A stretch of 64,000 nt of DNA from Andalucia godoyi And28 (lineage: Eukaryota > Protista > Jakobida): contig VRVR01000032.1 of NCBI GenBank assembly GCA_009859145.1, forward strand, positions 90,854 to 154,853. The letters are read 5' to 3'. The translations under genes and the position numbers were made by a program. Below are positions 1 to 64,000 of this stretch, piece after piece. Under the pieces are notes generated by a model that was not told where the DNA came from, searched no databases, and saw only the letters and a program-made list of their open reading frames with translations. How positions within the stretch are numbered: the first letter of the stretch is position 1; every line of letters begins with the position of its first letter.

Positions 1-3000
1 GTTGTCATTTCCAAGAAGCATCTCATTCAAAATTTCTGGCTTGGTAACGAGAATACGAGCATCCTCGTTCAAGCTATCCTCGCCAGATGCAAACCCGATC
101 ATTGGACTCTTATTGTCCGATACATTCGACATCTGCATCAAACCAAAGACTTCAGAATATGTCTGTGTAACCAAAGGACCCGATGGAGCAACGAAAACGA
201 CTCGACCAGTCGAATCTTCACGCAGGATGCGCTCCATGACTACATACGACAAGAAAGACTTTCCGACAGATGTAGGACCCACAACTAGCGAGGACACATT
301 TGCACAAATGGCCTCCATCAAACGAATCTGCCAGAGATCGGGCTCAAACTGAACAGATCCTCGGATACAGTCCATCATGGCACGCTGGGAGACGTTCAAC
401 GGGATGATTTGCTCCGTTCCATCAGCGTCAATGATATTTTCCTTGTCATCAAACGCTGAAACGCACAGTCGGAGCGCACGAGCCTTCTTAGCAACCTGCA
501 GATGGGCGTGCTTCTTGTAAAACAAATTGTTCAGCCGAAGGATGCGCTTGGGGTCGTGCTTAGGAGAAGACCACTCCAAGTCGTCAGGGATCTCGACCAG
601 CTGCTGCAACACGGTTCTCTTCTTTGCCACAGGCCCACGAAGTTCCTCCACGCTTTTTCCTTGTTTCGCTGCTTCTTTCTTTTCTTTCTCTTCTTTGATC
701 TTCAGCAACATCTTTTCCTTGCTGCTCAAGGGTTTTTCTTTTTCCTTCTTCTCCTTCTTTTTCCCTCCTTTCACATTTGCATCCGCCTCGTCCGCTTCAG
801 TGGATATCTCCTCCACTTCGGGTTTCGGAATCTTCTCCATGAGAGAGACCATATCCAAGAAACGATCGCGAAGCTCGTCCCTGACCTTTTTGTCCGTTTT
901 TTTCTTCTTTGCCTCTTCCAGAAACGCAGGAATAAACAGGGTTCGCGGGTCTTTGCCGCCATTCAGCGATTTTGCGTATTCCGCAAGGCGGTTTGCCTTC
1001 TGGGACAGCTTTCGTTGATACCGCTTCAATGCTCGCGCATCGGTGGGAATCTTTGGTTTTTCCGTTTCCCAAATTGCCTTCATGGCTCCATTCCACTTGT
1101 ATCGATCGCGGAAGCCATCAAGAAATCCAAGGTATTTCTTCTCTGCAGCGTCTGCCTCTCCTTTGCCCATCAGATCCGCCATAGCTTTAACGTCTACACC
1201 GAGCACCGTTTGAATGACAGTATGTTCGAGTGGCAACAATCGACTAACAGGAATGGCGGCCGCGTCGCGAGGCTTTTCGGGAGACTCTCTGATGAACTGC
1301 CCAAGAAGCCGCCCGTCCATCGAAAGCACAAACGTCTCGAAATCTTCCGATCCATAATTCTTTAGGAGAATGGCGGTGGAGAAGCCCGCAGACTGGACAA
1401 ACGCAGCCACTTCTCTACCAACGGCCGACTCCGAGGGCGAATCCGAAATCGACATGGCTTCCATTTGCTCTGTGACTTCTTCTTCGTCAGAGACCATGTC
1501 CTCCCAGTCGTCGACTGGTTCTTCATCATCGTCCCACGATTCTGGAACTTCATTTTCCGCCTCCTGCTCAACGTACAGCGTGGCTGATGATGCATCCGCT
1601 CCGCCTGCTTCGCCAGTCCACACACCAGGCCTCGAGGAAACTGTCCCGGTATGACCGGAGAACAGCTGATTGATGGTCGAAAGCTGTGACTTGGAAAGCC
1701 GAATCATGACAGCCGAGACAAAACGAGGATCTAGAATGTCAAAGACGCACTGCAATTGTTCGGACTCGAACTTTGCGAAATCTACGGATTCCAAAAGGAT
1801 TCTAGACATGGACGAAAGTAGGACCTCGGTTGCGGACACGATAAATGCTTCTGATGCGCCTGGCGCAATCTGGTCGAGATGAACCAGCCGAATCTCCAAA
1901 GGCGCATTGTATTGCAGGTAGAGGGCGACGGTGAGAGTTTGCAGAAAAGCTTCCGCAACAGCCGAACCCTTCAGCGGGGACAGCAACTTCAACTCCCGCA
2001 CGATATGTTGCACAAGCTCGTCCTTGGAAGAAACCGGGGCTGCAGGCGACTTTTTGGGAAGCGGATTCACGTGCGAGAAGACCGCGCGATGTACATTCTC
2101 TAAAGACGCCGAAGTAAAGCTGAACGCTCGTTCTAGTTCTAAAAGCGTCTTCTCCTTCTGCATGATAAATAACGAAAACGTCAATGTCGACGCAGAAAAG
2201 TCGATGGAGTGAATGTCTGCCACTGAGATACGCTCCAACAATGTTCCCAGAGCAAGCAAATCAGTCATCGACATCAAGTCCGAGCGAAGAGGGAAATTCG
2301 CCCGGTTGTACTTCAAGTCGGCGACAACTGCGAAAATTCTGCGCGTCCGCAAAAACGTCCGCCATTCGGCGGTGTACCAGGACACAAAAGTCAACACGCT
2401 TTTGCCAAAGAATGACAAGTACCGCATTGTAGCTTGTCGCAGCAGCAAGTATTGATACGGAAACTTGGCCCGGTAAGAGTTTAACAACGACGGATCGACA
2501 TGCGAGGACGCCATCAAATCCGTAATATCAGAGCCGGTGACGGACGATGCGTCTGCGGTGTCCGTCGAGACGGATGCCGCATCCGACATGGAAATCAGCT
2601 GCGAGACCTCGGTGACGTCTCCCGCACCAGTTCTCCAATTGGTCTGGTCCGCTGATTCACCGCCAAGCTCATCCTTGTCCTTGTCAGTGTCTTTGCGTCG
2701 AGACACGTCCTCCTCCTCCTCATGATCTTCTTCCGCGGCAGCAGAAGTCTCACTTGCCGCAGCAATAGCCGGGGCAGCATCCTCGGCATCCGCATCGTCC
2801 AAGTCCGCAGCAGCGCGCGCCAGGGCCTCTTCTTGGTTGGCCAGCGACGACTCCTGCGCAAGTTCCTCGTGAAAAGCGTCCAGCAAGTATTTAGACAGCG
2901 CAGCGCTCCTCTCCGAAAAAGATGTTCCAGGCACATCACGCTGCAAAACAGCTAGTTTTCTGTGGTCCTTTCCAAACTCATCGAAAGACACAAAGTCGTA

Positions 3001-3258
3001 GCGGATCTTCCTGTCGTTGAGCAAGCACAAGAACCGCTCAATCTGGGAAAGAACAGAAATGAACGATATTCCACCATATTCAGTCGATAGCGAAGAGTGC
3101 TCAAGAGCCCATGAGATCAGAGAGTCAAGATCAATGACCAATGCCTCTCCAATATCCGCCTCTCGATGAAACTCGGACTGAAGACCCGTTGAAAGCCTCA
3201 TGAATGAGTTGAAAATTGAGAAATCAGAACCATCTGCATTTCGATTCGTCGCACTCAT
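1..3258 (-). CDS. DDX60-like SF2 (Ski2-type) RNA helicase, 3'-truncated by the window edge
   Basis: Minus-strand frame from ATG at 3258 (MSATNRNADG...ALVIDLDSLISWALEH) appears open to base 1 at the places I translated. It is absent from the ORF track, as expected for a frame with no stop in the window. The left end encodes VQFEPDLWQIRLMEAICANVSSLVVGPTSVGKSFLSYVVMERILREDSTGRVVFVAPSGPLV (Q-motif, Walker A, motif Ia) in the DDX60 pattern. Confidence 0.8.
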   Translation of the reverse strand, partial: MSATNRNADGSDFSIFNSFMRLSTGLQSEFHREADIGEALVIDLDSLISWALEHSSLSTEYGGISFISVLSQIERFLCLLNDRKIRYDFVSFDEFGKDHRKLAVLQRDVPGTSFSERSAALSKYLLDAFHEELAQESSLANQEEALARAAADLDDADAEDAAPAIAAASETSAAAEEDHEEEEDVSRRKDTDKDKDELGGESADQTNWRTGAGDVTEVSQLISMSDAASVSTDTADASSVTGSDITDLMASSHVDPSLLNSYRAKFPYQYLLLRQATMRYLSFFGKSVLTFVSWYTAEWRTFLRTRRIFAVVADLKYNRANFPLRSDLMSMTDLLALGTLLERISVADIHSIDFSASTLTFSLFIMQKEKTLLELERAFSFTSASLENVHRAVFSHVNPLPKKSPAAPVSSKDELVQHIVRELKLLSPLKGSAVAEAFLQTLTVALYLQYNAPLEIRLVHLDQIAPGASEAFIVSATEVLLSSMSRILLESVDFAKFESEQLQCVFDILDPRFVSAVMIRLSKSQLSTINQLFSGHTGTVSSRPGVWTGEAGGADASSATLYVEQEAENEVPESWDDDEEPVDDWEDMVSDEEEVTEQMEAMSISDSPSESAVGREVAAFVQSAGFSTAILLKNYGSEDFETFVLSMDGRLLGQFIRESPEKPRDAAAIPVSRLLPLEHTVIQTVLGVDVKAMADLMGKGEADAAEKKYLGFLDGFRDRYKWNGAMKAIWETEKPKIPTDARALKRYQRKLSQKANRLAEYAKSLNGGKDPRTLFIPAFLEEAKKKKTDKKVRDELRDRFLDMVSLMEKIPKPEVEEISTEADEADANVKGGKKKEKKEKEKPLSSKEKMLLKIKEEKEKKEAAKQGKSVEELRGPVAKKRTVLQQLVEIPDDLEWSSPKHDPKRILRLNNLFYKKHAHLQVAKKARALRLCVSAFDDKENIIDADGTEQIIPLNVSQRAMMDCIRGSVQFEPDLWQIRLMEAICANVSSLVVGPTSVGKSFLSYVVMERILREDSTGRVVFVAPSGPLVTQTYSEVFGLMQMSNVSDNKSPMIGFASGEDSLNEDARILVTKPEILNEMLLGNDN

Positions 3259-3759
3259 TCTTACGATGCTTGTCCTATTCTTGGTTTTTTCGAAATTAAT
3301 TCTTTTTTTTTCCCTCCTCTTCCTTCTTCTCTTTACTGCAAAATTTATTAAAAACGTCGGTTTTGAATAACTTATGAATCAGAAGACAGGAAAGAAGGAG
3401 GAAAAGAAAGGGAAAAGAAAGAGAAAAGAAATACAGAGATTGATTGAACGCGGGACTTGGATTGGTCTTGGAGTAAGTGGAGGAGGAGGGTCGAGGTCTA
3501 ATATTTCCACCTTCCAAATGGCTCGACCAAACGAATGCCCGAAGCGCGAACACTTTTGCTGCCTCGTTTCAACCCAGCCTCGGGTGCTTTTCACAGGATC
3601 ATGCATCACGTGATGCTAATGCTATGGGTTTTCTTTCTGTTTCCTGTCGTACAGTGGTGGTGGTCCGTGCTCTGCTTCCCCGTTTTGAGTTTTGTTTCCT
3701 TCTTGGACGCCATGCGAGCCGCAAGAGTCACCTCTCAGGACCAAGATCGCGGAATCCCA

Positions 3760-5238
3760 ATGTGGCAGCGTCAGAGTGTGCGGTGCATTGCGCAGCGTAC
3801 ACTGCAGCTTCTTCCTGCAACAACCCCGATCCGTCTTCACCGCGTGCTGCCGTGCTCCTCTCACTTTCGCTCTGAACCACGACCGATGCAACAGCTCTCG
3901 TCGACAGTGGTGATGACCGCGACGACGACGACGAAGAAGATGAACATGAAGGCGAGGATGAAAGTGGAGGTGGAGACGACGCCAGCTGCTCATTGTAAAG
4001 CGCTTGTGCGATGCTATTCGACGTTTCATAGTCCTCTTCCATGCATAGCCATGGCGATGCAAAGTGCAAGTCCATGGAGTCATGTGGGTGCGGGTGGTGT
4101 TGTGAGGTATGGAGGAGGTTTCCGATACTATGCGCAGAATCGTCGGAGTGAGAATGATGTTGATGACCCTGAAAACAGTGCGCTCCCTGTGCCCGGAGAT
4201 GACGACGGTGGGGTTGAAGAGTCCACGACTGCGCCGCCGCCAGCTGCAAATTCAGAGCTTGAGACGTTCAAATCGATTCCGCTGTCGGTTGTGATCTGCA
4301 AAGAGGGAACCGTTCCGTACCATGCCGCGATGACCAAGCAGGAGCTTTCGCAGGTTTGCAAGCTTGGGGCTCGGGATCTGCGAGCGATTGACCCTACGTT
4401 CCGACGACAGATTTCATCCATCCTGCCTCGGCAATCGGCTATTATCTTCAATGTCGAGCCGCTAAAGGCTATCATCATGCACGATCGAGTCATCATCTTT
4501 GAGCCGCAGTCCGTGCATGTAAAACAGCTTCTTCCGCTGCTGAAATCGCGAATCGAGTCGTCCGTGGGGAACTCTCCTTCGTCACAGCAGCCTTTTGAAT
4601 TGAAGGCTTTGGAAGCAATGCTCATTCATGTGTGTCAGTTTTTCGACGTGTCTCTCGCGCGGCTCATGCCAGAAATCGACGTTGTTCTCGAGTCGTTGTA
4701 CACACAGTCGTCGGGTGCACTGTCTTCGTCTCTCCAGCGATTGCTTCCGTTGAAGAAGTCTCTGGGAAATTTCCAGGCGTCTGTGCAGGAAATCGTCACC
4801 GCGTTGAATGATCTTCTCGATTCCGACGAGGACATGGTCGAGATGTACTTGACCACCAAGGCGATGTTGGGCCACCGCAGACGAATCGACCAGCATCAGG
4901 AAGCCGAAGTTCTTCTGGAAACATACGTCATGACCGTCGAGGAAATTGCTCATCGAGCTTCACAGCTGAAGGGCACGATTCAAAGTACACAGGACGTCTT
5001 GAACATTCACTTGGCTGACGTGCGAAACGAGCTGATGAGGTTCAATCTCATCCTGTCGTCAGGGACGTTTGCAATCACGTGCGGTTCTATCGTGTCGGGC
5101 ATCTTTGGAATGAATCTGCTTTCCTCTCTCGAGGATTCCTCGATGGCCTTCTTTGTCGTTTCAGGGACCATTGCAGTCATCTCCTCCACGGTGTTTATTT
5201 CCGCCCTGCGATATTGCGCGAAGAAGAAGATTCTGTAG
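3760..5238 (+). CDS. MRS2: MRS2/CorA-family mitochondrial magnesium transporter (start uncertain; ORF opens at 3535)
   Basis: LGARDLRAIDP, PFELKALEAML, RNELMRFNL and the GMN signature (GIFGMNL) followed by a second TM helix. The N-terminus MWQRQSVRCIAQRTLQLL resembles a mitochondrial presequence. Confidence 0.88.
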   Translation: MWQRQSVRCIAQRTLQLLPATTPIRLHRVLPCSSHFRSEPRPMQQLSSTVVMTATTTTKKMNMKARMKVEVETTPAAHCKALVRCYSTFHSPLPCIAMAMQSASPWSHVGAGGVVRYGGGFRYYAQNRRSENDVDDPENSALPVPGDDDGGVEESTTAPPPAANSELETFKSIPLSVVICKEGTVPYHAAMTKQELSQVCKLGARDLRAIDPTFRRQISSILPRQSAIIFNVEPLKAIIMHDRVIIFEPQSVHVKQLLPLLKSRIESSVGNSPSSQQPFELKALEAMLIHVCQFFDVSLARLMPEIDVVLESLYTQSSGALSSSLQRLLPLKKSLGNFQASVQEIVTALNDLLDSDEDMVEMYLTTKAMLGHRRRIDQHQEAEVLLETYVMTVEEIAHRASQLKGTIQSTQDVLNIHLADVRNELMRFNLILSSGTFAITCGSIVSGIFGMNLLSSLEDSSMAFFVVSGTIAVISSTVFISALRYCAKKKIL

Positions 5239-5369
5239 ATATAGATGGAATATTCCATGGGAAACCCCCGGTTTTTTGTACATTTGCATTTCTTTTTTGA
5301 GTTTCTCCTTTTTCCTATTCCTCCCTTTTTTCTTTCAATACATGCGCCAATAAAGTGAACGGGCCCCGC

Positions 5370-7364
5370 TTACGGCAACGACTGTTCTGCGTCGAACTGG
5401 TATTTCGTGTATGTCTCCATGAAGATGTCTCTGCATGGGATCGAAGCGTTGAGGCGGAAACAAGTCAAGAATGCTCCGGAGAGCTTCCGATGCAGGGAAT
5501 ACGATTCAATCGGGGGCGGAGTCAGTCGTCCTTCCAGCATTGTCGGAACGAGCTTGTTGATGCGCTTTGTTGCCTGGTGCCGCTTGAAATCATATATACC
5601 AGGATGCGAAAAGGGTTCTCCGACGATCATGACCGCCTCCACATGCGCCCGATTCATGGCATCGGACTCGTCTCCCGTCAAAAATCCCAGCTTGCGAGAC
5701 GACTTTAGAACAGCGTCAAAGTCTTTTTCGGCAGCACTGTGCACGACCTTCAGATACTCGTCCACAAACGCCTTTGGATACTCACGGCATGCACCAAAGT
5801 CAATCAAGTTCATGCGATCACTCCGTGGATCATAGAAAAAGTTGCCCCAGTTCGGGTCGGTTTGCATAAACCGAAATTCAAACAACTCCCGAAGGCACAG
5901 CCTCAGCAATCGGGCAGCGACTCGGTTGCGAACGTCTTGGTCAAGCTCGGCAACCCTGTCCACCGAAAATCCTTCCACAAACTCGGATGTAAACACACGT
6001 CTTGTGGACAGCTCGTCCACGACTGTTGGCACATAGAAATCACCATCGGCTGCCAGCATCTGCTTCATTCGTTTCGACGACTGAGCCTCGATGCGGTAGT
6101 CGCACTCTTCATGCAACTCTTTCCGAGCCACCTGGATTGCAGAATCCACAAACATTCCTTTCGGAAGTATATTTGCAACTGAAATGATTCGCTTGAGATT
6201 ATTTAGATCGGAGTCAATGGACTCGGCGACCCCCGGATACTGAACCTTGACGGCAACATCCATCCCGCCAATTGTCCTCGCTCGATGAACCTGTCCAATG
6301 GACGCTGCTGCGATGGGGTCCTCGTCAAATGACTCGAATTTCTCCCTCCACTTGCTGCCGAGCTCCTTCTCGAGCTGAAAGAACAACTGCTTTTTGGGCA
6401 TGATATCCGCCTGCTGGCGGACGCGATCAAGAACCTTTTGAATCTGCGGTGGAATCAGCGCATCGTCTTGAATGGAGATAATCTGGCCAAGTTTTAATGC
6501 TGCTCCACGCATTCTGCACAGCGTGGCAGCCAATCGCTCTGCATTCTTTTCAGACAAGAAGTTCGAAAACGTTGACGGCTGGGAGGCAGCCTCCACTTCC
6601 ACAGCGCTTGTCCGTGCAGAAGAGGCAGGCGCTGAGGCTGCAGGCAGTACATTCGAATGGATGTTGTTGAATCCAAGTGCATTGGAAACTACGTTGGAAA
6701 CCGCGCCCATTGCCATGCGAGTAGCCAGGCCAGAAAACCCCAGAAATCGGGAAATTGACGACGACGGAACCGCACGTTCTTGGAACACTCGCTTCGGTCT
6801 GTCAAAACTCTGCAGAATAGAGGGATCCAGCGGCTTCCAAAACGCAGCTGGTTCTTCTTTTCCTCCCATCCCCGCTCCTATCTGCTGAGAGACAACTGGG
6901 GCCAAGGTCTCTTGATGGATCGCCAGAGACGGCACCATCTCGACATTCGCAACGTTGATGGCTGCATTCTCTGCTCGCAGGACAGCCATCTCATGCGGTG
7001 GATCCAGCAATTCTGTAATTTCCGCCGCAGGGCTTTGTTGCTGCAGCACAGCAGAAGATGTCGCATCAACGTGTGCAACAGGCTTCAATTCATGATGTTG
7101 TCGCGGTTCGCGAGATACCAAACTAGGATCCACAGACTGCGAAGGTCCCACGTCGCCCACGTGCGGGACATATGACGCACTAAATGTGTCAGGCGTGGTC
7201 TGGTGAAGATCCTGACGGAACACGGATGCGCTCGAACACGACGGAACCTGTCGTGACATTGAAGATACTGCAAGATCGGTCTGTGCATTGTGCAGCATGT
7301 GACGAAGCACATATTGCGCTCCTTCAAGGACTTGTGCAGCGTCTCTTAATCGCTGCATCGGCAT
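5370..7364 (-). CDS. COQ8: ABC1/UbiB atypical kinase COQ8/ADCK3
   Basis: RMRGAALKLGQ (KxGQ), PIAAASIGQVH, VAVKVQYPGVAESIDSD, MQTDPNWGNF and IDFGA motifs. Confidence 0.95.
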   Translation of the reverse strand: MPMQRLRDAAQVLEGAQYVLRHMLHNAQTDLAVSSMSRQVPSCSSASVFRQDLHQTTPDTFSASYVPHVGDVGPSQSVDPSLVSREPRQHHELKPVAHVDATSSAVLQQQSPAAEITELLDPPHEMAVLRAENAAINVANVEMVPSLAIHQETLAPVVSQQIGAGMGGKEEPAAFWKPLDPSILQSFDRPKRVFQERAVPSSSISRFLGFSGLATRMAMGAVSNVVSNALGFNNIHSNVLPAASAPASSARTSAVEVEAASQPSTFSNFLSEKNAERLAATLCRMRGAALKLGQIISIQDDALIPPQIQKVLDRVRQQADIMPKKQLFFQLEKELGSKWREKFESFDEDPIAAASIGQVHRARTIGGMDVAVKVQYPGVAESIDSDLNNLKRIISVANILPKGMFVDSAIQVARKELHEECDYRIEAQSSKRMKQMLAADGDFYVPTVVDELSTRRVFTSEFVEGFSVDRVAELDQDVRNRVAARLLRLCLRELFEFRFMQTDPNWGNFFYDPRSDRMNLIDFGACREYPKAFVDEYLKVVHSAAEKDFDAVLKSSRKLGFLTGDESDAMNRAHVEAVMIVGEPFSHPGIYDFKRHQATKRINKLVPTMLEGRLTPPPIESYSLHRKLSGAFLTCFRLNASIPCRDIFMETYTKYQFDAEQSLP

Positions 7365-7724
7365 CTCAACGCAACAACTCGATTGTGCACTGGAAGAAAG
7401 TCAGGCACGATACACGGGGGGGAGAATAAAACATTCAAAAACGCGAGTGCCATGGGCAACAAATCACGTACAAAAAAAGTCTGCAGCGAAAAAGAGCATA
7501 TGAGAAAAGGCTTTGCTCAAGTTCAGAAACTCTACGGCAGTGACCTGAGGGAGAGAGTAAAGGAACCAAGGACGGAGCGCAGAAGGGTGCGTTAGAACGT
7601 GGGTGGACGGTGTAAGAAGGAGTAAATTTGTGCATCTGTTGGGTGTTTATTATTCATTAATTAGAGATCTTCCCTTGTCTTGGATGAAGAAAGGGCGGCA
7701 CTGAGACGCCGAAGGTGCGTCTGT

Positions 7725-8861
7725 CTACGAAGCGAAACGTGATGGAAAGATGGATCGTACTCCAGATCGAAATGCAGCAAAGTCCTCGTTTCCTGAGCAG
7801 TGATCTGCACGGATCTGCATGGCTTCTTCAAGATGCTTCTGGATGTTCTGAATGCGGTCGTCGGAGACCGGGTGTGTGCTGAGATAGGCGCCGATAGCTG
7901 ATCGCGAGTCGCCCTTTCCGAGTTTGCGAAACACCTTTGGGGCTGAGCTGGGATCGTAGCACGCCCGAGCCATGAGAATGAGCCCCATGCGATCCGCCTC
8001 GAGCTCCATCTTCCGCGAGTTTGGAAGCTCAAATGCGATTTGCGTAATGAGATTGTAGAAGAATCGCACGTCGCCGACGGTAAGCATCAGTGCGTAGTAC
8101 AGAATGTTCAGTATTTTTCCGTATGAGAGTTTCTCTGCAGAGTGGCGCAGAATGGCATGTGAAACTTCATGGCCCATCACAGCAGAGAGCTCTGCATCTG
8201 TCTCAATGATGCGGAACAAGCCAGAGTTCACAATTACCTTTCCGCCAGGAAGACACGCGGCGTTCACACTCGGATCTTCCACAACATGAAATTCAAATTT
8301 GAACTGCGGTTTGTCGGCCACCGCAGCGATTCGAGATCCAACTTCCGCAACTCGGCGAGAGAAGACATGGCTTGCAGGCAGCACTTTGGATCTCGCCAGC
8401 AGTTGTCGATAGTGTCTTTCCCCCAATTCAATTTCCGTCGCTTCGGTAACATCCATGATGCGCAGACGGTCCGAGAAAGGCACCCGTTCAAGATGAAACA
8501 CCACATACACCCCCAAGCCAACAGACCCCACAACAAGAATTGTGTGTTGACGCGACCACTGAAATCGCGGCGGATTCACATTCGTATGGTTACTGTCATC
8601 CTCGCGATTGCGGTCATTGTCACGACTATCATGCCCCGGCTTGCCGGAATGACTTTTGGAGGTAAGAGGGATGAGCGGCTGAGCCTGGCTCTTTCGGGGA
8701 AACGATGGATTTTGCGGTGGCTGTTGCTGCCACCATGGGGAACTGGAAAGCAAGCGACACGGCGCTGGTCGAACAGCTCCCATTCTTGCGGGGAGACAGC
8801 ACCCATTCGATGCTGCAAACGACCCAAATCGACGAGTCAGGAGCGACCAAGAGCGAATCAT
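7725..8861 (-). CDS. OMA1: OMA1 / peptidase M48 mitochondrial metalloprotease
   Basis: VNAACLPGGKVIVNSG, HEVSH (HExxH), SRKMELEADRMG, YLSTHP; Arg/Ser-rich presequence and one TM segment. Confidence 0.92.
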   Translation of the reverse strand: MIRSWSLLTRRFGSFAASNGCCLPARMGAVRPAPCRLLSSSPWWQQQPPQNPSFPRKSQAQPLIPLTSKSHSGKPGHDSRDNDRNREDDSNHTNVNPPRFQWSRQHTILVVGSVGLGVYVVFHLERVPFSDRLRIMDVTEATEIELGERHYRQLLARSKVLPASHVFSRRVAEVGSRIAAVADKPQFKFEFHVVEDPSVNAACLPGGKVIVNSGLFRIIETDAELSAVMGHEVSHAILRHSAEKLSYGKILNILYYALMLTVGDVRFFYNLITQIAFELPNSRKMELEADRMGLILMARACYDPSSAPKVFRKLGKGDSRSAIGAYLSTHPVSDDRIQNIQKHLEEAMQIRADHCSGNEDFAAFRSGVRSIFPSRFAS

Positions 8862-8951
8862 GGCACTCTATCAGAAAGCGTTTCTTTTCCCAGACCACAC
8901 CTCCCCTACAAGACGGAAAGAGGCACATAGAACATTTACAAAACCGAAGAA

Positions 8952-9500
8952 GAATAACACGTCATTGTCATGCATACGGAAAAGCATCCATAAGCAGACA
9001 CGGACTACACTGGCCGACACTAGCACGTTTTGTTTCACAGGGAATTCGTGCTTACGCACGCTCGGCCAAAATTCAGCCTGTGACACAGGCTCCGCATTTT
9101 CGACACTCTTTAACGCAGCATCTGTAGCCATCTATTCTATCATTCGTGGGTTTCACTTTATTAATTCAAATATGGGCGTGAGTGCGCTGGGATGACGCAC
9201 TCGCCTACGCCTACGCCGCCCGATACAGGGCCTCCTAGGTCCCGCAGACCTCCTAAGAGACCACGTGTCACTACGCCTGCTGCTAGGGCCGTCAGAATCA
9301 AAATGCACCCTTCTCAGGAACAACGTGTCACGCTGAGAAAGTGGCTCACATATTGATCGAGATTGGGAACGGAGCGCGGAGCATCTATCTGAAGAGCGCC
9401 GTGAGGCGTGTTGGGGGCCGATCCCCTTCCGGGCAACGGGATGCAAGACTGAATATGCACGTCTATTCGTAGATATGCATGTTCAGTGTATAATGTAGGC
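8952..9500 (+). mobile_element. Non-autonomous Fanzor/TnpB-derived element, copy 1 (internally deleted; omegaRNA-like right end)
   Basis: Colinear with the reverse complement of 57190-57807. ATG 9192 to TGA 9356 encodes MTHSPTPTPPDTGPPRSRRPPKRPRVTTPAARAVRIKMHPSQEQRVTLRKWLT (TnpB/Fanzor KIRxYPTxEQxxxLxKW motif). 9352-9394 encodes IDRDW[+g]NGARSIYLK (RuvC-III motif). A hairpin follows at 9446-9489. Confidence 0.85.
9438..9500 (+). ncRNA. Putative 3' module of a Fanzor omegaRNA scaffold (long stem with UUCG loop)
   Basis: Stem 9448-9465 pairs with 9470-9487 (one C-A mismatch, two G-U pairs) and is closed by TTCG. It lies downstream of the RuvC-III remnant and immediately before the point where the two copies diverge. 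Confidence 0.6.
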
Positions 9501-9687
9501 GAAGAAGAACGCGAAAATCCTGGCCAATACTGTGTGCTATGGAGCAGTTTTTGGTTTTGCAGTTTAAAAAATACGAATATGAATAAAAAGAATGAAAATC
9601 GAAATGCGCTACACATGGAAAATGAACACGGAATCAAGCAACCACAACAACAACAACAACAAACAAGTAGGGGGGAATGATCATGGA

Positions 9688-12600
9688 TCAAGAATGGTAC
9701 TTTCTTTTGGATTTCCGGGCCTGCAAGGAAGCAATCTGTAGCGTCATGGATTGAATGATTTGTTCGGATCGGAGATTGGACTCCTGGAGATGGATATACT
9801 CGTTTTCTAAATACGAGATTTGGGAGTCTCGAGTTTCGATTTCACGGGCAGCGCGTAGCAGCTTTGTTCGAAGTTGCTTATTCTCCTGGACGACAACGTT
9901 GTGGTTCTTCTGGATCGCGATGATCTGGTGAGAAAGGTCCTCCACGTCACGGTAGTGATTCGACGCCATCGGTGGTTGCACAGCCGTTGCAGAAATCCCG
10001 TACACTTTGGTGACCCGCGCAGAAGACGGCCGTGACTTTGTGCCATTGGAATGCGACGTTCCTGGGCGCGCAGAAGTCGGTCGGCTGCTGCCATGCGGAG
10101 ACGGTTTCGGGTGCTCATCTCCATTCGAAAACTCGTCTTCCTGGGCCATCCTCGTGCCCCATGTCGATGTCTCCACAAACGGTCGCGCTACTTCCGCAGT
10201 TCCAATGCGCGGAGAGTTTGGATACTGCGAAGGCGAGCTCGGCGCACGCGAGCCGGGACGGTTGCCGGTGGATGATCGTCGGCCGGATGACACAGGGGGG
10301 CGTGGAGCAGAGGGAGCACGTGGAGTCTGCGGATCAGCAACATGCTCTGCTCGCTCGCGCAATGCAATGTCAAACAACACATCATCCACTGCATCCGTTT
10401 CCGTCCACGCATCACTACGCGAAATCTGAATGAAAGAGACATGGGGCTGGGGCTGGGGCTGGGGCTGGGCTCCGATCTCTGGCTCCCGGTCAGAGAGATC
10501 GAGCACTGGGGCCCATTTGCGCAAGGAGTCTCGGTAAATTTGCCACTTGCTTCGCTCCTGAGATGAGAGGACGTCATCTTCGTCAAGAGACGGAATCTCT
10601 CCAAGGTCGCGAAGAGATTTGCTAAATCGCAACGACACGCCATCCGGGAGAAGACATTCCAGATAGACGGTGTCGTGTGCCACAGTGATGGAGCACGTTG
10701 ACGGCGATATGCCATCCAGAAGGACAGACGCATTCACAGAACCGCGACGAGGACAGAGGGTTCGTACTTGTCTTGCGGTCTGATTGCGAATATCTACAAG
10801 AGAGATGATAATCTCCAAGAAACTATCACCAGTTACCGGATCATCCAAGTTGAGATTAGAGTCTCGAATCTTGAGAATGTGAAGCGGAACTAGCAGGCGA
10901 GACGGGAAACGCTGCACGTTTTTGGATGTCGCCGACGATTCAGCATTTGCATCCTGAGAAGAACGGAGGAGAGGCTGCGCTTCTGCAAATAAAGCGCCAT
11001 TTCGTTCTGCAAAATTATGCACGAGAACACAAGTATCCGGAGCAAATCTTCCTTCTGGAGCGGAATAGGTGGCAAGCAGATACCCAAGCAGGCGGACAGG
11101 ATAGGAGATGATACAAAGCAGGGATCCATCCCGCGAACAAGACGCAGCCAAAAACTGTTGTTTCGGGAGGGACATTTCTGGTACGGAGACCTTGGTGTGC
11201 TCTCCAGACACAAGGTTGATAAGCAAGGGCTGGAGAGGATCTTCGGCGAGTGCGAGCACTTTCTGGGAGAATGAACCTGGCTCGACTTCTGTGTCCGCGA
11301 TTGAGGAAACCCAGGTCAGTTTCAAGTCTCGCAAACTCGCTTCCGTAGCACTGCTGGGCACGACTGCTTGGCGGTCTGCGGATTGGCCTTGGGATTGGCT
11401 TTGCGGGTCTTCTTGCTGCGAGGTGTTTTCGTGTTCGTCGACTACCTGTGTCTCAGCATCTCGTGTAGCCTTGCAGTTCTCCTGCAACTCCTTGCGAGCC
11501 TGCTCCAAAGCATCGAACTTTGCCTGCACAAGGCCATTCATTCCCGCACCAGTCCTTACTACAAACTCGGCCGCTTCGTTGAATGGCTGATCGTCGGTTG
11601 CAAAGGAATACCCTGCAGACGTCAACGCCTTGTGAACCAACGCAGCATCTCCAAATGAAATTCGAAATGCTTCTCTCCTCTGGAAAGAACCCGATGCCAA
11701 TCCCACGGCTGTGATCCACGACCCAAGATGATATGATACGTAATTCGACTCCAACAAACGACGCATCAGGAAGCACCATTGGTCATGATAGGTGCACCAC
11801 AAAGGCAGCGCAAACTGCTGCCCCCATTCCATGAGCAACTTCATGTCAAAGAGCTGGGGCGGCCACTCGGCATCCAGGGGAGGCATTCCAGCCAACGAAA
11901 ACTCGCCCATTTCGTAGGTCCTGAAAGGTCCCTTCGAAAAATTCCGCACCCGCGTGAAGACAAAGTCTCCAGTAAAAATATCCATGGGATTTTCGGCATG
12001 TGTACATAAGAGGCAAGGGAAAATTGGTTTCGATCGATGATCTGGCGAGAAAGAATTGAGAAACACAAGCAGCTGGTAGTTGGAGAGGAGTCCCAGTGAC
12101 CATTGCGTGCGCACTTCTTCTAGGGTCTTTTGGTTTGCCACGAGCGTCATCTCATCCTGCTTTCCATCTGGACTCGTTGCGCCGCCCATTTTGACTTCCA
12201 TAACAGTTTCGCCGTAATCATGCACAAACGTCACAATAATCGTAGGAGGAATAACCTTTCGAATCAGTCTTGCTGGGGCGGTTGCGGCAGGCTCCGCAAC
12301 AGCAGCCGGTTTTGATTCAGCAGGCTGACCGTCAGTGTTCTCCACGATGGGCTGTGTGGAGTCATCCGGCCGCGCCGTCGCAGGTTTGTCACCAACAGAT
12401 CCCACACCACCATCACCCGCACTGGGACTCGAATCCGATTTGCGACATTCTTGCTCGGAAGTCGTAGACTGCGCTGCCGCAGGAGTGCCCTCATTCGTTG
12501 CTGAGATGGTTTCCACCGCTGCAGGCTCCGTGGCCGGATTGTGATCCTTGTCCACCGCAACGTCTGGTTTGAATTCCGCTGGCTTTGCTTCTGGTTTTGG

Positions 12601-13332
12601 CTCTTCTGGGCGAAGCTTGGCAGCTTGCATGATCATCTTGTACGCGGACTCCGCGTCTTGTGCAGAAGGCAGGCTGAATGTAACCTTTTGTGGAACAAAG
12701 TGGTAACCAGCGCCACCTCTTCGCTCGGACAGTGTAGCCACAATGACCTTGCCATCGGCTCCGTCTCGCTCAAATACGACACCATCCGGTCCAATGGGGA
12801 TTTCCATGTCCATTGGGTCTGGAATCACCAACGGCGACGAGGCCAGCCGAACCTTGCAGCTTTCCGGAGAAATGATGAACATTCCAGGCAGTGCAGCAAC
12901 CTTTTCATTCGCAGAAACAAATGCACATGGCAGCGGAATCGGCGAAGTAGAGGAAGAAGACACAATTTCAGCAGCCCGCATTTCCAAAAATTGTTGCATC
13001 GTCGGCGGCGTCGAGCCATGAGTTTTTGAAGGTTTCCCCGGCGAAAACTGTGCGAAAAAGGACTGATGCTTTATCAACACCGTCAAAACATCCTTGCTGA
13101 ATTTGAAAAATGTATTACTTCCAACAGCCAACTTTTCCGTCTTGGAATCAATTTCAAAGACCCATTTCTTGTTTGCAGACTTGTCCAGGCTCCATGTGAT
13201 AAGCGGTAGCGGTTCAACAAGATGGGAATGGATCGAAAACAAGACACGACCGTCCGAAATCAGCGACAAATAACCTGCATCTTTCCCGTTCAGGTACGCA
13301 GGAACACTCAACACTAGATCAGCGATCACCAT
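9688..13332 (-). CDS. 1214-aa protein with PH-like and degenerate BEACH domains and a C-terminal coiled coil
   Basis: WSLGLLSNYQLLVFLN...PIFPCLL and RRLLESNYVSYHLGSWI match BEACH motifs (ISNFEYLMxLN, PVFPW, ALESxYVSxHLHxWI). Followed by an S/R/P-rich region and a terminal coiled coil. Confidence 0.65.
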   Translation of the reverse strand: MVIADLVLSVPAYLNGKDAGYLSLISDGRVLFSIHSHLVEPLPLITWSLDKSANKKWVFEIDSKTEKLAVGSNTFFKFSKDVLTVLIKHQSFFAQFSPGKPSKTHGSTPPTMQQFLEMRAAEIVSSSSTSPIPLPCAFVSANEKVAALPGMFIISPESCKVRLASSPLVIPDPMDMEIPIGPDGVVFERDGADGKVIVATLSERRGGAGYHFVPQKVTFSLPSAQDAESAYKMIMQAAKLRPEEPKPEAKPAEFKPDVAVDKDHNPATEPAAVETISATNEGTPAAAQSTTSEQECRKSDSSPSAGDGGVGSVGDKPATARPDDSTQPIVENTDGQPAESKPAAVAEPAATAPARLIRKVIPPTIIVTFVHDYGETVMEVKMGGATSPDGKQDEMTLVANQKTLEEVRTQWSLGLLSNYQLLVFLNSFSPDHRSKPIFPCLLCTHAENPMDIFTGDFVFTRVRNFSKGPFRTYEMGEFSLAGMPPLDAEWPPQLFDMKLLMEWGQQFALPLWCTYHDQWCFLMRRLLESNYVSYHLGSWITAVGLASGSFQRREAFRISFGDAALVHKALTSAGYSFATDDQPFNEAAEFVVRTGAGMNGLVQAKFDALEQARKELQENCKATRDAETQVVDEHENTSQQEDPQSQSQGQSADRQAVVPSSATEASLRDLKLTWVSSIADTEVEPGSFSQKVLALAEDPLQPLLINLVSGEHTKVSVPEMSLPKQQFLAASCSRDGSLLCIISYPVRLLGYLLATYSAPEGRFAPDTCVLVHNFAERNGALFAEAQPLLRSSQDANAESSATSKNVQRFPSRLLVPLHILKIRDSNLNLDDPVTGDSFLEIIISLVDIRNQTARQVRTLCPRRGSVNASVLLDGISPSTCSITVAHDTVYLECLLPDGVSLRFSKSLRDLGEIPSLDEDDVLSSQERSKWQIYRDSLRKWAPVLDLSDREPEIGAQPQPQPQPHVSFIQISRSDAWTETDAVDDVLFDIALRERAEHVADPQTPRAPSAPRPPVSSGRRSSTGNRPGSRAPSSPSQYPNSPRIGTAEVARPFVETSTWGTRMAQEDEFSNGDEHPKPSPHGSSRPTSARPGTSHSNGTKSRPSSARVTKVYGISATAVQPPMASNHYRDVEDLSHQIIAIQKNHNVVVQENKQLRTKLLRAAREIETRDSQISYLENEYIHLQESNLRSEQIIQSMTLQIASLQARKSKRKYHS

Positions 13333-13376
13333 GCATGCATATCAAACGCGCGACTCTTCTTGACACTCACTCACTC

Positions 13377-13406
13377 ACTCACACACACACACACACACAC
13401 ACACAC
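13377..13406 (+). repeat. (CA)n microsatellite
   Basis: Direct run of ac/ca units upstream of the 13332 ATG. Confidence 0.9.
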
Positions 13407-14020
13407 AAATAAATAAATAAATAGACAGACAGATAGACAGGAAGAAAAGAAAGAAAAAGAGAGAAAGAGAGAGAGTGTGTGTGAGAGAGAGACAATTCCT
13501 GTTTGTCGTCGCGTTGAATTGAATAGAGCTGGACTAAGTTGTGCAACAATGGCGGTAAATAACAGGCGGAATTCTAATACTAGAAAGATTATAATATAAC
13601 TCAGAAGGGCAAAAGAAATAAAAAACAAATGATGAAAAACAACGAAAAAGTTTTGCTATGAAAATCAAGAAACACTAGTATTTTTGCTGTTTAGATCTTT
13701 TAAAAACTTTTTCTTCTCTTCCGAGGTGACGGTGAGAAATGAAAAGGAAAAGCGCGTGAGGCCTTCTCTCTGAGTTTCCCGGGGTTTCCCCCAAATCCCA
13801 ACTGCCCAGAGTTTTCCGTCCGACTCTGCCCGACTCCTTTTCCCCCACCGATCGACTGATCGTTTGGTTTCTCCCGGTTTACGACTGCTGAGAAGCGTTG
13901 ACGATTATTGGCTGTATGAGATGTTAATAATTATCTAGAGGAAAAAAAAAACAGAAAGAATTTTCATGGGACTTGGGAGTTGGAAAGGATGGGGCGTGCT
14001 CTTGTTTTATTGCGCTTGCT

Positions 14021-15205
14021 TTAGAGGATGCCTGGGATAAAAACCTTTGGAACGCGCTTGCAGTACTTTTCCCAGTCTTTGCCGTACTTTTCTGCGCACT
14101 TCCTGTCGTCGCGCTGTGCACGGTCAATCAGCAGGGCAGTCAAGTACATTGGGTACAGGTAGGCAAAAAAGCCAGCATCCATGCACGGCATCGAATACGC
14201 AATTCCCATCAGAATGTCTCCCGTATAATTTGCATGTCTTGCAAGCCCCCACCATCCAGAGAGGAGCAGCTTTGTTCCGCGCTCTGTCGGCATCGAGACT
14301 GCTGGCTTTCCCCAAATCTTGCAACTTGTATTGAACTTGAATGCAGCCTTCTGGGCATTTGCACCGCGGAAAATGGTATATCCGAGCAACCAGAGACACA
14401 GCGCACCAACAAGATAAAACTTCATAAACTGCGATGATTCCGCTGCAGCCACGGAAGGGTAGTCGACGAGGTACCAAGACTGAAGAGAAAAGCAGAACGT
14501 GATGAACACATAGTCTCCCCAAACGAGCATGAATCCAAAGTTCTCTGCAATGATGTCCCACGTTGAAATCATGAGTGGCTCGTGCCAAAAGTAGTCAAAC
14601 ACGTACAGGAAGGACATGAGCTGATAAGCGGCCATGTTCCACGAGACTGCTCCATGCTGCGCAACCTGCGTAAACAGCAGCGAGAGATTCACCATCGTCC
14701 AGCCGGCCATTGCAGGTCGATAGGCAAAAAACTTGGTGTCGAATCCAAGAATGTGCGGGTTCAGCTCCACACCCATCCAGAAATCCTTGATAGGGTTTCC
14801 TGAATAGTGCGGCTTCATGTTCTTCTCTGGCGCAACCTTGCCCTTCACGTACAAGACAAAGGAGAGAAGGAACGCCCAAGCATTCACAAACCATGCCAGT
14901 CCCACAATATGGTCGTAGATCAGCGAACCTGGAAATAGACCATGGTACGCACCGAGAATGTACGAAACACACACGACAACATACAGCAACAAGCCATTGC
15001 ACTTGTACTGCAGGCGATACGGCTTATTTTTTGCATCCCTGATCTCGGTGCCATCATACACGCGACCCGGAAGAATCTTTGAACCAAGTGCCATGTAGCC
15101 CAAGAACGAACCAAACAAAACACCGCCAAACAAGAACTCGGAAACCGTCGGAAACGGCACATTCACGACTGTATTCATCACGTTTTGCAACACTGCAGTC
15201 GCCAT
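14021..15205 (-). CDS. ERG24: Delta14-sterol reductase (ERG24/FACKEL/TM7SF2; ERG4/ERG24 family)
   Basis: DFWMGVELNP, DYFWHEPLMISTWDIIAENFGFMLVWGD, LLLSGWWGLARHANYTGD, RDDRKCAEKYG. Likely start ATG 15205 (MATAVLQ). Confidence 0.88.
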   Translation of the reverse strand: MATAVLQNVMNTVVNVPFPTVSEFLFGGVLFGSFLGYMALGSKILPGRVYDGTEIRDAKNKPYRLQYKCNGLLLYVVVCVSYILGAYHGLFPGSLIYDHIVGLAWFVNAWAFLLSFVLYVKGKVAPEKNMKPHYSGNPIKDFWMGVELNPHILGFDTKFFAYRPAMAGWTMVNLSLLFTQVAQHGAVSWNMAAYQLMSFLYVFDYFWHEPLMISTWDIIAENFGFMLVWGDYVFITFCFSLQSWYLVDYPSVAAAESSQFMKFYLVGALCLWLLGYTIFRGANAQKAAFKFNTSCKIWGKPAVSMPTERGTKLLLSGWWGLARHANYTGDILMGIAYSMPCMDAGFFAYLYPMYLTALLIDRAQRDDRKCAEKYGKDWEKYCKRVPKVFIPGIL

Positions 15206-15991
15206 GTTTCCTGGATCTTCCTTTCTTTTTCTTTTTCCTTTGTTTTTTTTCTTAAAATGAAAAATAAACACGCGAGAGAGGGATGATCTCAAAAATGCAG
15301 CAACAAATTATCGAGACACGTGAACAACAAAGGAACTGGAAAGGAGGAAACCAAAAGGGTGAGAAAACATTGCAGTTTCGTGCTCGCTTGTTTCGTGCAG
15401 AAACGACTCATGTTCGGAATGTCGGATCGAGAGGAAGCCGAAAGCGCCACTTATTGCGGTATGATGAAGCAATCTAAAGCGCACGTAGACAGAACCACTG
15501 CCACGCACCGTGCGCATGCGTTGGTTATCACAGCGAGCAGAGTCTACGGTTCGTGGAGCGAAGCGGAACAACCGTAGTCATGCGAAGCGACTTCTTTCCT
15601 CCTAGCCGCAGTTTGGTGTAACACGACAAAAAAACGGACTTTTGCCGCCTTGCACGGAATGATTTTTTTGTTTCAAGGAGTGATCTTCATGTCAAAACAT
15701 GCCAAAAAAAATTAGGTTTTAGTGATTAAAATTCTGGGCTCTAGGGCCGCCTACACCATGAATTGCACATATAAAATCACGTTTTTTGCAACTTTTCCAA
15801 GACTACGGCAGATGCGACCGATGGCAGCAACGATTTGTTGAAGGAGGAGGTTAACAGATGCGATCCACAACGCGAAATCCAACCCTTCAAGAATTCCGTT
15901 GGTGTTACAAACTACAGTGTCCCCGTCTAATGAAGATATCGGCAGACATTGCGCGAATAAGTCTTCATCCAAGGAGGCAATGATGTTTTAA

Positions 15992-16165
15992 AATAAAACA
16001 AGAACGGCAAGATGTGAAATCACTGTGTTTAAAGATGGCAAGGCTACAATGTCAAAGCGGCCGCGTTCGGGAAGGCTCTGCAGACTGACTGAAAAGGCCG
16101 AAGCGATTGTTCGTGAAAACTCCACACTGTATTTCGATGAAAAAAGAAGTCGCGCCAAGCTGTGA
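15992..16165 (+). pseudogene. Possible Tc1/IS630-mariner transposase HTH remnant
   Basis: Stop-bounded frame encodes TVFKDGKATMSKRPRSGRLCRLTEKAEAIVRENSTLYFDEKRSRAKL*, resembling the RF..G....RPRSGRPRKLT and ENPxLYLDE segments of Tc1/IS630 N-termini. No DDE domain or TIR found. Confidence 0.35.
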
Positions 16166-16332
16166 TTCTCAATTGAACTGCCCGGCGTAAAACCTCCTCA
16201 GAATCGGTCGGTTCAATTCCCTTAGAACCTTGTCTTGACAACTCCGTCACACGATGCACGATTCGTTTCGCCCCATTTTGATCATGAAATCTCTACATAA
16301 ATGCGCCACAGCGTTGCATTATGCATGTTGTT

Positions 16333-16398
16333 GGGTTGCAACATTGATTATGGGTGATCAGCGATGATTACCCGTGGTTAGTGTACAACGTAGGCGAA
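16333..16398 (+). ncRNA. Divergent omegaRNA-like right-end module (third Fanzor-type terminus)
   Basis: GGGTTGCAA overlapping the first base of a 20-bp stem (16341-16360 / 16365-16384; 14 Watson-Crick, 6 G-U, no mismatch; GCGA GNRA loop), then ACAACGTAGGCGAA. Flanking motifs and register match 9438-9503 (GGGATGCAA...ATAATGTAGGCGAA). Confidence 0.6.
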
Positions 16399-16575
16399 AG
16401 CGCCGCCCCGAACTTGGAACTTGGAAAGATGTCGCGGGTGTGGCATTTTAGACCTGTGATGCACTGCGGGGCACTCGTATCTTGCAAGTTGGAAGTTGCG
16501 AGTTGGGAGTCGATTGAGTGGAGTGCATGCACAGCAAGACATATTTTCTATAAAGTTAAATGTTTTCTTTTATGA

Positions 16576-17814
16576 TTACAGATATTGGTCTTCTTGATGG
16601 TAGAACTCGGTGAGCAGTCTATAGATGTACGAGGGCGAAATGCAGTCTTGGTTGGTGACGAACAGAGTGACGAGGTTTGGGGGGACATAGTCGCATCTGG
16701 GATGGTAGACTTGGACGTCTTCCGATGCGCCACCCAAGAACTCGGGTCCCGTGAGCGCTGGGTTTTCCAATTCGTTGAATGTGTCCTGGTCCACTGGATA
16801 GTCTGGACAGAGCTTGTACATGGCTGTGCAGACGACGAACGGAACCGAATGATACTTTGCGGCGAGTGCTGCGAGATGGGATCCTTGGTTCGCAAGGACC
16901 CCGCCATTCGCCATGACCGCATGGGCACCGACAACAACCTTGTGAACCCGTGTCATGAGCGGGAATATGCATGCGGGCGATATGAGAGTGGTCGCAATCT
17001 TGAGAGACGCGAGGTTTTTGGCAAGCACCTTGGATGTGCAAATGACTGAGAAATCGCGCTTGGACTCTGCAGCACCGCGGAGCAATGCCTCGCACGACAA
17101 AGAGTCTCCTAGAGTCAGCACGACATCGCCGTTCGAGATAAAGTCCGGTCCATGCTTTGCAATGTCGGACTGCAAATCCGAGAGTTCGTCAATGAGCTCA
17201 TTGATGGCTTCAATGACAGACGCTTTCACCTCCACTGCAGTAAACCTCGAAAGATCTCCCTCGGACTCTTCGACCTTGTGTATCATCATGGAATCTTCAA
17301 GAGAAAAGCTCGATGCAGTTCGCTTGAGCGATAGCGACCCCGTGCTCATTCCATTGCTTGCGCTATCCTCTGAAAATTGCACAACAGGCGGCGCATGTCT
17401 GCCCGACCCGTCCGAGGAGCTTGACGAGGCTGTTCGGAAAAGCGGTCCGGTGGATGAGAATGCATCCGCTCCCGACGACAATGGAGTTGTTGCTGCTGCT
17501 GTTGCACTATTACTACTGCTGCTAGTGGTGGAATTGACCAGTCCGGAGGCCTTCGCAGACGCATCTTCTCGAATGAAGAACAGCACTCTGCGCACAATAT
17601 TCGAAATGGCAACTTCCAAAGGCGCCGCAACTTGCAGCTGCTTTCCTACTTTCCGCACATTCTTGATCAATTCGGCGACCGACTGCCCCTTCTTTGCCTT
17701 GGAGACCACAAGTCGCAGAACTTCGGCCGTGTGCTTGGACACCCCAAACGAACCCACAATCTCACGACGCGCAAGCTGTGCGCGAAAGATCGACACCACA
17801 GCCTGTAAATCCAT
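16576..17814 (-). CDS. EIF2B2: Translation initiation factor eIF2B beta subunit
   Basis: AAPLEVAISNIVRRVLFFIRED, VIEAINELIDEL, KVVVGAHAVMANGG, CDYVPPNLVTLFVTN. Confidence 0.93.
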   Translation of the reverse strand: MDLQAVVSIFRAQLARREIVGSFGVSKHTAEVLRLVVSKAKKGQSVAELIKNVRKVGKQLQVAAPLEVAISNIVRRVLFFIREDASAKASGLVNSTTSSSSNSATAAATTPLSSGADAFSSTGPLFRTASSSSSDGSGRHAPPVVQFSEDSASNGMSTGSLSLKRTASSFSLEDSMMIHKVEESEGDLSRFTAVEVKASVIEAINELIDELSDLQSDIAKHGPDFISNGDVVLTLGDSLSCEALLRGAAESKRDFSVICTSKVLAKNLASLKIATTLISPACIFPLMTRVHKVVVGAHAVMANGGVLANQGSHLAALAAKYHSVPFVVCTAMYKLCPDYPVDQDTFNELENPALTGPEFLGGASEDVQVYHPRCDYVPPNLVTLFVTNQDCISPSYIYRLLTEFYHQEDQYL

Positions 17815-18377
17815 TTTCTTATTCGTTTGTTGTCGCTGCTGTGGCGTTTATGCCTCTCTGTCTGTACTCTTCCTGCGTATCCTGAATACCACACACAATT
17901 ACAATCTCTCAATCGCAAAAATCTGTTTATGCTGTCCTTTTTGTTGTTGCTGTTTTGTTCAAGACATTGATTTGCTTGTATTTTTGCATTTTCTCAACGC
18001 ACAAACTGTAGACAAACGCAGCCCCTTTCGGCGGTGGGGCCGGACACAATACAAAAATAATTTAGACACGCGTGTCAGTTGTCAGCTGTCACTCGCAAAA
18101 GTCGTGGAAAGGCTCTTTCCCCGCTTCATCATAAAACCATGAGGAAATGAGGGTTGTATGGTGGTGTCATTGTGTGTGTGAGTGAGTGTGTGTGTGTTGA
18201 TCGCATCAAAACCATCAACCAAAACAAAATTGACGACTCTTTTTTTGTCGCGCTGATTATAATTTTTTCCTCCGCTGAGTTTTTTCATTCGATTTGATCC
18301 GAGTTTTCTTTTGACTTGTCCAAGTCTTATGTATTAATTATTTATTTTTTTTGAGTATAGACACTTTTTTAATTAGA

Positions 18378-18941
18378 ATGCGGCTGTGGACTCGTGAGCA
18401 TGTGTATGATCATTCGTGGGATCTAGTGACGTTTGCACACTGGAACAAGTACCCACACTCAAAGTACTCACATGTGCTGGATGTTGCGGTGCTGGATCAG
18501 CATGTGGATGTGACTGCTGGCACGCTTCACACAACTCGGTTGTTTCAGTGCGAAGGAAACACTCCGTCGTTCATGAAGATCTTTATCGGGGGGTCGATGA
18601 ACCATGCGTACATGATTGAGAAGTCCGTTGTGAATGCACGTGATCGCAAGATGGTGCTCAAGGCTCACAACATCTCCTTTTCAAACTTTTTGGAAATCGT
18701 AGAGACTTGCACCTACAGTCCACATCCGGAAATCCAAGGGAAAACGCTGTTTGTACAAGAGGCCTGCATCAAGGCATATCTGCCAACTTCACTTCTCAAG
18801 GGAAAGGCAGAGGGGTGGGGCATCGCCAACTTCAACAAAAACTCTCCAAAGGGCGTCGAGGTCATCAACGAGCTTTGCAACAAGCTTGGAAAACAAGAGT
18901 CGCCACAACAGGAGATCGAGTTCCTCCAAGCCGCAGAGTAA
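18378..18941 (+). CDS. PRELI/MSF1 (Ups-family) mitochondrial intermembrane lipid-transfer protein
   Basis: EHVYDHSWDLVTFAHWNKYP...HVLDVAVL...LHTTRL, and EKSVVN...NISFSNFLEIVETCTYSPHPE. Confidence 0.9.
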   Translation: MRLWTREHVYDHSWDLVTFAHWNKYPHSKYSHVLDVAVLDQHVDVTAGTLHTTRLFQCEGNTPSFMKIFIGGSMNHAYMIEKSVVNARDRKMVLKAHNISFSNFLEIVETCTYSPHPEIQGKTLFVQEACIKAYLPTSLLKGKAEGWGIANFNKNSPKGVEVINELCNKLGKQESPQQEIEFLQAAE

Positions 18942-19359
18942 GACGGTGTGGCGTCCACAGAACGACTACCTCTTTCCCAGTTGATTGCTTGTGAGGCTGT
19001 TTCGTCCTTGTGTCTTGCCTTTTGTCTTCACTACCGTTGATTCCCATTGTTGTACATATGTAATTTCAAACTGTGCTGCGTGTGTGCTGTGTGTGCGATG
19101 CGTGGATCTGTTGAACCACCCAGCCACCATTCATTATTTTTTTTTTAATTAAAAAAGAAAAAGTGTGCATTTAAAAATCCGAAATTTGCATTTTATTATG
19201 ATGCTGCTTTTTTTTTTCTTTTTTTGAACGAGCGCAAAGGACACTGGACTGGACTGGCTGGACTGGACTGAGGCCAGAGGAGGTAGCGTCGATTGGTTGG
19301 CGCTTTCCGTGCACATGTCTGTGGTGGGCTTCCTTCGAGTCCCCGGTCTTCACGGACAA

Positions 19360-21543
19360 CTAATCGCGACCGAGGGGCTTCGGACCGTTCTTGCTGACTT
19401 CATAATAGTTTGCGTGAATGTAGTCTCCCGCAAGCGGCGCGGAGATCATCCATTCCGGATAGTTGAAGCAATCCACCAAGTCAACAGCAAAGGGCCGAAT
19501 GCTGTGGACCAGATGAATAATAATGTTGTCGATAGCTACGGCCTTTCGCGGAGAGAAGTAGCGGTGCGTCATGAAGAACCCCAGGTTGGTCTTGATCTTG
19601 CTCAGTGCATAGATCGCAGTCAGCACATGCAACATGGACTGGATCTTGGACGGAGCAGCCTCCATTGCGTCGATCGATTGGGCAAGAACGAACCGCTCCG
19701 CAAACGACATGGACAGATCCATCACGAGATGCAAGTTGGCATTCCACGCGTCAAAGAAGGACATTCCTTGCGTCTTGGTTGCATGCTGCAGCGCGCGAGC
19801 GAGCATGACCGTCAGTTTGCGTTCACGGTACTCGAATGCGTGCCGCCACATGAGTGGGTCCATAAGACTGGCCTCGGAGGTGCGGCGTTTGGAATACGGA
19901 TTCCTGTCACGGACTGCACGTGCAGCTTCCTTTCCGAGAAAAGTAACAGTGCCGACAAGAGCAGGAACCGCGCCACCTTTGAAGTGGTCCTGGAAATCAC
20001 GCAAAATCGCCTGGGCACACTGCTGCAACAGCACTTCATTCACTCCCTCGTATGTCTTGGTGATCTGCAAATCATCAATCATGGTGCCGAAACGATTCGT
20101 TGCAGAATACCCGTGTCCACCGCACACATCTCGGCACTCAATCACAGTATCCGAAGCGTACCAGGAGCACATGGCCTTCATTGCAGACGACACTACATGC
20201 ACTTCCTTGATGGACTCCTCCGATCTGTTGTGGTACATCTCCTTCAACTTGTTGGTTGCGATTTGCATGCAATAGACCTGAGCCAGCCGCCGCAACAGGG
20301 AGAGCTGGACGCTAGTGTAGTCCAGAATGGGGATCTCGGCACCTCCCTTCTGAGATGAGAACTGCAACCGCTGGGCAGCGAAGCGGATAGCAATCAGCAG
20401 TGCAACTCGTGCAGTAACCATCGTTCCACTGCAAATTGTCACCCGTCCCGACACAAGCTCGCCAACTGTGGCCGCAAACCGCTGGTTGATCGTCGGTTTT
20501 GTCGTCGAGTACGAGCCGTCCGGCAGCACGTCTGCAAACCGATTCAGAAGTGCAGTCTGAGGAACACGAACCTTGTCAAACCAGATGCGGCCATTGTCGA
20601 CGCCATGCAAGCCAACCTTTGGTCCGCAATCCGCAATTCTCACACCTGCACAAACCGTTCCGTCCTTGTTGCGAATCGGGACCAAAAAAGCATGCACACC
20701 CAGGCACTCCCAGTCGCCCATGTCCTCTGCGCCAGCCTTCTTGTTGGCCGGAGCCTCCTTCCTCTTCGGCATGTAGAGCTGCGCAAACACGGTGCAGAAC
20801 TTTCCATGGACGGCGGAGAGTCCTAGCCAGTATTTTTGCGCTTCTTCACAGGGCGTCTCAATCACAAATTCGCGTCGCTGCGGGTCGTAGCGAGCCTCTG
20901 TACGGATCCCCTGCACATTCGACCCATGTGTCAGTTCCGTCATTCCGAAGCAACCCATCGTTTGTCCCGTCTCAATCTCCTTGACCAACCACGCGTGTCG
21001 CTCCGTCCCGAGATTCACAATAGACCCGCCAAACAAGTTGAACAAGACTCCTTGTGCCGTCGTCAGCGAGCCATCCGTCGCCGCTGCCGTTTCTTCAAAA
21101 AACGAAATGTACCTCAGGTAATTTGTCTTCAAATCCGCAAGCTTGAGGATTCCAGACTGGCAAAGCTTTTTCAAGCGCCGTCCAGTCAATTCGCGCGCCT
21201 TCTCCATGTCCAGATCATACACGGGAGCAAATACCGGGTCCATGAGGATCTTGCGGACCTCTTCGCGCTCCTTGAAGCCGTGGTGCACAATGAACCTTCC
21301 AAGAGACTCAAAGTTGGTCTCGTCAAGATGGAACCGGTCCGGTGCAACAAGCTCACTCATCCTTGCAGGCTCCGTCAAGTCATCCTTTTCCCCTCCTTCT
21401 CTTCCTCGAACAACGCAAGAATCCAAACAACACCAAGAAGAAGAAGAAGATGGTGGTGAGTCATACGCACACACAGATGCTGAATCCTCACACAGATGAG
21501 ACTGCAAAACTTGGAGCCGCCGATTCACTGCAGCATCCGACAT
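19360..21543 (-). CDS. ACOX: Peroxisomal acyl-CoA oxidase with N-terminal PTS2
   Basis: GCFGMTELTHGSNVQGIRTEARYD, DCGPKVGLHGVDNGRIWF, CRDVCGGHGY, TYEGVNEVL. PTS2 RLQVLQSHL at residues 8-16. Confidence 0.95.
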   Translation of the reverse strand: MSDAAVNRRLQVLQSHLCEDSASVCAYDSPPSSSSSWCCLDSCVVRGREGGEKDDLTEPARMSELVAPDRFHLDETNFESLGRFIVHHGFKEREEVRKILMDPVFAPVYDLDMEKARELTGRRLKKLCQSGILKLADLKTNYLRYISFFEETAAATDGSLTTAQGVLFNLFGGSIVNLGTERHAWLVKEIETGQTMGCFGMTELTHGSNVQGIRTEARYDPQRREFVIETPCEEAQKYWLGLSAVHGKFCTVFAQLYMPKRKEAPANKKAGAEDMGDWECLGVHAFLVPIRNKDGTVCAGVRIADCGPKVGLHGVDNGRIWFDKVRVPQTALLNRFADVLPDGSYSTTKPTINQRFAATVGELVSGRVTICSGTMVTARVALLIAIRFAAQRLQFSSQKGGAEIPILDYTSVQLSLLRRLAQVYCMQIATNKLKEMYHNRSEESIKEVHVVSSAMKAMCSWYASDTVIECRDVCGGHGYSATNRFGTMIDDLQITKTYEGVNEVLLQQCAQAILRDFQDHFKGGAVPALVGTVTFLGKEAARAVRDRNPYSKRRTSEASLMDPLMWRHAFEYRERKLTVMLARALQHATKTQGMSFFDAWNANLHLVMDLSMSFAERFVLAQSIDAMEAAPSKIQSMLHVLTAIYALSKIKTNLGFFMTHRYFSPRKAVAIDNIIIHLVHSIRPFAVDLVDCFNYPEWMISAPLAGDYIHANYYEVSKNGPKPLGRD

Positions 21544-21999
21544 TCTTATTCTAACCCTATGCTAACCTATTTTTCTCTCTCTTGTTCCTTTAATTTAACG
21601 AAACTTCAACATTTAATAGAAACAAAAAACTCAAAAATAAAATTTTTAATTTAAAAAACAAAAAAGAACGGTATAAAAGCCATGAATAAAAAACCTTTCT
21701 TGTGTTAAGTGGACGGCGCAGCTCTTTGGCTTTTCCTCCAAAACTTCCACAAAACAAGGAAGATCTTGACGCTGGAAAATCGGGCAATTTCCCCCCCTTT
21801 TTTTTTTCACCGCTGTCGTAGCTGAAGATCCAACCGAGAGAGCCCCAAACGAAATGGAAAATTGCCCGACGTCTTACGTGTCTCTCTCATTTGGTCCGCC
21901 CACTGGGGAATCGGGGAATGCACGATTGTTTTGCAAGTTCGTGTCTCGACTTCCTTCACATTTTTTGTATGCTTTCCTTTTTTTTGTTTTTGTTTTTGT

Positions 22000-22010
22000 T
22001 ATTACTATTA

Positions 22011-22040
<30 letters not shown>
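22000..22040 (+). repeat. (ATT)n-type microsatellite
   Basis: Imperfect run of att/tta triplets in the AT-rich spacer upstream of the kinase. Confidence 0.85.
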
Positions 22041-22042
<2 letters not shown>

Positions 22043-22522
22043 TCCCCTTTTCTTCTGTCTATTCTCAAACTCTGTTTCCAACGGGTTTGCAACTTCATTC
22101 TCGTTCGGATTTCCCTTTTTTCCTTCTTTTCTTTTCTCTTTTCTCTTTCTTTTTTTCTTTTTTTGCTTTTTCAAGTCACTCCAAAAAAAGGTTTTGTTTT
22201 GTGTTGTTTTCTGGTTTGGTTTGGTTTGGTTTGGTTTGGTCTAGTCTTCCTATTCTATGTCCTTGTTCTTCGTTGTATAGGTTTCATTCGGGTCTTTGTT
22301 TCGCTCTGCATACGTACATACCTACATATATTCATACATACATACACTGTTTTTGGTGCGCTCCGTTTGTCGCTTTGTTTGTTTGGTTTACTTCAAAAGA
22401 AAAAATAATTACCCGCGCAAGCAAGCACACATCAACTTTTTGGTGCTGTTTCTGGCTATTGGTGAGGAGCGTGTCTGCTTTTTTGTTTGTGTTTTCCGAG
22501 GAGGGTGAAAGCGAAATTGGGA

Positions 22523-22786
22523 ATGATTACGGCGCACTCGATGGACACGTCCGAATTGACGCGCGTGAAGACACTGCTGGATCGGTACATTCCTTCTGAA
22601 GAATCGTCTCCGTACGGATCGTCTTCGGATTTGGGAGCCCATGAAGATTCTTCGGACTCGTCGTCCACGACGTCGGAGAAGCTCAAGCTGGTTAATTCCC
22701 AGCGCAGGTTCTCCAGCACGTCAAACCGTGGAATGCAGCTGTTGTTCCAGAACATCGGCGAGTCTGATGATGATGAGGACGACGAG

Positions 22787-22821
<35 letters not shown>

Positions 22822-25800
22822 GGATGAAGAAAAAGAGGAGAACGATGAAAGCAGAGCACGAGAAAGATCTGATGAGGAAGAAGATGAGGAAGAAGAAATT
22901 CACAGAAAAACAAGGCTTCCGACGCGAAATGTGAAGAAAATAGGAAAACACGTCTTGCCGCCGCTCTCGAGACTCTCTGCCGAGCTGGAACGGACGCATC
23001 TTGCAAGTCGCAGTAGGCATGCGTTTCCGCTGTCGGATGAGGAATCGAATGAGGAGTCGGCCACAGACCAGGATGACAATGATATTGACTTTTCTCGGCT
23101 GGACATGAAGGACAAGAAGGAGATGCTGATCCTTGCCATGCTTGACTTGTTGTGCTCCAAGGAGTTGCATGCGCAAGATGTGTTTCCGGCTCTGGTTGTG
23201 AAACTCAAGAAACATGGGTTTATCCAGAATACGAGATTTTTACAATATCTCGATGAATGGAGAGTGCAGAATCGCAGATTCTTTGCACGGATCTTCCAGC
23301 CGAATGCCCAGGTTTCGATGCGCCGCTCCATCTCCGAAGATTCTGTCTTGTCCGCAAAGATTCCATCTGCGCCATGTTCGAGACAGGCTTCACCTGGCCC
23401 GTCACCGACGTCATCCCCAGCGTGCTCGCCTAATGACAGTCCGCTCAAGCAGGCCGCTGCTGCTGCGAAGACGATGGTCCATTCGCGTTCGCTCGTCCCT
23501 GCATTTGCCGATCGCCAAGATGTGGTGGCTGACCAGTCCGTGGCATTGCAGCAGCATCCAGATGTCATGAGCTCGCTGTTGTTTGGATCTGTAGAACAAC
23601 AGCAGTGCCAGTTGGAAAGGCACTCGATATCGTTTGCAATTCCTCCTGGTCACGGTTTTTCTGATGGAAAAGGGTTGTTGGCGAACCAGTACCAAACGGT
23701 GTCCGTTTCGGCGTCTCATTCACCATTTAATCCCTCCGCAACAGCACCTCACGTAACCCCTAGTTTCATCACTCTTGGTTCAACCTCCACCATTGTCTAC
23801 ACCGTCTCGAGGCTTTTGAGCGAGTTCCACAGTCCGATTGCAATTGGGAAAGGCGGGTTTGGAAAGGTGTTCCGTGTGCGGCACAATACTGACGGCCATG
23901 AGTATGCTGTCAAGCGTGTGCGCATCTCCTTTCGGTCTGTGCGCGATCTCGAAAAACGGTATTCACGCGTCATTCGAGAGGTTCAAATGCTTGCACGTCT
24001 GGATCATCCGAACATTGTTCGATACTATCAAGCATGGTTGGAGCCTGTGCTGGCGGAAGTCGACTGCGGAAAGTCTTTGAAGCGTCTCTCGCGACGCCCC
24101 TCGAAGAAAGGCAGTCGCGCTGGTTCTCGCAGATCACTGGTCAAAGGAAACTATACAGAAGGTGTTGGTGGTGCTGATGGAGACGTTGCGAATGGAGATG
24201 ACATGATTTTCGATTTCTCAGAAGATGACGAGCAGGATCGAAACAAGAAACGGATGAGCGCGGATGATTTCGATGAAAAGTCGTTCTCTGGTGTTTCCGA
24301 GTCTGAGGATGAACTTTCTGAGGATGATGATTGCGACGACGGAGAGGAAAACGAGAGCGATGCGGAGGAGGCCATTGACGTTGCTGCGAATGTCGATTCC
24401 GCGGATTCTGAGGAGGAGATTGCACTCTTTTCCGGTCCATCGTCCTCGTCCTCGTCCTCCTCTGCCGGTCGTATCGAGGTTGGTCCAATAGCAATCGAAT
24501 CTCCGTCGCCCTCCTCGCGTGTCTCCTTCGTGCAAAAAGCAGGCCGTTTGAATGTGCAAACTCGGCCGCCATTATCCACTTCGCTGCACCATGCTCCAGT
24601 CCGGACCGGCTGGTTAACCAGTGGCTCTCCCTCTCGTGACTCCGCATATTTTTCTCAATCGTACACGTCAGCGAACGAAGACTTCAACGACAATGCGCTG
24701 TTGTCGAAGAGTTATCACTCTCGTGGAGAGAACTGTCTGATGCAGCGTGCACACCGTCCGCGGGGAAACTCGTTTACGTCTCGCGGACTGGGCGCTGCCG
24801 GCATGGGAGGACCGCTGAATGAGATGTCTGTGCTGTGGAACTGCCAGAAAAAGAGGTACGAGGTGTTCTTGTACATCCAGATGCAGTATTGCTCGCCAGT
24901 GACAGTCCTTGAATATTTGTCGCAAAGCAACCGGACAGTGAACATTCGCCAGTGTCTGTCCATTTTCTCACAGATGCTCTGCGGTGTCCAGCACATGCAT
25001 CTCAAGGGCATTGTGCACCGCGACCTGAAGCCCTCCAACATCTTCCTGATGTGTCATGACGATTCGCTGTCGTGCGTATCGGATTCTACTGCGTGGCTGG
25101 TTGCCGCAACGGAAAGCTGTGCTCCATTCCATGTGAAAATCGGAGATTTGGGTCTTGCCAAACGGTTGGATGACTCGGAATTTGGTTCTAGTCTTTCTCG
25201 ACGTCCTTCTGCTGTCCTCTCCGCTGGTCCTGAGCAAAAGAAGAGCAGTGAAGGTGCCCCCGTCTTCTCGTCGTCATCCGAGACCGTTGGAACTCATACG
25301 TATGCATCCCCTGAACAGATTTCGAACATGCTGTACAACGAGAAAACGGATGTGTTTTCAATGGGTGTCATTCTTTTGGAGCTCTTCTTCCCCTTCCAAA
25401 CGCTGTCAGAACGAGCACACTTCATGACGACTCTGCGCCAAGCAATTGATTCTCGTTTGCCAGTCGAGCTGAAGCATCTTCCCAAGAATATAGTGGAAGA
25501 CTACCCGCGCATTGCCGATTGGGTTCTCAAGTGCCTCTCTCTCAAGCCTGCGGACCGCCCCTCTGTTGCACAACTCCTTGCAGATCCCATCTTCCAACCG
25601 TCTGCTGCATCCGCCTTTTCCGACGAAGATCTTGCGAACCTAGGCCTTGGCAAGACGTCGCATTTCGAATCCGTGGGAACCGCCACAACCCCTGGCTTGG
25701 GAAATCCTGAAGATGTTCCGTTTGCTCCTGCGAGCTCCACTTCTCGCATTCATCTGCTGGAGGCAAAGGTCGCCGAACAAGCGTCGTTAATTGCCGTTCT

Positions 25801-25837
25801 GCAAGAGCAGCTTCGCGCGGCATTGAAAGACAAGTAA
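22523..25837 (+). CDS. eIF2-alpha kinase, HRI-like (start at ATG 22523 or 22541)
   Basis: SRLLSEF...IGKGGFGKVFRVRH...YAVKRV, EVQMLARLDHPNIVRYYQAWLE, long acidic kinase insert, LYIQMQYC, HRDLKPSNIFL, KIGDLGLAK, GTHTYASPEQ. No TM segment (PERK) and no RWD/HisRS domain (GCN2). EMLILAMLDLLCSK...VFPALVVKLKKHGFI resembles the HRI N-terminal domain. Confidence 0.85.
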
Positions 25838-26635
25838 GAAGTCGTCGTCATCATTATCATCACCAGGTACTTGCTACTGCTACTACCACTACTATTGCGT
25901 CGTCTTTAGGCATTCATTCATTCATTCATGTATCTGTGTTTTTCAATGTTTGCATCCATCAACTTGCTCTTTTCCCTCCGTAGTATTCGTAATTTTTTTG
26001 TTATTTTATTGTTGTTGTTATTATTATGATTATGATTATTATTTTTCGAGTTTCCGTTTCGTGTCCTCCCGTGGATTGTCCGACACCCCCCCGTGTGTGT
26101 TTTTCGCATCGATTTACCAACAAAAGAAAAAGAATAAAAGAAAAAGACGTAATAAACAGGACGTATTTTCCTTGCCCTCTTCCCCTTCCCCTCTCTCCGG
26201 CGAGGATCGTTTCAAAAAAAACAAAAACAAAAACAAAAAAAACACGGCCATTGAGAAAGACTTGAGATTTTTTGACGCACAGGAAGCCGTCCAGATCAGG
26301 CAATGCGTGTGACATGTGAAAATTCGAAAATCCCCGCATATGCAAGCACACGGAGATTAAATCTCTTTTGGGTCGGAGCACAATGGGATGCCGACAGCAA
26401 AGCCCTCTTTTTTGGACAGTCGCTCTTTTTCTCGCGAGCCTTGTCAGATCTTCAGCCTTTCCCCCGATCTTCTGGTCAAATCATGCTGTTCGCCCGGACG
26501 AGATAACCCCCCCCCCCCCTCCTCCTCCAAGCCTCGTTAGGGCTGTGCGCGTGACTCGTGTCTCGTCAAAAGCGGTGGGGACGCGAGACCCCCGTTCTTT
26601 CAAAGCTTTTGATTTTTAATATTTTACTTATCTTT

Positions 26636-26683
26636 TATCTATTTATCTATTTATCTATTTATCTATTTATCTATTTATCTATT
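26636..26683 (+). repeat. (TATCTATT)6 tandem repeat
   Basis: Six exact 8-bp units upstream of the 26780 ATG. Confidence 0.9.
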
Positions 26684-26779
26684 TATTTTATATTTTGATT
26701 GTTTGGTTTCAACTTTTGAACTTTTTTTCAACATTTTACTATTGTCGTAAAGCTGTTGAAAAGAAAAAGCAGCAGAGAG

Positions 26780-29700
26780 ATGTCGGACTCGTTTTTGAAC
26801 TACTCTGCGCCGGCCGCGAGTCTCGAGTTGCTGCGAGACAAGATTGTGAAGCAAGACAGTCCTCGCGAGTCGCTGTCGACTCTTGCGTCGTACCTCATTT
26901 GGGGCAATTTGGGGGCTGAGAAGCCTGAGGCAGCGCCCGGTTCGCAGATGGGCCAGGCTATAGCGCAGGCGAATGTGTTCAACATGCAGGCGGTGGTGCA
27001 GCAGCAGATGGCGCAGATGCAGACGCAGATGAACAAGCAGATGGGTCCTGAGGCGCACAAGAACACCCCGGGAGGTCGGTTGGAAACTGCTGTGGAGCAT
27101 GTCACGAACCAACTGTGCGACTTCTTGAACACGAACGACAGCCAAATTCGGAAGCAAGATACTGCGGATATCCTTGCGGCGTACATCTATTGCATGGAAC
27201 TGTCGATCTCGGGACTCCCCCAGACCTTGTTTTCGCGATCGATTGCGCCGTCGATGGTCCGGTCGTTCCAGCAAATCACAAACTGTGCGACGTCGGGACA
27301 CGAAGGTGTCCTCTTCTGGCTCGGAAAGGCCTCGGAACATCTTGTGCGCTTCATCCAGGAGTCTGCGGTGTGCAGAGACCCCGCAGAGTGGGGAAAGAGA
27401 AAGCCTCGACTTGGGGCCCTGGACCCGCAGCTCGAACAAAAGGATGCGTTTTCGGGTGTCCAGACGCAGGCTCAGCCAGACCGCAGCCCAATGTTTTTGG
27501 CCCTGCAGGAGGTGATTGGATGGTTTGATCTTCCCGAGCTGCAGTATGCACGTGCTCGGTTCGACCAGTTCTACACATCGGATCTGGTGGTCTTGTGCGA
27601 GCAGACAAAGCGCGCACACAAGAGTGCCATTGAGGATGATGCCGACAAGCAAATGAACCAGTCCGTTCAGAACACAAACGCGGCCACCATGAACATCATG
27701 AATCAGGCATTCGGGGCCGCTGCGACGGGGCGATCTGCACAGATTGACACATCTGCCCTTAAGAATCAAGCTGCTGGAATCTCTTCTTCTGCGAGAAATC
27801 TCGTGAACTCGAAGATGGCGTTTTTGGCCATTCAGCCGTATTACAAGCTGTATGACGGTCCGTTGTTGGTGCCCGCATTACCAGCGATCTTGTCGCTGGT
27901 TGAGTACTTGGACCATCAGTCGCAAGTCGCAAACGCAAAGAAGCAGCTGGCGGGTGCGCAGTCGACAGCGTATGTGGGTGGACAAGCATTGCCTTCTGGT
28001 GGCGGAATGCTGGACCAGGGACAGTTCTTGTATTCCGTGGCGGCCACCGTGTTGCCGCGAGCCTTCCGTGCTCTTGCACGCACGCGCAATGTTCCAGACT
28101 ATCTGCCATTCATTATTCGCTCCGCGACCACCATCTCGTATCGCTCCAACTTCTACCAGTACATGGCGGACGAGTTGCTCAAAACCGGTCAAGTGTTTTC
28201 GCCGTATATCGGTGCTCTTGCGTTCTGCTTGTTCTCCTTGTTCAAGCCGGTCACCGCGCCATTCCGTGGTTCTCTTAACCATCCCAATTCCAATGAGCGT
28301 GTCTTGGCTCGCTTCGGCATTGACAACACGCAGATTGCTTTGATGACACCAGCGCACACTCTGGCATACACTTCGCTGCTGCGCATCTTGGCATCGATTG
28401 CGGTGCTGCAGCCCCTGGCTCTGATCCACTATCGCTCTTTCTGGGCGGCAATGATCTTTTCTTCGCAGCTGAACAACACAAATGCGTTGGAACATGTCTG
28501 CATCATTGCAAGTACCATCGCACGCACGTCTCCAGTTCATGCGACCTATTTCATCCGCGTTGCTTGTGCGGCGTTGAAGAAGGAATGCCCGATGACGCAG
28601 ACGGATATGCGCTGCCGTGGATTCCTGATGACTCTTTTGAAGTCCATTTCCTCTGTGTATCCCAACTTGTTCAACGAGTCGTTGGATGAGTTGACGGTGG
28701 GCGAACTTGCCATTCCGCAGTTTTCCGAGTTGGCAAATGTTGATGTTTCCATCGGCGGAGACATCCAGTTCCAAACTACGTCTCCCGGAAAGTTTGTTCC
28801 TCTGGCCTTCATCGAGACTCTTGTCAACGACTCCATCGACGGCGTGTCCTCGGGTGCCCGGTATGTCGCAGACGTCGTTTCCGGCAAGCAGGTGCACAGC
28901 CTGCCGACGGAACTTGCAATCCGAGACGCGCGTATCGAAGAGCGTCTGACTGCGATGAATGCAAAGATCGATCGAAACGCCGCGATGACTCAGGCCGAGC
29001 TGGCCGAGGTCAAGGGCGCAGTTGAAGAACTTGCCCAACAGCAAGATGCAACCAAGATCGATGTCTCCGCTTTGAAGAGCGAGTACAAGGCCATGGAAAC
29101 TATTGTCTCGCAAGTTCAACTTGATATTTCTGCCATTCGCGAAGAGTCAGCTCTTGGCGAGGTTTCGAATGTTCAAATGGAGGAAAAGATCAAGGAGATG
29201 GTCGAGAATATCCGTAACAACGTCCAGGTGCAGATTGCGGACCTGAAGAATGCATATGGTGAGTTCGTGAAACGAATCCCCGTCCCGCGAAAGGTCATGA
29301 TCCGCGAAGGAGGCATTTTCCGCCAGACTGTCGAACTCCACTTTTGCTGCGAGGGCCACGACAAGATCAGCAAGACCATGGATGCTGCGGCGTCTGGTGC
29401 TTGTTTGTGTCCGTCCGAGCGATCTTCTTTCATTGTTGAGTCTAAGCAGTGGAAAAAGTGGCTCAAGGTGTGCATTGCTGCTGTTTGCGCTGTGTCGTCC
29501 GCTGCTGTAGGAAACGTTGGCGCTGCGCTGAGCAGCTTGTCGAATGTGTACAGTCGTCTCAAGGAGCCGGGTGATGAAGACTTTTCGGATTTTGCCTCAA
29601 AGTTGCAGGCGGATTCGCACAATCAAGACTTGCTGACCGCCGAGGAGCAGAGTCAAATGGCCAACTTGCTGCGTGACAGCGGTTTCTACATGCAGTTTTT

Positions 29701-30310
29701 GTGGGAGCCTCAGACGATGCAGTGGTGCTGCCGTCGATGCCATGAGAAAGCCAAGGGGGCGTATGACAAGTGGCGAAAGCTTGAAGAGGAGCGTGTCGCG
29801 AAAGAGAAGGCTCTGGTTACGAAGAAGGAGCTGCAGACAGAGAAATCCGGTATTTACACTCAGAAACTGGCTGTTGAAAAGGAGAGAGAGACGATTGCAA
29901 CTGCGCTGGCAAAGTGCAAAGGAATGTTTGAAAAGCAAGGACACAAAGTGAAGAACTGGAAGAAGCGATTCATCAGCCTCGACGCTGAGACCTTTTTCTA
30001 CGCGCCTGCAGAAGGTCAGGCTGCCATCAAGTCTGTTCGTTGCGCAGACATCAAACGATATGCCAAGTTTGATGATTACGCCAAGTCAATCGGTCTGAAT
30101 GCCAAGGATAAGGTAGCTGAGCACTGCTTCTACATCGTGACCCAGGATGACTGGAGTCTTCTTGTTTTTGCAGGATCTGAACAGGCCACTGAGGACTGGC
30201 TTGCGGGATTGTCGTGCCTTGATAAGTTGAAGATCTTGGACGAGCAGATCGGCGGTTTCGCCAAATCCATGGCGGACCTTGATACAAAGATTGCAGCGTT
30301 GAAGGTCTAA
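26780..30310 (+). CDS. ARM/HEAT-like, coiled-coil and Cys-motif protein with C-terminal PH domain (VEPH1/Melted-like)
   Basis: C-terminal PH domain CKGMFEKQGHKVKNWKKRF...ATEDWLAGL. Upstream ELHFCCEG...CLCP...FIVESKQWKKWLKV and LLTAEEQSQMANLLRDSGFY...QWCCRRCH recall Melted/VEPH1-type proteins. Confidence 0.6.
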   Translation: MSDSFLNYSAPAASLELLRDKIVKQDSPRESLSTLASYLIWGNLGAEKPEAAPGSQMGQAIAQANVFNMQAVVQQQMAQMQTQMNKQMGPEAHKNTPGGRLETAVEHVTNQLCDFLNTNDSQIRKQDTADILAAYIYCMELSISGLPQTLFSRSIAPSMVRSFQQITNCATSGHEGVLFWLGKASEHLVRFIQESAVCRDPAEWGKRKPRLGALDPQLEQKDAFSGVQTQAQPDRSPMFLALQEVIGWFDLPELQYARARFDQFYTSDLVVLCEQTKRAHKSAIEDDADKQMNQSVQNTNAATMNIMNQAFGAAATGRSAQIDTSALKNQAAGISSSARNLVNSKMAFLAIQPYYKLYDGPLLVPALPAILSLVEYLDHQSQVANAKKQLAGAQSTAYVGGQALPSGGGMLDQGQFLYSVAATVLPRAFRALARTRNVPDYLPFIIRSATTISYRSNFYQYMADELLKTGQVFSPYIGALAFCLFSLFKPVTAPFRGSLNHPNSNERVLARFGIDNTQIALMTPAHTLAYTSLLRILASIAVLQPLALIHYRSFWAAMIFSSQLNNTNALEHVCIIASTIARTSPVHATYFIRVACAALKKECPMTQTDMRCRGFLMTLLKSISSVYPNLFNESLDELTVGELAIPQFSELANVDVSIGGDIQFQTTSPGKFVPLAFIETLVNDSIDGVSSGARYVADVVSGKQVHSLPTELAIRDARIEERLTAMNAKIDRNAAMTQAELAEVKGAVEELAQQQDATKIDVSALKSEYKAMETIVSQVQLDISAIREESALGEVSNVQMEEKIKEMVENIRNNVQVQIADLKNAYGEFVKRIPVPRKVMIREGGIFRQTVELHFCCEGHDKISKTMDAAASGACLCPSERSSFIVESKQWKKWLKVCIAAVCAVSSAAVGNVGAALSSLSNVYSRLKEPGDEDFSDFASKLQADSHNQDLLTAEEQSQMANLLRDSGFYMQFLWEPQTMQWCCRRCHEKAKGAYDKWRKLEEERVAKEKALVTKKELQTEKSGIYTQKLAVEKERETIATALAKCKGMFEKQGHKVKNWKKRFISLDAETFFYAPAEGQAAIKSVRCADIKRYAKFDDYAKSIGLNAKDKVAEHCFYIVTQDDWSLLVFAGSEQATEDWLAGLSCLDKLKILDEQIGGFAKSMADLDTKIAALKV

Positions 30311-30340
30311 AGACGGTATTACTGTGATTGGTTTGTGTCT

Positions 30341-30343
<3 letters not shown>

Positions 30344-30431
<88 letters not shown>
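30344..30431 (+). repeat. (GT)44 microsatellite between convergent genes
   Basis: 88-bp perfect GT run between stops at 30310 and 30453. Confidence 0.97.
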
Positions 30432-30433
<2 letters not shown>

Positions 30434-30452
30434 TTTTATCTTCCTTCATTCA

Positions 30453-31790
30453 TTATGTCTTTCTTGAATGGGATTCCTCTAGCGTGTAAACAGTTTCGTT
30501 TCCAATCCGCTTCTGACCGAACTTCTTGAAATGTCGCAAAAGCAAAATGACGGCCTTCGTTTTGGGTCCAATTTCCAAAACATCTTCCAGATCCTTTTGT
30601 GTGACATGCACGCCATCCTCTGCCGGTCCGCGGTGTCCACTTGCTCGCACAAATGCATTGATGGATTCCGCAATCGAATTGAGCATGTCGAGCGGAACCT
30701 GGGTTCGCAAATAAATAGGTGCTGATGCATATTCTTCGGCGGAAATGGCGGAAATGGCGGCCCCAGAACCAGTACAAGGACCGACAGCTGCTGCAACACT
30801 GGATGGTGCGTCAGGCTTTCTTGGAATCACAGGATCGGTAGACGGCCCATTGGTTGCCGGTGCACCGGCATGAGAACTCATCAATGGACCCTGTCGATGG
30901 ACTGCAGGAATAGGAGACAGCGAAAACTTGGAGATTGGCGAGGACAGCATGCTGGAGAAGCTGTTGCTCGTGCTGTTGCTCGTGCTGTTGCCGTTGATAT
31001 GACTGGAAACATCAGGATGAGCACTTTTCGTCTGGGCGATCATTCCGAGTGTTGCAGCTGACAGTCCATAGTCTTCCAATGTTGGTGTTCTGCCGAGATC
31101 ATCATCATGCAAAACTTCATGCCGAGCTCGCGCCGGCGGAGTTGATGCCACCGATGCCCACTGGCCAGTTCCAAGTTGCTGCGGTTGGTGGTGCGGAAGT
31201 TGCTGCTCAGTGGTTGGCCGACCTGAATGAGAAGCACCATTCATGGACCCTGACCCTGACCCTGACCCTGCTAACGTGAATGACATGGACGACGTGGACG
31301 AAGGGTGCTCAGCACCATCTTGCGCGGTTCCTCCACGCTTCATGGCTCTGTGGCTGCGGCGCTCTCTCTCCGTCCTTCTAGCTTCTTCTTCCATTTCCGC
31401 CTGTCTCTCTCTCATGTATCTATGCCACAGATTCTCATACGAAGAGTGCTGGTGCTTCGTCCGTCCATACTCCTGCATTGCATCTTCCACTACAGAGATT
31501 CCGCGATCGTTGGCCTCCAACATTGCCGTACATATCGCCACAACATCCCCAAACGGCACAGAAGACCTCACAATGGCTTCGCAATCAAGCAGCGCATCCG
31601 ACTGCTTGAGATCCGCCACAGAATATCCAAGTCGTGCAACAAGCCCTTCTTGCTGCTTCTTTGGAATCGACGGCGGAACAGATTCGATTTCCTTTCGTAA
31701 ATCCCGAGAAGACGTTTCCAAAGACCGGAACACCGAGCGCAGCGAACTGAAAAACTCTCGCGAGCGCTCAGGAACCAAAGACGACGACAT
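30453..31790 (-). CDS. SKA3: Spindle and kinetochore-associated protein SKA3-like
   Basis: N-terminal coiled coil, TPTLEDYGLSAATL motif, and a C-terminal winged-helix-like tail ISAEEYASAPIYLR...KTKAVILLLRHFKK, as in plant-type Ska3. Confidence 0.7.
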   Translation of the reverse strand: MSSSLVPERSREFFSSLRSVFRSLETSSRDLRKEIESVPPSIPKKQQEGLVARLGYSVADLKQSDALLDCEAIVRSSVPFGDVVAICTAMLEANDRGISVVEDAMQEYGRTKHQHSSYENLWHRYMRERQAEMEEEARRTERERRSHRAMKRGGTAQDGAEHPSSTSSMSFTLAGSGSGSGSMNGASHSGRPTTEQQLPHHQPQQLGTGQWASVASTPPARARHEVLHDDDLGRTPTLEDYGLSAATLGMIAQTKSAHPDVSSHINGNSTSNSTSNSFSSMLSSPISKFSLSPIPAVHRQGPLMSSHAGAPATNGPSTDPVIPRKPDAPSSVAAAVGPCTGSGAAISAISAEEYASAPIYLRTQVPLDMLNSIAESINAFVRASGHRGPAEDGVHVTQKDLEDVLEIGPKTKAVILLLRHFKKFGQKRIGNETVYTLEESHSRKT

Positions 31791-32229
31791 CCGCAACTCG
31801 CTTGGCGGGAAAGAATATCAACTCCTTGCACTCATCAGCATAGCTATCATGAAGCACGACAATTATGATAATTTCTATAATGCAGGAAAAGCCGAAAAGT
31901 TCCGTTAATCAGATTTTTCTCTACAGTCGGTTTTTGAATGGACACGAGTGTTATCAGGATGTCTTTCATTTCGGATAGGAAATGAAGTGAAAATGTGCAT
32001 TCCAGCAATCTTCAAATCTCCAATACAATGAACAAAGTACCCAGATCATCGTTATGTGTCGAGGCACTGGTTTTCTTTCAACTGGATGGGAGAGAAGGAG
32101 TCCCTCTTCGACATGCAACGCCGGACGCCGGTGGTGGTGCGACTCGACACACACGAGTAGCTCTGTCTACGGGGGACGTGTACTAAGTAGTGAGTAGCGA
32201 GTACATGGAGGTACAGGGTTGGTGGGTGT

Positions 32230-32622
32230 TCATCGATTTCCAATGTCGAGGATAGCAGAGACGAGATCCTGGTCGTTCTTTCGCAGAGTCCGAATGGCAT
32301 CGTTCCGGTCGATGTTGCATTGGCGAACAAGGACCTCAATATCTCGTGGGTCGCAGCCGGTATCGTCTTCCTCTGGGATTCCAACGCCCAAAAAGACAAG
32401 GGGAGGGCCCTGGAGAGGAGTTGCGCGACATTGCTCGAAAAACTCGCGTTTCGTGCTTATCTTTTTGCCGCCTTTCGCAATCAGCGTGAATTTGCTGCGC
32501 GGAATGCAGAGCCGAGAAGCACAAATCACAATCGGATCCGCTGCATCGGCGTCATCATTGAGCGGAATATCGACCAACATTGTCCGGCCTTGGAACTTGA
32601 GCTGTATTTGCTGCACCCCCAT
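32230..32622 (-). CDS. 130-aa protein: ubiquitin-like N-terminus plus NAC/HYPK-type UBA domain
   Basis: IQLKFQGRTMLVDI...FTLIAKGGKKI (UBL-like); DIEVLVRQCNIDRNDAIRTLRKNDQDLVSAILDI (NAC-alpha/HYPK-type UBA). Confidence 0.7.
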   Translation of the reverse strand: MGVQQIQLKFQGRTMLVDIPLNDDADAADPIVICASRLCIPRSKFTLIAKGGKKISTKREFFEQCRATPLQGPPLVFLGVGIPEEDDTGCDPRDIEVLVRQCNIDRNDAIRTLRKNDQDLVSAILDIGNR

Positions 32623-33222
32623 TACTCCATCAATCCATGCAGAATATCGTGTATAGCAATTCCAGACACAAGGAGAATCCCGAGATCAACCAGGAGCAGC
32701 AATTGCAGAGGTGGTGGTGGCGGTACAACACCTCGCTTGCTCACTATCTTTCAGTTAGCTACAGGACTTTGGGGCGGAAACGATTGCAACGAATTCATTT
32801 TTTGAGTGGCTGCGAGGGTTTTTTCCAAGTGATAATAACCTTTTCTGTTTCCAGCAACACCATATACATTACAAGCGATGGGAAACGTATTATATATATA
32901 TTATTTTTTAACGACAATTCAAGGCCGATGAAAGAATCGCGAGGTGTTTTCGCGGTCTTCTTGAGGATAGTGAAACAGTCCAAGGTTGTTGTTTTGTTGT
33001 TGTTGCTTTTTTCCAATCTGTGCGATCTGTATGATCTGCGCGATCGATGGACACACCAAGTAGCGAACAGAGTGAGTGAGCGCGTGCTTGCCGTGCCCCG
33101 CGTTGGAAGGATGGGTGAAAACCAAGGAGACTCCGCGCGGTCATGTTGCTTCACCTGTTTCTGCTTTCTTCTTCTTCTTGTCTGTTGTTGCACTTGCTTC
33201 TCGGGGAGGGAGGGGTGAAGGA

Positions 33223-34179
33223 TTACTCTCCTGGCATAGACACGTTCGATGGCACGGCTTCGTCCCATGGACCGACGATTTCATTCTTGTACTTTTGAAT
33301 GGCGATCAACCAAGCTGGGCTTCCGAAGACAATGGCAGGCATTCCGAAAAAAAAGATGATTGCGACGGGCCGTGACAGCGGGAACATGAGACAGACGGAC
33401 ATAATGTAGAGAAGGAATGTGACCGCAAAGTGCGTTTGATTTGAGAATAGCTTGAGATCATGCCTGAGGATCGGCGACAGACCAAAGAACTCGAAAGACA
33501 GGCAAAGAATTGCAAATGCATGCATGGACGACTCGAGCCGCGAAACCAGCAGGACGGTTGCAAAGACAGCGGCATTGAGCGAAAATGCGCTTTGTTGCTT
33601 CGCAGTCTTACCGTTCAGATATGAGTAGTCCTGCGCAATGATGTGAATTACAAACAGGGAAATGGTCCACGCCCAGATTGTGTCGTTTGCGTAACTGAGG
33701 GTTAACGAGCGGATGATGGGCGACACACCCATCAGGAGCAAGACCAGGAGCACGGACTCCCACAGAGACCGCAGCATTTGCGAGAGCGGTCCGTTGGAAG
33801 CAGACAAGGAGTGCTCGGGATCTTGTATGAGTGATCGAATGGCGAATCCAACGACAAACATCATTCCATTCACTCCGCAAAGCACCGTTACTGGAAGATC
33901 ACCCCACATGGTGTACACAAACAGCACCGAAAAGATGCAGACGGTCGACAGTTGCTGGGCAAGAACCGCAGAATCTCGCACAACATTCCAGTAATCATAT
34001 GTCAACACATGCGCATTCTTGATAATACCTTTCAGAAAGGTGTCGCCTACGTAGTCGTCTTCATACGGCTGGTGCTCCCACAACACCTTTTTCCAAGCCG
34101 GACGCGTAAACACTGGAAGCCGCTCCTCGGGAGTCCATTCTGCTGTATTCGTAATGATCGGCGGTGGCGTTGTCGACAT
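33223..34179 (-). CDS. PIGC: GPI-GlcNAc transferase subunit PIG-C/GPI2
   Basis: WKKVLWEHQPYEDDYVGDTFL, SPIIRSLTLSYANDTIWA, SLNAAVFATVLLVSRL, QKYKNEIVGPWDEA. The upstream THTH run in the ORF track is a microsatellite, so the start is placed at ATG 34179. Confidence 0.95.
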   Translation of the reverse strand: MSTTPPPIITNTAEWTPEERLPVFTRPAWKKVLWEHQPYEDDYVGDTFLKGIIKNAHVLTYDYWNVVRDSAVLAQQLSTVCIFSVLFVYTMWGDLPVTVLCGVNGMMFVVGFAIRSLIQDPEHSLSASNGPLSQMLRSLWESVLLVLLLMGVSPIIRSLTLSYANDTIWAWTISLFVIHIIAQDYSYLNGKTAKQQSAFSLNAAVFATVLLVSRLESSMHAFAILCLSFEFFGLSPILRHDLKLFSNQTHFAVTFLLYIMSVCLMFPLSRPVAIIFFFGMPAIVFGSPAWLIAIQKYKNEIVGPWDEAVPSNVSMPGE

Positions 34180-34184
34180 CTCTT

Positions 34185-34188
<4 letters not shown>

Positions 34189-34226
<38 letters not shown>
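34189..34226 (+). repeat. (TG)19 microsatellite just upstream of PIG-C
   Basis: Perfect TG run ~10 bp upstream of the PIG-C ATG. Confidence 0.95.
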
Positions 34227-34229
<3 letters not shown>

Positions 34230-34724
34230 TGAATAAGATTGTGTAAACACCGAATGTTGCCTGTTGCGCTTTGCCTTCCAAAAAGCTCTCTCTCTCAGGA
34301 GCTTTTTGGAAGCCTTCTAGAATCACGTGCGCTGCAGTTGATGCTACGCGTGATCGTTAATACTGTACCGCGGCTTGCAAGTGACAAGTCACACAACCCA
34401 CAAGTCCAATGATGATCATGAAAAACCACTGTCAGAAATAACAACACGACATTTGCTGCGCATTGCTAGATCCACATTCCTGTACATACACCATACAGCA
34501 TTCTATCCAACATTGCATTCTTATTTATCTTGTCGGATCTTGTCCTGTCCTTTTCCTGGATTCTCGCTCGATTTGAATAGTGTGACTGATTCTATTCCGT
34601 TTGCTAATTTCATTTGAACTTTTTGGGAATTGAATTCCCATTTGGTTGTTTGTAGAGTGTTGTAGCGTTTTTGGAGCTTGCGTTTGCTCTCTCTGTGTGT
34701 GTGCAAAGCCGCTGAAAAGGCTAA

Positions 34725-37700
34725 ATGTCGAGTCCTGGCCAAAGTGTGGGATCGACGATATCCACTGAAGATGCAACGACCATTGTTACGTATTCCTTCA
34801 CAATTGGTGTTGGGTGGTTGGCTGCATTTCTGGGAACGATCGTCTTCACAGGCCATTTCCGATTCCGAATATCTCGCATTCCCGTCTGGCTTGCAACGCG
34901 TGACTGGCTAATATTCAAGCCCCCGGTTCCACGGTTCTTCTACTGGCTTGCAATTCTACATCCGCTGCTGTGGCTCTTGTGCTTTGTGGCGCCAAATCTG
35001 CTGTCCTTCGCATGGGCCATCACGATTATCGTCCTGACATCGTCCAAACTGCCTGGAATATCCATTCTCTGCATTATTCCCGCTGTCACAATGACAGTGT
35101 ACGCGTTTTTGTACTGGAGAGGACAAAAGTACCGGTTCACAGACTATCCAAAGCACCTCCTTGGTTGCTCTGCAGTGTTCCTGATCGCATTTCTCATCTT
35201 GCACGTCATTCTCGCGCGGCCATTCTCGTTTCAGTCCGTCGAGATGGTCTTCTTCTCGCTGTCATTTGTCTGCATGGTCAAAACCGTCTACATTCACGCC
35301 TCGGGGAATCACGTGTCGTTTGAGAAATTTATCCATCAGAAGGCCAAGAAACGAACATCTACCATGAACAAGGACGATGACGATGATGAGTCGGAAAATG
35401 GGTTTCAAAGCCTCATTCCCGATGACGTACTTTCCTTTGTTTCGAACAAAGGCACAATCACTGCACTTTGGTACCTTGCTTCCGCTGTCTGTCACGGCTG
35501 CTTTGTCATGATTACCCATTTTGTTTCCCAAGAGGATCCGTCGTTGAGCGGCCAGTCCAGCACACTGACATTCAATTCCGGGATGATCGCTCTGTCGCTC
35601 TCGGTCATCGATGGCTGCGCCTACGTCATTGCAGCTGCTCGCTTCGTGGACAGTCCGTACACACTGAGTGTCTTTCTGCTCTTCTGCCGCCTCTTGCTCG
35701 TGCTCTGCGGCTCCGAATACTGGTTTTGGGGAATCAGTATTCTCTATATTTTAATATCTTGCTTCCTTCTGCGAGGGTCTCTTTTCAAGGCTCGCTGGTG
35801 GCGGTCTCTTTTCCTGCAGCAGAGTAAGACGGAACGGTTTCGTCGCCTCAAAAAATTGGATCTTGCTTACAGAATGGAACAGGAAAAGCTGGCGGCAATG
35901 ACCGCTCTGCAAACTGCAGAGGGATCTGGCCACCCGATCAAAGAAACAAAAGACGACGACAATGCCGTTGCAAAGCTGTTCAAACAGAGTGCGAGTATTG
36001 CGGCCGAGGTTGGGAAGGGCTTCGTATCGATCATGATGACGTCCACAGAAATTCTTTTTGGCATTATCGAGAGGTATACACAACCCGCTTTGTACGTATT
36101 TCTATCTGGATTGTATGCTGCTTTGATGGGTGTCATTGTGGTCCGCGCAGACTCCAATGCACAGGAGGATTGGTCGTTGTGGGGAGTCTCTGCTGTTTCC
36201 ACTGCAGTCATCTCGTTCTTGGTAGTCCCTGTTTATGCACTCTCTCTCGTGCTCTCGAAATTTTCCAAGTTTTTGTTTCGCCCACCCGCCGAAGGGAGCA
36301 CAGGAGATCCAGCGGGTCAAAAGAAGTCGTTCCTTGGATCTGGATGGTTCTTGTTCACATTCGCAGTTGCGTCGCTGTGCACATATGGAATTGCCGTCAG
36401 CATTGGCCTGATCGCTTGGCTGCGTGACGACATCAATTTCTTGTTTTGGGGCATTATTTCAGGACTGCCCGCGCTGCTGCTCAGTTTCATCATGTATGAA
36501 CTGTGGATTCAAAATGATTGCCGTTGGTTTGACATTCCCGCGAGACGAAGGCCCGAATGGTCCTCGTCGGTGGCTCGTGTTCGTCCACTTTTTAACATTC
36601 CTGAAAGCGCGGTTCACTTCGTCAAGTCTCGTTTGAAAGGACGGGAGGAAACGGTTGCCACCGATAAGACCAGCACCTTAGGGGAACCCCTGCCCACAGT
36701 CCCGTCCAACAGCAACTCTCCGCAGAATGCATCCATTCCTGTTGCCTTTTTGTTGGGAGGACTGACTTCTCGCGATTATATTGTTATCCTGTGCACAGTG
36801 CTGCATCTTGCGTTTCTCGCGCTCTTCTCTATTCTTCTGTATTTGCATGTCCGTCCATCGTGGCTTTCATGGACGATTGCCCCGGTGTTCTTTCTTGCAT
36901 TTTCTCAGTTTATTGTCCTCAACGGGTGGGGTCGCACTGGGAAATTCGGTATGTGGAGAGCTGCTTCTCTCTCATTCATTATTGTCGGATGGGTCGCGGT
37001 GTTTGTCGCATTTTATTATAATGTTTTCGGAGACATGAAGTCTGATGCGGATGCACGGCGTTCTGAGCTAGATTCCGAAGGCTTTTTCACGATTATCGCT
37101 CCGTTCACGCGAAAGAATGTAAGCCAATATTCCGACATCACTCCTGCCCTGCTTTTCGCGGGGTTTTGCTTGCTGTATCCGTCGTTTCTGATCGAGACGA
37201 TGTTGATGAAGCGATGGCACGATGATCTTTTTGCGTCCTCCAACATTATGATGACGCTTTTTCCATTTTCTGCCTTGGCTCACTTGTCAGACTTTAGCCT
37301 GAAGAAGTTTCTTCAAAACAAGAATCTGTGGTTTGCCATTTCCACATTGAGTACATTCGGGTGTGTTGGGGGATTTTGTTGGTTCTGGGGGATTTTCATG
37401 GGTCATTCCCAAGGATTCCTGGTATTTCTGTTCTTTTGCGTTTGTCTGATGGGCTTTGTTCTTTCATCACAGCCGACGTGGATACTCACCAACGTGGAGT
37501 CCGACAGCACAACCTCTGCACACCCTCTTCCGTCCATGATGACGTCGCGCCTGCTCGGTGAGCGTCTCGCGGTCTATGTGTTCCTGGTTCTTTGTCTTTC
37601 GGGCTTTTCTTCCCTCATATTTATTTTGTCATACCGTTCGGTGCTGGACTTCCCGTTTTCCGAATGGCTCATTATCACGTGCACTATGACCACCATTCTG

Positions 37701-40700
37701 GCCATTCTAGCGCTGTTGGTGTATGTGCGATTTTTCTTCTTCCAGTCTCCGTGGGCGGATCCACAGCGATTGCGCTTTTCGCCTACTTGTTTTTTGCCGG
37801 TGTATCTCTATGATGAGTCTCAAGATCTCTTGTATGAGAAGAACGATCCGTTTTTTGCCGTCGTGTTGGCCGCGGTACTCTCGATTGTGTGGGGGCTTGC
37901 GGCGACCATTGTTCTGAGCCCTTCGACAATGGGTATCAGCGGAATTTCTCTTGCCGTTGCCTTGTTCGCCTTTTTCATGATTGATAAGACCTTTTCTGCG
38001 GAAGTCGCGTTTTCGTCGATGCTGACGTTTGTTACCCCGGATTTGACAGAGCGAATGCGCTTGCGGGCAAAGAGGAAAGAATTTGACATCAATGCCGAAG
38101 TGGAAGTTGGATCCAATGAATTTGGGGGAGCCGAGGAGCGAATCGGAGAGTTGGAAGATGATGCGGAGTTTGCTGTTGAAGCAGTGGAAGACGAGTCTTT
38201 GGGAAATTTGGATCCTGTGAGCCTGCTTCTTCGCAAAGTATGGGCTGCGGAGGATGAAGCATTTTCCATTAGCTATGGTATTCTCTTAAAAGATCTCTGG
38301 CGAGGTGGCCTGACGCTTCTCAAAAGCCCAATCAATTTGATCAACAGGGAAAAGCGCGACGATGAAGTCCAACGTGATCAAGATGTGGAAAAGGGAGAAA
38401 AGACCATGTCCAAGGGCGATGCGATTCTCGAGCATCGATTTGAGTGCTTGCTTCTGATTGAAAAACTGGATAACGAAGTGCTGGATGTGTATCAGAGGCA
38501 GAACCGATTTGTGGCGCATTTCCAATCTCTGCTGATTGCTGCTGCTCGATATAAGAGAAAACAGCAGCTTTCGGAGTGGTGTGAATTCATCCGGATGCAT
38601 CCGGCATTTGGTACGTGGGCGCGGTCTCAGCATCCTGAAACGCTGGCTTTTTTGCTGGACGAGTGTCTTTTGTACGCTTCGGAAGGAGAGAAGGCTCAGA
38701 AGCAACTGCTGAAGAAGCATCACCGCAAGAAGACAGCAACTGTCCATCCGCTCACATCGACTCGGAAAGATCCGGTAGGCTTTAGCGTACTCAATCCAAG
38801 CCGATTGCTGACGTCTCTTGCCTCGGCGATTACCCCGGATATGGAGAGGGATGAGGTTGAAATTGCAGCCGAGGTTGTTGTCCAGTTTCAGACATATGTT
38901 CTGGACAAGGAAGAGGACGCCCGACGCGATGCTCAGAAGGCGAAGCAGGAAGAAGAGGCCCATCGAAAGAGAGTCCAAAGTCTCAATGGTGGGCTAGGGT
39001 TCATCAAAATGTGGGAAAAGCGGTGTGCAGCCGGGGTTTTCGGGTTCATGTTTGTGGATTCAGAAACCTCGAGCGAGGAAATTGAAGAGTCGCTCCATAA
39101 GCTTGTTCCTGAGGCACGGGAGCTGCGACTGCGACTTGAGCAACGGTGGAATGGCACAGAAGAAAGAAAAGTGTACGAAACTGCTGTTCGAGAAGTTCAG
39201 CAGAAGTGGATTTCGCACTTTTTGAAAACGAAACACGGTCAGGAATATGCATCTGCATCTGAAGATGAGATACATGGATTGATGATGTTTGACGACGCAT
39301 TCAACGACGCCATGAGTTTTCTGTTGCTTCAGACACAAGTGCGCTTGATTGTTCAAGAATGCCGTTCTTCGGGACAGAAGTTCACCGACTATGATTTCCC
39401 TGCTTCGGAAGCATCCCTTTGGACTCCCCCTCCACGGTCGGCCGATGATGACCATGATGCTGTTGCTGACGACGACGACACAGCCAATCACATGCATGCT
39501 CCACAATTTATCTCAATGGTGCACGGTTGGCAACGAGCTTCCGATCTGGGAACACAAGAGTATCTCTTCGAAAACGGTGTGGATCCCAGTGATGTGTGCC
39601 AAGGCATGTTAGGCGATTGCTACTTTTTGTCTGCGCTCGCGGTGACTGCGAAAGATGGCGACGGCCAGACGTCGCAGATCCCAGCTCTGTTCATTATTCC
39701 GGAAGGAGACGATACCAAAGTTCGTGAAGGCACATCCGAAATTCCCGTGAACTCGTGCGGTGTTTTTGGAGTTCGATTGTTTAAAGAAGGTCGCTGGGTG
39801 GGTGTTGTTGTGGACGATTATCTTCCAGTGCAGTCGAATGGATCCCTCGCGTTTGTTCGAAGCAAAACGGGCCACGAATACTGGTGCTCTTTGTTGGAGA
39901 AGGCGTACGCCAAAATTCATGGAACGTATCAGTCAATCGATGCCGGCAAGGTCCACGATGCCTTGGTTGATCTTACAGGGGGCGTCGGACAATTGATCTC
40001 TCTTGCAAAATCCGATGCGGAAGTTCAGGCTCGAATTGCGTCTGGAGAACTGTGGGCATGCTTGGTTCGGTACGTTGCGCAAGGGTACCTGCTCGGGGCT
40101 TCGTCGTCACAGGGAAGCGATGCAGAGGCCAACGAGTACGGCATTGTGCCCGGCCATGCGTACTCCGTTCTGGACGTGCAGGAAATTGTCTTGCGAGATT
40201 CCGTCGCTCAATCTGCAAACAGAGAAGTTATGCGAACGGATGACGGGGGAGTTTCGCAGTCCACGGTCGGCGGAGCATCGGCAGCTTCTGCAGATGGTTC
40301 ACGATACACGGTGCGACTTGTTCAGTTGCGAAATCCATGGGGCGACACAGAGTGGACCGGCGACTGGAGCGACCATTCTCCATTGTGGACAGAATCCGCC
40401 CGCGAGCAAATTCTGCGAAATCAGAATTTCCGCCGACAGCAGGCTATTTCGCGCAAGATATACGTGTACCTCAAGAAGAATCCCGATGTGGCCAGATCCA
40501 TCCTCGCAGAATCAAAGGGCTCGACGCCGGGTGTGCCGCACTCTCTGAAATCGTCTCAATCACTGTCACAGAGTATGGAAACAAAGCCCATGTCCGTTCT
40601 CTCGCCACGGCTTGTGGCTTCTCTTTCTCCTCGAATTCTGGAAAACACGGACGAACAGAAGGACAATGAGCAACTGTCGTCCGAGCAACTCATTGCGGCG

Positions 40701-41357
40701 GGGACGTCGTGGATGGATCCTTCGAAACTGCTTGTTCGCAGTGCTGGAGAGATGCTTCTTGACCTTGATCAGGATGTGCTTGGACAGGATGGCGCGAACG
40801 CGCAAATCGCGGACGATGGGACCTTTTGGATGTCTTTTGATGATTTTGTAACTCATTACACTGGAATATCGGTTTGCAAGATCTTTGATCCCAGTTGGCA
40901 GAGGATGGCATTGCATGGCAGCTGGAAGAATGGAGAGACGGCCGGTGGTGCTGGGCCAGCTTCACGGTCCATCAATCCTCACTATGGTCTCTCCGTTCGA
41001 ACTCCGGGAACGTTTTTAATTGTTCTTGAACAAGCCGAGGGGCGTGGTGCTGCGGAATTATCCTCCTCTGGTCGCAACCCAGAAACGGGATTCTTGAAGA
41101 TTGGGGCGTACCTTTTGCGAAAAGGCGGAAAACGTATCAAGACCATGAAGAAAGCCGACCTCGTGTCGTGCACGTCGGTCACAGATGCCCGCACGGTGTC
41201 GATTGAGGTACAGCTTGCCGTTTCTCCACCGGATGAGCCATATTCGCTGATGGTCACCACGTTGCAGCCAGGCGAAGAAGGCCAGTATCGATTGCTGTTC
41301 TTTGGGACCGGCGACTACGCTGTTGCGAGCATTCCCCAAGAGGTAGACGCCGTATGA
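34725..41357 (+). CDS. DEK1-like membrane-anchored calpain (large TM region, CysPc, C2L)
   Basis: ~1100 aa with roughly 20 hydrophobic segments, then FTDYDFP, DVCQGMLGDCYFLSAL (Cys), PGHAYSVL (His), LRNPWG (Asn), DDGTFWMSFDDF, and a C2-like domain III tail (HGSWKNGETAGG). Confidence 0.92.
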   Translation: MSSPGQSVGSTISTEDATTIVTYSFTIGVGWLAAFLGTIVFTGHFRFRISRIPVWLATRDWLIFKPPVPRFFYWLAILHPLLWLLCFVAPNLLSFAWAITIIVLTSSKLPGISILCIIPAVTMTVYAFLYWRGQKYRFTDYPKHLLGCSAVFLIAFLILHVILARPFSFQSVEMVFFSLSFVCMVKTVYIHASGNHVSFEKFIHQKAKKRTSTMNKDDDDDESENGFQSLIPDDVLSFVSNKGTITALWYLASAVCHGCFVMITHFVSQEDPSLSGQSSTLTFNSGMIALSLSVIDGCAYVIAAARFVDSPYTLSVFLLFCRLLLVLCGSEYWFWGISILYILISCFLLRGSLFKARWWRSLFLQQSKTERFRRLKKLDLAYRMEQEKLAAMTALQTAEGSGHPIKETKDDDNAVAKLFKQSASIAAEVGKGFVSIMMTSTEILFGIIERYTQPALYVFLSGLYAALMGVIVVRADSNAQEDWSLWGVSAVSTAVISFLVVPVYALSLVLSKFSKFLFRPPAEGSTGDPAGQKKSFLGSGWFLFTFAVASLCTYGIAVSIGLIAWLRDDINFLFWGIISGLPALLLSFIMYELWIQNDCRWFDIPARRRPEWSSSVARVRPLFNIPESAVHFVKSRLKGREETVATDKTSTLGEPLPTVPSNSNSPQNASIPVAFLLGGLTSRDYIVILCTVLHLAFLALFSILLYLHVRPSWLSWTIAPVFFLAFSQFIVLNGWGRTGKFGMWRAASLSFIIVGWVAVFVAFYYNVFGDMKSDADARRSELDSEGFFTIIAPFTRKNVSQYSDITPALLFAGFCLLYPSFLIETMLMKRWHDDLFASSNIMMTLFPFSALAHLSDFSLKKFLQNKNLWFAISTLSTFGCVGGFCWFWGIFMGHSQGFLVFLFFCVCLMGFVLSSQPTWILTNVESDSTTSAHPLPSMMTSRLLGERLAVYVFLVLCLSGFSSLIFILSYRSVLDFPFSEWLIITCTMTTILAILALLVYVRFFFFQSPWADPQRLRFSPTCFLPVYLYDESQDLLYEKNDPFFAVVLAAVLSIVWGLAATIVLSPSTMGISGISLAVALFAFFMIDKTFSAEVAFSSMLTFVTPDLTERMRLRAKRKEFDINAEVEVGSNEFGGAEERIGELEDDAEFAVEAVEDESLGNLDPVSLLLRKVWAAEDEAFSISYGILLKDLWRGGLTLLKSPINLINREKRDDEVQRDQDVEKGEKTMSKGDAILEHRFECLLLIEKLDNEVLDVYQRQNRFVAHFQSLLIAAARYKRKQQLSEWCEFIRMHPAFGTWARSQHPETLAFLLDECLLYASEGEKAQKQLLKKHHRKKTATVHPLTSTRKDPVGFSVLNPSRLLTSLASAITPDMERDEVEIAAEVVVQFQTYVLDKEEDARRDAQKAKQEEEAHRKRVQSLNGGLGFIKMWEKRCAAGVFGFMFVDSETSSEEIEESLHKLVPEARELRLRLEQRWNGTEERKVYETAVREVQQKWISHFLKTKHGQEYASASEDEIHGLMMFDDAFNDAMSFLLLQTQVRLIVQECRSSGQKFTDYDFPASEASLWTPPPRSADDDHDAVADDDDTANHMHAPQFISMVHGWQRASDLGTQEYLFENGVDPSDVCQGMLGDCYFLSALAVTAKDGDGQTSQIPALFIIPEGDDTKVREGTSEIPVNSCGVFGVRLFKEGRWVGVVVDDYLPVQSNGSLAFVRSKTGHEYWCSLLEKAYAKIHGTYQSIDAGKVHDALVDLTGGVGQLISLAKSDAEVQARIASGELWACLVRYVAQGYLLGASSSQGSDAEANEYGIVPGHAYSVLDVQEIVLRDSVAQSANREVMRTDDGGVSQSTVGGASAASADGSRYTVRLVQLRNPWGDTEWTGDWSDHSPLWTESAREQILRNQNFRRQQAISRKIYVYLKKNPDVARSILAESKGSTPGVPHSLKSSQSLSQSMETKPMSVLSPRLVASLSPRILENTDEQKDNEQLSSEQLIAAGTSWMDPSKLLVRSAGEMLLDLDQDVLGQDGANAQIADDGTFWMSFDDFVTHYTGISVCKIFDPSWQRMALHGSWKNGETAGGAGPASRSINPHYGLSVRTPGTFLIVLEQAEGRGAAELSSSGRNPETGFLKIGAYLLRKGGKRIKTMKKADLVSCTSVTDARTVSIEVQLAVSPPDEPYSLMVTTLQPGEEGQYRLLFFGTGDYAVASIPQEVDAV

Positions 41358-41595
41358 AAAAAAGGCTGCTCCCAGGGGGAACAAAAGGATCGAATTGATG
41401 TAATCGGTTTTGTTTTTTGTATTTTTATTATTATTATGATTGTTATTATTTTTTGGCATGAAGAGAAATAAGGAAAAAAAAGAATAGAAAAAAGTGACGT
41501 GCCTTCCGTACAGGTTTCTTTACTATCGTCCCCACCCACCCAGTCACTGCAGAAGACATTCGATTCATCTGTTGAAGAAAGGAATTCTCGTGTGT

Positions 41596-42726
41596 TTAAG
41601 CAGTTGCCGCGTTTTCTGCAGGCACGCTGCCCGAGTCTGCAGCACCGTCACTGCGACGACCACCGCGACCACGACGGGTTCCATTTCGACGACGCGCCGC
41701 GCCCTCCGCGCTCGCAGACCCTTCTTGCGCAGCAGAGTCGGTTTGCGGAACACCGGTATCCGACGCCTCACCACCTCCTTGGCGGTTGCTGCGGCGCTGA
41801 CGTCTTGGACGAGAGGCCGCTGCAGAACCGTCGGCTGCATTCTCAGCGTTGTCGTTCTGCGCGGAAGCATCCTCGCCTGAGACGGCGCCTTCGGCCTTTG
41901 GTTGACGGGGGCGTCTGGGACGACGATTACGCTTTCGCTCGCCGTCTGCGCCGGTCTCTGCGTTGTCCTGTCTAGCAAATGGTGCGTCGGCGTCTGTCGA
42001 GCCGGTCGCAACAGTCTCACCCGCGACATCCGTTGGCTTCGGTCCACGGCGGCGGTTGTTGTTTCGGCGTCCACGACCCTTGCGCTCTGCATTTTCTCCG
42101 GTGGCTTCCGCGGCAGTCACGCCCTCAGTCGCTGAAACACTGGCGGCTGCAGCATCCCCATTCTCCTCCTTGTCTTTCTTTTCCTTTCGGTTGTTCTTGC
42201 GGGCTTCGTTGCGCTTTTTGCGCTCAGCATCTAACTCAGCCTTCCGCTCATGTTCGGGTTCTTCCGGCTGCACAAGCTCTGCGGGAATCGGCTGTTGGTA
42301 GCCTGGATGAGAAGTGGGAAGCGGAGCAAGAGAGAGCGTGATGGTCACCACGGACACTTCACGACTGACCTTCACGGTCTCTGCACCCTCGACCTCGCCA
42401 ACATACTCGTCCTCGATGGATTCGGAAGACACCTCTGTGATCTGATGGAGTCCGGCGACGCGGCGCTTAACAATCTCTGCAAGCGAAACGGTTTTTGTGA
42501 TCGCCAGCCCCATGCCCTTCAGCACGACCTTCTGTGCACCATCCACATTGAACAGCCGCAGCACATACTCCACCGATGCCCTCAAAGACCCTTTGGCCGT
42601 CACACGGACTTCGTTTGATGGAGCATCCGTCGATCGTGTACGAGGCTTCTCGACTTTCTTGTAGTTTTGGAGGTTCGGTTGCGCAGTCGCAGTCGGCGCG
42701 GTGGCAGTTGTAGCAGTAGCGGACAT
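41596..42726 (-). CDS. Alba-domain (Rpp25-like) protein with basic/RGG-like tail
   Basis: NEVRVTAKG...VVLKGMGLAITKTVSLAEIVKRRVAGLHQ, ITLSLAPL..HPGYQQP; C-terminal RGRGRR/RRGRGG repeats. Confidence 0.9.
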   Translation of the reverse strand: MSATATTATAPTATAQPNLQNYKKVEKPRTRSTDAPSNEVRVTAKGSLRASVEYVLRLFNVDGAQKVVLKGMGLAITKTVSLAEIVKRRVAGLHQITEVSSESIEDEYVGEVEGAETVKVSREVSVVTITLSLAPLPTSHPGYQQPIPAELVQPEEPEHERKAELDAERKKRNEARKNNRKEKKDKEENGDAAAASVSATEGVTAAEATGENAERKGRGRRNNNRRRGPKPTDVAGETVATGSTDADAPFARQDNAETGADGERKRNRRPRRPRQPKAEGAVSGEDASAQNDNAENAADGSAAASRPRRQRRSNRQGGGEASDTGVPQTDSAAQEGSASAEGAARRRNGTRRGRGGRRSDGAADSGSVPAENAATA

Positions 42727-43456
42727 TCTCACGGTGCAGTTGTTCAGACAGTTAAAAAAAAAAAACGAGAGTATCAAAAGGAATGGAGAACGATGCTTTT
42801 CTTTTTTTCTTTTTCTTTTTCTTTTCGAAGGTTCACAGCTTTAGTTCCGGAAAGAAGAAAGAAAAAAAAGGAGAATGGACGGTATCACGAAAGAGGAGGT
42901 GACGTCAAGAAGGCCTGTTTAAGAAAGAGTCTTTTTTCTTTCTTTCTTTCTTTTTCAAAAAAGAAACAAAACAAAACAAAATATGAAAATCAATCAATAT
43001 TTTTATTAAAATATAAAAAAACATTATAGTAAATTAAGAAAATAAAATAAGAAAAAGAAGGGAATGGATGGGGGATGGAGCAAAAAGGGTGGTAAATCGA
43101 AGAGACACGAACGTGGTGATTTGAAGTGGCTTGAATGACCCTCTCTCCCTTTCTCTTAATTTTTAATTTGGGTGGGGACTATTTCGAAGGGAAATGGGAA
43201 ACTCACACTGCACCCCAGACCGAGCACGCCGTCCACCTACAGCGACGACTCAAATGCAGAAGGGACTCATTTTTTTCCTTCCATTATTTAAATATTTTTT
43301 GTGGGACTTCATCATCACTTGAACACTGTGTCGCGCGAACTGTCAGTGCGCTGACACGCTGCGTGGACTCTGACATTCGTGCATCCTTTTGCCTAATTTC
43401 CCCATCGCGAACACCCTTTGAGCTTTGTTCTTCTATTTCCTCACTCTGTGTGTGTT

Positions 43457-43500
43457 TCTCTCTCTCTCTCTCTCTCTTTCTTTCTCTCTCTCTCTCTCTC
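43457..43500 (+). repeat. (CT)n microsatellite
   Basis: Near-perfect TC run upstream of NAC-alpha. Confidence 0.9.
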
Positions 43501-43589
43501 TGTTTCTCTGTTTCTCTGTTTCCTTGCCTCCCGGATTGCCTCCCAAATATCTTCCTCTCTCCCCAAGTCTGTTGAATTCCCTCCCGAGA

Positions 43590-44132
43590 ATGGCATCTGA
43601 AGCAGTTGAGAATGCACCGCAGCCCGAGCTGACTGCTGAGCAGATCGCAGAGGCCGAGGCCGCTCTTTCCGCTGCCAGCGACCTCCACAAGCAGTCTCGC
43701 TCCGAGAAGAAGACGCGCAAGGCCATGGACAAGATGGGTCTTGAGGCTGTTGAAAGCGTTACCCGAGTCACCATGCGCCGAGGCCGCCAGATCATTGCCA
43801 TTGACCACCCGGACGTGTACAAGTTTCCCGGAACCGATGCTTTCCTTGTGTACGGAGAAGCCCGCATTGAGGACCCCGCCGCTGCCGCCCAGCAGGCCGC
43901 TGCTCGTCAGTTCGCCCCGACCGGCGCATCTTCTTCTGCACCTGCCGCTGCCGCATCGACCACCCAGGTTGTCGAGGAGGACGACGGTGCTGAGGCCGAC
44001 GAAACTGGTCTCGACGCATCGGACATCAGCATGATCATGTCCCAGGCAAACGTCAGCCGCGCAAAGGCTGTCAAGGCTCTCCGCGCCAAGGGTGGAGATA
44101 TGGTGGAAGCAATCATGTCCCTCACGCAATAA
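43590..44132 (+). CDS. NACA: Nascent polypeptide-associated complex alpha subunit
   Basis: [18 protein letters not shown]...VTRVTMRR...PDVYK...[11 protein letters not shown]; [38 protein letters not shown]. Confidence 0.96.
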
Positions 44133-45043
44133 TCGAGTAAGTAAAATCACAGGCACGACACTTTGTTTTGCTGTTGTTGTCCTTTCGTCTGTTTTTGTGT
44201 TCTGACAAACACGTAGCCTTCACCGTGCGTCCGTTCTTGTCAGATACTGAAACTGGCAAGTCTTTTGTGGTGCTGCTTCAGCCCCTTTTGACGCGGTGTC
44301 TTTTATGACTCCTTGCTGCCGCGGTTCATCACCTCAGTATTACCGCTCGCCAAAACAAGAATCATGATTGGCCATCGGCTAAGCTGTCACCGAAGACAGA
44401 TCCAAGCCACGTGTTTGTTTTTATTTGGTAACTCTTCCAAGCAGTCAAAGAGTCATCGCAGCCGACAGATTCCTCAATTAATTCAACATCCAAAAATGAA
44501 CGTTGGAGGAAACAGAATGTAGTCGGCGAACGACGCCGCGCCTGACGACGCTTTTGTCTTTGCTCCTTCTTGTTCTCTGACTTAAAGCGCATTCCGAGCG
44601 CAAATCGATCACTTATTCGTGATTTGATGATCATCAGCTTGCTCAGCAAGTTGCGACGAGAGCGGAATCAACGCGTTTCTTGGTTCTCGGCATCTTCTGG
44701 AATGGCGGGTTTGGGTGTGTTGGGGAAGATCCCCTCTTTGGAGCCATGCGATGTTTTGTCTCTGATGAAAGGTGCTGCTTGTGGGTTCGATTATGAAAAA
44801 GCCAAACAAACAGAAAAGTAAAGTAAAGTAAAAGAACGTTTGGTGTTCAACGTTGATTCACAAAGCTGCCAGCCGTAAGTATTTCTTTCTTTTGTGCTCA
44901 GTGCCGGTCGTAGTCAGCCACTCTTGGGGGCATTCCCGGCTTTTTGCACGTTGATTGTTGTGCTGCAGTGTACGCGAAGTCGTGAAACACTGCTTTGGAG
45001 AATCTGTGTGTTTTGAGCGAGTGGAGAGCTGTGGAGCATTTGA

Positions 45044-48000
45044 ATGGATCACATCAACTTGTTCTCGTCGCAACAGATTGTTCGCGAGAACAACGCCCCG
45101 CTTCATGTCGCCGCATCTCTGGATTTCATGTTTTCGCTGTTTTCCGATGGATCCGTGAATGCGTTTTCGTATCAAAACACAGAGAACCCGGCCTATGGGT
45201 TCAGGACTGTTTCGTCAAGAATCACGGCTGCATTCGGGCTGCCGCACGTGAATGGAATTCTCACCGTCGAAGGAGAAGAGCGAAACGAATGCGTGCGATT
45301 GTACGTTATTGCGATTGCAAAGGCACAGGCAAATGGAAGGGGGAAAGGAGGCATTCCTCTTGCTGCTGGTGTTTCTGGAATTGCGCATGTTGTTGCATTG
45401 ACGATTCGACCGGTGCCGACAGGCGCATGCTGCATCTCATACTGCTCCAAGTCGCTGTTGCTCGCAATTGGAGGGCGCTCGCTCATTACAGTGTTCCAGC
45501 TCGTTATTCCGCCAAATGTTTCGAAGGACTCGGATGTCAAGGCCTCCAAGGTTGCAACGATTTGGACTGCAGACTGGCTCGTCTCGCGCATCAAGGTACA
45601 CGGCTCTTTTTTGAGTTATTCAGATGGCATGTCTGTGCGCATCGTGACACTTTCTCAGGCATGCGAAAGGACGACTTCGCCTTCCACACAGAGCTCTATG
45701 CTGAATGCCCACGGAGCCTCCTTGCCGTCTTCATTTTCTCCTGTTGGCATTTCGCCGACGTTCGTGTCCTCCAGCTCGGCTGATAATCCGTTTACCGTCT
45801 GTTATGATGATGGAGGTAGGATGATTTCGAAAAAATCCGACATCGTCCCGGATCTGTTTCGAGGTAGACGCGGATCCCTTGCGGACGATGTGCTCTATCC
45901 ATCGCGGAAGCGTTTTTTGCGGAATGTTGGGCATCCCGTGTTTTTTGCATCAAAGGGACAGTTCGTGTCGAATTTCGTCCTAGAAATGCACTTTTCCGAC
46001 GGATGCGTCCATTCATTGTCGATGGATGATGAGCTTGCTTTCATCTGTTCAACGAGAAAATGCGTTATATTCAACCTGGCCTCGCAAGATGTCGAAGCAG
46101 TCATCCCATTTCTATCAGATTCTGTGTGTGCTGGAGTCCGGAGAGGCTATTTTATCATTTCTGCATCCAAAGCGGGACTGGAGGTCTGGGCATATCCGAG
46201 AACGTCCTTTCTGCGACGCTTGCCTCACGCATTCATGAAGTACCAGCGTCCGTTCTTTGTCTGCATGCAGCCACTTTTCGGAACGCGATCCTTTCACTTT
46301 GTGCCAGACGATCGAAAAATATTGATTTTTGCAAGCATCGGCTCTGCTGAGAATATTGCTCTTGCTGCAAAGTTTGACGAATCTAGCGTATCCTTGCACC
46401 AGTCAAACTCAAATCGTCATCTCAGAAGTTGGGATGTCATCGTTGACAATATCGATTTCGCCTCTCGATCCAACATGCGAAGTGGCTCATTTGCTCCGCT
46501 CATTACTGGCAATAGCCGGCACAGACCCTCTTCTTCTTCTTCTGAGCAAGTCAGCAAAGTGCCGATCGAAGAAGATCTCTTTTCGTGGAATGTGTACGTT
46601 CTTGACCTGGTGGACGACGGTGAGTTGGCGCAGGAAATCCTCGACTGCATCCTGTCGTCATCCATATCGACCTCCACATCCACTATGTCCTACGGCCAAT
46701 TGGTTCATTCATGCGGTCTGCTGTTCCGCGCCGCGCTTGTAGGTCGGTCTCTTAATCGAGACGAGCTGTTTTATGAATCCTGCCGCCGCATAGCACACAT
46801 CTTTTTTGACCATCGCAAGTTTGATTTGTCGGCATTTTTCTTTTCCCTCACTCTGGACGATGTCGTTGGAACTGCAAACGTCTTTCTTGCAGTTAGTAAC
46901 GACGGTGGAGACGGCAGTCCGCAGTATCTGTCAGCTCCTCAGTCTGCCTCGCACTCGCCAGTCTATTCGGTTGTCCATCATTATCTGTCACGTGTCCTCT
47001 GCGACGGTTCCTTTTCGTTTGTCGATTCCGTTTTCACGAGCACGTATCCGTCCCTCGATGCAGCGGAAGCAGATAGGTTTCTATGGATGTTTGCCAAACA
47101 TAATTCCATGATGGTCTCTACACTTATTTTCTGGTCATCGTGTTTTGCAGCATCTCTGGAGACCATGCTGCAATGTCTATTTAGCACCTACGGCTCTAGC
47201 GTCGATGTTTCGGATGTAGGAGCATTGGACGTCGACAAACTACCGGTCCTGCGACCGATGGATGTATTTGCTGCGTCGATTCTTCTTGCGCGTCTCGGGA
47301 ACACTGGTCTCTCTGTGTCACTGCTGCAGTCGACATTTGATGAAGAGACGTTAATTTCTCTGCTAGCGGATCGATTTGAGCTCGTGATGTTCAAATGGGA
47401 TCTTATTCCGTTCTTTTTGCGCAACTTGTCTTCCGTGTTTATTTCCGCGTGTTTGCGACTCCGCAAACATCTCAAGAACATTGCAGACATCGTTCGTGTG
47501 CACCAGTCATTGGATATTTCCTACATGAACGCTGCAAACATGTTCTGGCGAGCTTTATATTCACATCACGTTCTAGATGCCAAGTGGTACCAGTATGCGA
47601 TTATCGCAGCAAGTGTTTCGATAGCAACATCCGCAGATATCAAGGTTATTGTCGATATGGATGACGACGCGGATGGATCGCAGTTCAAAGAATCCAATGA
47701 CATGGAACGACAGTCTGAGTGGTTCTTGTTCGAGTTCTCCAAGGAAACAATGACAACGCAATGCATTTTTCTGTGTAAGCTGCTGAACGATGCGTCGTCC
47801 GACGCAGTGACGGGCTGCTCAGAAACGGTCCAAACCGCTCTGGCTTCTCTTTCTAATCCGCGAACTGCGACCATTCTCCAGTCCCTGCTGCAATTTAAAA
47901 AGGGGGAACAGCTCGAAGCATACTTGTCCTTGAGGAACATCGACACCAAACTCGCGAACCGATTTTTGGTCCAAAATGCGCCCGCCATCACCAGTTGGCT

Positions 48001-48175
48001 GCCGATTTTAGAAGCACACGGAAGCTCCATGTCCGACATCCCAACTGAAGGACTGCAGTACATTTCCCACCCATCGATCATTTTGGAGTCAACCTCCGAG
48101 CAACGATGGCAGCTGCTGGATCGGTTTTTGAGATACAAGAAGTCGACGCAAATTCTACGAAAGCTTGTTCAATGA
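45044..48175 (+). CDS. HPS3 (BLOC-2 subunit)-like protein
   Basis: N-terminus HINLFSSQQIV resembles HPS3 NLHPFGSQQVV; CMQPLFG and WNVYVL..V..GELAQEI motifs; beta-rich N-half and helical C-half. Confidence 0.55.
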   Translation: MDHINLFSSQQIVRENNAPLHVAASLDFMFSLFSDGSVNAFSYQNTENPAYGFRTVSSRITAAFGLPHVNGILTVEGEERNECVRLYVIAIAKAQANGRGKGGIPLAAGVSGIAHVVALTIRPVPTGACCISYCSKSLLLAIGGRSLITVFQLVIPPNVSKDSDVKASKVATIWTADWLVSRIKVHGSFLSYSDGMSVRIVTLSQACERTTSPSTQSSMLNAHGASLPSSFSPVGISPTFVSSSSADNPFTVCYDDGGRMISKKSDIVPDLFRGRRGSLADDVLYPSRKRFLRNVGHPVFFASKGQFVSNFVLEMHFSDGCVHSLSMDDELAFICSTRKCVIFNLASQDVEAVIPFLSDSVCAGVRRGYFIISASKAGLEVWAYPRTSFLRRLPHAFMKYQRPFFVCMQPLFGTRSFHFVPDDRKILIFASIGSAENIALAAKFDESSVSLHQSNSNRHLRSWDVIVDNIDFASRSNMRSGSFAPLITGNSRHRPSSSSSEQVSKVPIEEDLFSWNVYVLDLVDDGELAQEILDCILSSSISTSTSTMSYGQLVHSCGLLFRAALVGRSLNRDELFYESCRRIAHIFFDHRKFDLSAFFFSLTLDDVVGTANVFLAVSNDGGDGSPQYLSAPQSASHSPVYSVVHHYLSRVLCDGSFSFVDSVFTSTYPSLDAAEADRFLWMFAKHNSMMVSTLIFWSSCFAASLETMLQCLFSTYGSSVDVSDVGALDVDKLPVLRPMDVFAASILLARLGNTGLSVSLLQSTFDEETLISLLADRFELVMFKWDLIPFFLRNLSSVFISACLRLRKHLKNIADIVRVHQSLDISYMNAANMFWRALYSHHVLDAKWYQYAIIAASVSIATSADIKVIVDMDDDADGSQFKESNDMERQSEWFLFEFSKETMTTQCIFLCKLLNDASSDAVTGCSETVQTALASLSNPRTATILQSLLQFKKGEQLEAYLSLRNIDTKLANRFLVQNAPAITSWLPILEAHGSSMSDIPTEGLQYISHPSIILESTSEQRWQLLDRFLRYKKSTQILRKLVQ

Positions 48176-48326
48176 AGGAACACGAAAACCTCTCGCTTCC
48201 CTCTCTTCTTCTTCTTTCTTTCTTTCTTTTCTTTCTTTTCTTTCTTTTCTTTTTTTTTTTTTTTTTCCTGTTCTTTTTCTGTCTCTCCTTTTCTTTTCTT
48301 GCATCGCCGTCGGTTTTAAAAAGGCA

Positions 48327-50357
48327 TCAAGACTGTTGCTTCTTTTTGTATCGTAGCAGCACTTCTCCAAGCAGCGTCCGGTCCTTGTAAAACGTTTTCA
48401 GCGTCCCGAGATTGGTGTCCATAGGTATGATCTCCCCATCACATAACAAGTCGTACTGAATTTCGCATTCACTCACTTTCAGGTTTGAGCTTGCCTCAGG
48501 ATCATCCACGGGCGAATCCGAGTGTGTCGCTCGAAGCTTGTTTTGCACGTAGAAGGCAATCTTCCGAGCTCTCAACAACCGATTTCCACTCAACTTGGTC
48601 GACGTCGTTTGCTGAATTGCAGGAAGACCAGTTCCAGATGCAGGTTCCAGATGAAACGCAATCTTCTCCGGTTCAACCTCGACGACGTGTCTCGTATCCA
48701 ACCCAAGTCGTATCCAGTTTGGCAGTTTTGGGAGCAAAAAGGCTGTGTCCATGTTGGAAACATCCGAAACTCTGAAAAACAACAGAGTTGATTTCGGTTC
48801 CGCTGCTGAACAGACAAACGCTCCGACATCGGGTGACAGGTCGAAGTGTAAATTTGGCGAGTGTTTCTTTGAGACAGCAGCATTCTCCTCTGTTGGAACG
48901 TCCTCGACTTTTTGCAGGCTCTTGAAGAAGGATACAATCATAGCACGGCCGATGTTAACGCGAGTATCCTCCAAGAACTGTCCCTGGACTTCCGTATCCA
49001 CAGCATACACCTCAGAATTGTAGGAAGAATTTCGATTCATCGTGAGTCTGAGATATCCCAACTGAACGTCGACCGAGCACCACGACGGAACAAAGACCGG
49101 ACGATCAATTTTCTCGCATGCAGCTTTAAAATCTTCGGTCCCGAGCATGTCCACCTTTCCTGTACATAGATGATGGCACGTAACTTGCGAATCATCCCAC
49201 AAACACAAAACTCGTCGCTTGTCAAAACAAACTCGAAACTTCTTGATGGAGTGCACTGGCGCAATGGAGAAGGACGGCGTGGGCACAGCAACCTTCTTAA
49301 TGGTATCGCTGGAGGCAATCGAATTGGATCTACGGATTCCTGTTATCGAAGGACCTCGAAGCGGAGAGAACTGCTTGCTTGGCCCCGGTTTGAAAGCAAA
49401 CTCGCGATAAGCGTCAAAATCACTGGAGATTTCATAATGGGAAACAGATCCTGCCTCGGAAACAATGAATGCATTGTTGTCGTTGCGGCATACCGAAATG
49501 AGCGGTGTTAGAGGGGCAGAAAATAAGATGCTTTCATGATTCCTGATGTCGGTAAGAAACGCGAGGCCGTCTCGCCCTACTGAAATCAGCGACGATTGGG
49601 CATCATCCATTGCCAAACCAAGCACTGAGTGCGAATGCAAAACCAACGTGTTCATGCAGCGCTGCATGCCAAGATCCCACACACGAATTGTTCCATCCGA
49701 GCTTGCGCTGTATATTCTACTTCCGTCGCCGGAAACCACGCAAGATCGCACGACGTCCTTGTGAAGCGAAAATTGCGCAACATCCGCACCTCGAGAATCC
49801 CAAATCCTGACAAGATTGTCTGACGTCCCGCATGCAATGATGCGCGATTCGCGGTCTACATCCACGCAATACAAGGAGGTCGTATGCTTGAGGACCTGGG
49901 TGGTCTCCATCATTCGCAGGTCCCACACTCGAGCCTGTCCATCCAGTGCACAAGACACAAGCGAGGAAACCGCAGTGCGGCTACGAGACGGCACTGCAAA
50001 TTGCTTCACATAGTCTGTGTGGCCCGTCAAATACGAAATAGAAGACGAAAACCTGTTGTTGCGGAACGGTCGAATTGAGATGGATGCATCCGAAGACGCA
50101 CAAATCACTCTTCCGCTGATACTGTCCACGACAATATCATTGATCCAGCCCATGTGAGACGGCACAGAATCAATAAACGAATGGTCCACGTCTGAAACCA
50201 TGTGCGCGCACACATGACCGTCTTTGCCTCCCGTGAACAAGACCGATGCTTCCTTGTCGAATACAGAACAACGGATCCCAAGACGATGGCCGGGAGCCTC
50301 AGTAACCCTCGGATCTGGATACACAACTGAAAGCTCTGGTTCTGCGGATCCTCTCAT
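48327..50357 (-). CDS. WDR48: WD40-repeat protein WDR48/UAF1
   Basis: SHMGWINDIV, GHTDYVK, HKDVVRSC, SSDGTIRVWDLGMQRC; RPVFVPSWCSVD; C-terminal KLSGNRLLRARKIAFYV and MDTNLGTLKTFYK. Confidence 0.9.
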   Translation of the reverse strand: MRGSAEPELSVVYPDPRVTEAPGHRLGIRCSVFDKEASVLFTGGKDGHVCAHMVSDVDHSFIDSVPSHMGWINDIVVDSISGRVICASSDASISIRPFRNNRFSSSISYLTGHTDYVKQFAVPSRSRTAVSSLVSCALDGQARVWDLRMMETTQVLKHTTSLYCVDVDRESRIIACGTSDNLVRIWDSRGADVAQFSLHKDVVRSCVVSGDGSRIYSASSDGTIRVWDLGMQRCMNTLVLHSHSVLGLAMDDAQSSLISVGRDGLAFLTDIRNHESILFSAPLTPLISVCRNDNNAFIVSEAGSVSHYEISSDFDAYREFAFKPGPSKQFSPLRGPSITGIRRSNSIASSDTIKKVAVPTPSFSIAPVHSIKKFRVCFDKRRVLCLWDDSQVTCHHLCTGKVDMLGTEDFKAACEKIDRPVFVPSWCSVDVQLGYLRLTMNRNSSYNSEVYAVDTEVQGQFLEDTRVNIGRAMIVSFFKSLQKVEDVPTEENAAVSKKHSPNLHFDLSPDVGAFVCSAAEPKSTLLFFRVSDVSNMDTAFLLPKLPNWIRLGLDTRHVVEVEPEKIAFHLEPASGTGLPAIQQTTSTKLSGNRLLRARKIAFYVQNKLRATHSDSPVDDPEASSNLKVSECEIQYDLLCDGEIIPMDTNLGTLKTFYKDRTLLGEVLLRYKKKQQS

Positions 50358-50706
50358 CTATACTTTTGTCAATTGGTTACACACCACCATGCTGTGCTTA
50401 TGTTCGGGAAATGAATGTTATTCTTCTGCAAACAACAACAGGAGAGCACCAGGAGAATGAGAGAATAGGAAATACGAGGCGTGTGACGGCGGCGGGCGAA
50501 CTGGGAAGAACAGCGACTGTAGTTGTGTCAAGTTCGCTGTAATTTGTGTCATGATGACATTTTTCCCCTCACTGTCAGTCGCAACTCGCAGGGGGGAATG
50601 CCTTTCTCCGTGAGCTGAGAGAATTTCGCCTTTTTTCCCTTTCTGTCTGTCTCTCCAAACCAGAGGTTTTTGTGAACAGCGCGCATTCGATTAATTCTTC
50701 TTAACA

Positions 50707-53541
50707 ATGTCTTCCAAGTTTTTCGAGACCGGCGATTCTTCGACTGAGGAATCTGAGGAGTCTTACGAGTCCGAGTCTTCAGCAGAGGAGTCAAAGGCGC
50801 AACGTCAGCCAGCTGCGAAGCGCGTCTTTTACGATTCTGACGAAAGTGAGGATGAAGGCCAGCGAGTTGTTAAGACTTTCGAAGAAAAGATTGCGGATGA
50901 GTATTCGTCACTGAGTCAAAAGATCAAGGAGCACATTTCTGCAAACGACATCTTGTCGCTTGAGAAGGACTTTAAGGATCTTCGAGGAGTGTTTGACAAG
51001 CAAAAGAAACGCGTTTCGTTTGGAGTCAGATTCGTTGTTCCTTCTGCATTCTTGCGAAATCTCATTCGCATCTCGGATACAGTTCTCAACTTTTCCAAAG
51101 ACATTAAACTTGCACCCACGCAAGGAAAGGCCCTTGGCAAGCTGCAGTATGTTCTGCGAAAGCACAACACGGAATTCACGGAAGAGCTCGTCAAGTTCCG
51201 AGAACATCCGATCACATCAGATGACGAAAAGAAGGCCAAGCCATCGAAGGCTGCTGTTGTGGAGTCGGAAGACGAGGAAGAGGAGGTGGATGAAGAAGAG
51301 GAAGACGAAGCTTCCAATGACGAAGACGAGGATGAAGTTGAAGACGAGTCGGAAGACGAGTCGGACGATTCTGACGAGTCGAGTGACGAGGACTCCTCAA
51401 CTTCTGGAGATTCCGATGAGTCTTCTGAAGACGAGAAGCCGAAGTCTGGGCTTGCAAAGTGGCTGGCGAAGGCCCCTGCCCAGTCGACGGCAAAGGCTTC
51501 CAAGAAGCCCGCTGGTGCTGTGGACAAGACTGCCTTGACAAAAAGGAAGGAGAAAGAAGGAGCTCCGGAGCCGCAGGAGGTTCCCGCAGTTCCGGCTGCT
51601 GAAACTGAGGTGAGCCAGGATAACTTTTCTCGTCTGGTTAAAGAAAATCTCGAAAAGAAGCTGCGTCGACCGGTGGAATCTGCATCGCAAATGCAGCTAT
51701 TGGAAAAGCTGCAAGTTTTTGCAAAATCTCCAGCACGCATTGCTGGCCTCTCAATTCACATGTGCAACACTGCGTTCGAATCGGTGCCGGCAGATGCCCC
51801 TCTGAGCTTTAACGTCTGGTTGCAATGTCTTGGGGCGGTTGAGCGTCTTTCCGATGCCCTGCTTGGGGTAGAATCCGCCGTTGTCGAAGACCATCCGTTT
51901 GAGGAAAACGTGGAATACCTTGCTTCTGATGCTTCTGTCGGTTCTGCAGAGATCAAGACTTCCACTCCGTTCGAGATCTTGGTGAATCGGTTGGATGAAT
52001 TTTGGACTCGTCTTTTGCAGTGGACGGATCCCCACTCTTCCGAGTTCTTGTCCATTCTTGCTGATGAATCCCGTCTTCTTGGATGCATCGAGAGGGCTAT
52101 TTACTTTTATGAAACTAGAATGCGCAGCACCCTCAGAGCGGCGGAATTGAAGCGACTGTTGGTTGAGCACGTTTACTACCGCAAACAGACAGATCATTCT
52201 GTACTCGTGGATCGTATGCGTGCATCGATTGCGAAGTCAGCATCCGACAGAGCCGAATTTTGGAAGGCAAAAGCAGCTGGAATCTCTCCCGAAGTTCATG
52301 TTCCGGAATTGATCGAAAGCGATCTTACCATGCTGATGAATGCCCTCACTTCCCAGATTTATGGGTCTACTCCTGAGAAGCATCGAGCACGTGTTCGTGT
52401 CATGCTGTGCCATGTCTACCACCATGCGCTGCATGGTAGGTATGCAGTTGCGCGCGACATGCTTCTTGAGTCCCATGTTTCGGATACTGTGCAGGCTGCT
52501 GACGAGACCACGATGGTTCTTTACAATCGAGCCTTGGTGCAAATTGGGCTTTGTGCGTTCCGCTGCGGCTTGTTCTCGGAGGCGCATGCCGTGCTTGTGG
52601 ACATCGGATCACATCCGAAGAAGCAAGAGCTGCTTGCGCAACCGCAATTGGATGGTAAACTGACGGATGTGGATGAGAGACGCTTGAGAAAGCGCATGGT
52701 TCCCCTTCCCCAGTTCATTAATCTCCAGTTGTTGGAAGTTTTCCATCTGATCGCGGCTATGCTTGTTGAGATTCCCCTGCTTGCTGCGAATCGTGTGGCC
52801 TGGCAATCGTCGTTTGGCATGGGTGCGATGTCAATGTCAATGGGTTCTGGCGGCTTCTCAAGTGGCCTTTATGGTCTCTCCCTCGGTCCTGAGGTCGATG
52901 CGTCCAGATTAGAGTACATTTTGGGCTCCAAGGTGTTCTCCCGCATGATGGAACACTACTCCAGACCGGTTCTGTTTGGACCTCCTGAATCAACAAGAGA
53001 TCACATCTATACTGCGGCGCTGGCGATGCTCGAAGGCGACTGGGCTCGTTGCTGCTCTGTCTTGTTTGAGATTGACACCTGGACAGGTATTCACAATGCA
53101 GAGGATGTGAAAGCAAAGTTGAAAGAGAGGGTGAAAGAAGAGACCATGCGTTCGTATTTGCTCAGTAATGCACGTATTTACAAGTCCTTCTCGATCCCTC
53201 GACTGTTGTCGATGTTTGAAACGTCGCGTGAAGTTTGTCTCGCGCTGATTTCTCGCATGATCTTGTCCGAGGAATTCAGAGGTGCAGTGGACGCGGAGCA
53301 CGATTGCGTGGTTGTCCACCCTGTTTTCACGGAAAACAGCAGACTACGGTCCTTGTCTCTGCAGTTGGCCGATAAGAACGGACGGCTGATGGACTTCCAG
53401 GAGAAGTTTGCGCGAGACGCTGATGGATCATCGTATGATCAGTCCTATTCAGACAGGTATGCTTCAGGCTCACAAGGAAAGCCGTACAAGCACATGGGTT
53501 CCTTCCAAGACCCTTCTAAGAGAAGAAAGTACCAACAATAA
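50707..53541 (+). CDS. EIF3C: Translation initiation factor eIF3 subunit c (NIP1)
   Basis: MSSKFFETGDSS...SDESEDEGQRVVKT, RVMLCHVYHHALHGRY..ARDMLL, YNRALVQIGLCAFRCG, FINLQLLE, GPPESTRDHI, PCI domain. Confidence 0.96.
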   Translation: MSSKFFETGDSSTEESEESYESESSAEESKAQRQPAAKRVFYDSDESEDEGQRVVKTFEEKIADEYSSLSQKIKEHISANDILSLEKDFKDLRGVFDKQKKRVSFGVRFVVPSAFLRNLIRISDTVLNFSKDIKLAPTQGKALGKLQYVLRKHNTEFTEELVKFREHPITSDDEKKAKPSKAAVVESEDEEEEVDEEEEDEASNDEDEDEVEDESEDESDDSDESSDEDSSTSGDSDESSEDEKPKSGLAKWLAKAPAQSTAKASKKPAGAVDKTALTKRKEKEGAPEPQEVPAVPAAETEVSQDNFSRLVKENLEKKLRRPVESASQMQLLEKLQVFAKSPARIAGLSIHMCNTAFESVPADAPLSFNVWLQCLGAVERLSDALLGVESAVVEDHPFEENVEYLASDASVGSAEIKTSTPFEILVNRLDEFWTRLLQWTDPHSSEFLSILADESRLLGCIERAIYFYETRMRSTLRAAELKRLLVEHVYYRKQTDHSVLVDRMRASIAKSASDRAEFWKAKAAGISPEVHVPELIESDLTMLMNALTSQIYGSTPEKHRARVRVMLCHVYHHALHGRYAVARDMLLESHVSDTVQAADETTMVLYNRALVQIGLCAFRCGLFSEAHAVLVDIGSHPKKQELLAQPQLDGKLTDVDERRLRKRMVPLPQFINLQLLEVFHLIAAMLVEIPLLAANRVAWQSSFGMGAMSMSMGSGGFSSGLYGLSLGPEVDASRLEYILGSKVFSRMMEHYSRPVLFGPPESTRDHIYTAALAMLEGDWARCCSVLFEIDTWTGIHNAEDVKAKLKERVKEETMRSYLLSNARIYKSFSIPRLLSMFETSREVCLALISRMILSEEFRGAVDAEHDCVVVHPVFTENSRLRSLSLQLADKNGRLMDFQEKFARDADGSSYDQSYSDRYASGSQGKPYKHMGSFQDPSKRRKYQQ

Positions 53542-53553
53542 GAATCTGTCAAT

Positions 53554-54699
53554 TCAATGTGTGCTCGTAAACACTCCATTATGAAATAGTCCACACTGGA
53601 CAGTAACACCGAGGGGCGACACGACCGTTCCAAACCCGTGCGGCACACCCTTTTCCAAGCCTCCAACATACTTGTTTCCGTCTGGGAGCACGACCATGCC
53701 AGCGCCTGGAAACAATGAGCTTTCAAAGTAATCCCCGTCTTTCAAGTCAGAGCATCCTTTCGAAGCCAAACGCTCTTGCAGCACACGCAACTTCCTAGCC
53801 TCCAAACGGTACTGTGATTCTCTGCCCCCTTCTTCTATCCTGCCCATCCAAACAAGAATTCTTTCGCTATCCTTTGCGACAGGATTGAAAGTTGAAGGTT
53901 TTCCAAAGATCGAGAAGCCGTCTGCGTGGCCTTCCTGGCAATGCACAACAGACATGGCGGACGTGTCATTGTTGTAAACCCGTGTCCAGCCACAAATCTG
54001 CCCTTTGCAAAAGGAGGCAAGAATACAGAACTTGCCATGTACGTTCATCATGCACCCGTCTCCATCGACTTTGCCCTTCGAAAACCCGCCTTCATACATG
54101 TATCCGTTCGCATTGTACAATCTGCCCATACCTGCAAACTCGTCATCGGTCCATTCTCCATCATAAACATAGGCCCCATGATCCCAGCTGAGCATTCCCC
54201 TGCCTTCGCGGAGGCCAGCAACCCAATCGCCGTGATACACAGATCCATCGGCGTACGTGCAAGTTCCCCGACCATGGCGTAGACCTTTCGAAAAGTCGCC
54301 GTCATAAACAAAGTCCGGACACTTTAGCAATCCACGACCGCTCATGAGCCCATCTCGAAACATTCCTTTGTACTCGAGGACCTCTCCATCGGCACTCCAC
54401 AGCCACGTACGCTGTCCGTAGCCGTGAAACCTCCCTTCTTCGAGGAATCCTTCATATTTTTCCACGACCTTTCCCTGCCCGTTGAGAGGTTGAAAATAAA
54501 ATATGCCTTTGCCATGCATCAAATCTGCTTTCCAATGCCCAACATATCTTCGACCTGTCATGGCCCACTGCTGATCGCCGAAGCCATGTCGAGCTCCATG
54601 TGAAAAGTAGCCACAATATTCCGACCCGTCTTCGTATGTCATAAGACCCTTCCCGTGCGGAGCCCCGAGGGCATCAACTTCACCAGTAAATATCGGCAT
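53554..54699 (-). CDS. MORN-repeat protein (start uncertain)
   Basis: Repeated YxGxFxxGxxHGxG units (YCGYFSHGARHGFG, YVGHWKADLMHGKG, YDGDFSKGLRHGRG and others). Confidence 0.9.
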   Translation of the reverse strand: MPIFTGEVDALGAPHGKGLMTYEDGSEYCGYFSHGARHGFGDQQWAMTGRRYVGHWKADLMHGKGIFYFQPLNGQGKVVEKYEGFLEEGRFHGYGQRTWLWSADGEVLEYKGMFRDGLMSGRGLLKCPDFVYDGDFSKGLRHGRGTCTYADGSVYHGDWVAGLREGRGMLSWDHGAYVYDGEWTDDEFAGMGRLYNANGYMYEGGFSKGKVDGDGCMMNVHGKFCILASFCKGQICGWTRVYNNDTSAMSVVHCQEGHADGFSIFGKPSTFNPVAKDSERILVWMGRIEEGGRESQYRLEARKLRVLQERLASKGCSDLKDGDYFESSLFPGAGMVVLPDGNKYVGGLEKGVPHGFGTVVSPLGVTVQCGLFHNGVFTSTH

Positions 54700-56475
54700 A
54701 TCCTCGTGAGGTACAATCCACTCCCGTTGACGTTATGATCTCCCGTCGTATTATTGCTTTCTCTTCGTTCCTTGTCGTCGTCGTCGCCGTGGTCGTCGTG
54801 GATTGTACTCCCCTCTCCACTGTTTCGCTCACTCGAAAATCGTCCGGGAAAACTCGGTTGTCGGGGATCAGGTCGGGTGACTTTCGGAAGGTCAGAGCAA
54901 ACCATGCTCGGTTTTTATTTACTGCCGATGGGCAACTTTTTTGAACTGTTTTAGGTAATTGTGTTTTCGCCGTCTTTGACAAAAATGCTCTGCAATCCTA
55001 ACGTAAGATGTCCCCTCTTCTCCCATCTGGTTAGAAATTAAATAAGTAAAAGCAAAATCTCCCTCTCTTCCTCTTGGAGGCATGTTCGAAACTGCACGAA
55101 CGATCCGAAAAGAAGTACGATGCTTGAAGCCAGGTGCTTCGGAAAGGGGCCGCGTGCGGAACGTTGCATTGCATCCGCACTTTTTATCAACGACTCTACA
55201 ATACCTAGACGATTGATTCGCAGGATCGAGTGTCATGCAACACTGAAAAAGTACCAGTAAGAGCCAGCGGGGTGCTGATGCATTGCTATCGCAGCCCGTA
55301 AACAAATAGGCCTAGTTCTTGAATGTGATCGCAACAGTCGGTGGTAGGTGGCATGTGTAAATATGCATCACTGTTGCTTTTTGCTTTGACGGCAGCGCCT
55401 CATCGGACAGTGAAGTACAAAACTGCATCGAAGGGAATAAAACTTAAAAAGGAAATGTCGTGCTTATTTTTTGCAGTACAGATTCTCCTCACGTGCGGTA
55501 GGGATGTTTGTTATGCACTTGACGTCCATAGTTTGCAGTCTCCCTTCTTTCTCGATCGACTCTTTTGTGCACGATGTGGCTAATACGGTTGATGACAACC
55601 GATACTGGCAGTTTTGACAGTGGCACTTGTTTAATTTTGTCACGCTCAGGAGTCAGGACCCCCAGAACGTCCAGTGGGACTCACAAAGTACTGGCTGTAC
55701 AGGAATCACACGAGAATAGAGAGAATCGTCGCCATCGATCTCTGCGAATTGCGGTATCTTGTCGAAGCGTCTTATAACCCTTCAACGTGGTATATCAGAT
55801 AGTACGGCTGAAGGTGGGCAGCCGTCGACATTGCTGCTGAATGAAGACCGACCTTTTTCCCCTGCAGATTGCTGCTACCGGTTGCTGTTGTTGTCGTCGT
55901 CGTTGTCGTCGTTGTCGTTGTCGCGGCGGCGTAGGTGTGCAGGTCGAGGCCCGATGAGACACTGTCGAATATTGACAACCGATTCCTTGTGATCGACGAT
56001 TCCGCCGCCGTGCCCTCTCTCTCTCTCTCTCTCTCTCTATGTGGCGCACTCCATTTGCCAATCAACAATCAATACAATATCCGCTCGATTGAAAACAGAG
56101 ATTGAAGAACACGAGATTGAACAAGTGGATAAAAACTGCGGAACGGCCAAAAAAAAATGAAGCTCGTTGAAATCCCTAGTTTTTCCCCTGGTTCCCAAGG
56201 TCCAAACGGTTTCTAACGAATGCACTGATTGCTCAGCTAGAGAGGTCTGACGAAAATATCGGTTGTTTCTGTTTTGGGATGCGCAGACCCACGGAGGTCC
56301 CACTCAAAAGGGGAACTTCATTGGATGGGGTGCTGATGCGGATTGTAAAAGTCACGCTTTACGCCATAAAGTCTGTTTGAGGCGCAGCATGCGAGACAAA
56401 TTTTTGGAGAGGGTTGGGTTGGAGGTAAGTACTGTACTCCCCTCTCCCGAATTCCTTTCCTTATTTCTTTTTCTT

Positions 56476-56517
56476 TTTCTGTTTCTGTTTCTGTTTCTGT
56501 TTCTGTTTCTGTTTCTG
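56476..56517 (+). repeat. (TTTCTG)7 tandem repeat
   Basis: Seven 6-bp units upstream of mS38. Confidence 0.9.
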
Positions 56518-56594
56518 TTTTAGTTTTAGTTTTTGTTTTTTGTTTTTTGTTTGCTTTCGTCGAAACGCACACACAACAGGAAGCCTGCAGCATA

Positions 56595-56990
56595 ATGGCG
56601 ATGAGGCTTTTTTCGGCTGCGAGCCCATCTTTGCGACTGGCTTTCCAGCCTGCAGCCTTGCAGACGCTGTGGAGACCTGCGGCTGCCAACATGATCGTTC
56701 CACAGCCCCTGCCAATGCTGCAGCTATCCTCGCTTTTCATTGACCGAAGCGAGCTCTGCAATATCGAAGAAATTTCGATGTCTTCTGTCATCAAGAAGCG
56801 AAAGAAGAAGATGAACAAACACAAGCTTCGCAAGAGACGGTATGATCTTTCGTTGCTCGTTATTCAATTTGAGCACTGTTATGTTGTCTTGTTTTTTTGG
56901 TATACTAATCTATCCTTTGCGCTTTAATGTGGCTTTTTTAAATTCATTCACGGCATTAGCAAAGCACAAAGACATAAGAACGAACCATAA
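56595..56990 (+). CDS. Mitochondrial small-subunit protein mS38/COX24-like (DUF1713); two exons, 56595-56839 and 56960-56990
   Basis: Presequence MAMRLFSAASPSLRL, then MSSVIKKRKKKMNKHKLRKRR. GTATGA donor at 56840, TACTAAT branch-like site near 56903, AG acceptor at 56958-56959. Splicing gives ...RKRRKAQRHKNEP*. Confidence 0.8.
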
Positions 56991-57189
56991 TTCGAGTGAT
57001 TGGGTTTCCACACGGTTTTTGTTTCCGTTTCCGTTTGCTTTTGTTTTGTTTTATTTTCTTTTTCTGTTTGTTCTTTAAAGAATCATAAGAGGAAATTCGT
57101 AAAAATGTCCAGCACAATGACATTCCTTTGTTATTATCGTGGTTTTTTTGGTTTTTTTTTGTTTGTTTTCTTGGCGTGAATTCCTTGTG

Positions 57190-57807
57190 CCAACATTATG
57201 CACTGAATATGCATATCTACGAATAGGCATGCATATTCAGTCTTGCATCCCGTTGCCGGGAAGGGGATCGGCCCCCAACACGCCTCACGGCGTTCTTCAG
57301 ATAGATGTTCCGCGCTCTGCTCCCAAACTCGATCAATCGGTGAGCCACTTTCCCAGCGTGACACGTTGCTCCTGAGAAGGGTACATTTTGATTCTGACGG
57401 CCCTAGCAGCAGGCGCTTTCGTGTCCTCAGTTGCAGCGATTGATGCAACTGGAGACACGAGAGGAAGAGGCGGTAGGTGTAGTGACACGTGGTCTCTTAG
57501 TAGGTCTGCGGGACCTAGGAGGCCCTGCATCGGGCGGCGTAGGCGTAGGCGAATGCGTCATCCCAGCGCACTCACGCCCACATTTGAATTAAAAAACGAA
57601 ACCAACGAATGATAGAATGATAGATGGCTACGGATGCTGCGTTAAAGAATGTCGAAAATGCGGGGCGTGTGTCACCGGCGGCTGAATTCTGGCCGAGCGT
57701 GGGTAAGCACGAATTCCTGTGAAACAAACGTGCTAGTGTCGGAAAGCATTGACCGTGTCTGTTTATGTTTACTTCCGTATATGCATGACAATGACGTGTC
57801 ATTATTC
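57190..57807 (-). mobile_element. Non-autonomous Fanzor/TnpB-derived element, copy 2
   Basis: Reverse complement aligns end to end with 8952-9500. ATG 57561 gives MTHSPTPTPPDAGPPRSRRPTKRPRVTT; after a frameshift, AARAVRIKMYPSQEQRVTLGKWLT; then IDRVW[+g]SRARNIYLK at 57337-57295. Same TTCG hairpin; ends ATAATGTTGGC. Carries a 64-bp segment (57415-57478) absent from copy 1. Confidence 0.85.
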
Positions 57808-57812
57808 AACGG

Positions 57813-60398
57813 CTACTTGTTGGATTCTGAAGATCCATTCGGATGCGAGAACTGAGAAATTGTTGCATACTTGGCAAGAAGATCCCCGAGAGGGCGATTC
57901 ATCGCCTTCCTCTTCGGAGCCTGAAGAGCAAAGACTTGCATGCACCGAGATGGCACACTCAACGTGGCATGTGGTACAATTTGCTCGCCAATCTCACTTT
58001 CATTCGAAGTGTCCAGCAGACGTACCCAAAACACGGAAGGAGAGATGCTCCTAATGTTAGGCAGCGACTTGCGAGATCGCGATACACCATGGAGAGCAGT
58101 GGGAACGGACAATGAAGAGGAGATCTGCAAGGAGCTACCCGACGTGGGCGGTGCATGTTCGCCGAAAGAAATGACCGGGCTGCGGCCCTCGATAGCTTTC
58201 GCTTGGCGATTCGAAGGAGATGCTTTCGGGATGTTGCTCGCACCCGTTTCAAAGACCCTTGAGGAACGGAACCCAGAATTGGGACCATCTTCAGCTGGAG
58301 CCAGAGTCATCGCGTTGACGACAGCTCCGGCAGACGGGATCACAAACGACACCGCTTCCCAATAAGCGTTGATCAGGATCAGCAACGTGTCTCCATTTTC
58401 GTCTTCGGGGTTCTTGGGAACTAAAATGCCGATGGAGCGCGCGTGAAACTCGTTCCATTCCTCCGTTTTCATCTCATGTCCTGCAGGATTGAACCAACGG
58501 TGCGGGAGGTCGTAGGAAACACACTGGAGAGACAAGTTTCTTTGACGAATTCTCATGCACTGCTCACAAAATTCAAGAAATTCCGTGGCTTGCTGCGACG
58601 ACTCGAGATTCAGTGGTTCAATGCCCACTGACGAGGCAACGTCCGCATGGGAGTGATTCAAATCATCAGACCCGACGTCGTCGTCGTTGAAATACGCATC
58701 CCAGTGGACCCAAGTTAACGGGGAATCATGGCAGTACACGTTGTTGTTTCCTTTGTGAGTTTGGGACAGCTCATCGCCGCCGCGGATCATGGGAGTCCCC
58801 ACCGAAAACGCCAACGTTGCAAACAGATTCCGCTTCTGGCGAGCACGGAGCTCCAAGATGTCGGCGTCAAACGTAGGTCCTTCAATACCGCAGTTCCACG
58901 AGAGGTTGTGTGACTCGCCATCTCTGTTCCCCTCTCCATTCGCATCGTTATGTTTGTCATTGTACGTGACGAGATCATGCAACGTAAAGCCATCATGTGC
59001 ACACAGGAAATTCACTGAAGACGAGGGATGTCTTCCTGCCTCTCCGCGGTACAAGTCCGAGGAACCGGCCATTCGGCACGCAAGTTCGGACAACGGGCAG
59101 TGAGCGTTCCAGAAAGCACGCACAGAATCCCGGAATTTTCCGTTCCATTCTGCCCAGTGAGTGGAAAACTGCCCAACCAGGTATCCATTTGGACCGCAAT
59201 CCCACGGCTCTGCAATCAACTTCACTCCTTGGATGAGAACTGGGTCCTGATTGACAACATCCACCCAAAAGCTGTCGATCTGGCCCTCTGAACCTCTTGT
59301 CAGGGCCGAAGCAAGATCGAAGCGGAAACCATCCACATGGCAGTGCTGGACCCAGTATCGAAGCGAATCCAGCACCAACTGCAGTGTCGCGGGGTTTCGA
59401 GTATTCAGAGAGTTGCCGCAGCCCGTAAAATCGGTGAAGTACCGCTTTCCACCAGGGTTTAGCGGACCCCCTTCCAGGCGGTAGTAAGACGAACAGTCAG
59501 CGAGTTTCAAGTGGAAGCTGGGACCTTCTTGATTCCCTTCACATGTGTGATTGTACACGACATCGAGGATGACTTCAATTCCCGCGTCATGAAGTGCACG
59601 CACCATGCATTTGAATTCAAAAATTGCAGTCTGTGGATCAGGAGAGGTTGCGAACCGAACGTCCGGAGCAAAGAACCCTAGTGTATTGTAGCCCCAGTAG
59701 TTCGTCATGCCGCGTCCAGCGATCATGCCTTCGTCGACATGATAGTGAATCGGCAAGAGTTCGATGGCCGTCACACCCATGGCTTTCAAGTGACTGATAA
59801 CACATTCACAGGATATCCCCAAGAACTTCCCTCTCAAGTGTTCCGGAACGCCGGGATGCAGCATCGTGAGCCCCTTGACGTGCGCCTCGTAAATCACAGT
59901 CTTGTGAAAAGGAATGCGCGGTGGTCGATCTACGCCCCATGAAAACGCATCGTCAATCACCATGGACAGCGGCGCAAAGGCAGCATTATCAGACTCGTCC
60001 TTGACCATATCGTCACGACGCTCGGCAGGCTGAGCGACATGCGAAAACATCGATGCATCGTAGTTGATCGAGCGAGCTATGCCTTTGGCGTATGGGTCCA
60101 AACACAGCTTGCTAGCATTGCAACGCAAGCCGTTCTCGGGATCCCAGACTCCGTCCACTCGGAAAGAATACAGCTGACCCGGTCGGACGTTGCGAAGATG
60201 GCCGTGAAAAACATGGTTGGTCTTTCTAGGTAGAGGAATCCGCATGGACTCCTGCTTGTCAGTAACATTGTCAAACAAGCACAGATACACTGCGCGTGCA
60301 ACGGAGGAATAAATTGCAAAGTTGCATCCAAGTCCATCAAACGTCGCACCAAGCGGGTACGGCGCACCGTCTGTGAGAATATCGTCGTACGGAAGCAT
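57813..60398 (-). CDS. glgX: Glycogen debranching enzyme / isoamylase GlgX (GH13_11 with CBM48)
   Basis: GAPYPLGATFDGLGCNFAIYS, IYEAHVKGLT, NYWGYNTLGFFAP, ILDVVYNHT, DGFRFDLA (Asp), KLIAEPWD (Glu), FLCAHDGFTL (Asp), GTPMIRGGDE, GNNNVYCHD. Confidence 0.96.
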   Translation of the reverse strand: MLPYDDILTDGAPYPLGATFDGLGCNFAIYSSVARAVYLCLFDNVTDKQESMRIPLPRKTNHVFHGHLRNVRPGQLYSFRVDGVWDPENGLRCNASKLCLDPYAKGIARSINYDASMFSHVAQPAERRDDMVKDESDNAAFAPLSMVIDDAFSWGVDRPPRIPFHKTVIYEAHVKGLTMLHPGVPEHLRGKFLGISCECVISHLKAMGVTAIELLPIHYHVDEGMIAGRGMTNYWGYNTLGFFAPDVRFATSPDPQTAIFEFKCMVRALHDAGIEVILDVVYNHTCEGNQEGPSFHLKLADCSSYYRLEGGPLNPGGKRYFTDFTGCGNSLNTRNPATLQLVLDSLRYWVQHCHVDGFRFDLASALTRGSEGQIDSFWVDVVNQDPVLIQGVKLIAEPWDCGPNGYLVGQFSTHWAEWNGKFRDSVRAFWNAHCPLSELACRMAGSSDLYRGEAGRHPSSSVNFLCAHDGFTLHDLVTYNDKHNDANGEGNRDGESHNLSWNCGIEGPTFDADILELRARQKRNLFATLAFSVGTPMIRGGDELSQTHKGNNNVYCHDSPLTWVHWDAYFNDDDVGSDDLNHSHADVASSVGIEPLNLESSQQATEFLEFCEQCMRIRQRNLSLQCVSYDLPHRWFNPAGHEMKTEEWNEFHARSIGILVPKNPEDENGDTLLILINAYWEAVSFVIPSAGAVVNAMTLAPAEDGPNSGFRSSRVFETGASNIPKASPSNRQAKAIEGRSPVISFGEHAPPTSGSSLQISSSLSVPTALHGVSRSRKSLPNIRSISPSVFWVRLLDTSNESEIGEQIVPHATLSVPSRCMQVFALQAPKRKAMNRPLGDLLAKYATISQFSHPNGSSESNK

Positions 60399-61801
60399 TC
60401 TCGATCGAATCTAGTTTAGTTTTTTTTTGTAAGAAAACGCGGGAAAGGATAGACAGAAACTTTTTTTGATCACACAATTAATAATGAGCCAAACAAAGGA
60501 CAAACAGAGGATTCAAAAAAGTGAGAACAACAATTTAAGAAAACCTGTCTGTTCAAATACGTGGTGCCGAAAATACTCTTGTGGAGAAGAAGGGGGGAAA
60601 GGATGACGATGCTAAACTGACGTCAAGTGTTCCTTTTTATGTTTAAATAGTCTCGCACAACAAACGTTTTTCCTACAATATTTTGCATCGATTGTCGCGG
60701 AAGTGACGTGTTCGAGTGCTTGGCACTTGACTTGCTCCTTTGTCGAAGGTGTCTGTTTTTTTTGATTTATTTTATTAATTGAGCGGGAATCTTGCGCGAG
60801 CAATGTGCATGATTACATCTCCTTGATAAGCGAGGCGGCAAGCGGACAAGAAGGTGCGCAAAATTCGGATCCAACCGGATCACCCGATTGCAGTGCGTCC
60901 AGCATTTTGGTCCAGAGCACGGTCCAGAGTGCTTCCCACTTTACGCGACCTGCTGTATCGCAGCACCCTTTGCCGTAAACTCCGGCCAGTAAAACACACA
61001 GTATCTCCTCTCCATCCGAACCACCTTCTCATTACGTAGTTGAATACCTCAAGTGTAGCAATAATCGCTCCAGAGTCCTCGAGACGAGCCCTGTGAGCCT
61101 CGTCAACATACTGGTGAGATTCGACTGCACTCTCGTTTTTTGCTGCAGAGATACTTGACCGCGTCCAGAATTTGGAATCTTGACGACGACAACACCTTTT
61201 AGAGGTCACGTCTTCATGATCGCGGAAGCTGAGGTTTCGTCATTCGTCAATCCACATTCGTCGCAGGCCAAACGTACATTGCAGTCGCAAAAAGCACGCT
61301 GCGAGAACGTCGTCTACAAACACACACGCACGCACACGCACTTCCGTCGTTTTTTTCCTCATCTGAATTGTTTGCCCACAAGAGATGAAATGCAGAAGAA
61401 CAACATGAAGGCACAAACAGCTGTTCGGGTATGATGAACCGCAAATTCAGCAGCGCACTGAAAAAACGCAAGAAAAGTGAATGACAGCTTGCAAATTTTT
61501 CGAGGGCGGAAACCAGCGGAAGCACGGTGAAATGGTGCTAGCCTCCCGTTCTTGCATCAATTCTTCTGTCTGGGGAGTTTTTTTTATAAAAAAAGTGGGA
61601 AAAGATTCAGGAAAAGATTCAAAAGACCAGATCCTTCATTTTGCAGCGCTGCTTTGTCTATTCCCGACAAAACCCCCCTATTCTCACTCTCTCTCTGTCG
61701 TTGCTTTACATTCCGCGTTGATATGCCCCCATACTCCGTCGAACACTGCCATCATTACTCACTCCCTTTTTGTTTGTTGTTCTGTTCCCCCTTCCATCTC
61801 A

Positions 61802-63214
61802 ATGTCAGATTCATCAGCAATGGTTGTAGAAGATTCCAACAGTTCGAAGCGCCGATATTTGCTCATGAATCCACGCGAACGATGGTCTGACGATGAGCAT
61901 AATCGCTTTTTGGAGGCTATTCGGTTGTTTTCTCGAGACTGGAAAAAGATAACAGAATACGTTGGAACAAAGAATATTTCGCAAGTGCGCTCCCATGCCC
62001 AAAAAGTGTTTGCAAAGATCCCCTCTTCCGAAGTGCCGCCTCCTCGAAAGAAGCCAAAGACGAGTCACGGCGACTTACCTTCCTTCTCCACGACTTCTGG
62101 AAGAAACTCCGGTCTAACGGCATCCGGTAACGGAATGGCAAGTCTGAACACCTCCAACAATATGATGTATGGGAACTTGAATCTCATGCCGTCCAGTGCG
62201 GCGAACTCCGGCCATTCACACATGACGCTTCTTCATTCCAATGGAGGTGGAGTGAATGGTACGCCAAGCAACAGTTATAGCACTTCGTCGACATCCATAT
62301 CGGATGCTCTTGTGATGAACATGGGCATGGGCATGAACATGAACATGAACATCGGCATGCCAGGTGATGTTCTAGGGCTTCAGTCGGTCATGTCGGACCC
62401 TTCCGGAGTCCTGATGCTCTCCACATCTGCTTCGGGAACGCACACTCATAATTCGACACCCACTTCCAGTAATATGCACGGATCCATGGAAACAAGCATC
62501 CCTATGAGCGGAGGAAGCTCTGCCGCGCCGAGCAGTAGCGCTGTATCAGGTGACTACGGATCTTCTGAAATGAGGCATCCGCAACAGCAACAGCATCCGC
62601 AACAGCACCAACAGCATCAGCATCAGCATCAGCAACAGCATCAGCAACAGCATCAGCAACAGCAACAGGTTCAACACGTTCAGCAACTGCATCAACAGTC
62701 TCCACGACAGCAACAGTTTCATCAACATCCACAATTGCAGCCACTGCATCCACCACAACCTGCGCAATCGCAAATTCTGCATTCTCCGCTGGATCCCTCT
62801 GGTGCTTCCGCTTCTTTACCACGCCATCTCCCCCAGCATGGGTTGATTGGTCCATACTCCTTGCATTCTGCCAATATCCGAGCGTCTACAGTCTCCAGCA
62901 TGAGTGATTGGAAGATGCAGATCGGACAACAATTGCGTCAGCAGTCGGAGGTTCCACTTTCTCTGCAGATGGAACATCACGGTAACCCCAATCTCCCTCG
63001 AGTACTGGGACTGCTTCTCGCTGCAGATAATCGAGATGAGTGGCATGCAAGGCTCCGGGAATGCTCGCCGACCGATATTCAGTTTGCGGATGTCCTTGTC
63101 CGCGCAGCCTATACTCGTCTGTCACTGTCCATGCCAGTCCCTTCGTCACACAGTTCTGGTGCAGATGGGCTGCCCGGTATCCTGAGGCCGCATCCTCTAC
63201 GACCCAGCTACTAG
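61802..63214 (+). CDS. Single-repeat MYB (SHAQKYF class, CCA1/REVEILLE-like) transcription factor with Q-rich region
   Basis: RERWSDDEHNRFLEAIRLFSRDWKKITEYVGTKNISQVRSHAQKVF followed by VPPPRKKPK; poly-Q/H tract. Confidence 0.88.
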   Translation: MSDSSAMVVEDSNSSKRRYLLMNPRERWSDDEHNRFLEAIRLFSRDWKKITEYVGTKNISQVRSHAQKVFAKIPSSEVPPPRKKPKTSHGDLPSFSTTSGRNSGLTASGNGMASLNTSNNMMYGNLNLMPSSAANSGHSHMTLLHSNGGGVNGTPSNSYSTSSTSISDALVMNMGMGMNMNMNIGMPGDVLGLQSVMSDPSGVLMLSTSASGTHTHNSTPTSSNMHGSMETSIPMSGGSSAAPSSSAVSGDYGSSEMRHPQQQQHPQQHQQHQHQHQQQHQQQHQQQQQVQHVQQLHQQSPRQQQFHQHPQLQPLHPPQPAQSQILHSPLDPSGASASLPRHLPQHGLIGPYSLHSANIRASTVSSMSDWKMQIGQQLRQQSEVPLSLQMEHHGNPNLPRVLGLLLAADNRDEWHARLRECSPTDIQFADVLVRAAYTRLSLSMPVPSSHSSGADGLPGILRPHPLRPSY

Positions 63215-63551
63215 CCAACACCACCAACACAAGCACAAACATACATTTTGTGCCGCATGTCCATAGTCCTCGTCGATATATTTTGCTACAACGGAATCAT
63301 CGATTTTTCGAATTGTCAGGGTTTCTCTCGTCCACTTTGCTTTTCCTCTCCTTTTCATTTACACACACACACAACCCCCTCCTCGCTCTCTCTCTCTCTC
63401 TCTCTGTCCCTTCTTTCACCCGTTTGCGATCGCGCTCTTTTTCATTCATGTAATTATTTGGTGTTTTATGTAGCAGTAAACAAAAAGCAGCATTCTCTCG
63501 AGAATAGGAAGGACGGGAAAGAGTTCGATAATTCGGTTTCAGCAACAGCAA

Positions 63552-64000
63552 TCAAGTGCCATTTGGCGACGGCCGACTTCTGGTAGCATACATTTGTGAA
63601 AACATTCGACCCATGGATCGAAATCCTCGAAGGTCGTGATTTCGGATGAGATTTCCTGCATCGCAATTCAACGGCGAATCGGCTTCGGGAGATGTCATGA
63701 GAGCTAGTAATGCGCGGCAAACGGAGGATATCCCCCACGCCGGCGACCAGTGCGGAGACTTCAAAATGTCCAAGCAGATTTCGCCTGTTTTCCAGTGAAT
63801 GTTTGGGTGGAATATCCTTGTGCGAAATAATGCAACTGGAGGAACAAGAGGATACTCCGGGGGTATACTAAACTCCACTTCAAAGAAGTAACCATCATAT
63901 GGAGAGCCTTCCGGTCCTTTGAGCCACGCACGCCACGACCGCAGTCCAGAATCATCAGACGGTGCACAATATACATCTGGATCTTTGGCGTTCGACCGCA
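63552..64000 (-). CDS. PEX4: Peroxisomal ubiquitin-conjugating enzyme PEX4, 5'-truncated by the window edge
   Basis: WLKGPEGSPYDG...IFHPNIHWKTGEICLDILK..WSPAW.ISSVCRALLALM..PEADSPLNCDAGNLIR..DLRGFRSM, the PEX4/UBC21-type C-terminus. Confidence 0.85.
   Translation of the reverse strand, partial: RSNAKDPDVYCAPSDDSGLRSWRAWLKGPEGSPYDGYFFEVEFSIPPEYPLVPPVALFRTRIFHPNIHWKTGEICLDILKSPHWSPAWGISSVCRALLALMTSPEADSPLNCDAGNLIRNHDLRGFRSMGRMFSQMYATRSRPSPNGT

Follow-up and report, generated by a model that had tools for sequence, protein, structure and literature searches.

The nuclear genome of the jakobid Andalucia godoyi (Discoba) contains two copies of a dispersed repeat on contig VRVR01000032.1, within the 64-kb window that makes up the whole stretch of DNA analyzed. 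The copies, A and B, are colinear and inverted to each other, and each is ~560-620 bp long, as determined with a MAFFT alignment, a repeat finder and blastn. Their features are:

8944-9501 (+): copy A; the start may alternatively be placed at 8947.
8944..8946 (+): CCG directly 5' of the copy A left end, TAM-like.
8947..9191 (+): copy A left end with the non-coding DNA that precedes the ORF remnant, about 245 nt in all, colinear with copy B.
9192..9353 (+): copy A remnant of the N-terminal part of the ORF, 54 codons, which encodes the NLS-like KRPR and, as WED/HTH motif, RAVRIKMHPSQEQRVTLRKWLT; stop at 9354-9356.
9346..9353 (+): joint left in copy A by the internal deletion, which took out about 334 codons (~1.0 kb).
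9352..9472 (+): copy A C-terminal ORF remnant, with IDRDW at 9352-9366, an extra G at 9367, NGARSIYLK... and a TAG stop at 9470-9472.
9405..9501 (+): copy A omegaRNA scaffold homologue, ending at the right end, with H1 (GGGG..CCCC), H2, a UGCAAGA linker, the long hairpin H3 and the tail AUAAUGUAGGCG.
9502..9521 (+): copy A right flank, AAGAAGAACGCGAAAATCCT, in the guide position predicted from the TnpB/Fanzor rule.
57188-57812 (-): copy B; the end may alternatively be placed at 57809.
57810..57812 (-): CCG directly 5' of the copy B left end, adjoining the TAG stop of a CBM48/alpha-amylase gene.
57562..57809 (-): copy B left end and 5' non-coding region, colinear with copy A.
57339..57561 (-): copy B N-terminal ORF remnant, with ATG at 57561-57559 and the motif RAVRIKMYPSQEQRVTLGKWLT, the frame shifted by a 64-bp segment.
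57217..57337 (-): copy B C-terminal remnant, with IDRVW, an extra G at 57322 and SRARNIYLK... to the stop.
57188..57284 (-): copy B omegaRNA scaffold homologue, ending ...AUAAUGUUGGCA.
57168..57187 (-): copy B right flank, CAAGGAATTCACGCCAAGAA, in the guide position predicted by analogy.

An initial annotation had described two dispersed, colinear copies with unrelated flanks, and this description was reproduced by all three methods. Both of its sites were right, with limits drawn slightly short (A is extended to 8944/8947-9501 and B to 57188-57809/57812). In a global alignment of 8943-9501 with 57188-57812 the copies are 92.4% identical, with 508 matches and 42 mismatches; they differ by 23 transitions, 19 transversions and 10 indels. 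The repeat finder delimited inverted arms at 9274-9500/57189-57415 (93%), 9157-9283/57470-57596 (94%) and 8944-9030/57726-57812 (78%). The biggest indel, 64 bp found in copy B alone (57416-57479), is itself a hairpin-forming inverted repeat with CACCT/CGCCT on either side. Homology between the copies stops at the element ends on both sides, and within the window the two sites have unrelated flanks, not the shared flanks that the initial annotation had named as grounds against its reading. Neither blastn nor tblastn, nor the RNA model described below, detected a third copy in the window; it should be noted that the count of two refers to a 64-kb window of a 20-Mb assembly, and that this assembly leaves out subtelomeric scaffolds, in which transposon- and virus-like sequence abounds.

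The N-terminal remnants of the two copies encode the peptides MTHSPTPTPPD(T/A)GPPRSRRP(P/T)KRPRV... and AARAVRIKM(H/Y)PSQEQRVTL(R/G)KWLT. The N-terminal motif and the RuvC-III piece quoted in the initial annotation are present in both copies. The N-terminal WED/HTH motif of TnpB/Fanzor2 (PF12323-type, h-K/R-h-R-h-Y-P-x3-Q-x3-L-x2-W) is likewise present in both. When 2,186 six-frame fragments were ranked with an HMM of the NlovFz2 clade, the unedited N-terminal fragments took the top two places, with E-values of 1.1e-5 for copy B and 9.3e-5 for copy A and 0.35 for the next fragment; the copy A fragment matches HMM positions 144-177. The family HMM also placed them first and second of the 2,186 (E 0.0029 and 0.025), and BLASTP aligned the N-terminal motif of copy A with NlovFz2 residues 94-137 (E 2e-5). 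The RAVRIKM...KWL motif had initially been taken as a mark of IS607-type elements; it is in fact general to TnpB N-termini.

The RuvC-III motif found near the C-terminus, DRDxN(G/A)AxNI, is recognizable in copy A as IDRDW(+G)NGARSIYLK, where one extra G, common to both copies, shifts the frame. For comparison, the published ACa-1 Fanzor2 carries TDRDWNGARNIWLK and DRDWNGARNIWLK. With the extra G taken out, the copy A motif scored 19.3 bits (E 4.4e-5) at HMM positions 437-461, a score that depends on the removal of this one base; BLASTP aligned it with NlovFz2 residues 474-486 (E 0.005). In copy B, where V has replaced D and SR has replaced NG, the degraded motif scored 7.8 bits (E 0.14). When the fragments were joined and the extra G removed, the E-value was 1.7e-6, and 1.5e-7 with the NlovFz2-clade HMM; by BLASTP both motifs align to NlovFz2 in the correct order. 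The profile HMMs and BLASTP therefore sustain the Fanzor2/TnpB origin first proposed for the repeats, and the profile similarity whose lack was to have counted against that proposal was found for the fragments.

On the NlovFz2-clade HMM the N-terminal fragment ends at position ~178 and the C-terminal fragment begins at ~513 of 547; the fragment edges that flank the deletion correspond by BLASTP to NlovFz2 residues 137 and 474. In full-length relatives, 354-395 aa lie between the N-terminal and RuvC-III motifs. The lost segment comprises REC, the rest of WED, RuvC-I, RuvC-II and the zinc finger: no RuvC-I Asp, RuvC-II Glu or CxxC...CxxC zinc finger was found between the motifs, and HMM positions ~180-512 have no counterpart. 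Since the DNA of one motif directly adjoins that of the other and this part of the protein is missing, the loci are remnants and not genes of the TnpB/Fanzor2 family, and neither copy is able to make a nuclease. The junction, described initially as the same in both copies, is indeed so except for substitutions at two bases (A, ctcacATattgatcga; B, ctcacCGattgatcga). Because the junction and the extra G are common to the copies while the flanks are unrelated, a single deletion followed by copying, as had been suggested, is the order of events that the data support.

Standard libraries gave little for these peptides. Pfam and NCBIfam scans of the fragments found nothing significant, the sole match being a marginal one of HTH_OrfB_IS605 (PF12323) to copy B (E 0.099). 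A phmmer search of the PDB with each fragment returned only irrelevant matches (MHC class I, and an EF-hand protein for the query form IDRDGNG), and a profile of the N-terminal fragment run against an exhaustive protein library returned two low-complexity repeat artefacts and nothing significant. The negative or marginal outcome of these Pfam, NCBIfam, PDB and exhaustive-library searches is attributed to the shortness of the fragments. A word-indexed protein search with the joined fragments had no matches, the window gave noise when searched by tblastn with ACa-1 and ACa-2 at full length, and exact look-ups of the 54-aa ORF and several neighboring ORFs showed them not to be on record. No intact A. 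godoyi Fz2 protein was recognized in the protein collection, and scans of viral and metagenome sequences with the joined peptide and one exact omegaRNA DNA pattern had no matches. The initial annotation had envisaged many further copies across the genome and possibly a full-length Fanzor elsewhere; neither the protein collection nor the metagenome scans yielded support for these suggestions.

The 3' ends of the copies were matched by a covariance model, R2, whose sole source is the published, validated omegaRNA scaffold of Naegleria lovaniensis Fz2. The best match of R2 in the window is copy A, end-to-end at 9405-9501 (+) with 20.9 bits (E 0.0067), and the second best is copy B at 57191-57284 (-) with 17.3 bits (E 0.043); these E-values are modest and, given a shortened calibration, rough. 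The next-best match in the window had an E-value of 1.2, and the copies were the top two over the 128 kb searched. The match to copy A stops exactly at ...GGCG; the corresponding scaffold end in copy B is GGCA. The copy B scaffold has a fold z-score of -3.2 to -3.75. When R2 was applied to giant-virus loci that had been fetched by protein homology alone, its three best matches all lay at the 3' end of the Fz2 ORF. In a five-member omegaRNA alignment, which was fitted to the model, 94% of the cells are paired, and both sides have changed in 19 of the 27 pairs. The initial annotation held that the guide-RNA cassette had been kept, and this is supported, as a model built from N. lovaniensis alone picks out exactly both 3' ends. 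Under the TnpB/Fanzor rule the guide is the flank directly 3' of the scaffold end, which in copies A and B would be the right flanks listed above.

Searches with the primary sequence of the N. lovaniensis omegaRNA (blastn, nhmmer) did not find the copies in the window, a search of the viral loci by nhmmer with the A. godoyi right end as query gave nothing significant, and Rfam has no family for the omegaRNA region. Model R1, derived from the A. godoyi pair itself, was uninformative, with best matches that included generic long hairpins in the giant-virus locus L032, and was replaced by R2; since an A. godoyi-built model matches such hairpins, hairpin H3 alone is weak evidence. The motif TTGGG[AG]..CCC occurred near Fz2 stop codons in 4 of 49 loci, against 0.36 expected; it was dropped, as two of the four occurrences are coding (RALGD).

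At the other end, the CCG that directly precedes the left end is common to both copies, and the sequence farther upstream is unrelated. The left end and 5' region of copy A is 86-93% identical to that of copy B. The TAM of NlovFz2 is 5'-CCG and the annotated N. lovaniensis LE motif begins CCGTTGAAG; the left-end CCG of both copies agrees with each of these. A long non-coding stretch, ~440 nt from LE to ATG, is also seen in NlovFz2 loci. An 8-mer in copy B, CCGTTGAA, is the start of the N. lovaniensis LE motif, a match that is not significant by itself, and DNA similarity of the left ends to the N. lovaniensis LE was not significant (28 of 1000 shuffles for A, 246 of 1000 for B). Alternatively, the CCG could belong to the element as its first 3 nt, and the CG within it may be the core dinucleotide for recombination.

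Between the element ends there is nothing other than the ORF remnants, and a tblastn search of the window, with the N-termini of two TnpA-TnpB fusions as queries, detected no IS607-type TnpA serine recombinase. Copy A has the junctions C[CG]...GG[CG] and copy B has C[CG]...GG[CA]; NlovFz2 likewise has CCG...GGCG. Copy A has a 10-nt direct repeat, CG followed by AAGAAGAA, at 8945-8954 and 9500-9509. This repeat was considered as a target-site duplication and rejected, as it is absent from copy B, which has no such duplication. A weak similarity between the left end and the reverse-complemented right end (6 of 500 and 3 of 500 shuffles) is partly due to the right end being itself palindromic, and no convincing terminal inverted repeat was found. 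The label MITE-like, applied initially, is therefore suitable only in a loose sense, since MITEs have terminal inverted repeats and target-site duplications of fixed length and these copies have neither. A Helitron or Replitron, with a 3' hairpin and short direct terminal repeats, was also considered. Both were rejected, since the termini are unlike TC...CTRR, the left end has no conserved hairpin and the 3' hairpin is explained as omegaRNA stem H3.

NlovFz2 is the nearest relative that has been characterized. It shares with the A. godoyi copies a CCG-preceded LE, a long non-coding leader, the ORF start (...PTHPPTNP..., compared to MTHSPTPTPP), the N-terminal motif K(I/M)R(L/M)(Y/H)P..Q(E/R)..L..W and the RuvC-III motif DRDxNGAR. 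The omegaRNAs are alike in H1 (GUUGGG..CCCCU), the UGCAAGA linker, the long hairpin and a tail ending AGGCG, and both elements lack inverted repeats and an internal transposase. However, NlovFz2 is intact (477-495 aa) and active, and its omegaRNA begins after the stop codon, whereas the A. godoyi scaffold overlaps the decayed reading frame. DNA identity between the two is too low for blastn or nhmmer, and their hosts fall in separate classes of Discoba. Bacterial IS607-family elements that carry TnpB, and the ACa-1 and mimivirus IS607-like Fanzor2 elements, encode a related protein family. As in IS607-type elements, the TAM adjoins the left end; the lack of a target-site duplication, seen in copy B, and the dinucleotide that recurs at both junctions of copy A (CG...CG) may be further points in common. 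The canonical IS607-type core is GG and the TAM (T)GGG, in contrast to CG and CCG in A. godoyi; with no TnpA in the window, mobilization of the A. godoyi copies by such an enzyme would be a presumption.

PATEs are short prokaryotic derivatives of IS200/IS605 elements that have neither transposase nor nuclease, keep their ends and sometimes keep the guide-RNA region. The A. godoyi copies resemble them in these respects. PATEs differ in being prokaryotic, in belonging to another element family and in their single-strand mobilization by a Y1 HUH TnpA via subterminal hairpins at both ends. The term PATE is also used in PMC10690162.

'Ghost' Fanzor loci that have lost the ORF and kept the omegaRNA have already been described, as Spu-1 of Spizellomyces punctatus (Saito et al. 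2023, PMC10432273). Such loci have ends and omegaRNA and lack the Fz ORF, and this is what is seen in both A. godoyi copies. The initial reading of the repeats as ghost elements thus holds for the kind of element; the kind itself was already published (PMC10432273), and the A. godoyi pair is an addition to the known ghost Fanzor loci, in a new lineage. Like the Spu-1 ghosts, the A. godoyi copies are ORF-less, about 550 nt long and dispersed at unrelated sites, and they keep the ends and the omegaRNA region (PMC10432273). Spu-1 is a Fanzor1 with 30-nt inverted repeats and a CA motif, whereas the A. godoyi elements are of Fanzor2 type and have no clear inverted repeats. There are 134 Spu-1 ghost copies and 19 full-length genes, compared to two copies in the A. 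godoyi window and no intact partner found. The Spu-1 ghost omegaRNAs are experimentally functional (PMC10432273); the A. godoyi scaffolds are known here from sequence. Unlike in Spu-1, N- and C-terminal ORF remnants are still recognizable in A. godoyi, and the deletion is directly visible.

From these observations, it is very probable that both repeats descend, as ghost copies, from a single NlovFz2-like Fanzor2 element of the A. godoyi nuclear genome. The ancestral element would have been ~1.6 kb long and would have begun with a left end and a non-coding leader of ~250 nt. These would have been followed by an ORF of some 430-450 codons, encoding an NLS at the N-terminus, and finally by an omegaRNA scaffold reaching the right end, with no sign of a transposase gene inside the element. 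A single internal deletion of ~1.0 kb joined the initial ~53 codons to the final ~40, a 1-nt insertion struck the RuvC-III motif, and the truncated unit was then copied to at least one further site. Both copies look neutrally decayed, and roughly neutral decay since copying would explain the divergence of about 8%, the frameshifts and the degraded RuvC-III of copy B. The cis equipment has been kept, namely the CCG-preceded left end and the ~97-nt homologue of the NlovFz2-type scaffold. If transcribed, the scaffold would run into the right flank as guide, and the ghost RNA would act only with a Fanzor2 protein supplied in trans. The copying was most likely performed by a trans-acting enzyme. 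One candidate would be an IS607-type serine recombinase, with crossover at a putative CG core at both junctions; another would be Fanzor-guided cutting of empty sites, with copying by repair.

Alternatively, the ghosts might be functional guide-RNA genes whose products serve an intact A. godoyi Fanzor2 in trans. Ghost omegaRNAs of S. punctatus do work with SpuFz1 (PMC10432273), scaffold architecture is kept in both A. godoyi copies, and the omitted subtelomeric scaffolds could hold an intact copy. However, the omegaRNA region (92.8% identical between copies) is no better conserved than the whole element (92.4%), stem changes between the copies include mismatches as well as repairs, copy B ends in GGCA rather than GGCG, and the protein collection yielded no A. 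godoyi Fz2; we regard such a role as unlikely. That A. godoyi has an active Fanzor2, for example on unassembled subtelomeric scaffolds, which uses dispersed ghost guide-RNA genes in trans, is likewise doubtful, slightly more so. If it were true, a jakobid would run an RNA-guided DNA-targeting system in which guides outnumber nuclease genes, and the CCG TAM and omegaRNA architecture held in common with Naegleria would point to an old Discoba Fanzor2 lineage or to repeated delivery by giant viruses.

It is also rather improbable that the pair arose from a single relic by segmental duplication or gene conversion, through recombination or repair and with no transposition machinery. There are just two copies, 48 kb apart on one scaffold and inverted, with no target-site duplication, clear terminal inverted repeat or transposase in the window, and the first 8 nt of the copy A left end are also the first 8 nt of its right flank, which could reflect microhomology. 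However, NlovFz2-type and IS607-type elements likewise have no target-site duplication, and the homology limits coincide with functional boundaries in both copies, CCG on the left and the scaffold end GGCG/GGCA on the right. It is not expected that a random duplication would keep to such boundaries. Chance resemblance, in which a non-coding dispersed repeat with a generic hairpin at one end mimics TnpB motifs, would accord with the lack of significant matches in standard libraries, the negative nhmmer and blastn searches with the N. lovaniensis omegaRNA and the tendency of a hairpin-dominated model to match unrelated hairpins, but it is highly improbable in view of three independent signals in 560 bp (the N-terminal motif at E 1e-5 unedited, RuvC-III and the N. 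lovaniensis-derived omegaRNA model) in the correct order and strand, with the left-end CCG as a fourth.

As ghost copies of a Fanzor2 element, the repeats extend Fanzor2-derived elements to a jakobid, for which no earlier report was found in the literature searched, and give concrete grounds for searching the A. godoyi reads for an intact Fz2. They leave the present understanding of Fanzor function as it was. The origin of a ghost locus can here be read from its sequence, with the first ~53 and last ~40 nuclease codons fused at one junction. A TAM-like CCG and the omegaRNA architecture in Naegleria, giant-virus contigs and Andalucia form a small comparative set (alignment A7, model R2). For the two insertions, the predicted empty sites are ...CATTTACAAAACCG|AAGAAGAACGCGAAAATCC... 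and ...CCAACAAGTAGCCG|CAAGGAATTCACGCC....

The initial annotation described 8952-9500 (+) and 57190-57807 (-) as colinear copies of one sequence set in unrelated flanks. Both points were confirmed: MAFFT, a repeat finder and blastn each recovered the pair, and homology ends on both sides of both copies. Global alignment of 8943-9501 with 57188-57812 gave 508 matches and 42 mismatches (92.4% identity), with 23 transitions, 19 transversions and 10 indels distinguishing the two. No third copy was found in the 64 kb of the window, either by blastn or with R2, an RNA covariance model built from the Naegleria lovaniensis omegaRNA only. The two copies are located as follows.

Copy A, 8944-9501 (+): between the 5' end of an M48 gene and the 3' end of a BEACH gene, 86 bp upstream of the M48 start codon.
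Copy B, 57188-57812 (-): 3 nt past the stop codon of a CBM48/alpha-amylase gene of debranching/branching type (57813-60398, (-)), in the same orientation as that gene.

Copy B is probably the 3' UTR of the CBM48/alpha-amylase gene. The neighbouring genes are of ordinary eukaryotic types (M48 peptidase, ABC1 kinase, BEACH, MORN, CBM48/alpha-amylase enzyme, Myb) on a scaffold of 301,874 bp (VRVR01000032.1, GCA_009859145.1; window at about 90,854-154,853). VRVR01 is the nuclear genome of A. godoyi And28, which is about 20 Mb, dense in genes and poor in introns; several short subtelomeric scaffolds, mostly of transposon- or virus-like sequence, were omitted from the assembly (PMC7050145). The intergenic DNA carries long microsatellites of the (TG)n and (CT)n types (30341-30433, 34181-34225, 43456-43513 and 62575-62700, including the Myb tract), and the Myb-domain ORF contains a CAG/CAA (poly-Gln/His) tract.

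The largest indel is a 64-bp segment of copy B (57416-57479, (-)) that copy A lacks, a hairpin with a 20-bp stem bordered by CACCT/CGCCT; given these borders, microhomology may have led to its loss from copy A. Without this segment, the ATG of copy A is in frame with the N-terminal (WED/HTH) motif, while that of copy B is out of frame. Short motifs also recur within the element. ACGTGTCAC / GTGACAC is found at 9263-9271, 9323-9331, 9080-9088 and 8956-8964, and is contained in a 23-nt direct repeat of copy A (9249-9271 and 9309-9331); CACGTC(A/T)ATT is present close to both ends of copy A. These motifs could be protein-binding sub-sites or could merely reflect coding sequence.

Every peptide quoted in the initial annotation was found in the translations of both copies, and the proposed deletion junction between the coding remnants is the same in the two. 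In both, the same extra G separates IDR(D/V)W from (N/S)(G/R)AR(S/N)IYLK. When the remnant fragments were searched against NCBIfam, against PDB with phmmer, and by word-indexed and exhaustive library protein searches, nothing useful was found, and the sole Pfam match was HTH_OrfB_IS605 in copy B (E 0.099); these first searches failed because the fragments are short. The Acanthamoeba Fanzor2 ACa-1 has the C-terminal sequence ...TDRDWNGARNIWLKF and the N-terminal motif GKMRKICVFPMAQQKTLLKCWIGTVRW (Bao and Jurka 2013, supplement, PMC3627910). From this comparison, the W of IDRDW is original and the G following it is a 1-nt insertion. A profile HMM of 120 relatives collected with ACa-1 was tested on the 2,186 fragments from six-frame translation of the window, of which the N-terminal fragments ranked first (copy B, E 0.0029) and second (copy A, E 0.025), the next scoring 0.93. 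With the extra G deleted, the C-terminal fragment of copy A matched the RuvC-III positions of this HMM (19.3 bits, E 4.4e-5), and the N- and C-terminal fragments joined gave E 1.7e-6. A second HMM, built from 113 relatives of NlovFz2, the Fanzor2 of N. lovaniensis, detected the unedited N-terminal fragments at E 1.1e-5 and 9.3e-5 (next best fragment, 0.35). In BLASTP, the joined copy A peptide matched NlovFz2 in two blocks that follow the correct order, residues 94-137 at E 2e-5 and residues 474-486 at E 0.005. The Fanzor/TnpB origin proposed from the sequence is thus upheld by two profile HMMs and by BLASTP. Full-length relatives have 354-395 residues between the two motifs; here this stretch has lost about 334 codons, which covered REC, most of WED, RuvC-I, RuvC-II and the zinc finger. 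Where the coding remnants of copy A and copy B differ, the substitutions are for the most part non-synonymous, and RuvC-III of copy B is degraded. The coding stubs are decaying remnants, not genes.

The 3' approximately 100 nt of both copies are predicted to fold into the same three hairpins (H1-H3), and after these comes an AU-rich tail that ends GG(C)(G/A). A covariance model built from both A. godoyi copies was rejected as evidence, since long hairpins of a generic kind scored as well, in giant-virus locus L032. In this locus, from contig IMGVR_UViG_3300032431_000001, several near-perfect long intergenic hairpins (L032 514-597, 3417-3495 and 80-184) lie away from the Fanzor2 gene; they dominate what a hairpin-rich RNA model picks up and would confound any omegaRNA search in giant-virus genomes. 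R2, which gave the decisive test on independent data, was derived from the 3' 110 nt of the Nlov omegaRNA scaffold alone, with its predicted structure, and was run on the whole window with filters off; the scaffold sequence is the one that Saito et al. 2023 used for cleavage assays and give in their supplement (PMC10432273). Its best match was 9405-9501 (+) (20.9 bits, rough E 0.0067), covering the full model and ending exactly at ...AGGCG. The second was 57191-57284 (-) (17.3 bits, rough E 0.043), also over the full model, its aligned end in copy B stopping 3 nt before the ...GGCA terminus; the third-ranked reached only 11.1 bits (rough E 1.2). Despite the rough E-values, the top two matches in 128 kb are the two predicted 100-nt stretches, each on the predicted strand, which supports the proposed retention of the guide-RNA cassette. 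The omegaRNA is annotated as 117 nt at the NlovFz2 locus and about 150 nt lie 3' of the deletion junction, so essentially the whole scaffold fits.

R2 was also run on 21 giant-virus loci retrieved by protein homology only. The top three matches (L005, E 2.4e-5; L025, 2.5e-4; L004, 2.6e-3) all fell at the 3' end of the Fanzor2 ORF and have the NlovFz2 architecture, with H1 CGTTGGGACCT..CCCCT and tail ...AGGTG.

L004, 4456-4576: viral omegaRNA.
L005, 2906-3006: viral omegaRNA.
L025, 1667-1761: viral omegaRNA.

Common to Naegleria, the viral loci and Andalucia are H1 GUUGGG..CCCCU, a variable H2, a UGCA(A/G/U)(G/A) linker, a long variable H3 and the tail (A/U)AUAAU..AGG(C/U)G, which suggests a single omegaRNA family. 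In a five-member alignment, 94% of cells were paired (slid controls, 37-44%) and 19 of 27 pairs were changed on both sides, counts that are biased towards structure because the alignment was fitted to the model. Sequence-only searches did not detect the omegaRNA similarity, and Rfam has no family for this RNA.

The protein HMMs, the shared junction and extra G, and R2 together support the reading of the pair as gutted Fanzor ghost elements. Of the kinds already described, the nearest is the 'ghost' Fanzor locus found in Spizellomyces punctatus, where 134 ORF-less elements of about 550 nt keep inverted repeats and omegaRNA, and where the ghost omegaRNA is functional with SpuFz1 in human cells (PMC10432273). 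Among characterised elements, NlovFz2 is the nearest relative; the analogy with bacterial PATEs is looser. The A. godoyi copies stand apart on four counts: they are of Fanzor2 type, their host is a jakobid, they keep both ORF stubs, which document the deletion, and no intact Fz2 partner was detected for them in the protein collection. A limited literature search found no mention of Fanzor or TnpB in jakobids, which does not prove absence. Ghost Fanzor loci have already been described; the pair is a well-documented fossil, not a new system.

At the left end, CCG lies directly 5' to the start of homology in both copies (8944-8946 in copy A, 57812-57810 in copy B). The NlovFz2 TAM is 5'-CCG and the annotated Nlov left-end motif starts CCGTTGAAG, to be compared with CCGTTGAAT in copy B; this DNA similarity is not significant taken alone, and the element itself could simply begin with CCG. 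On the right, copy A ends in GGCG and copy B in GGCA, like ...AAAGGCG in Nlov. Copy A and the Nlov element therefore both have CG at each junction, the trace expected of a serine recombinase of IS607 type that crosses over at a core dinucleotide, although the canonical IS607-type core is GG, with TAM (T)GGG (PMC10711439, PMC10690162, PMC11832414). An exact 10-nt direct repeat, CGAAGAAGAA, is present at the copy A junctions (8945-8954 and 9500-9509), and its left end and right flank begin with the same 8 nt. No such repeat is present in copy B, but the right flank there (CAAGGAATTCACG) loosely resembles the left-end start (TTGAATAATGACACG). The repeat and this likeness may reflect target preference for a left-end-like half-site, microhomology, or chance in A/G-rich sequence.

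No serine recombinase gene was found in the window, the left end is only weakly similar to the reverse-complemented right end, and copy B has no target-site duplication; the copying route is therefore only inferred. The truncated unit may have been copied by a trans-acting recombinase, or through Fanzor-guided cutting of empty sites and subsequent repair copying. NlovFz2 itself is reported to be without inverted repeats or transposase association (Saito et al. 2023, PMC10432273). Elsewhere, locus L083, from a 285-kb scaffold (JAWVHD010000085.1, GCA_040384145.1), carries at L083 positions 2268-4221 a 406-aa Fanzor2/TnpB-like gene with a 144-aa ORF directly upstream that weakly matches Resolvase, forming an IS607-like TnpA-TnpB pair.
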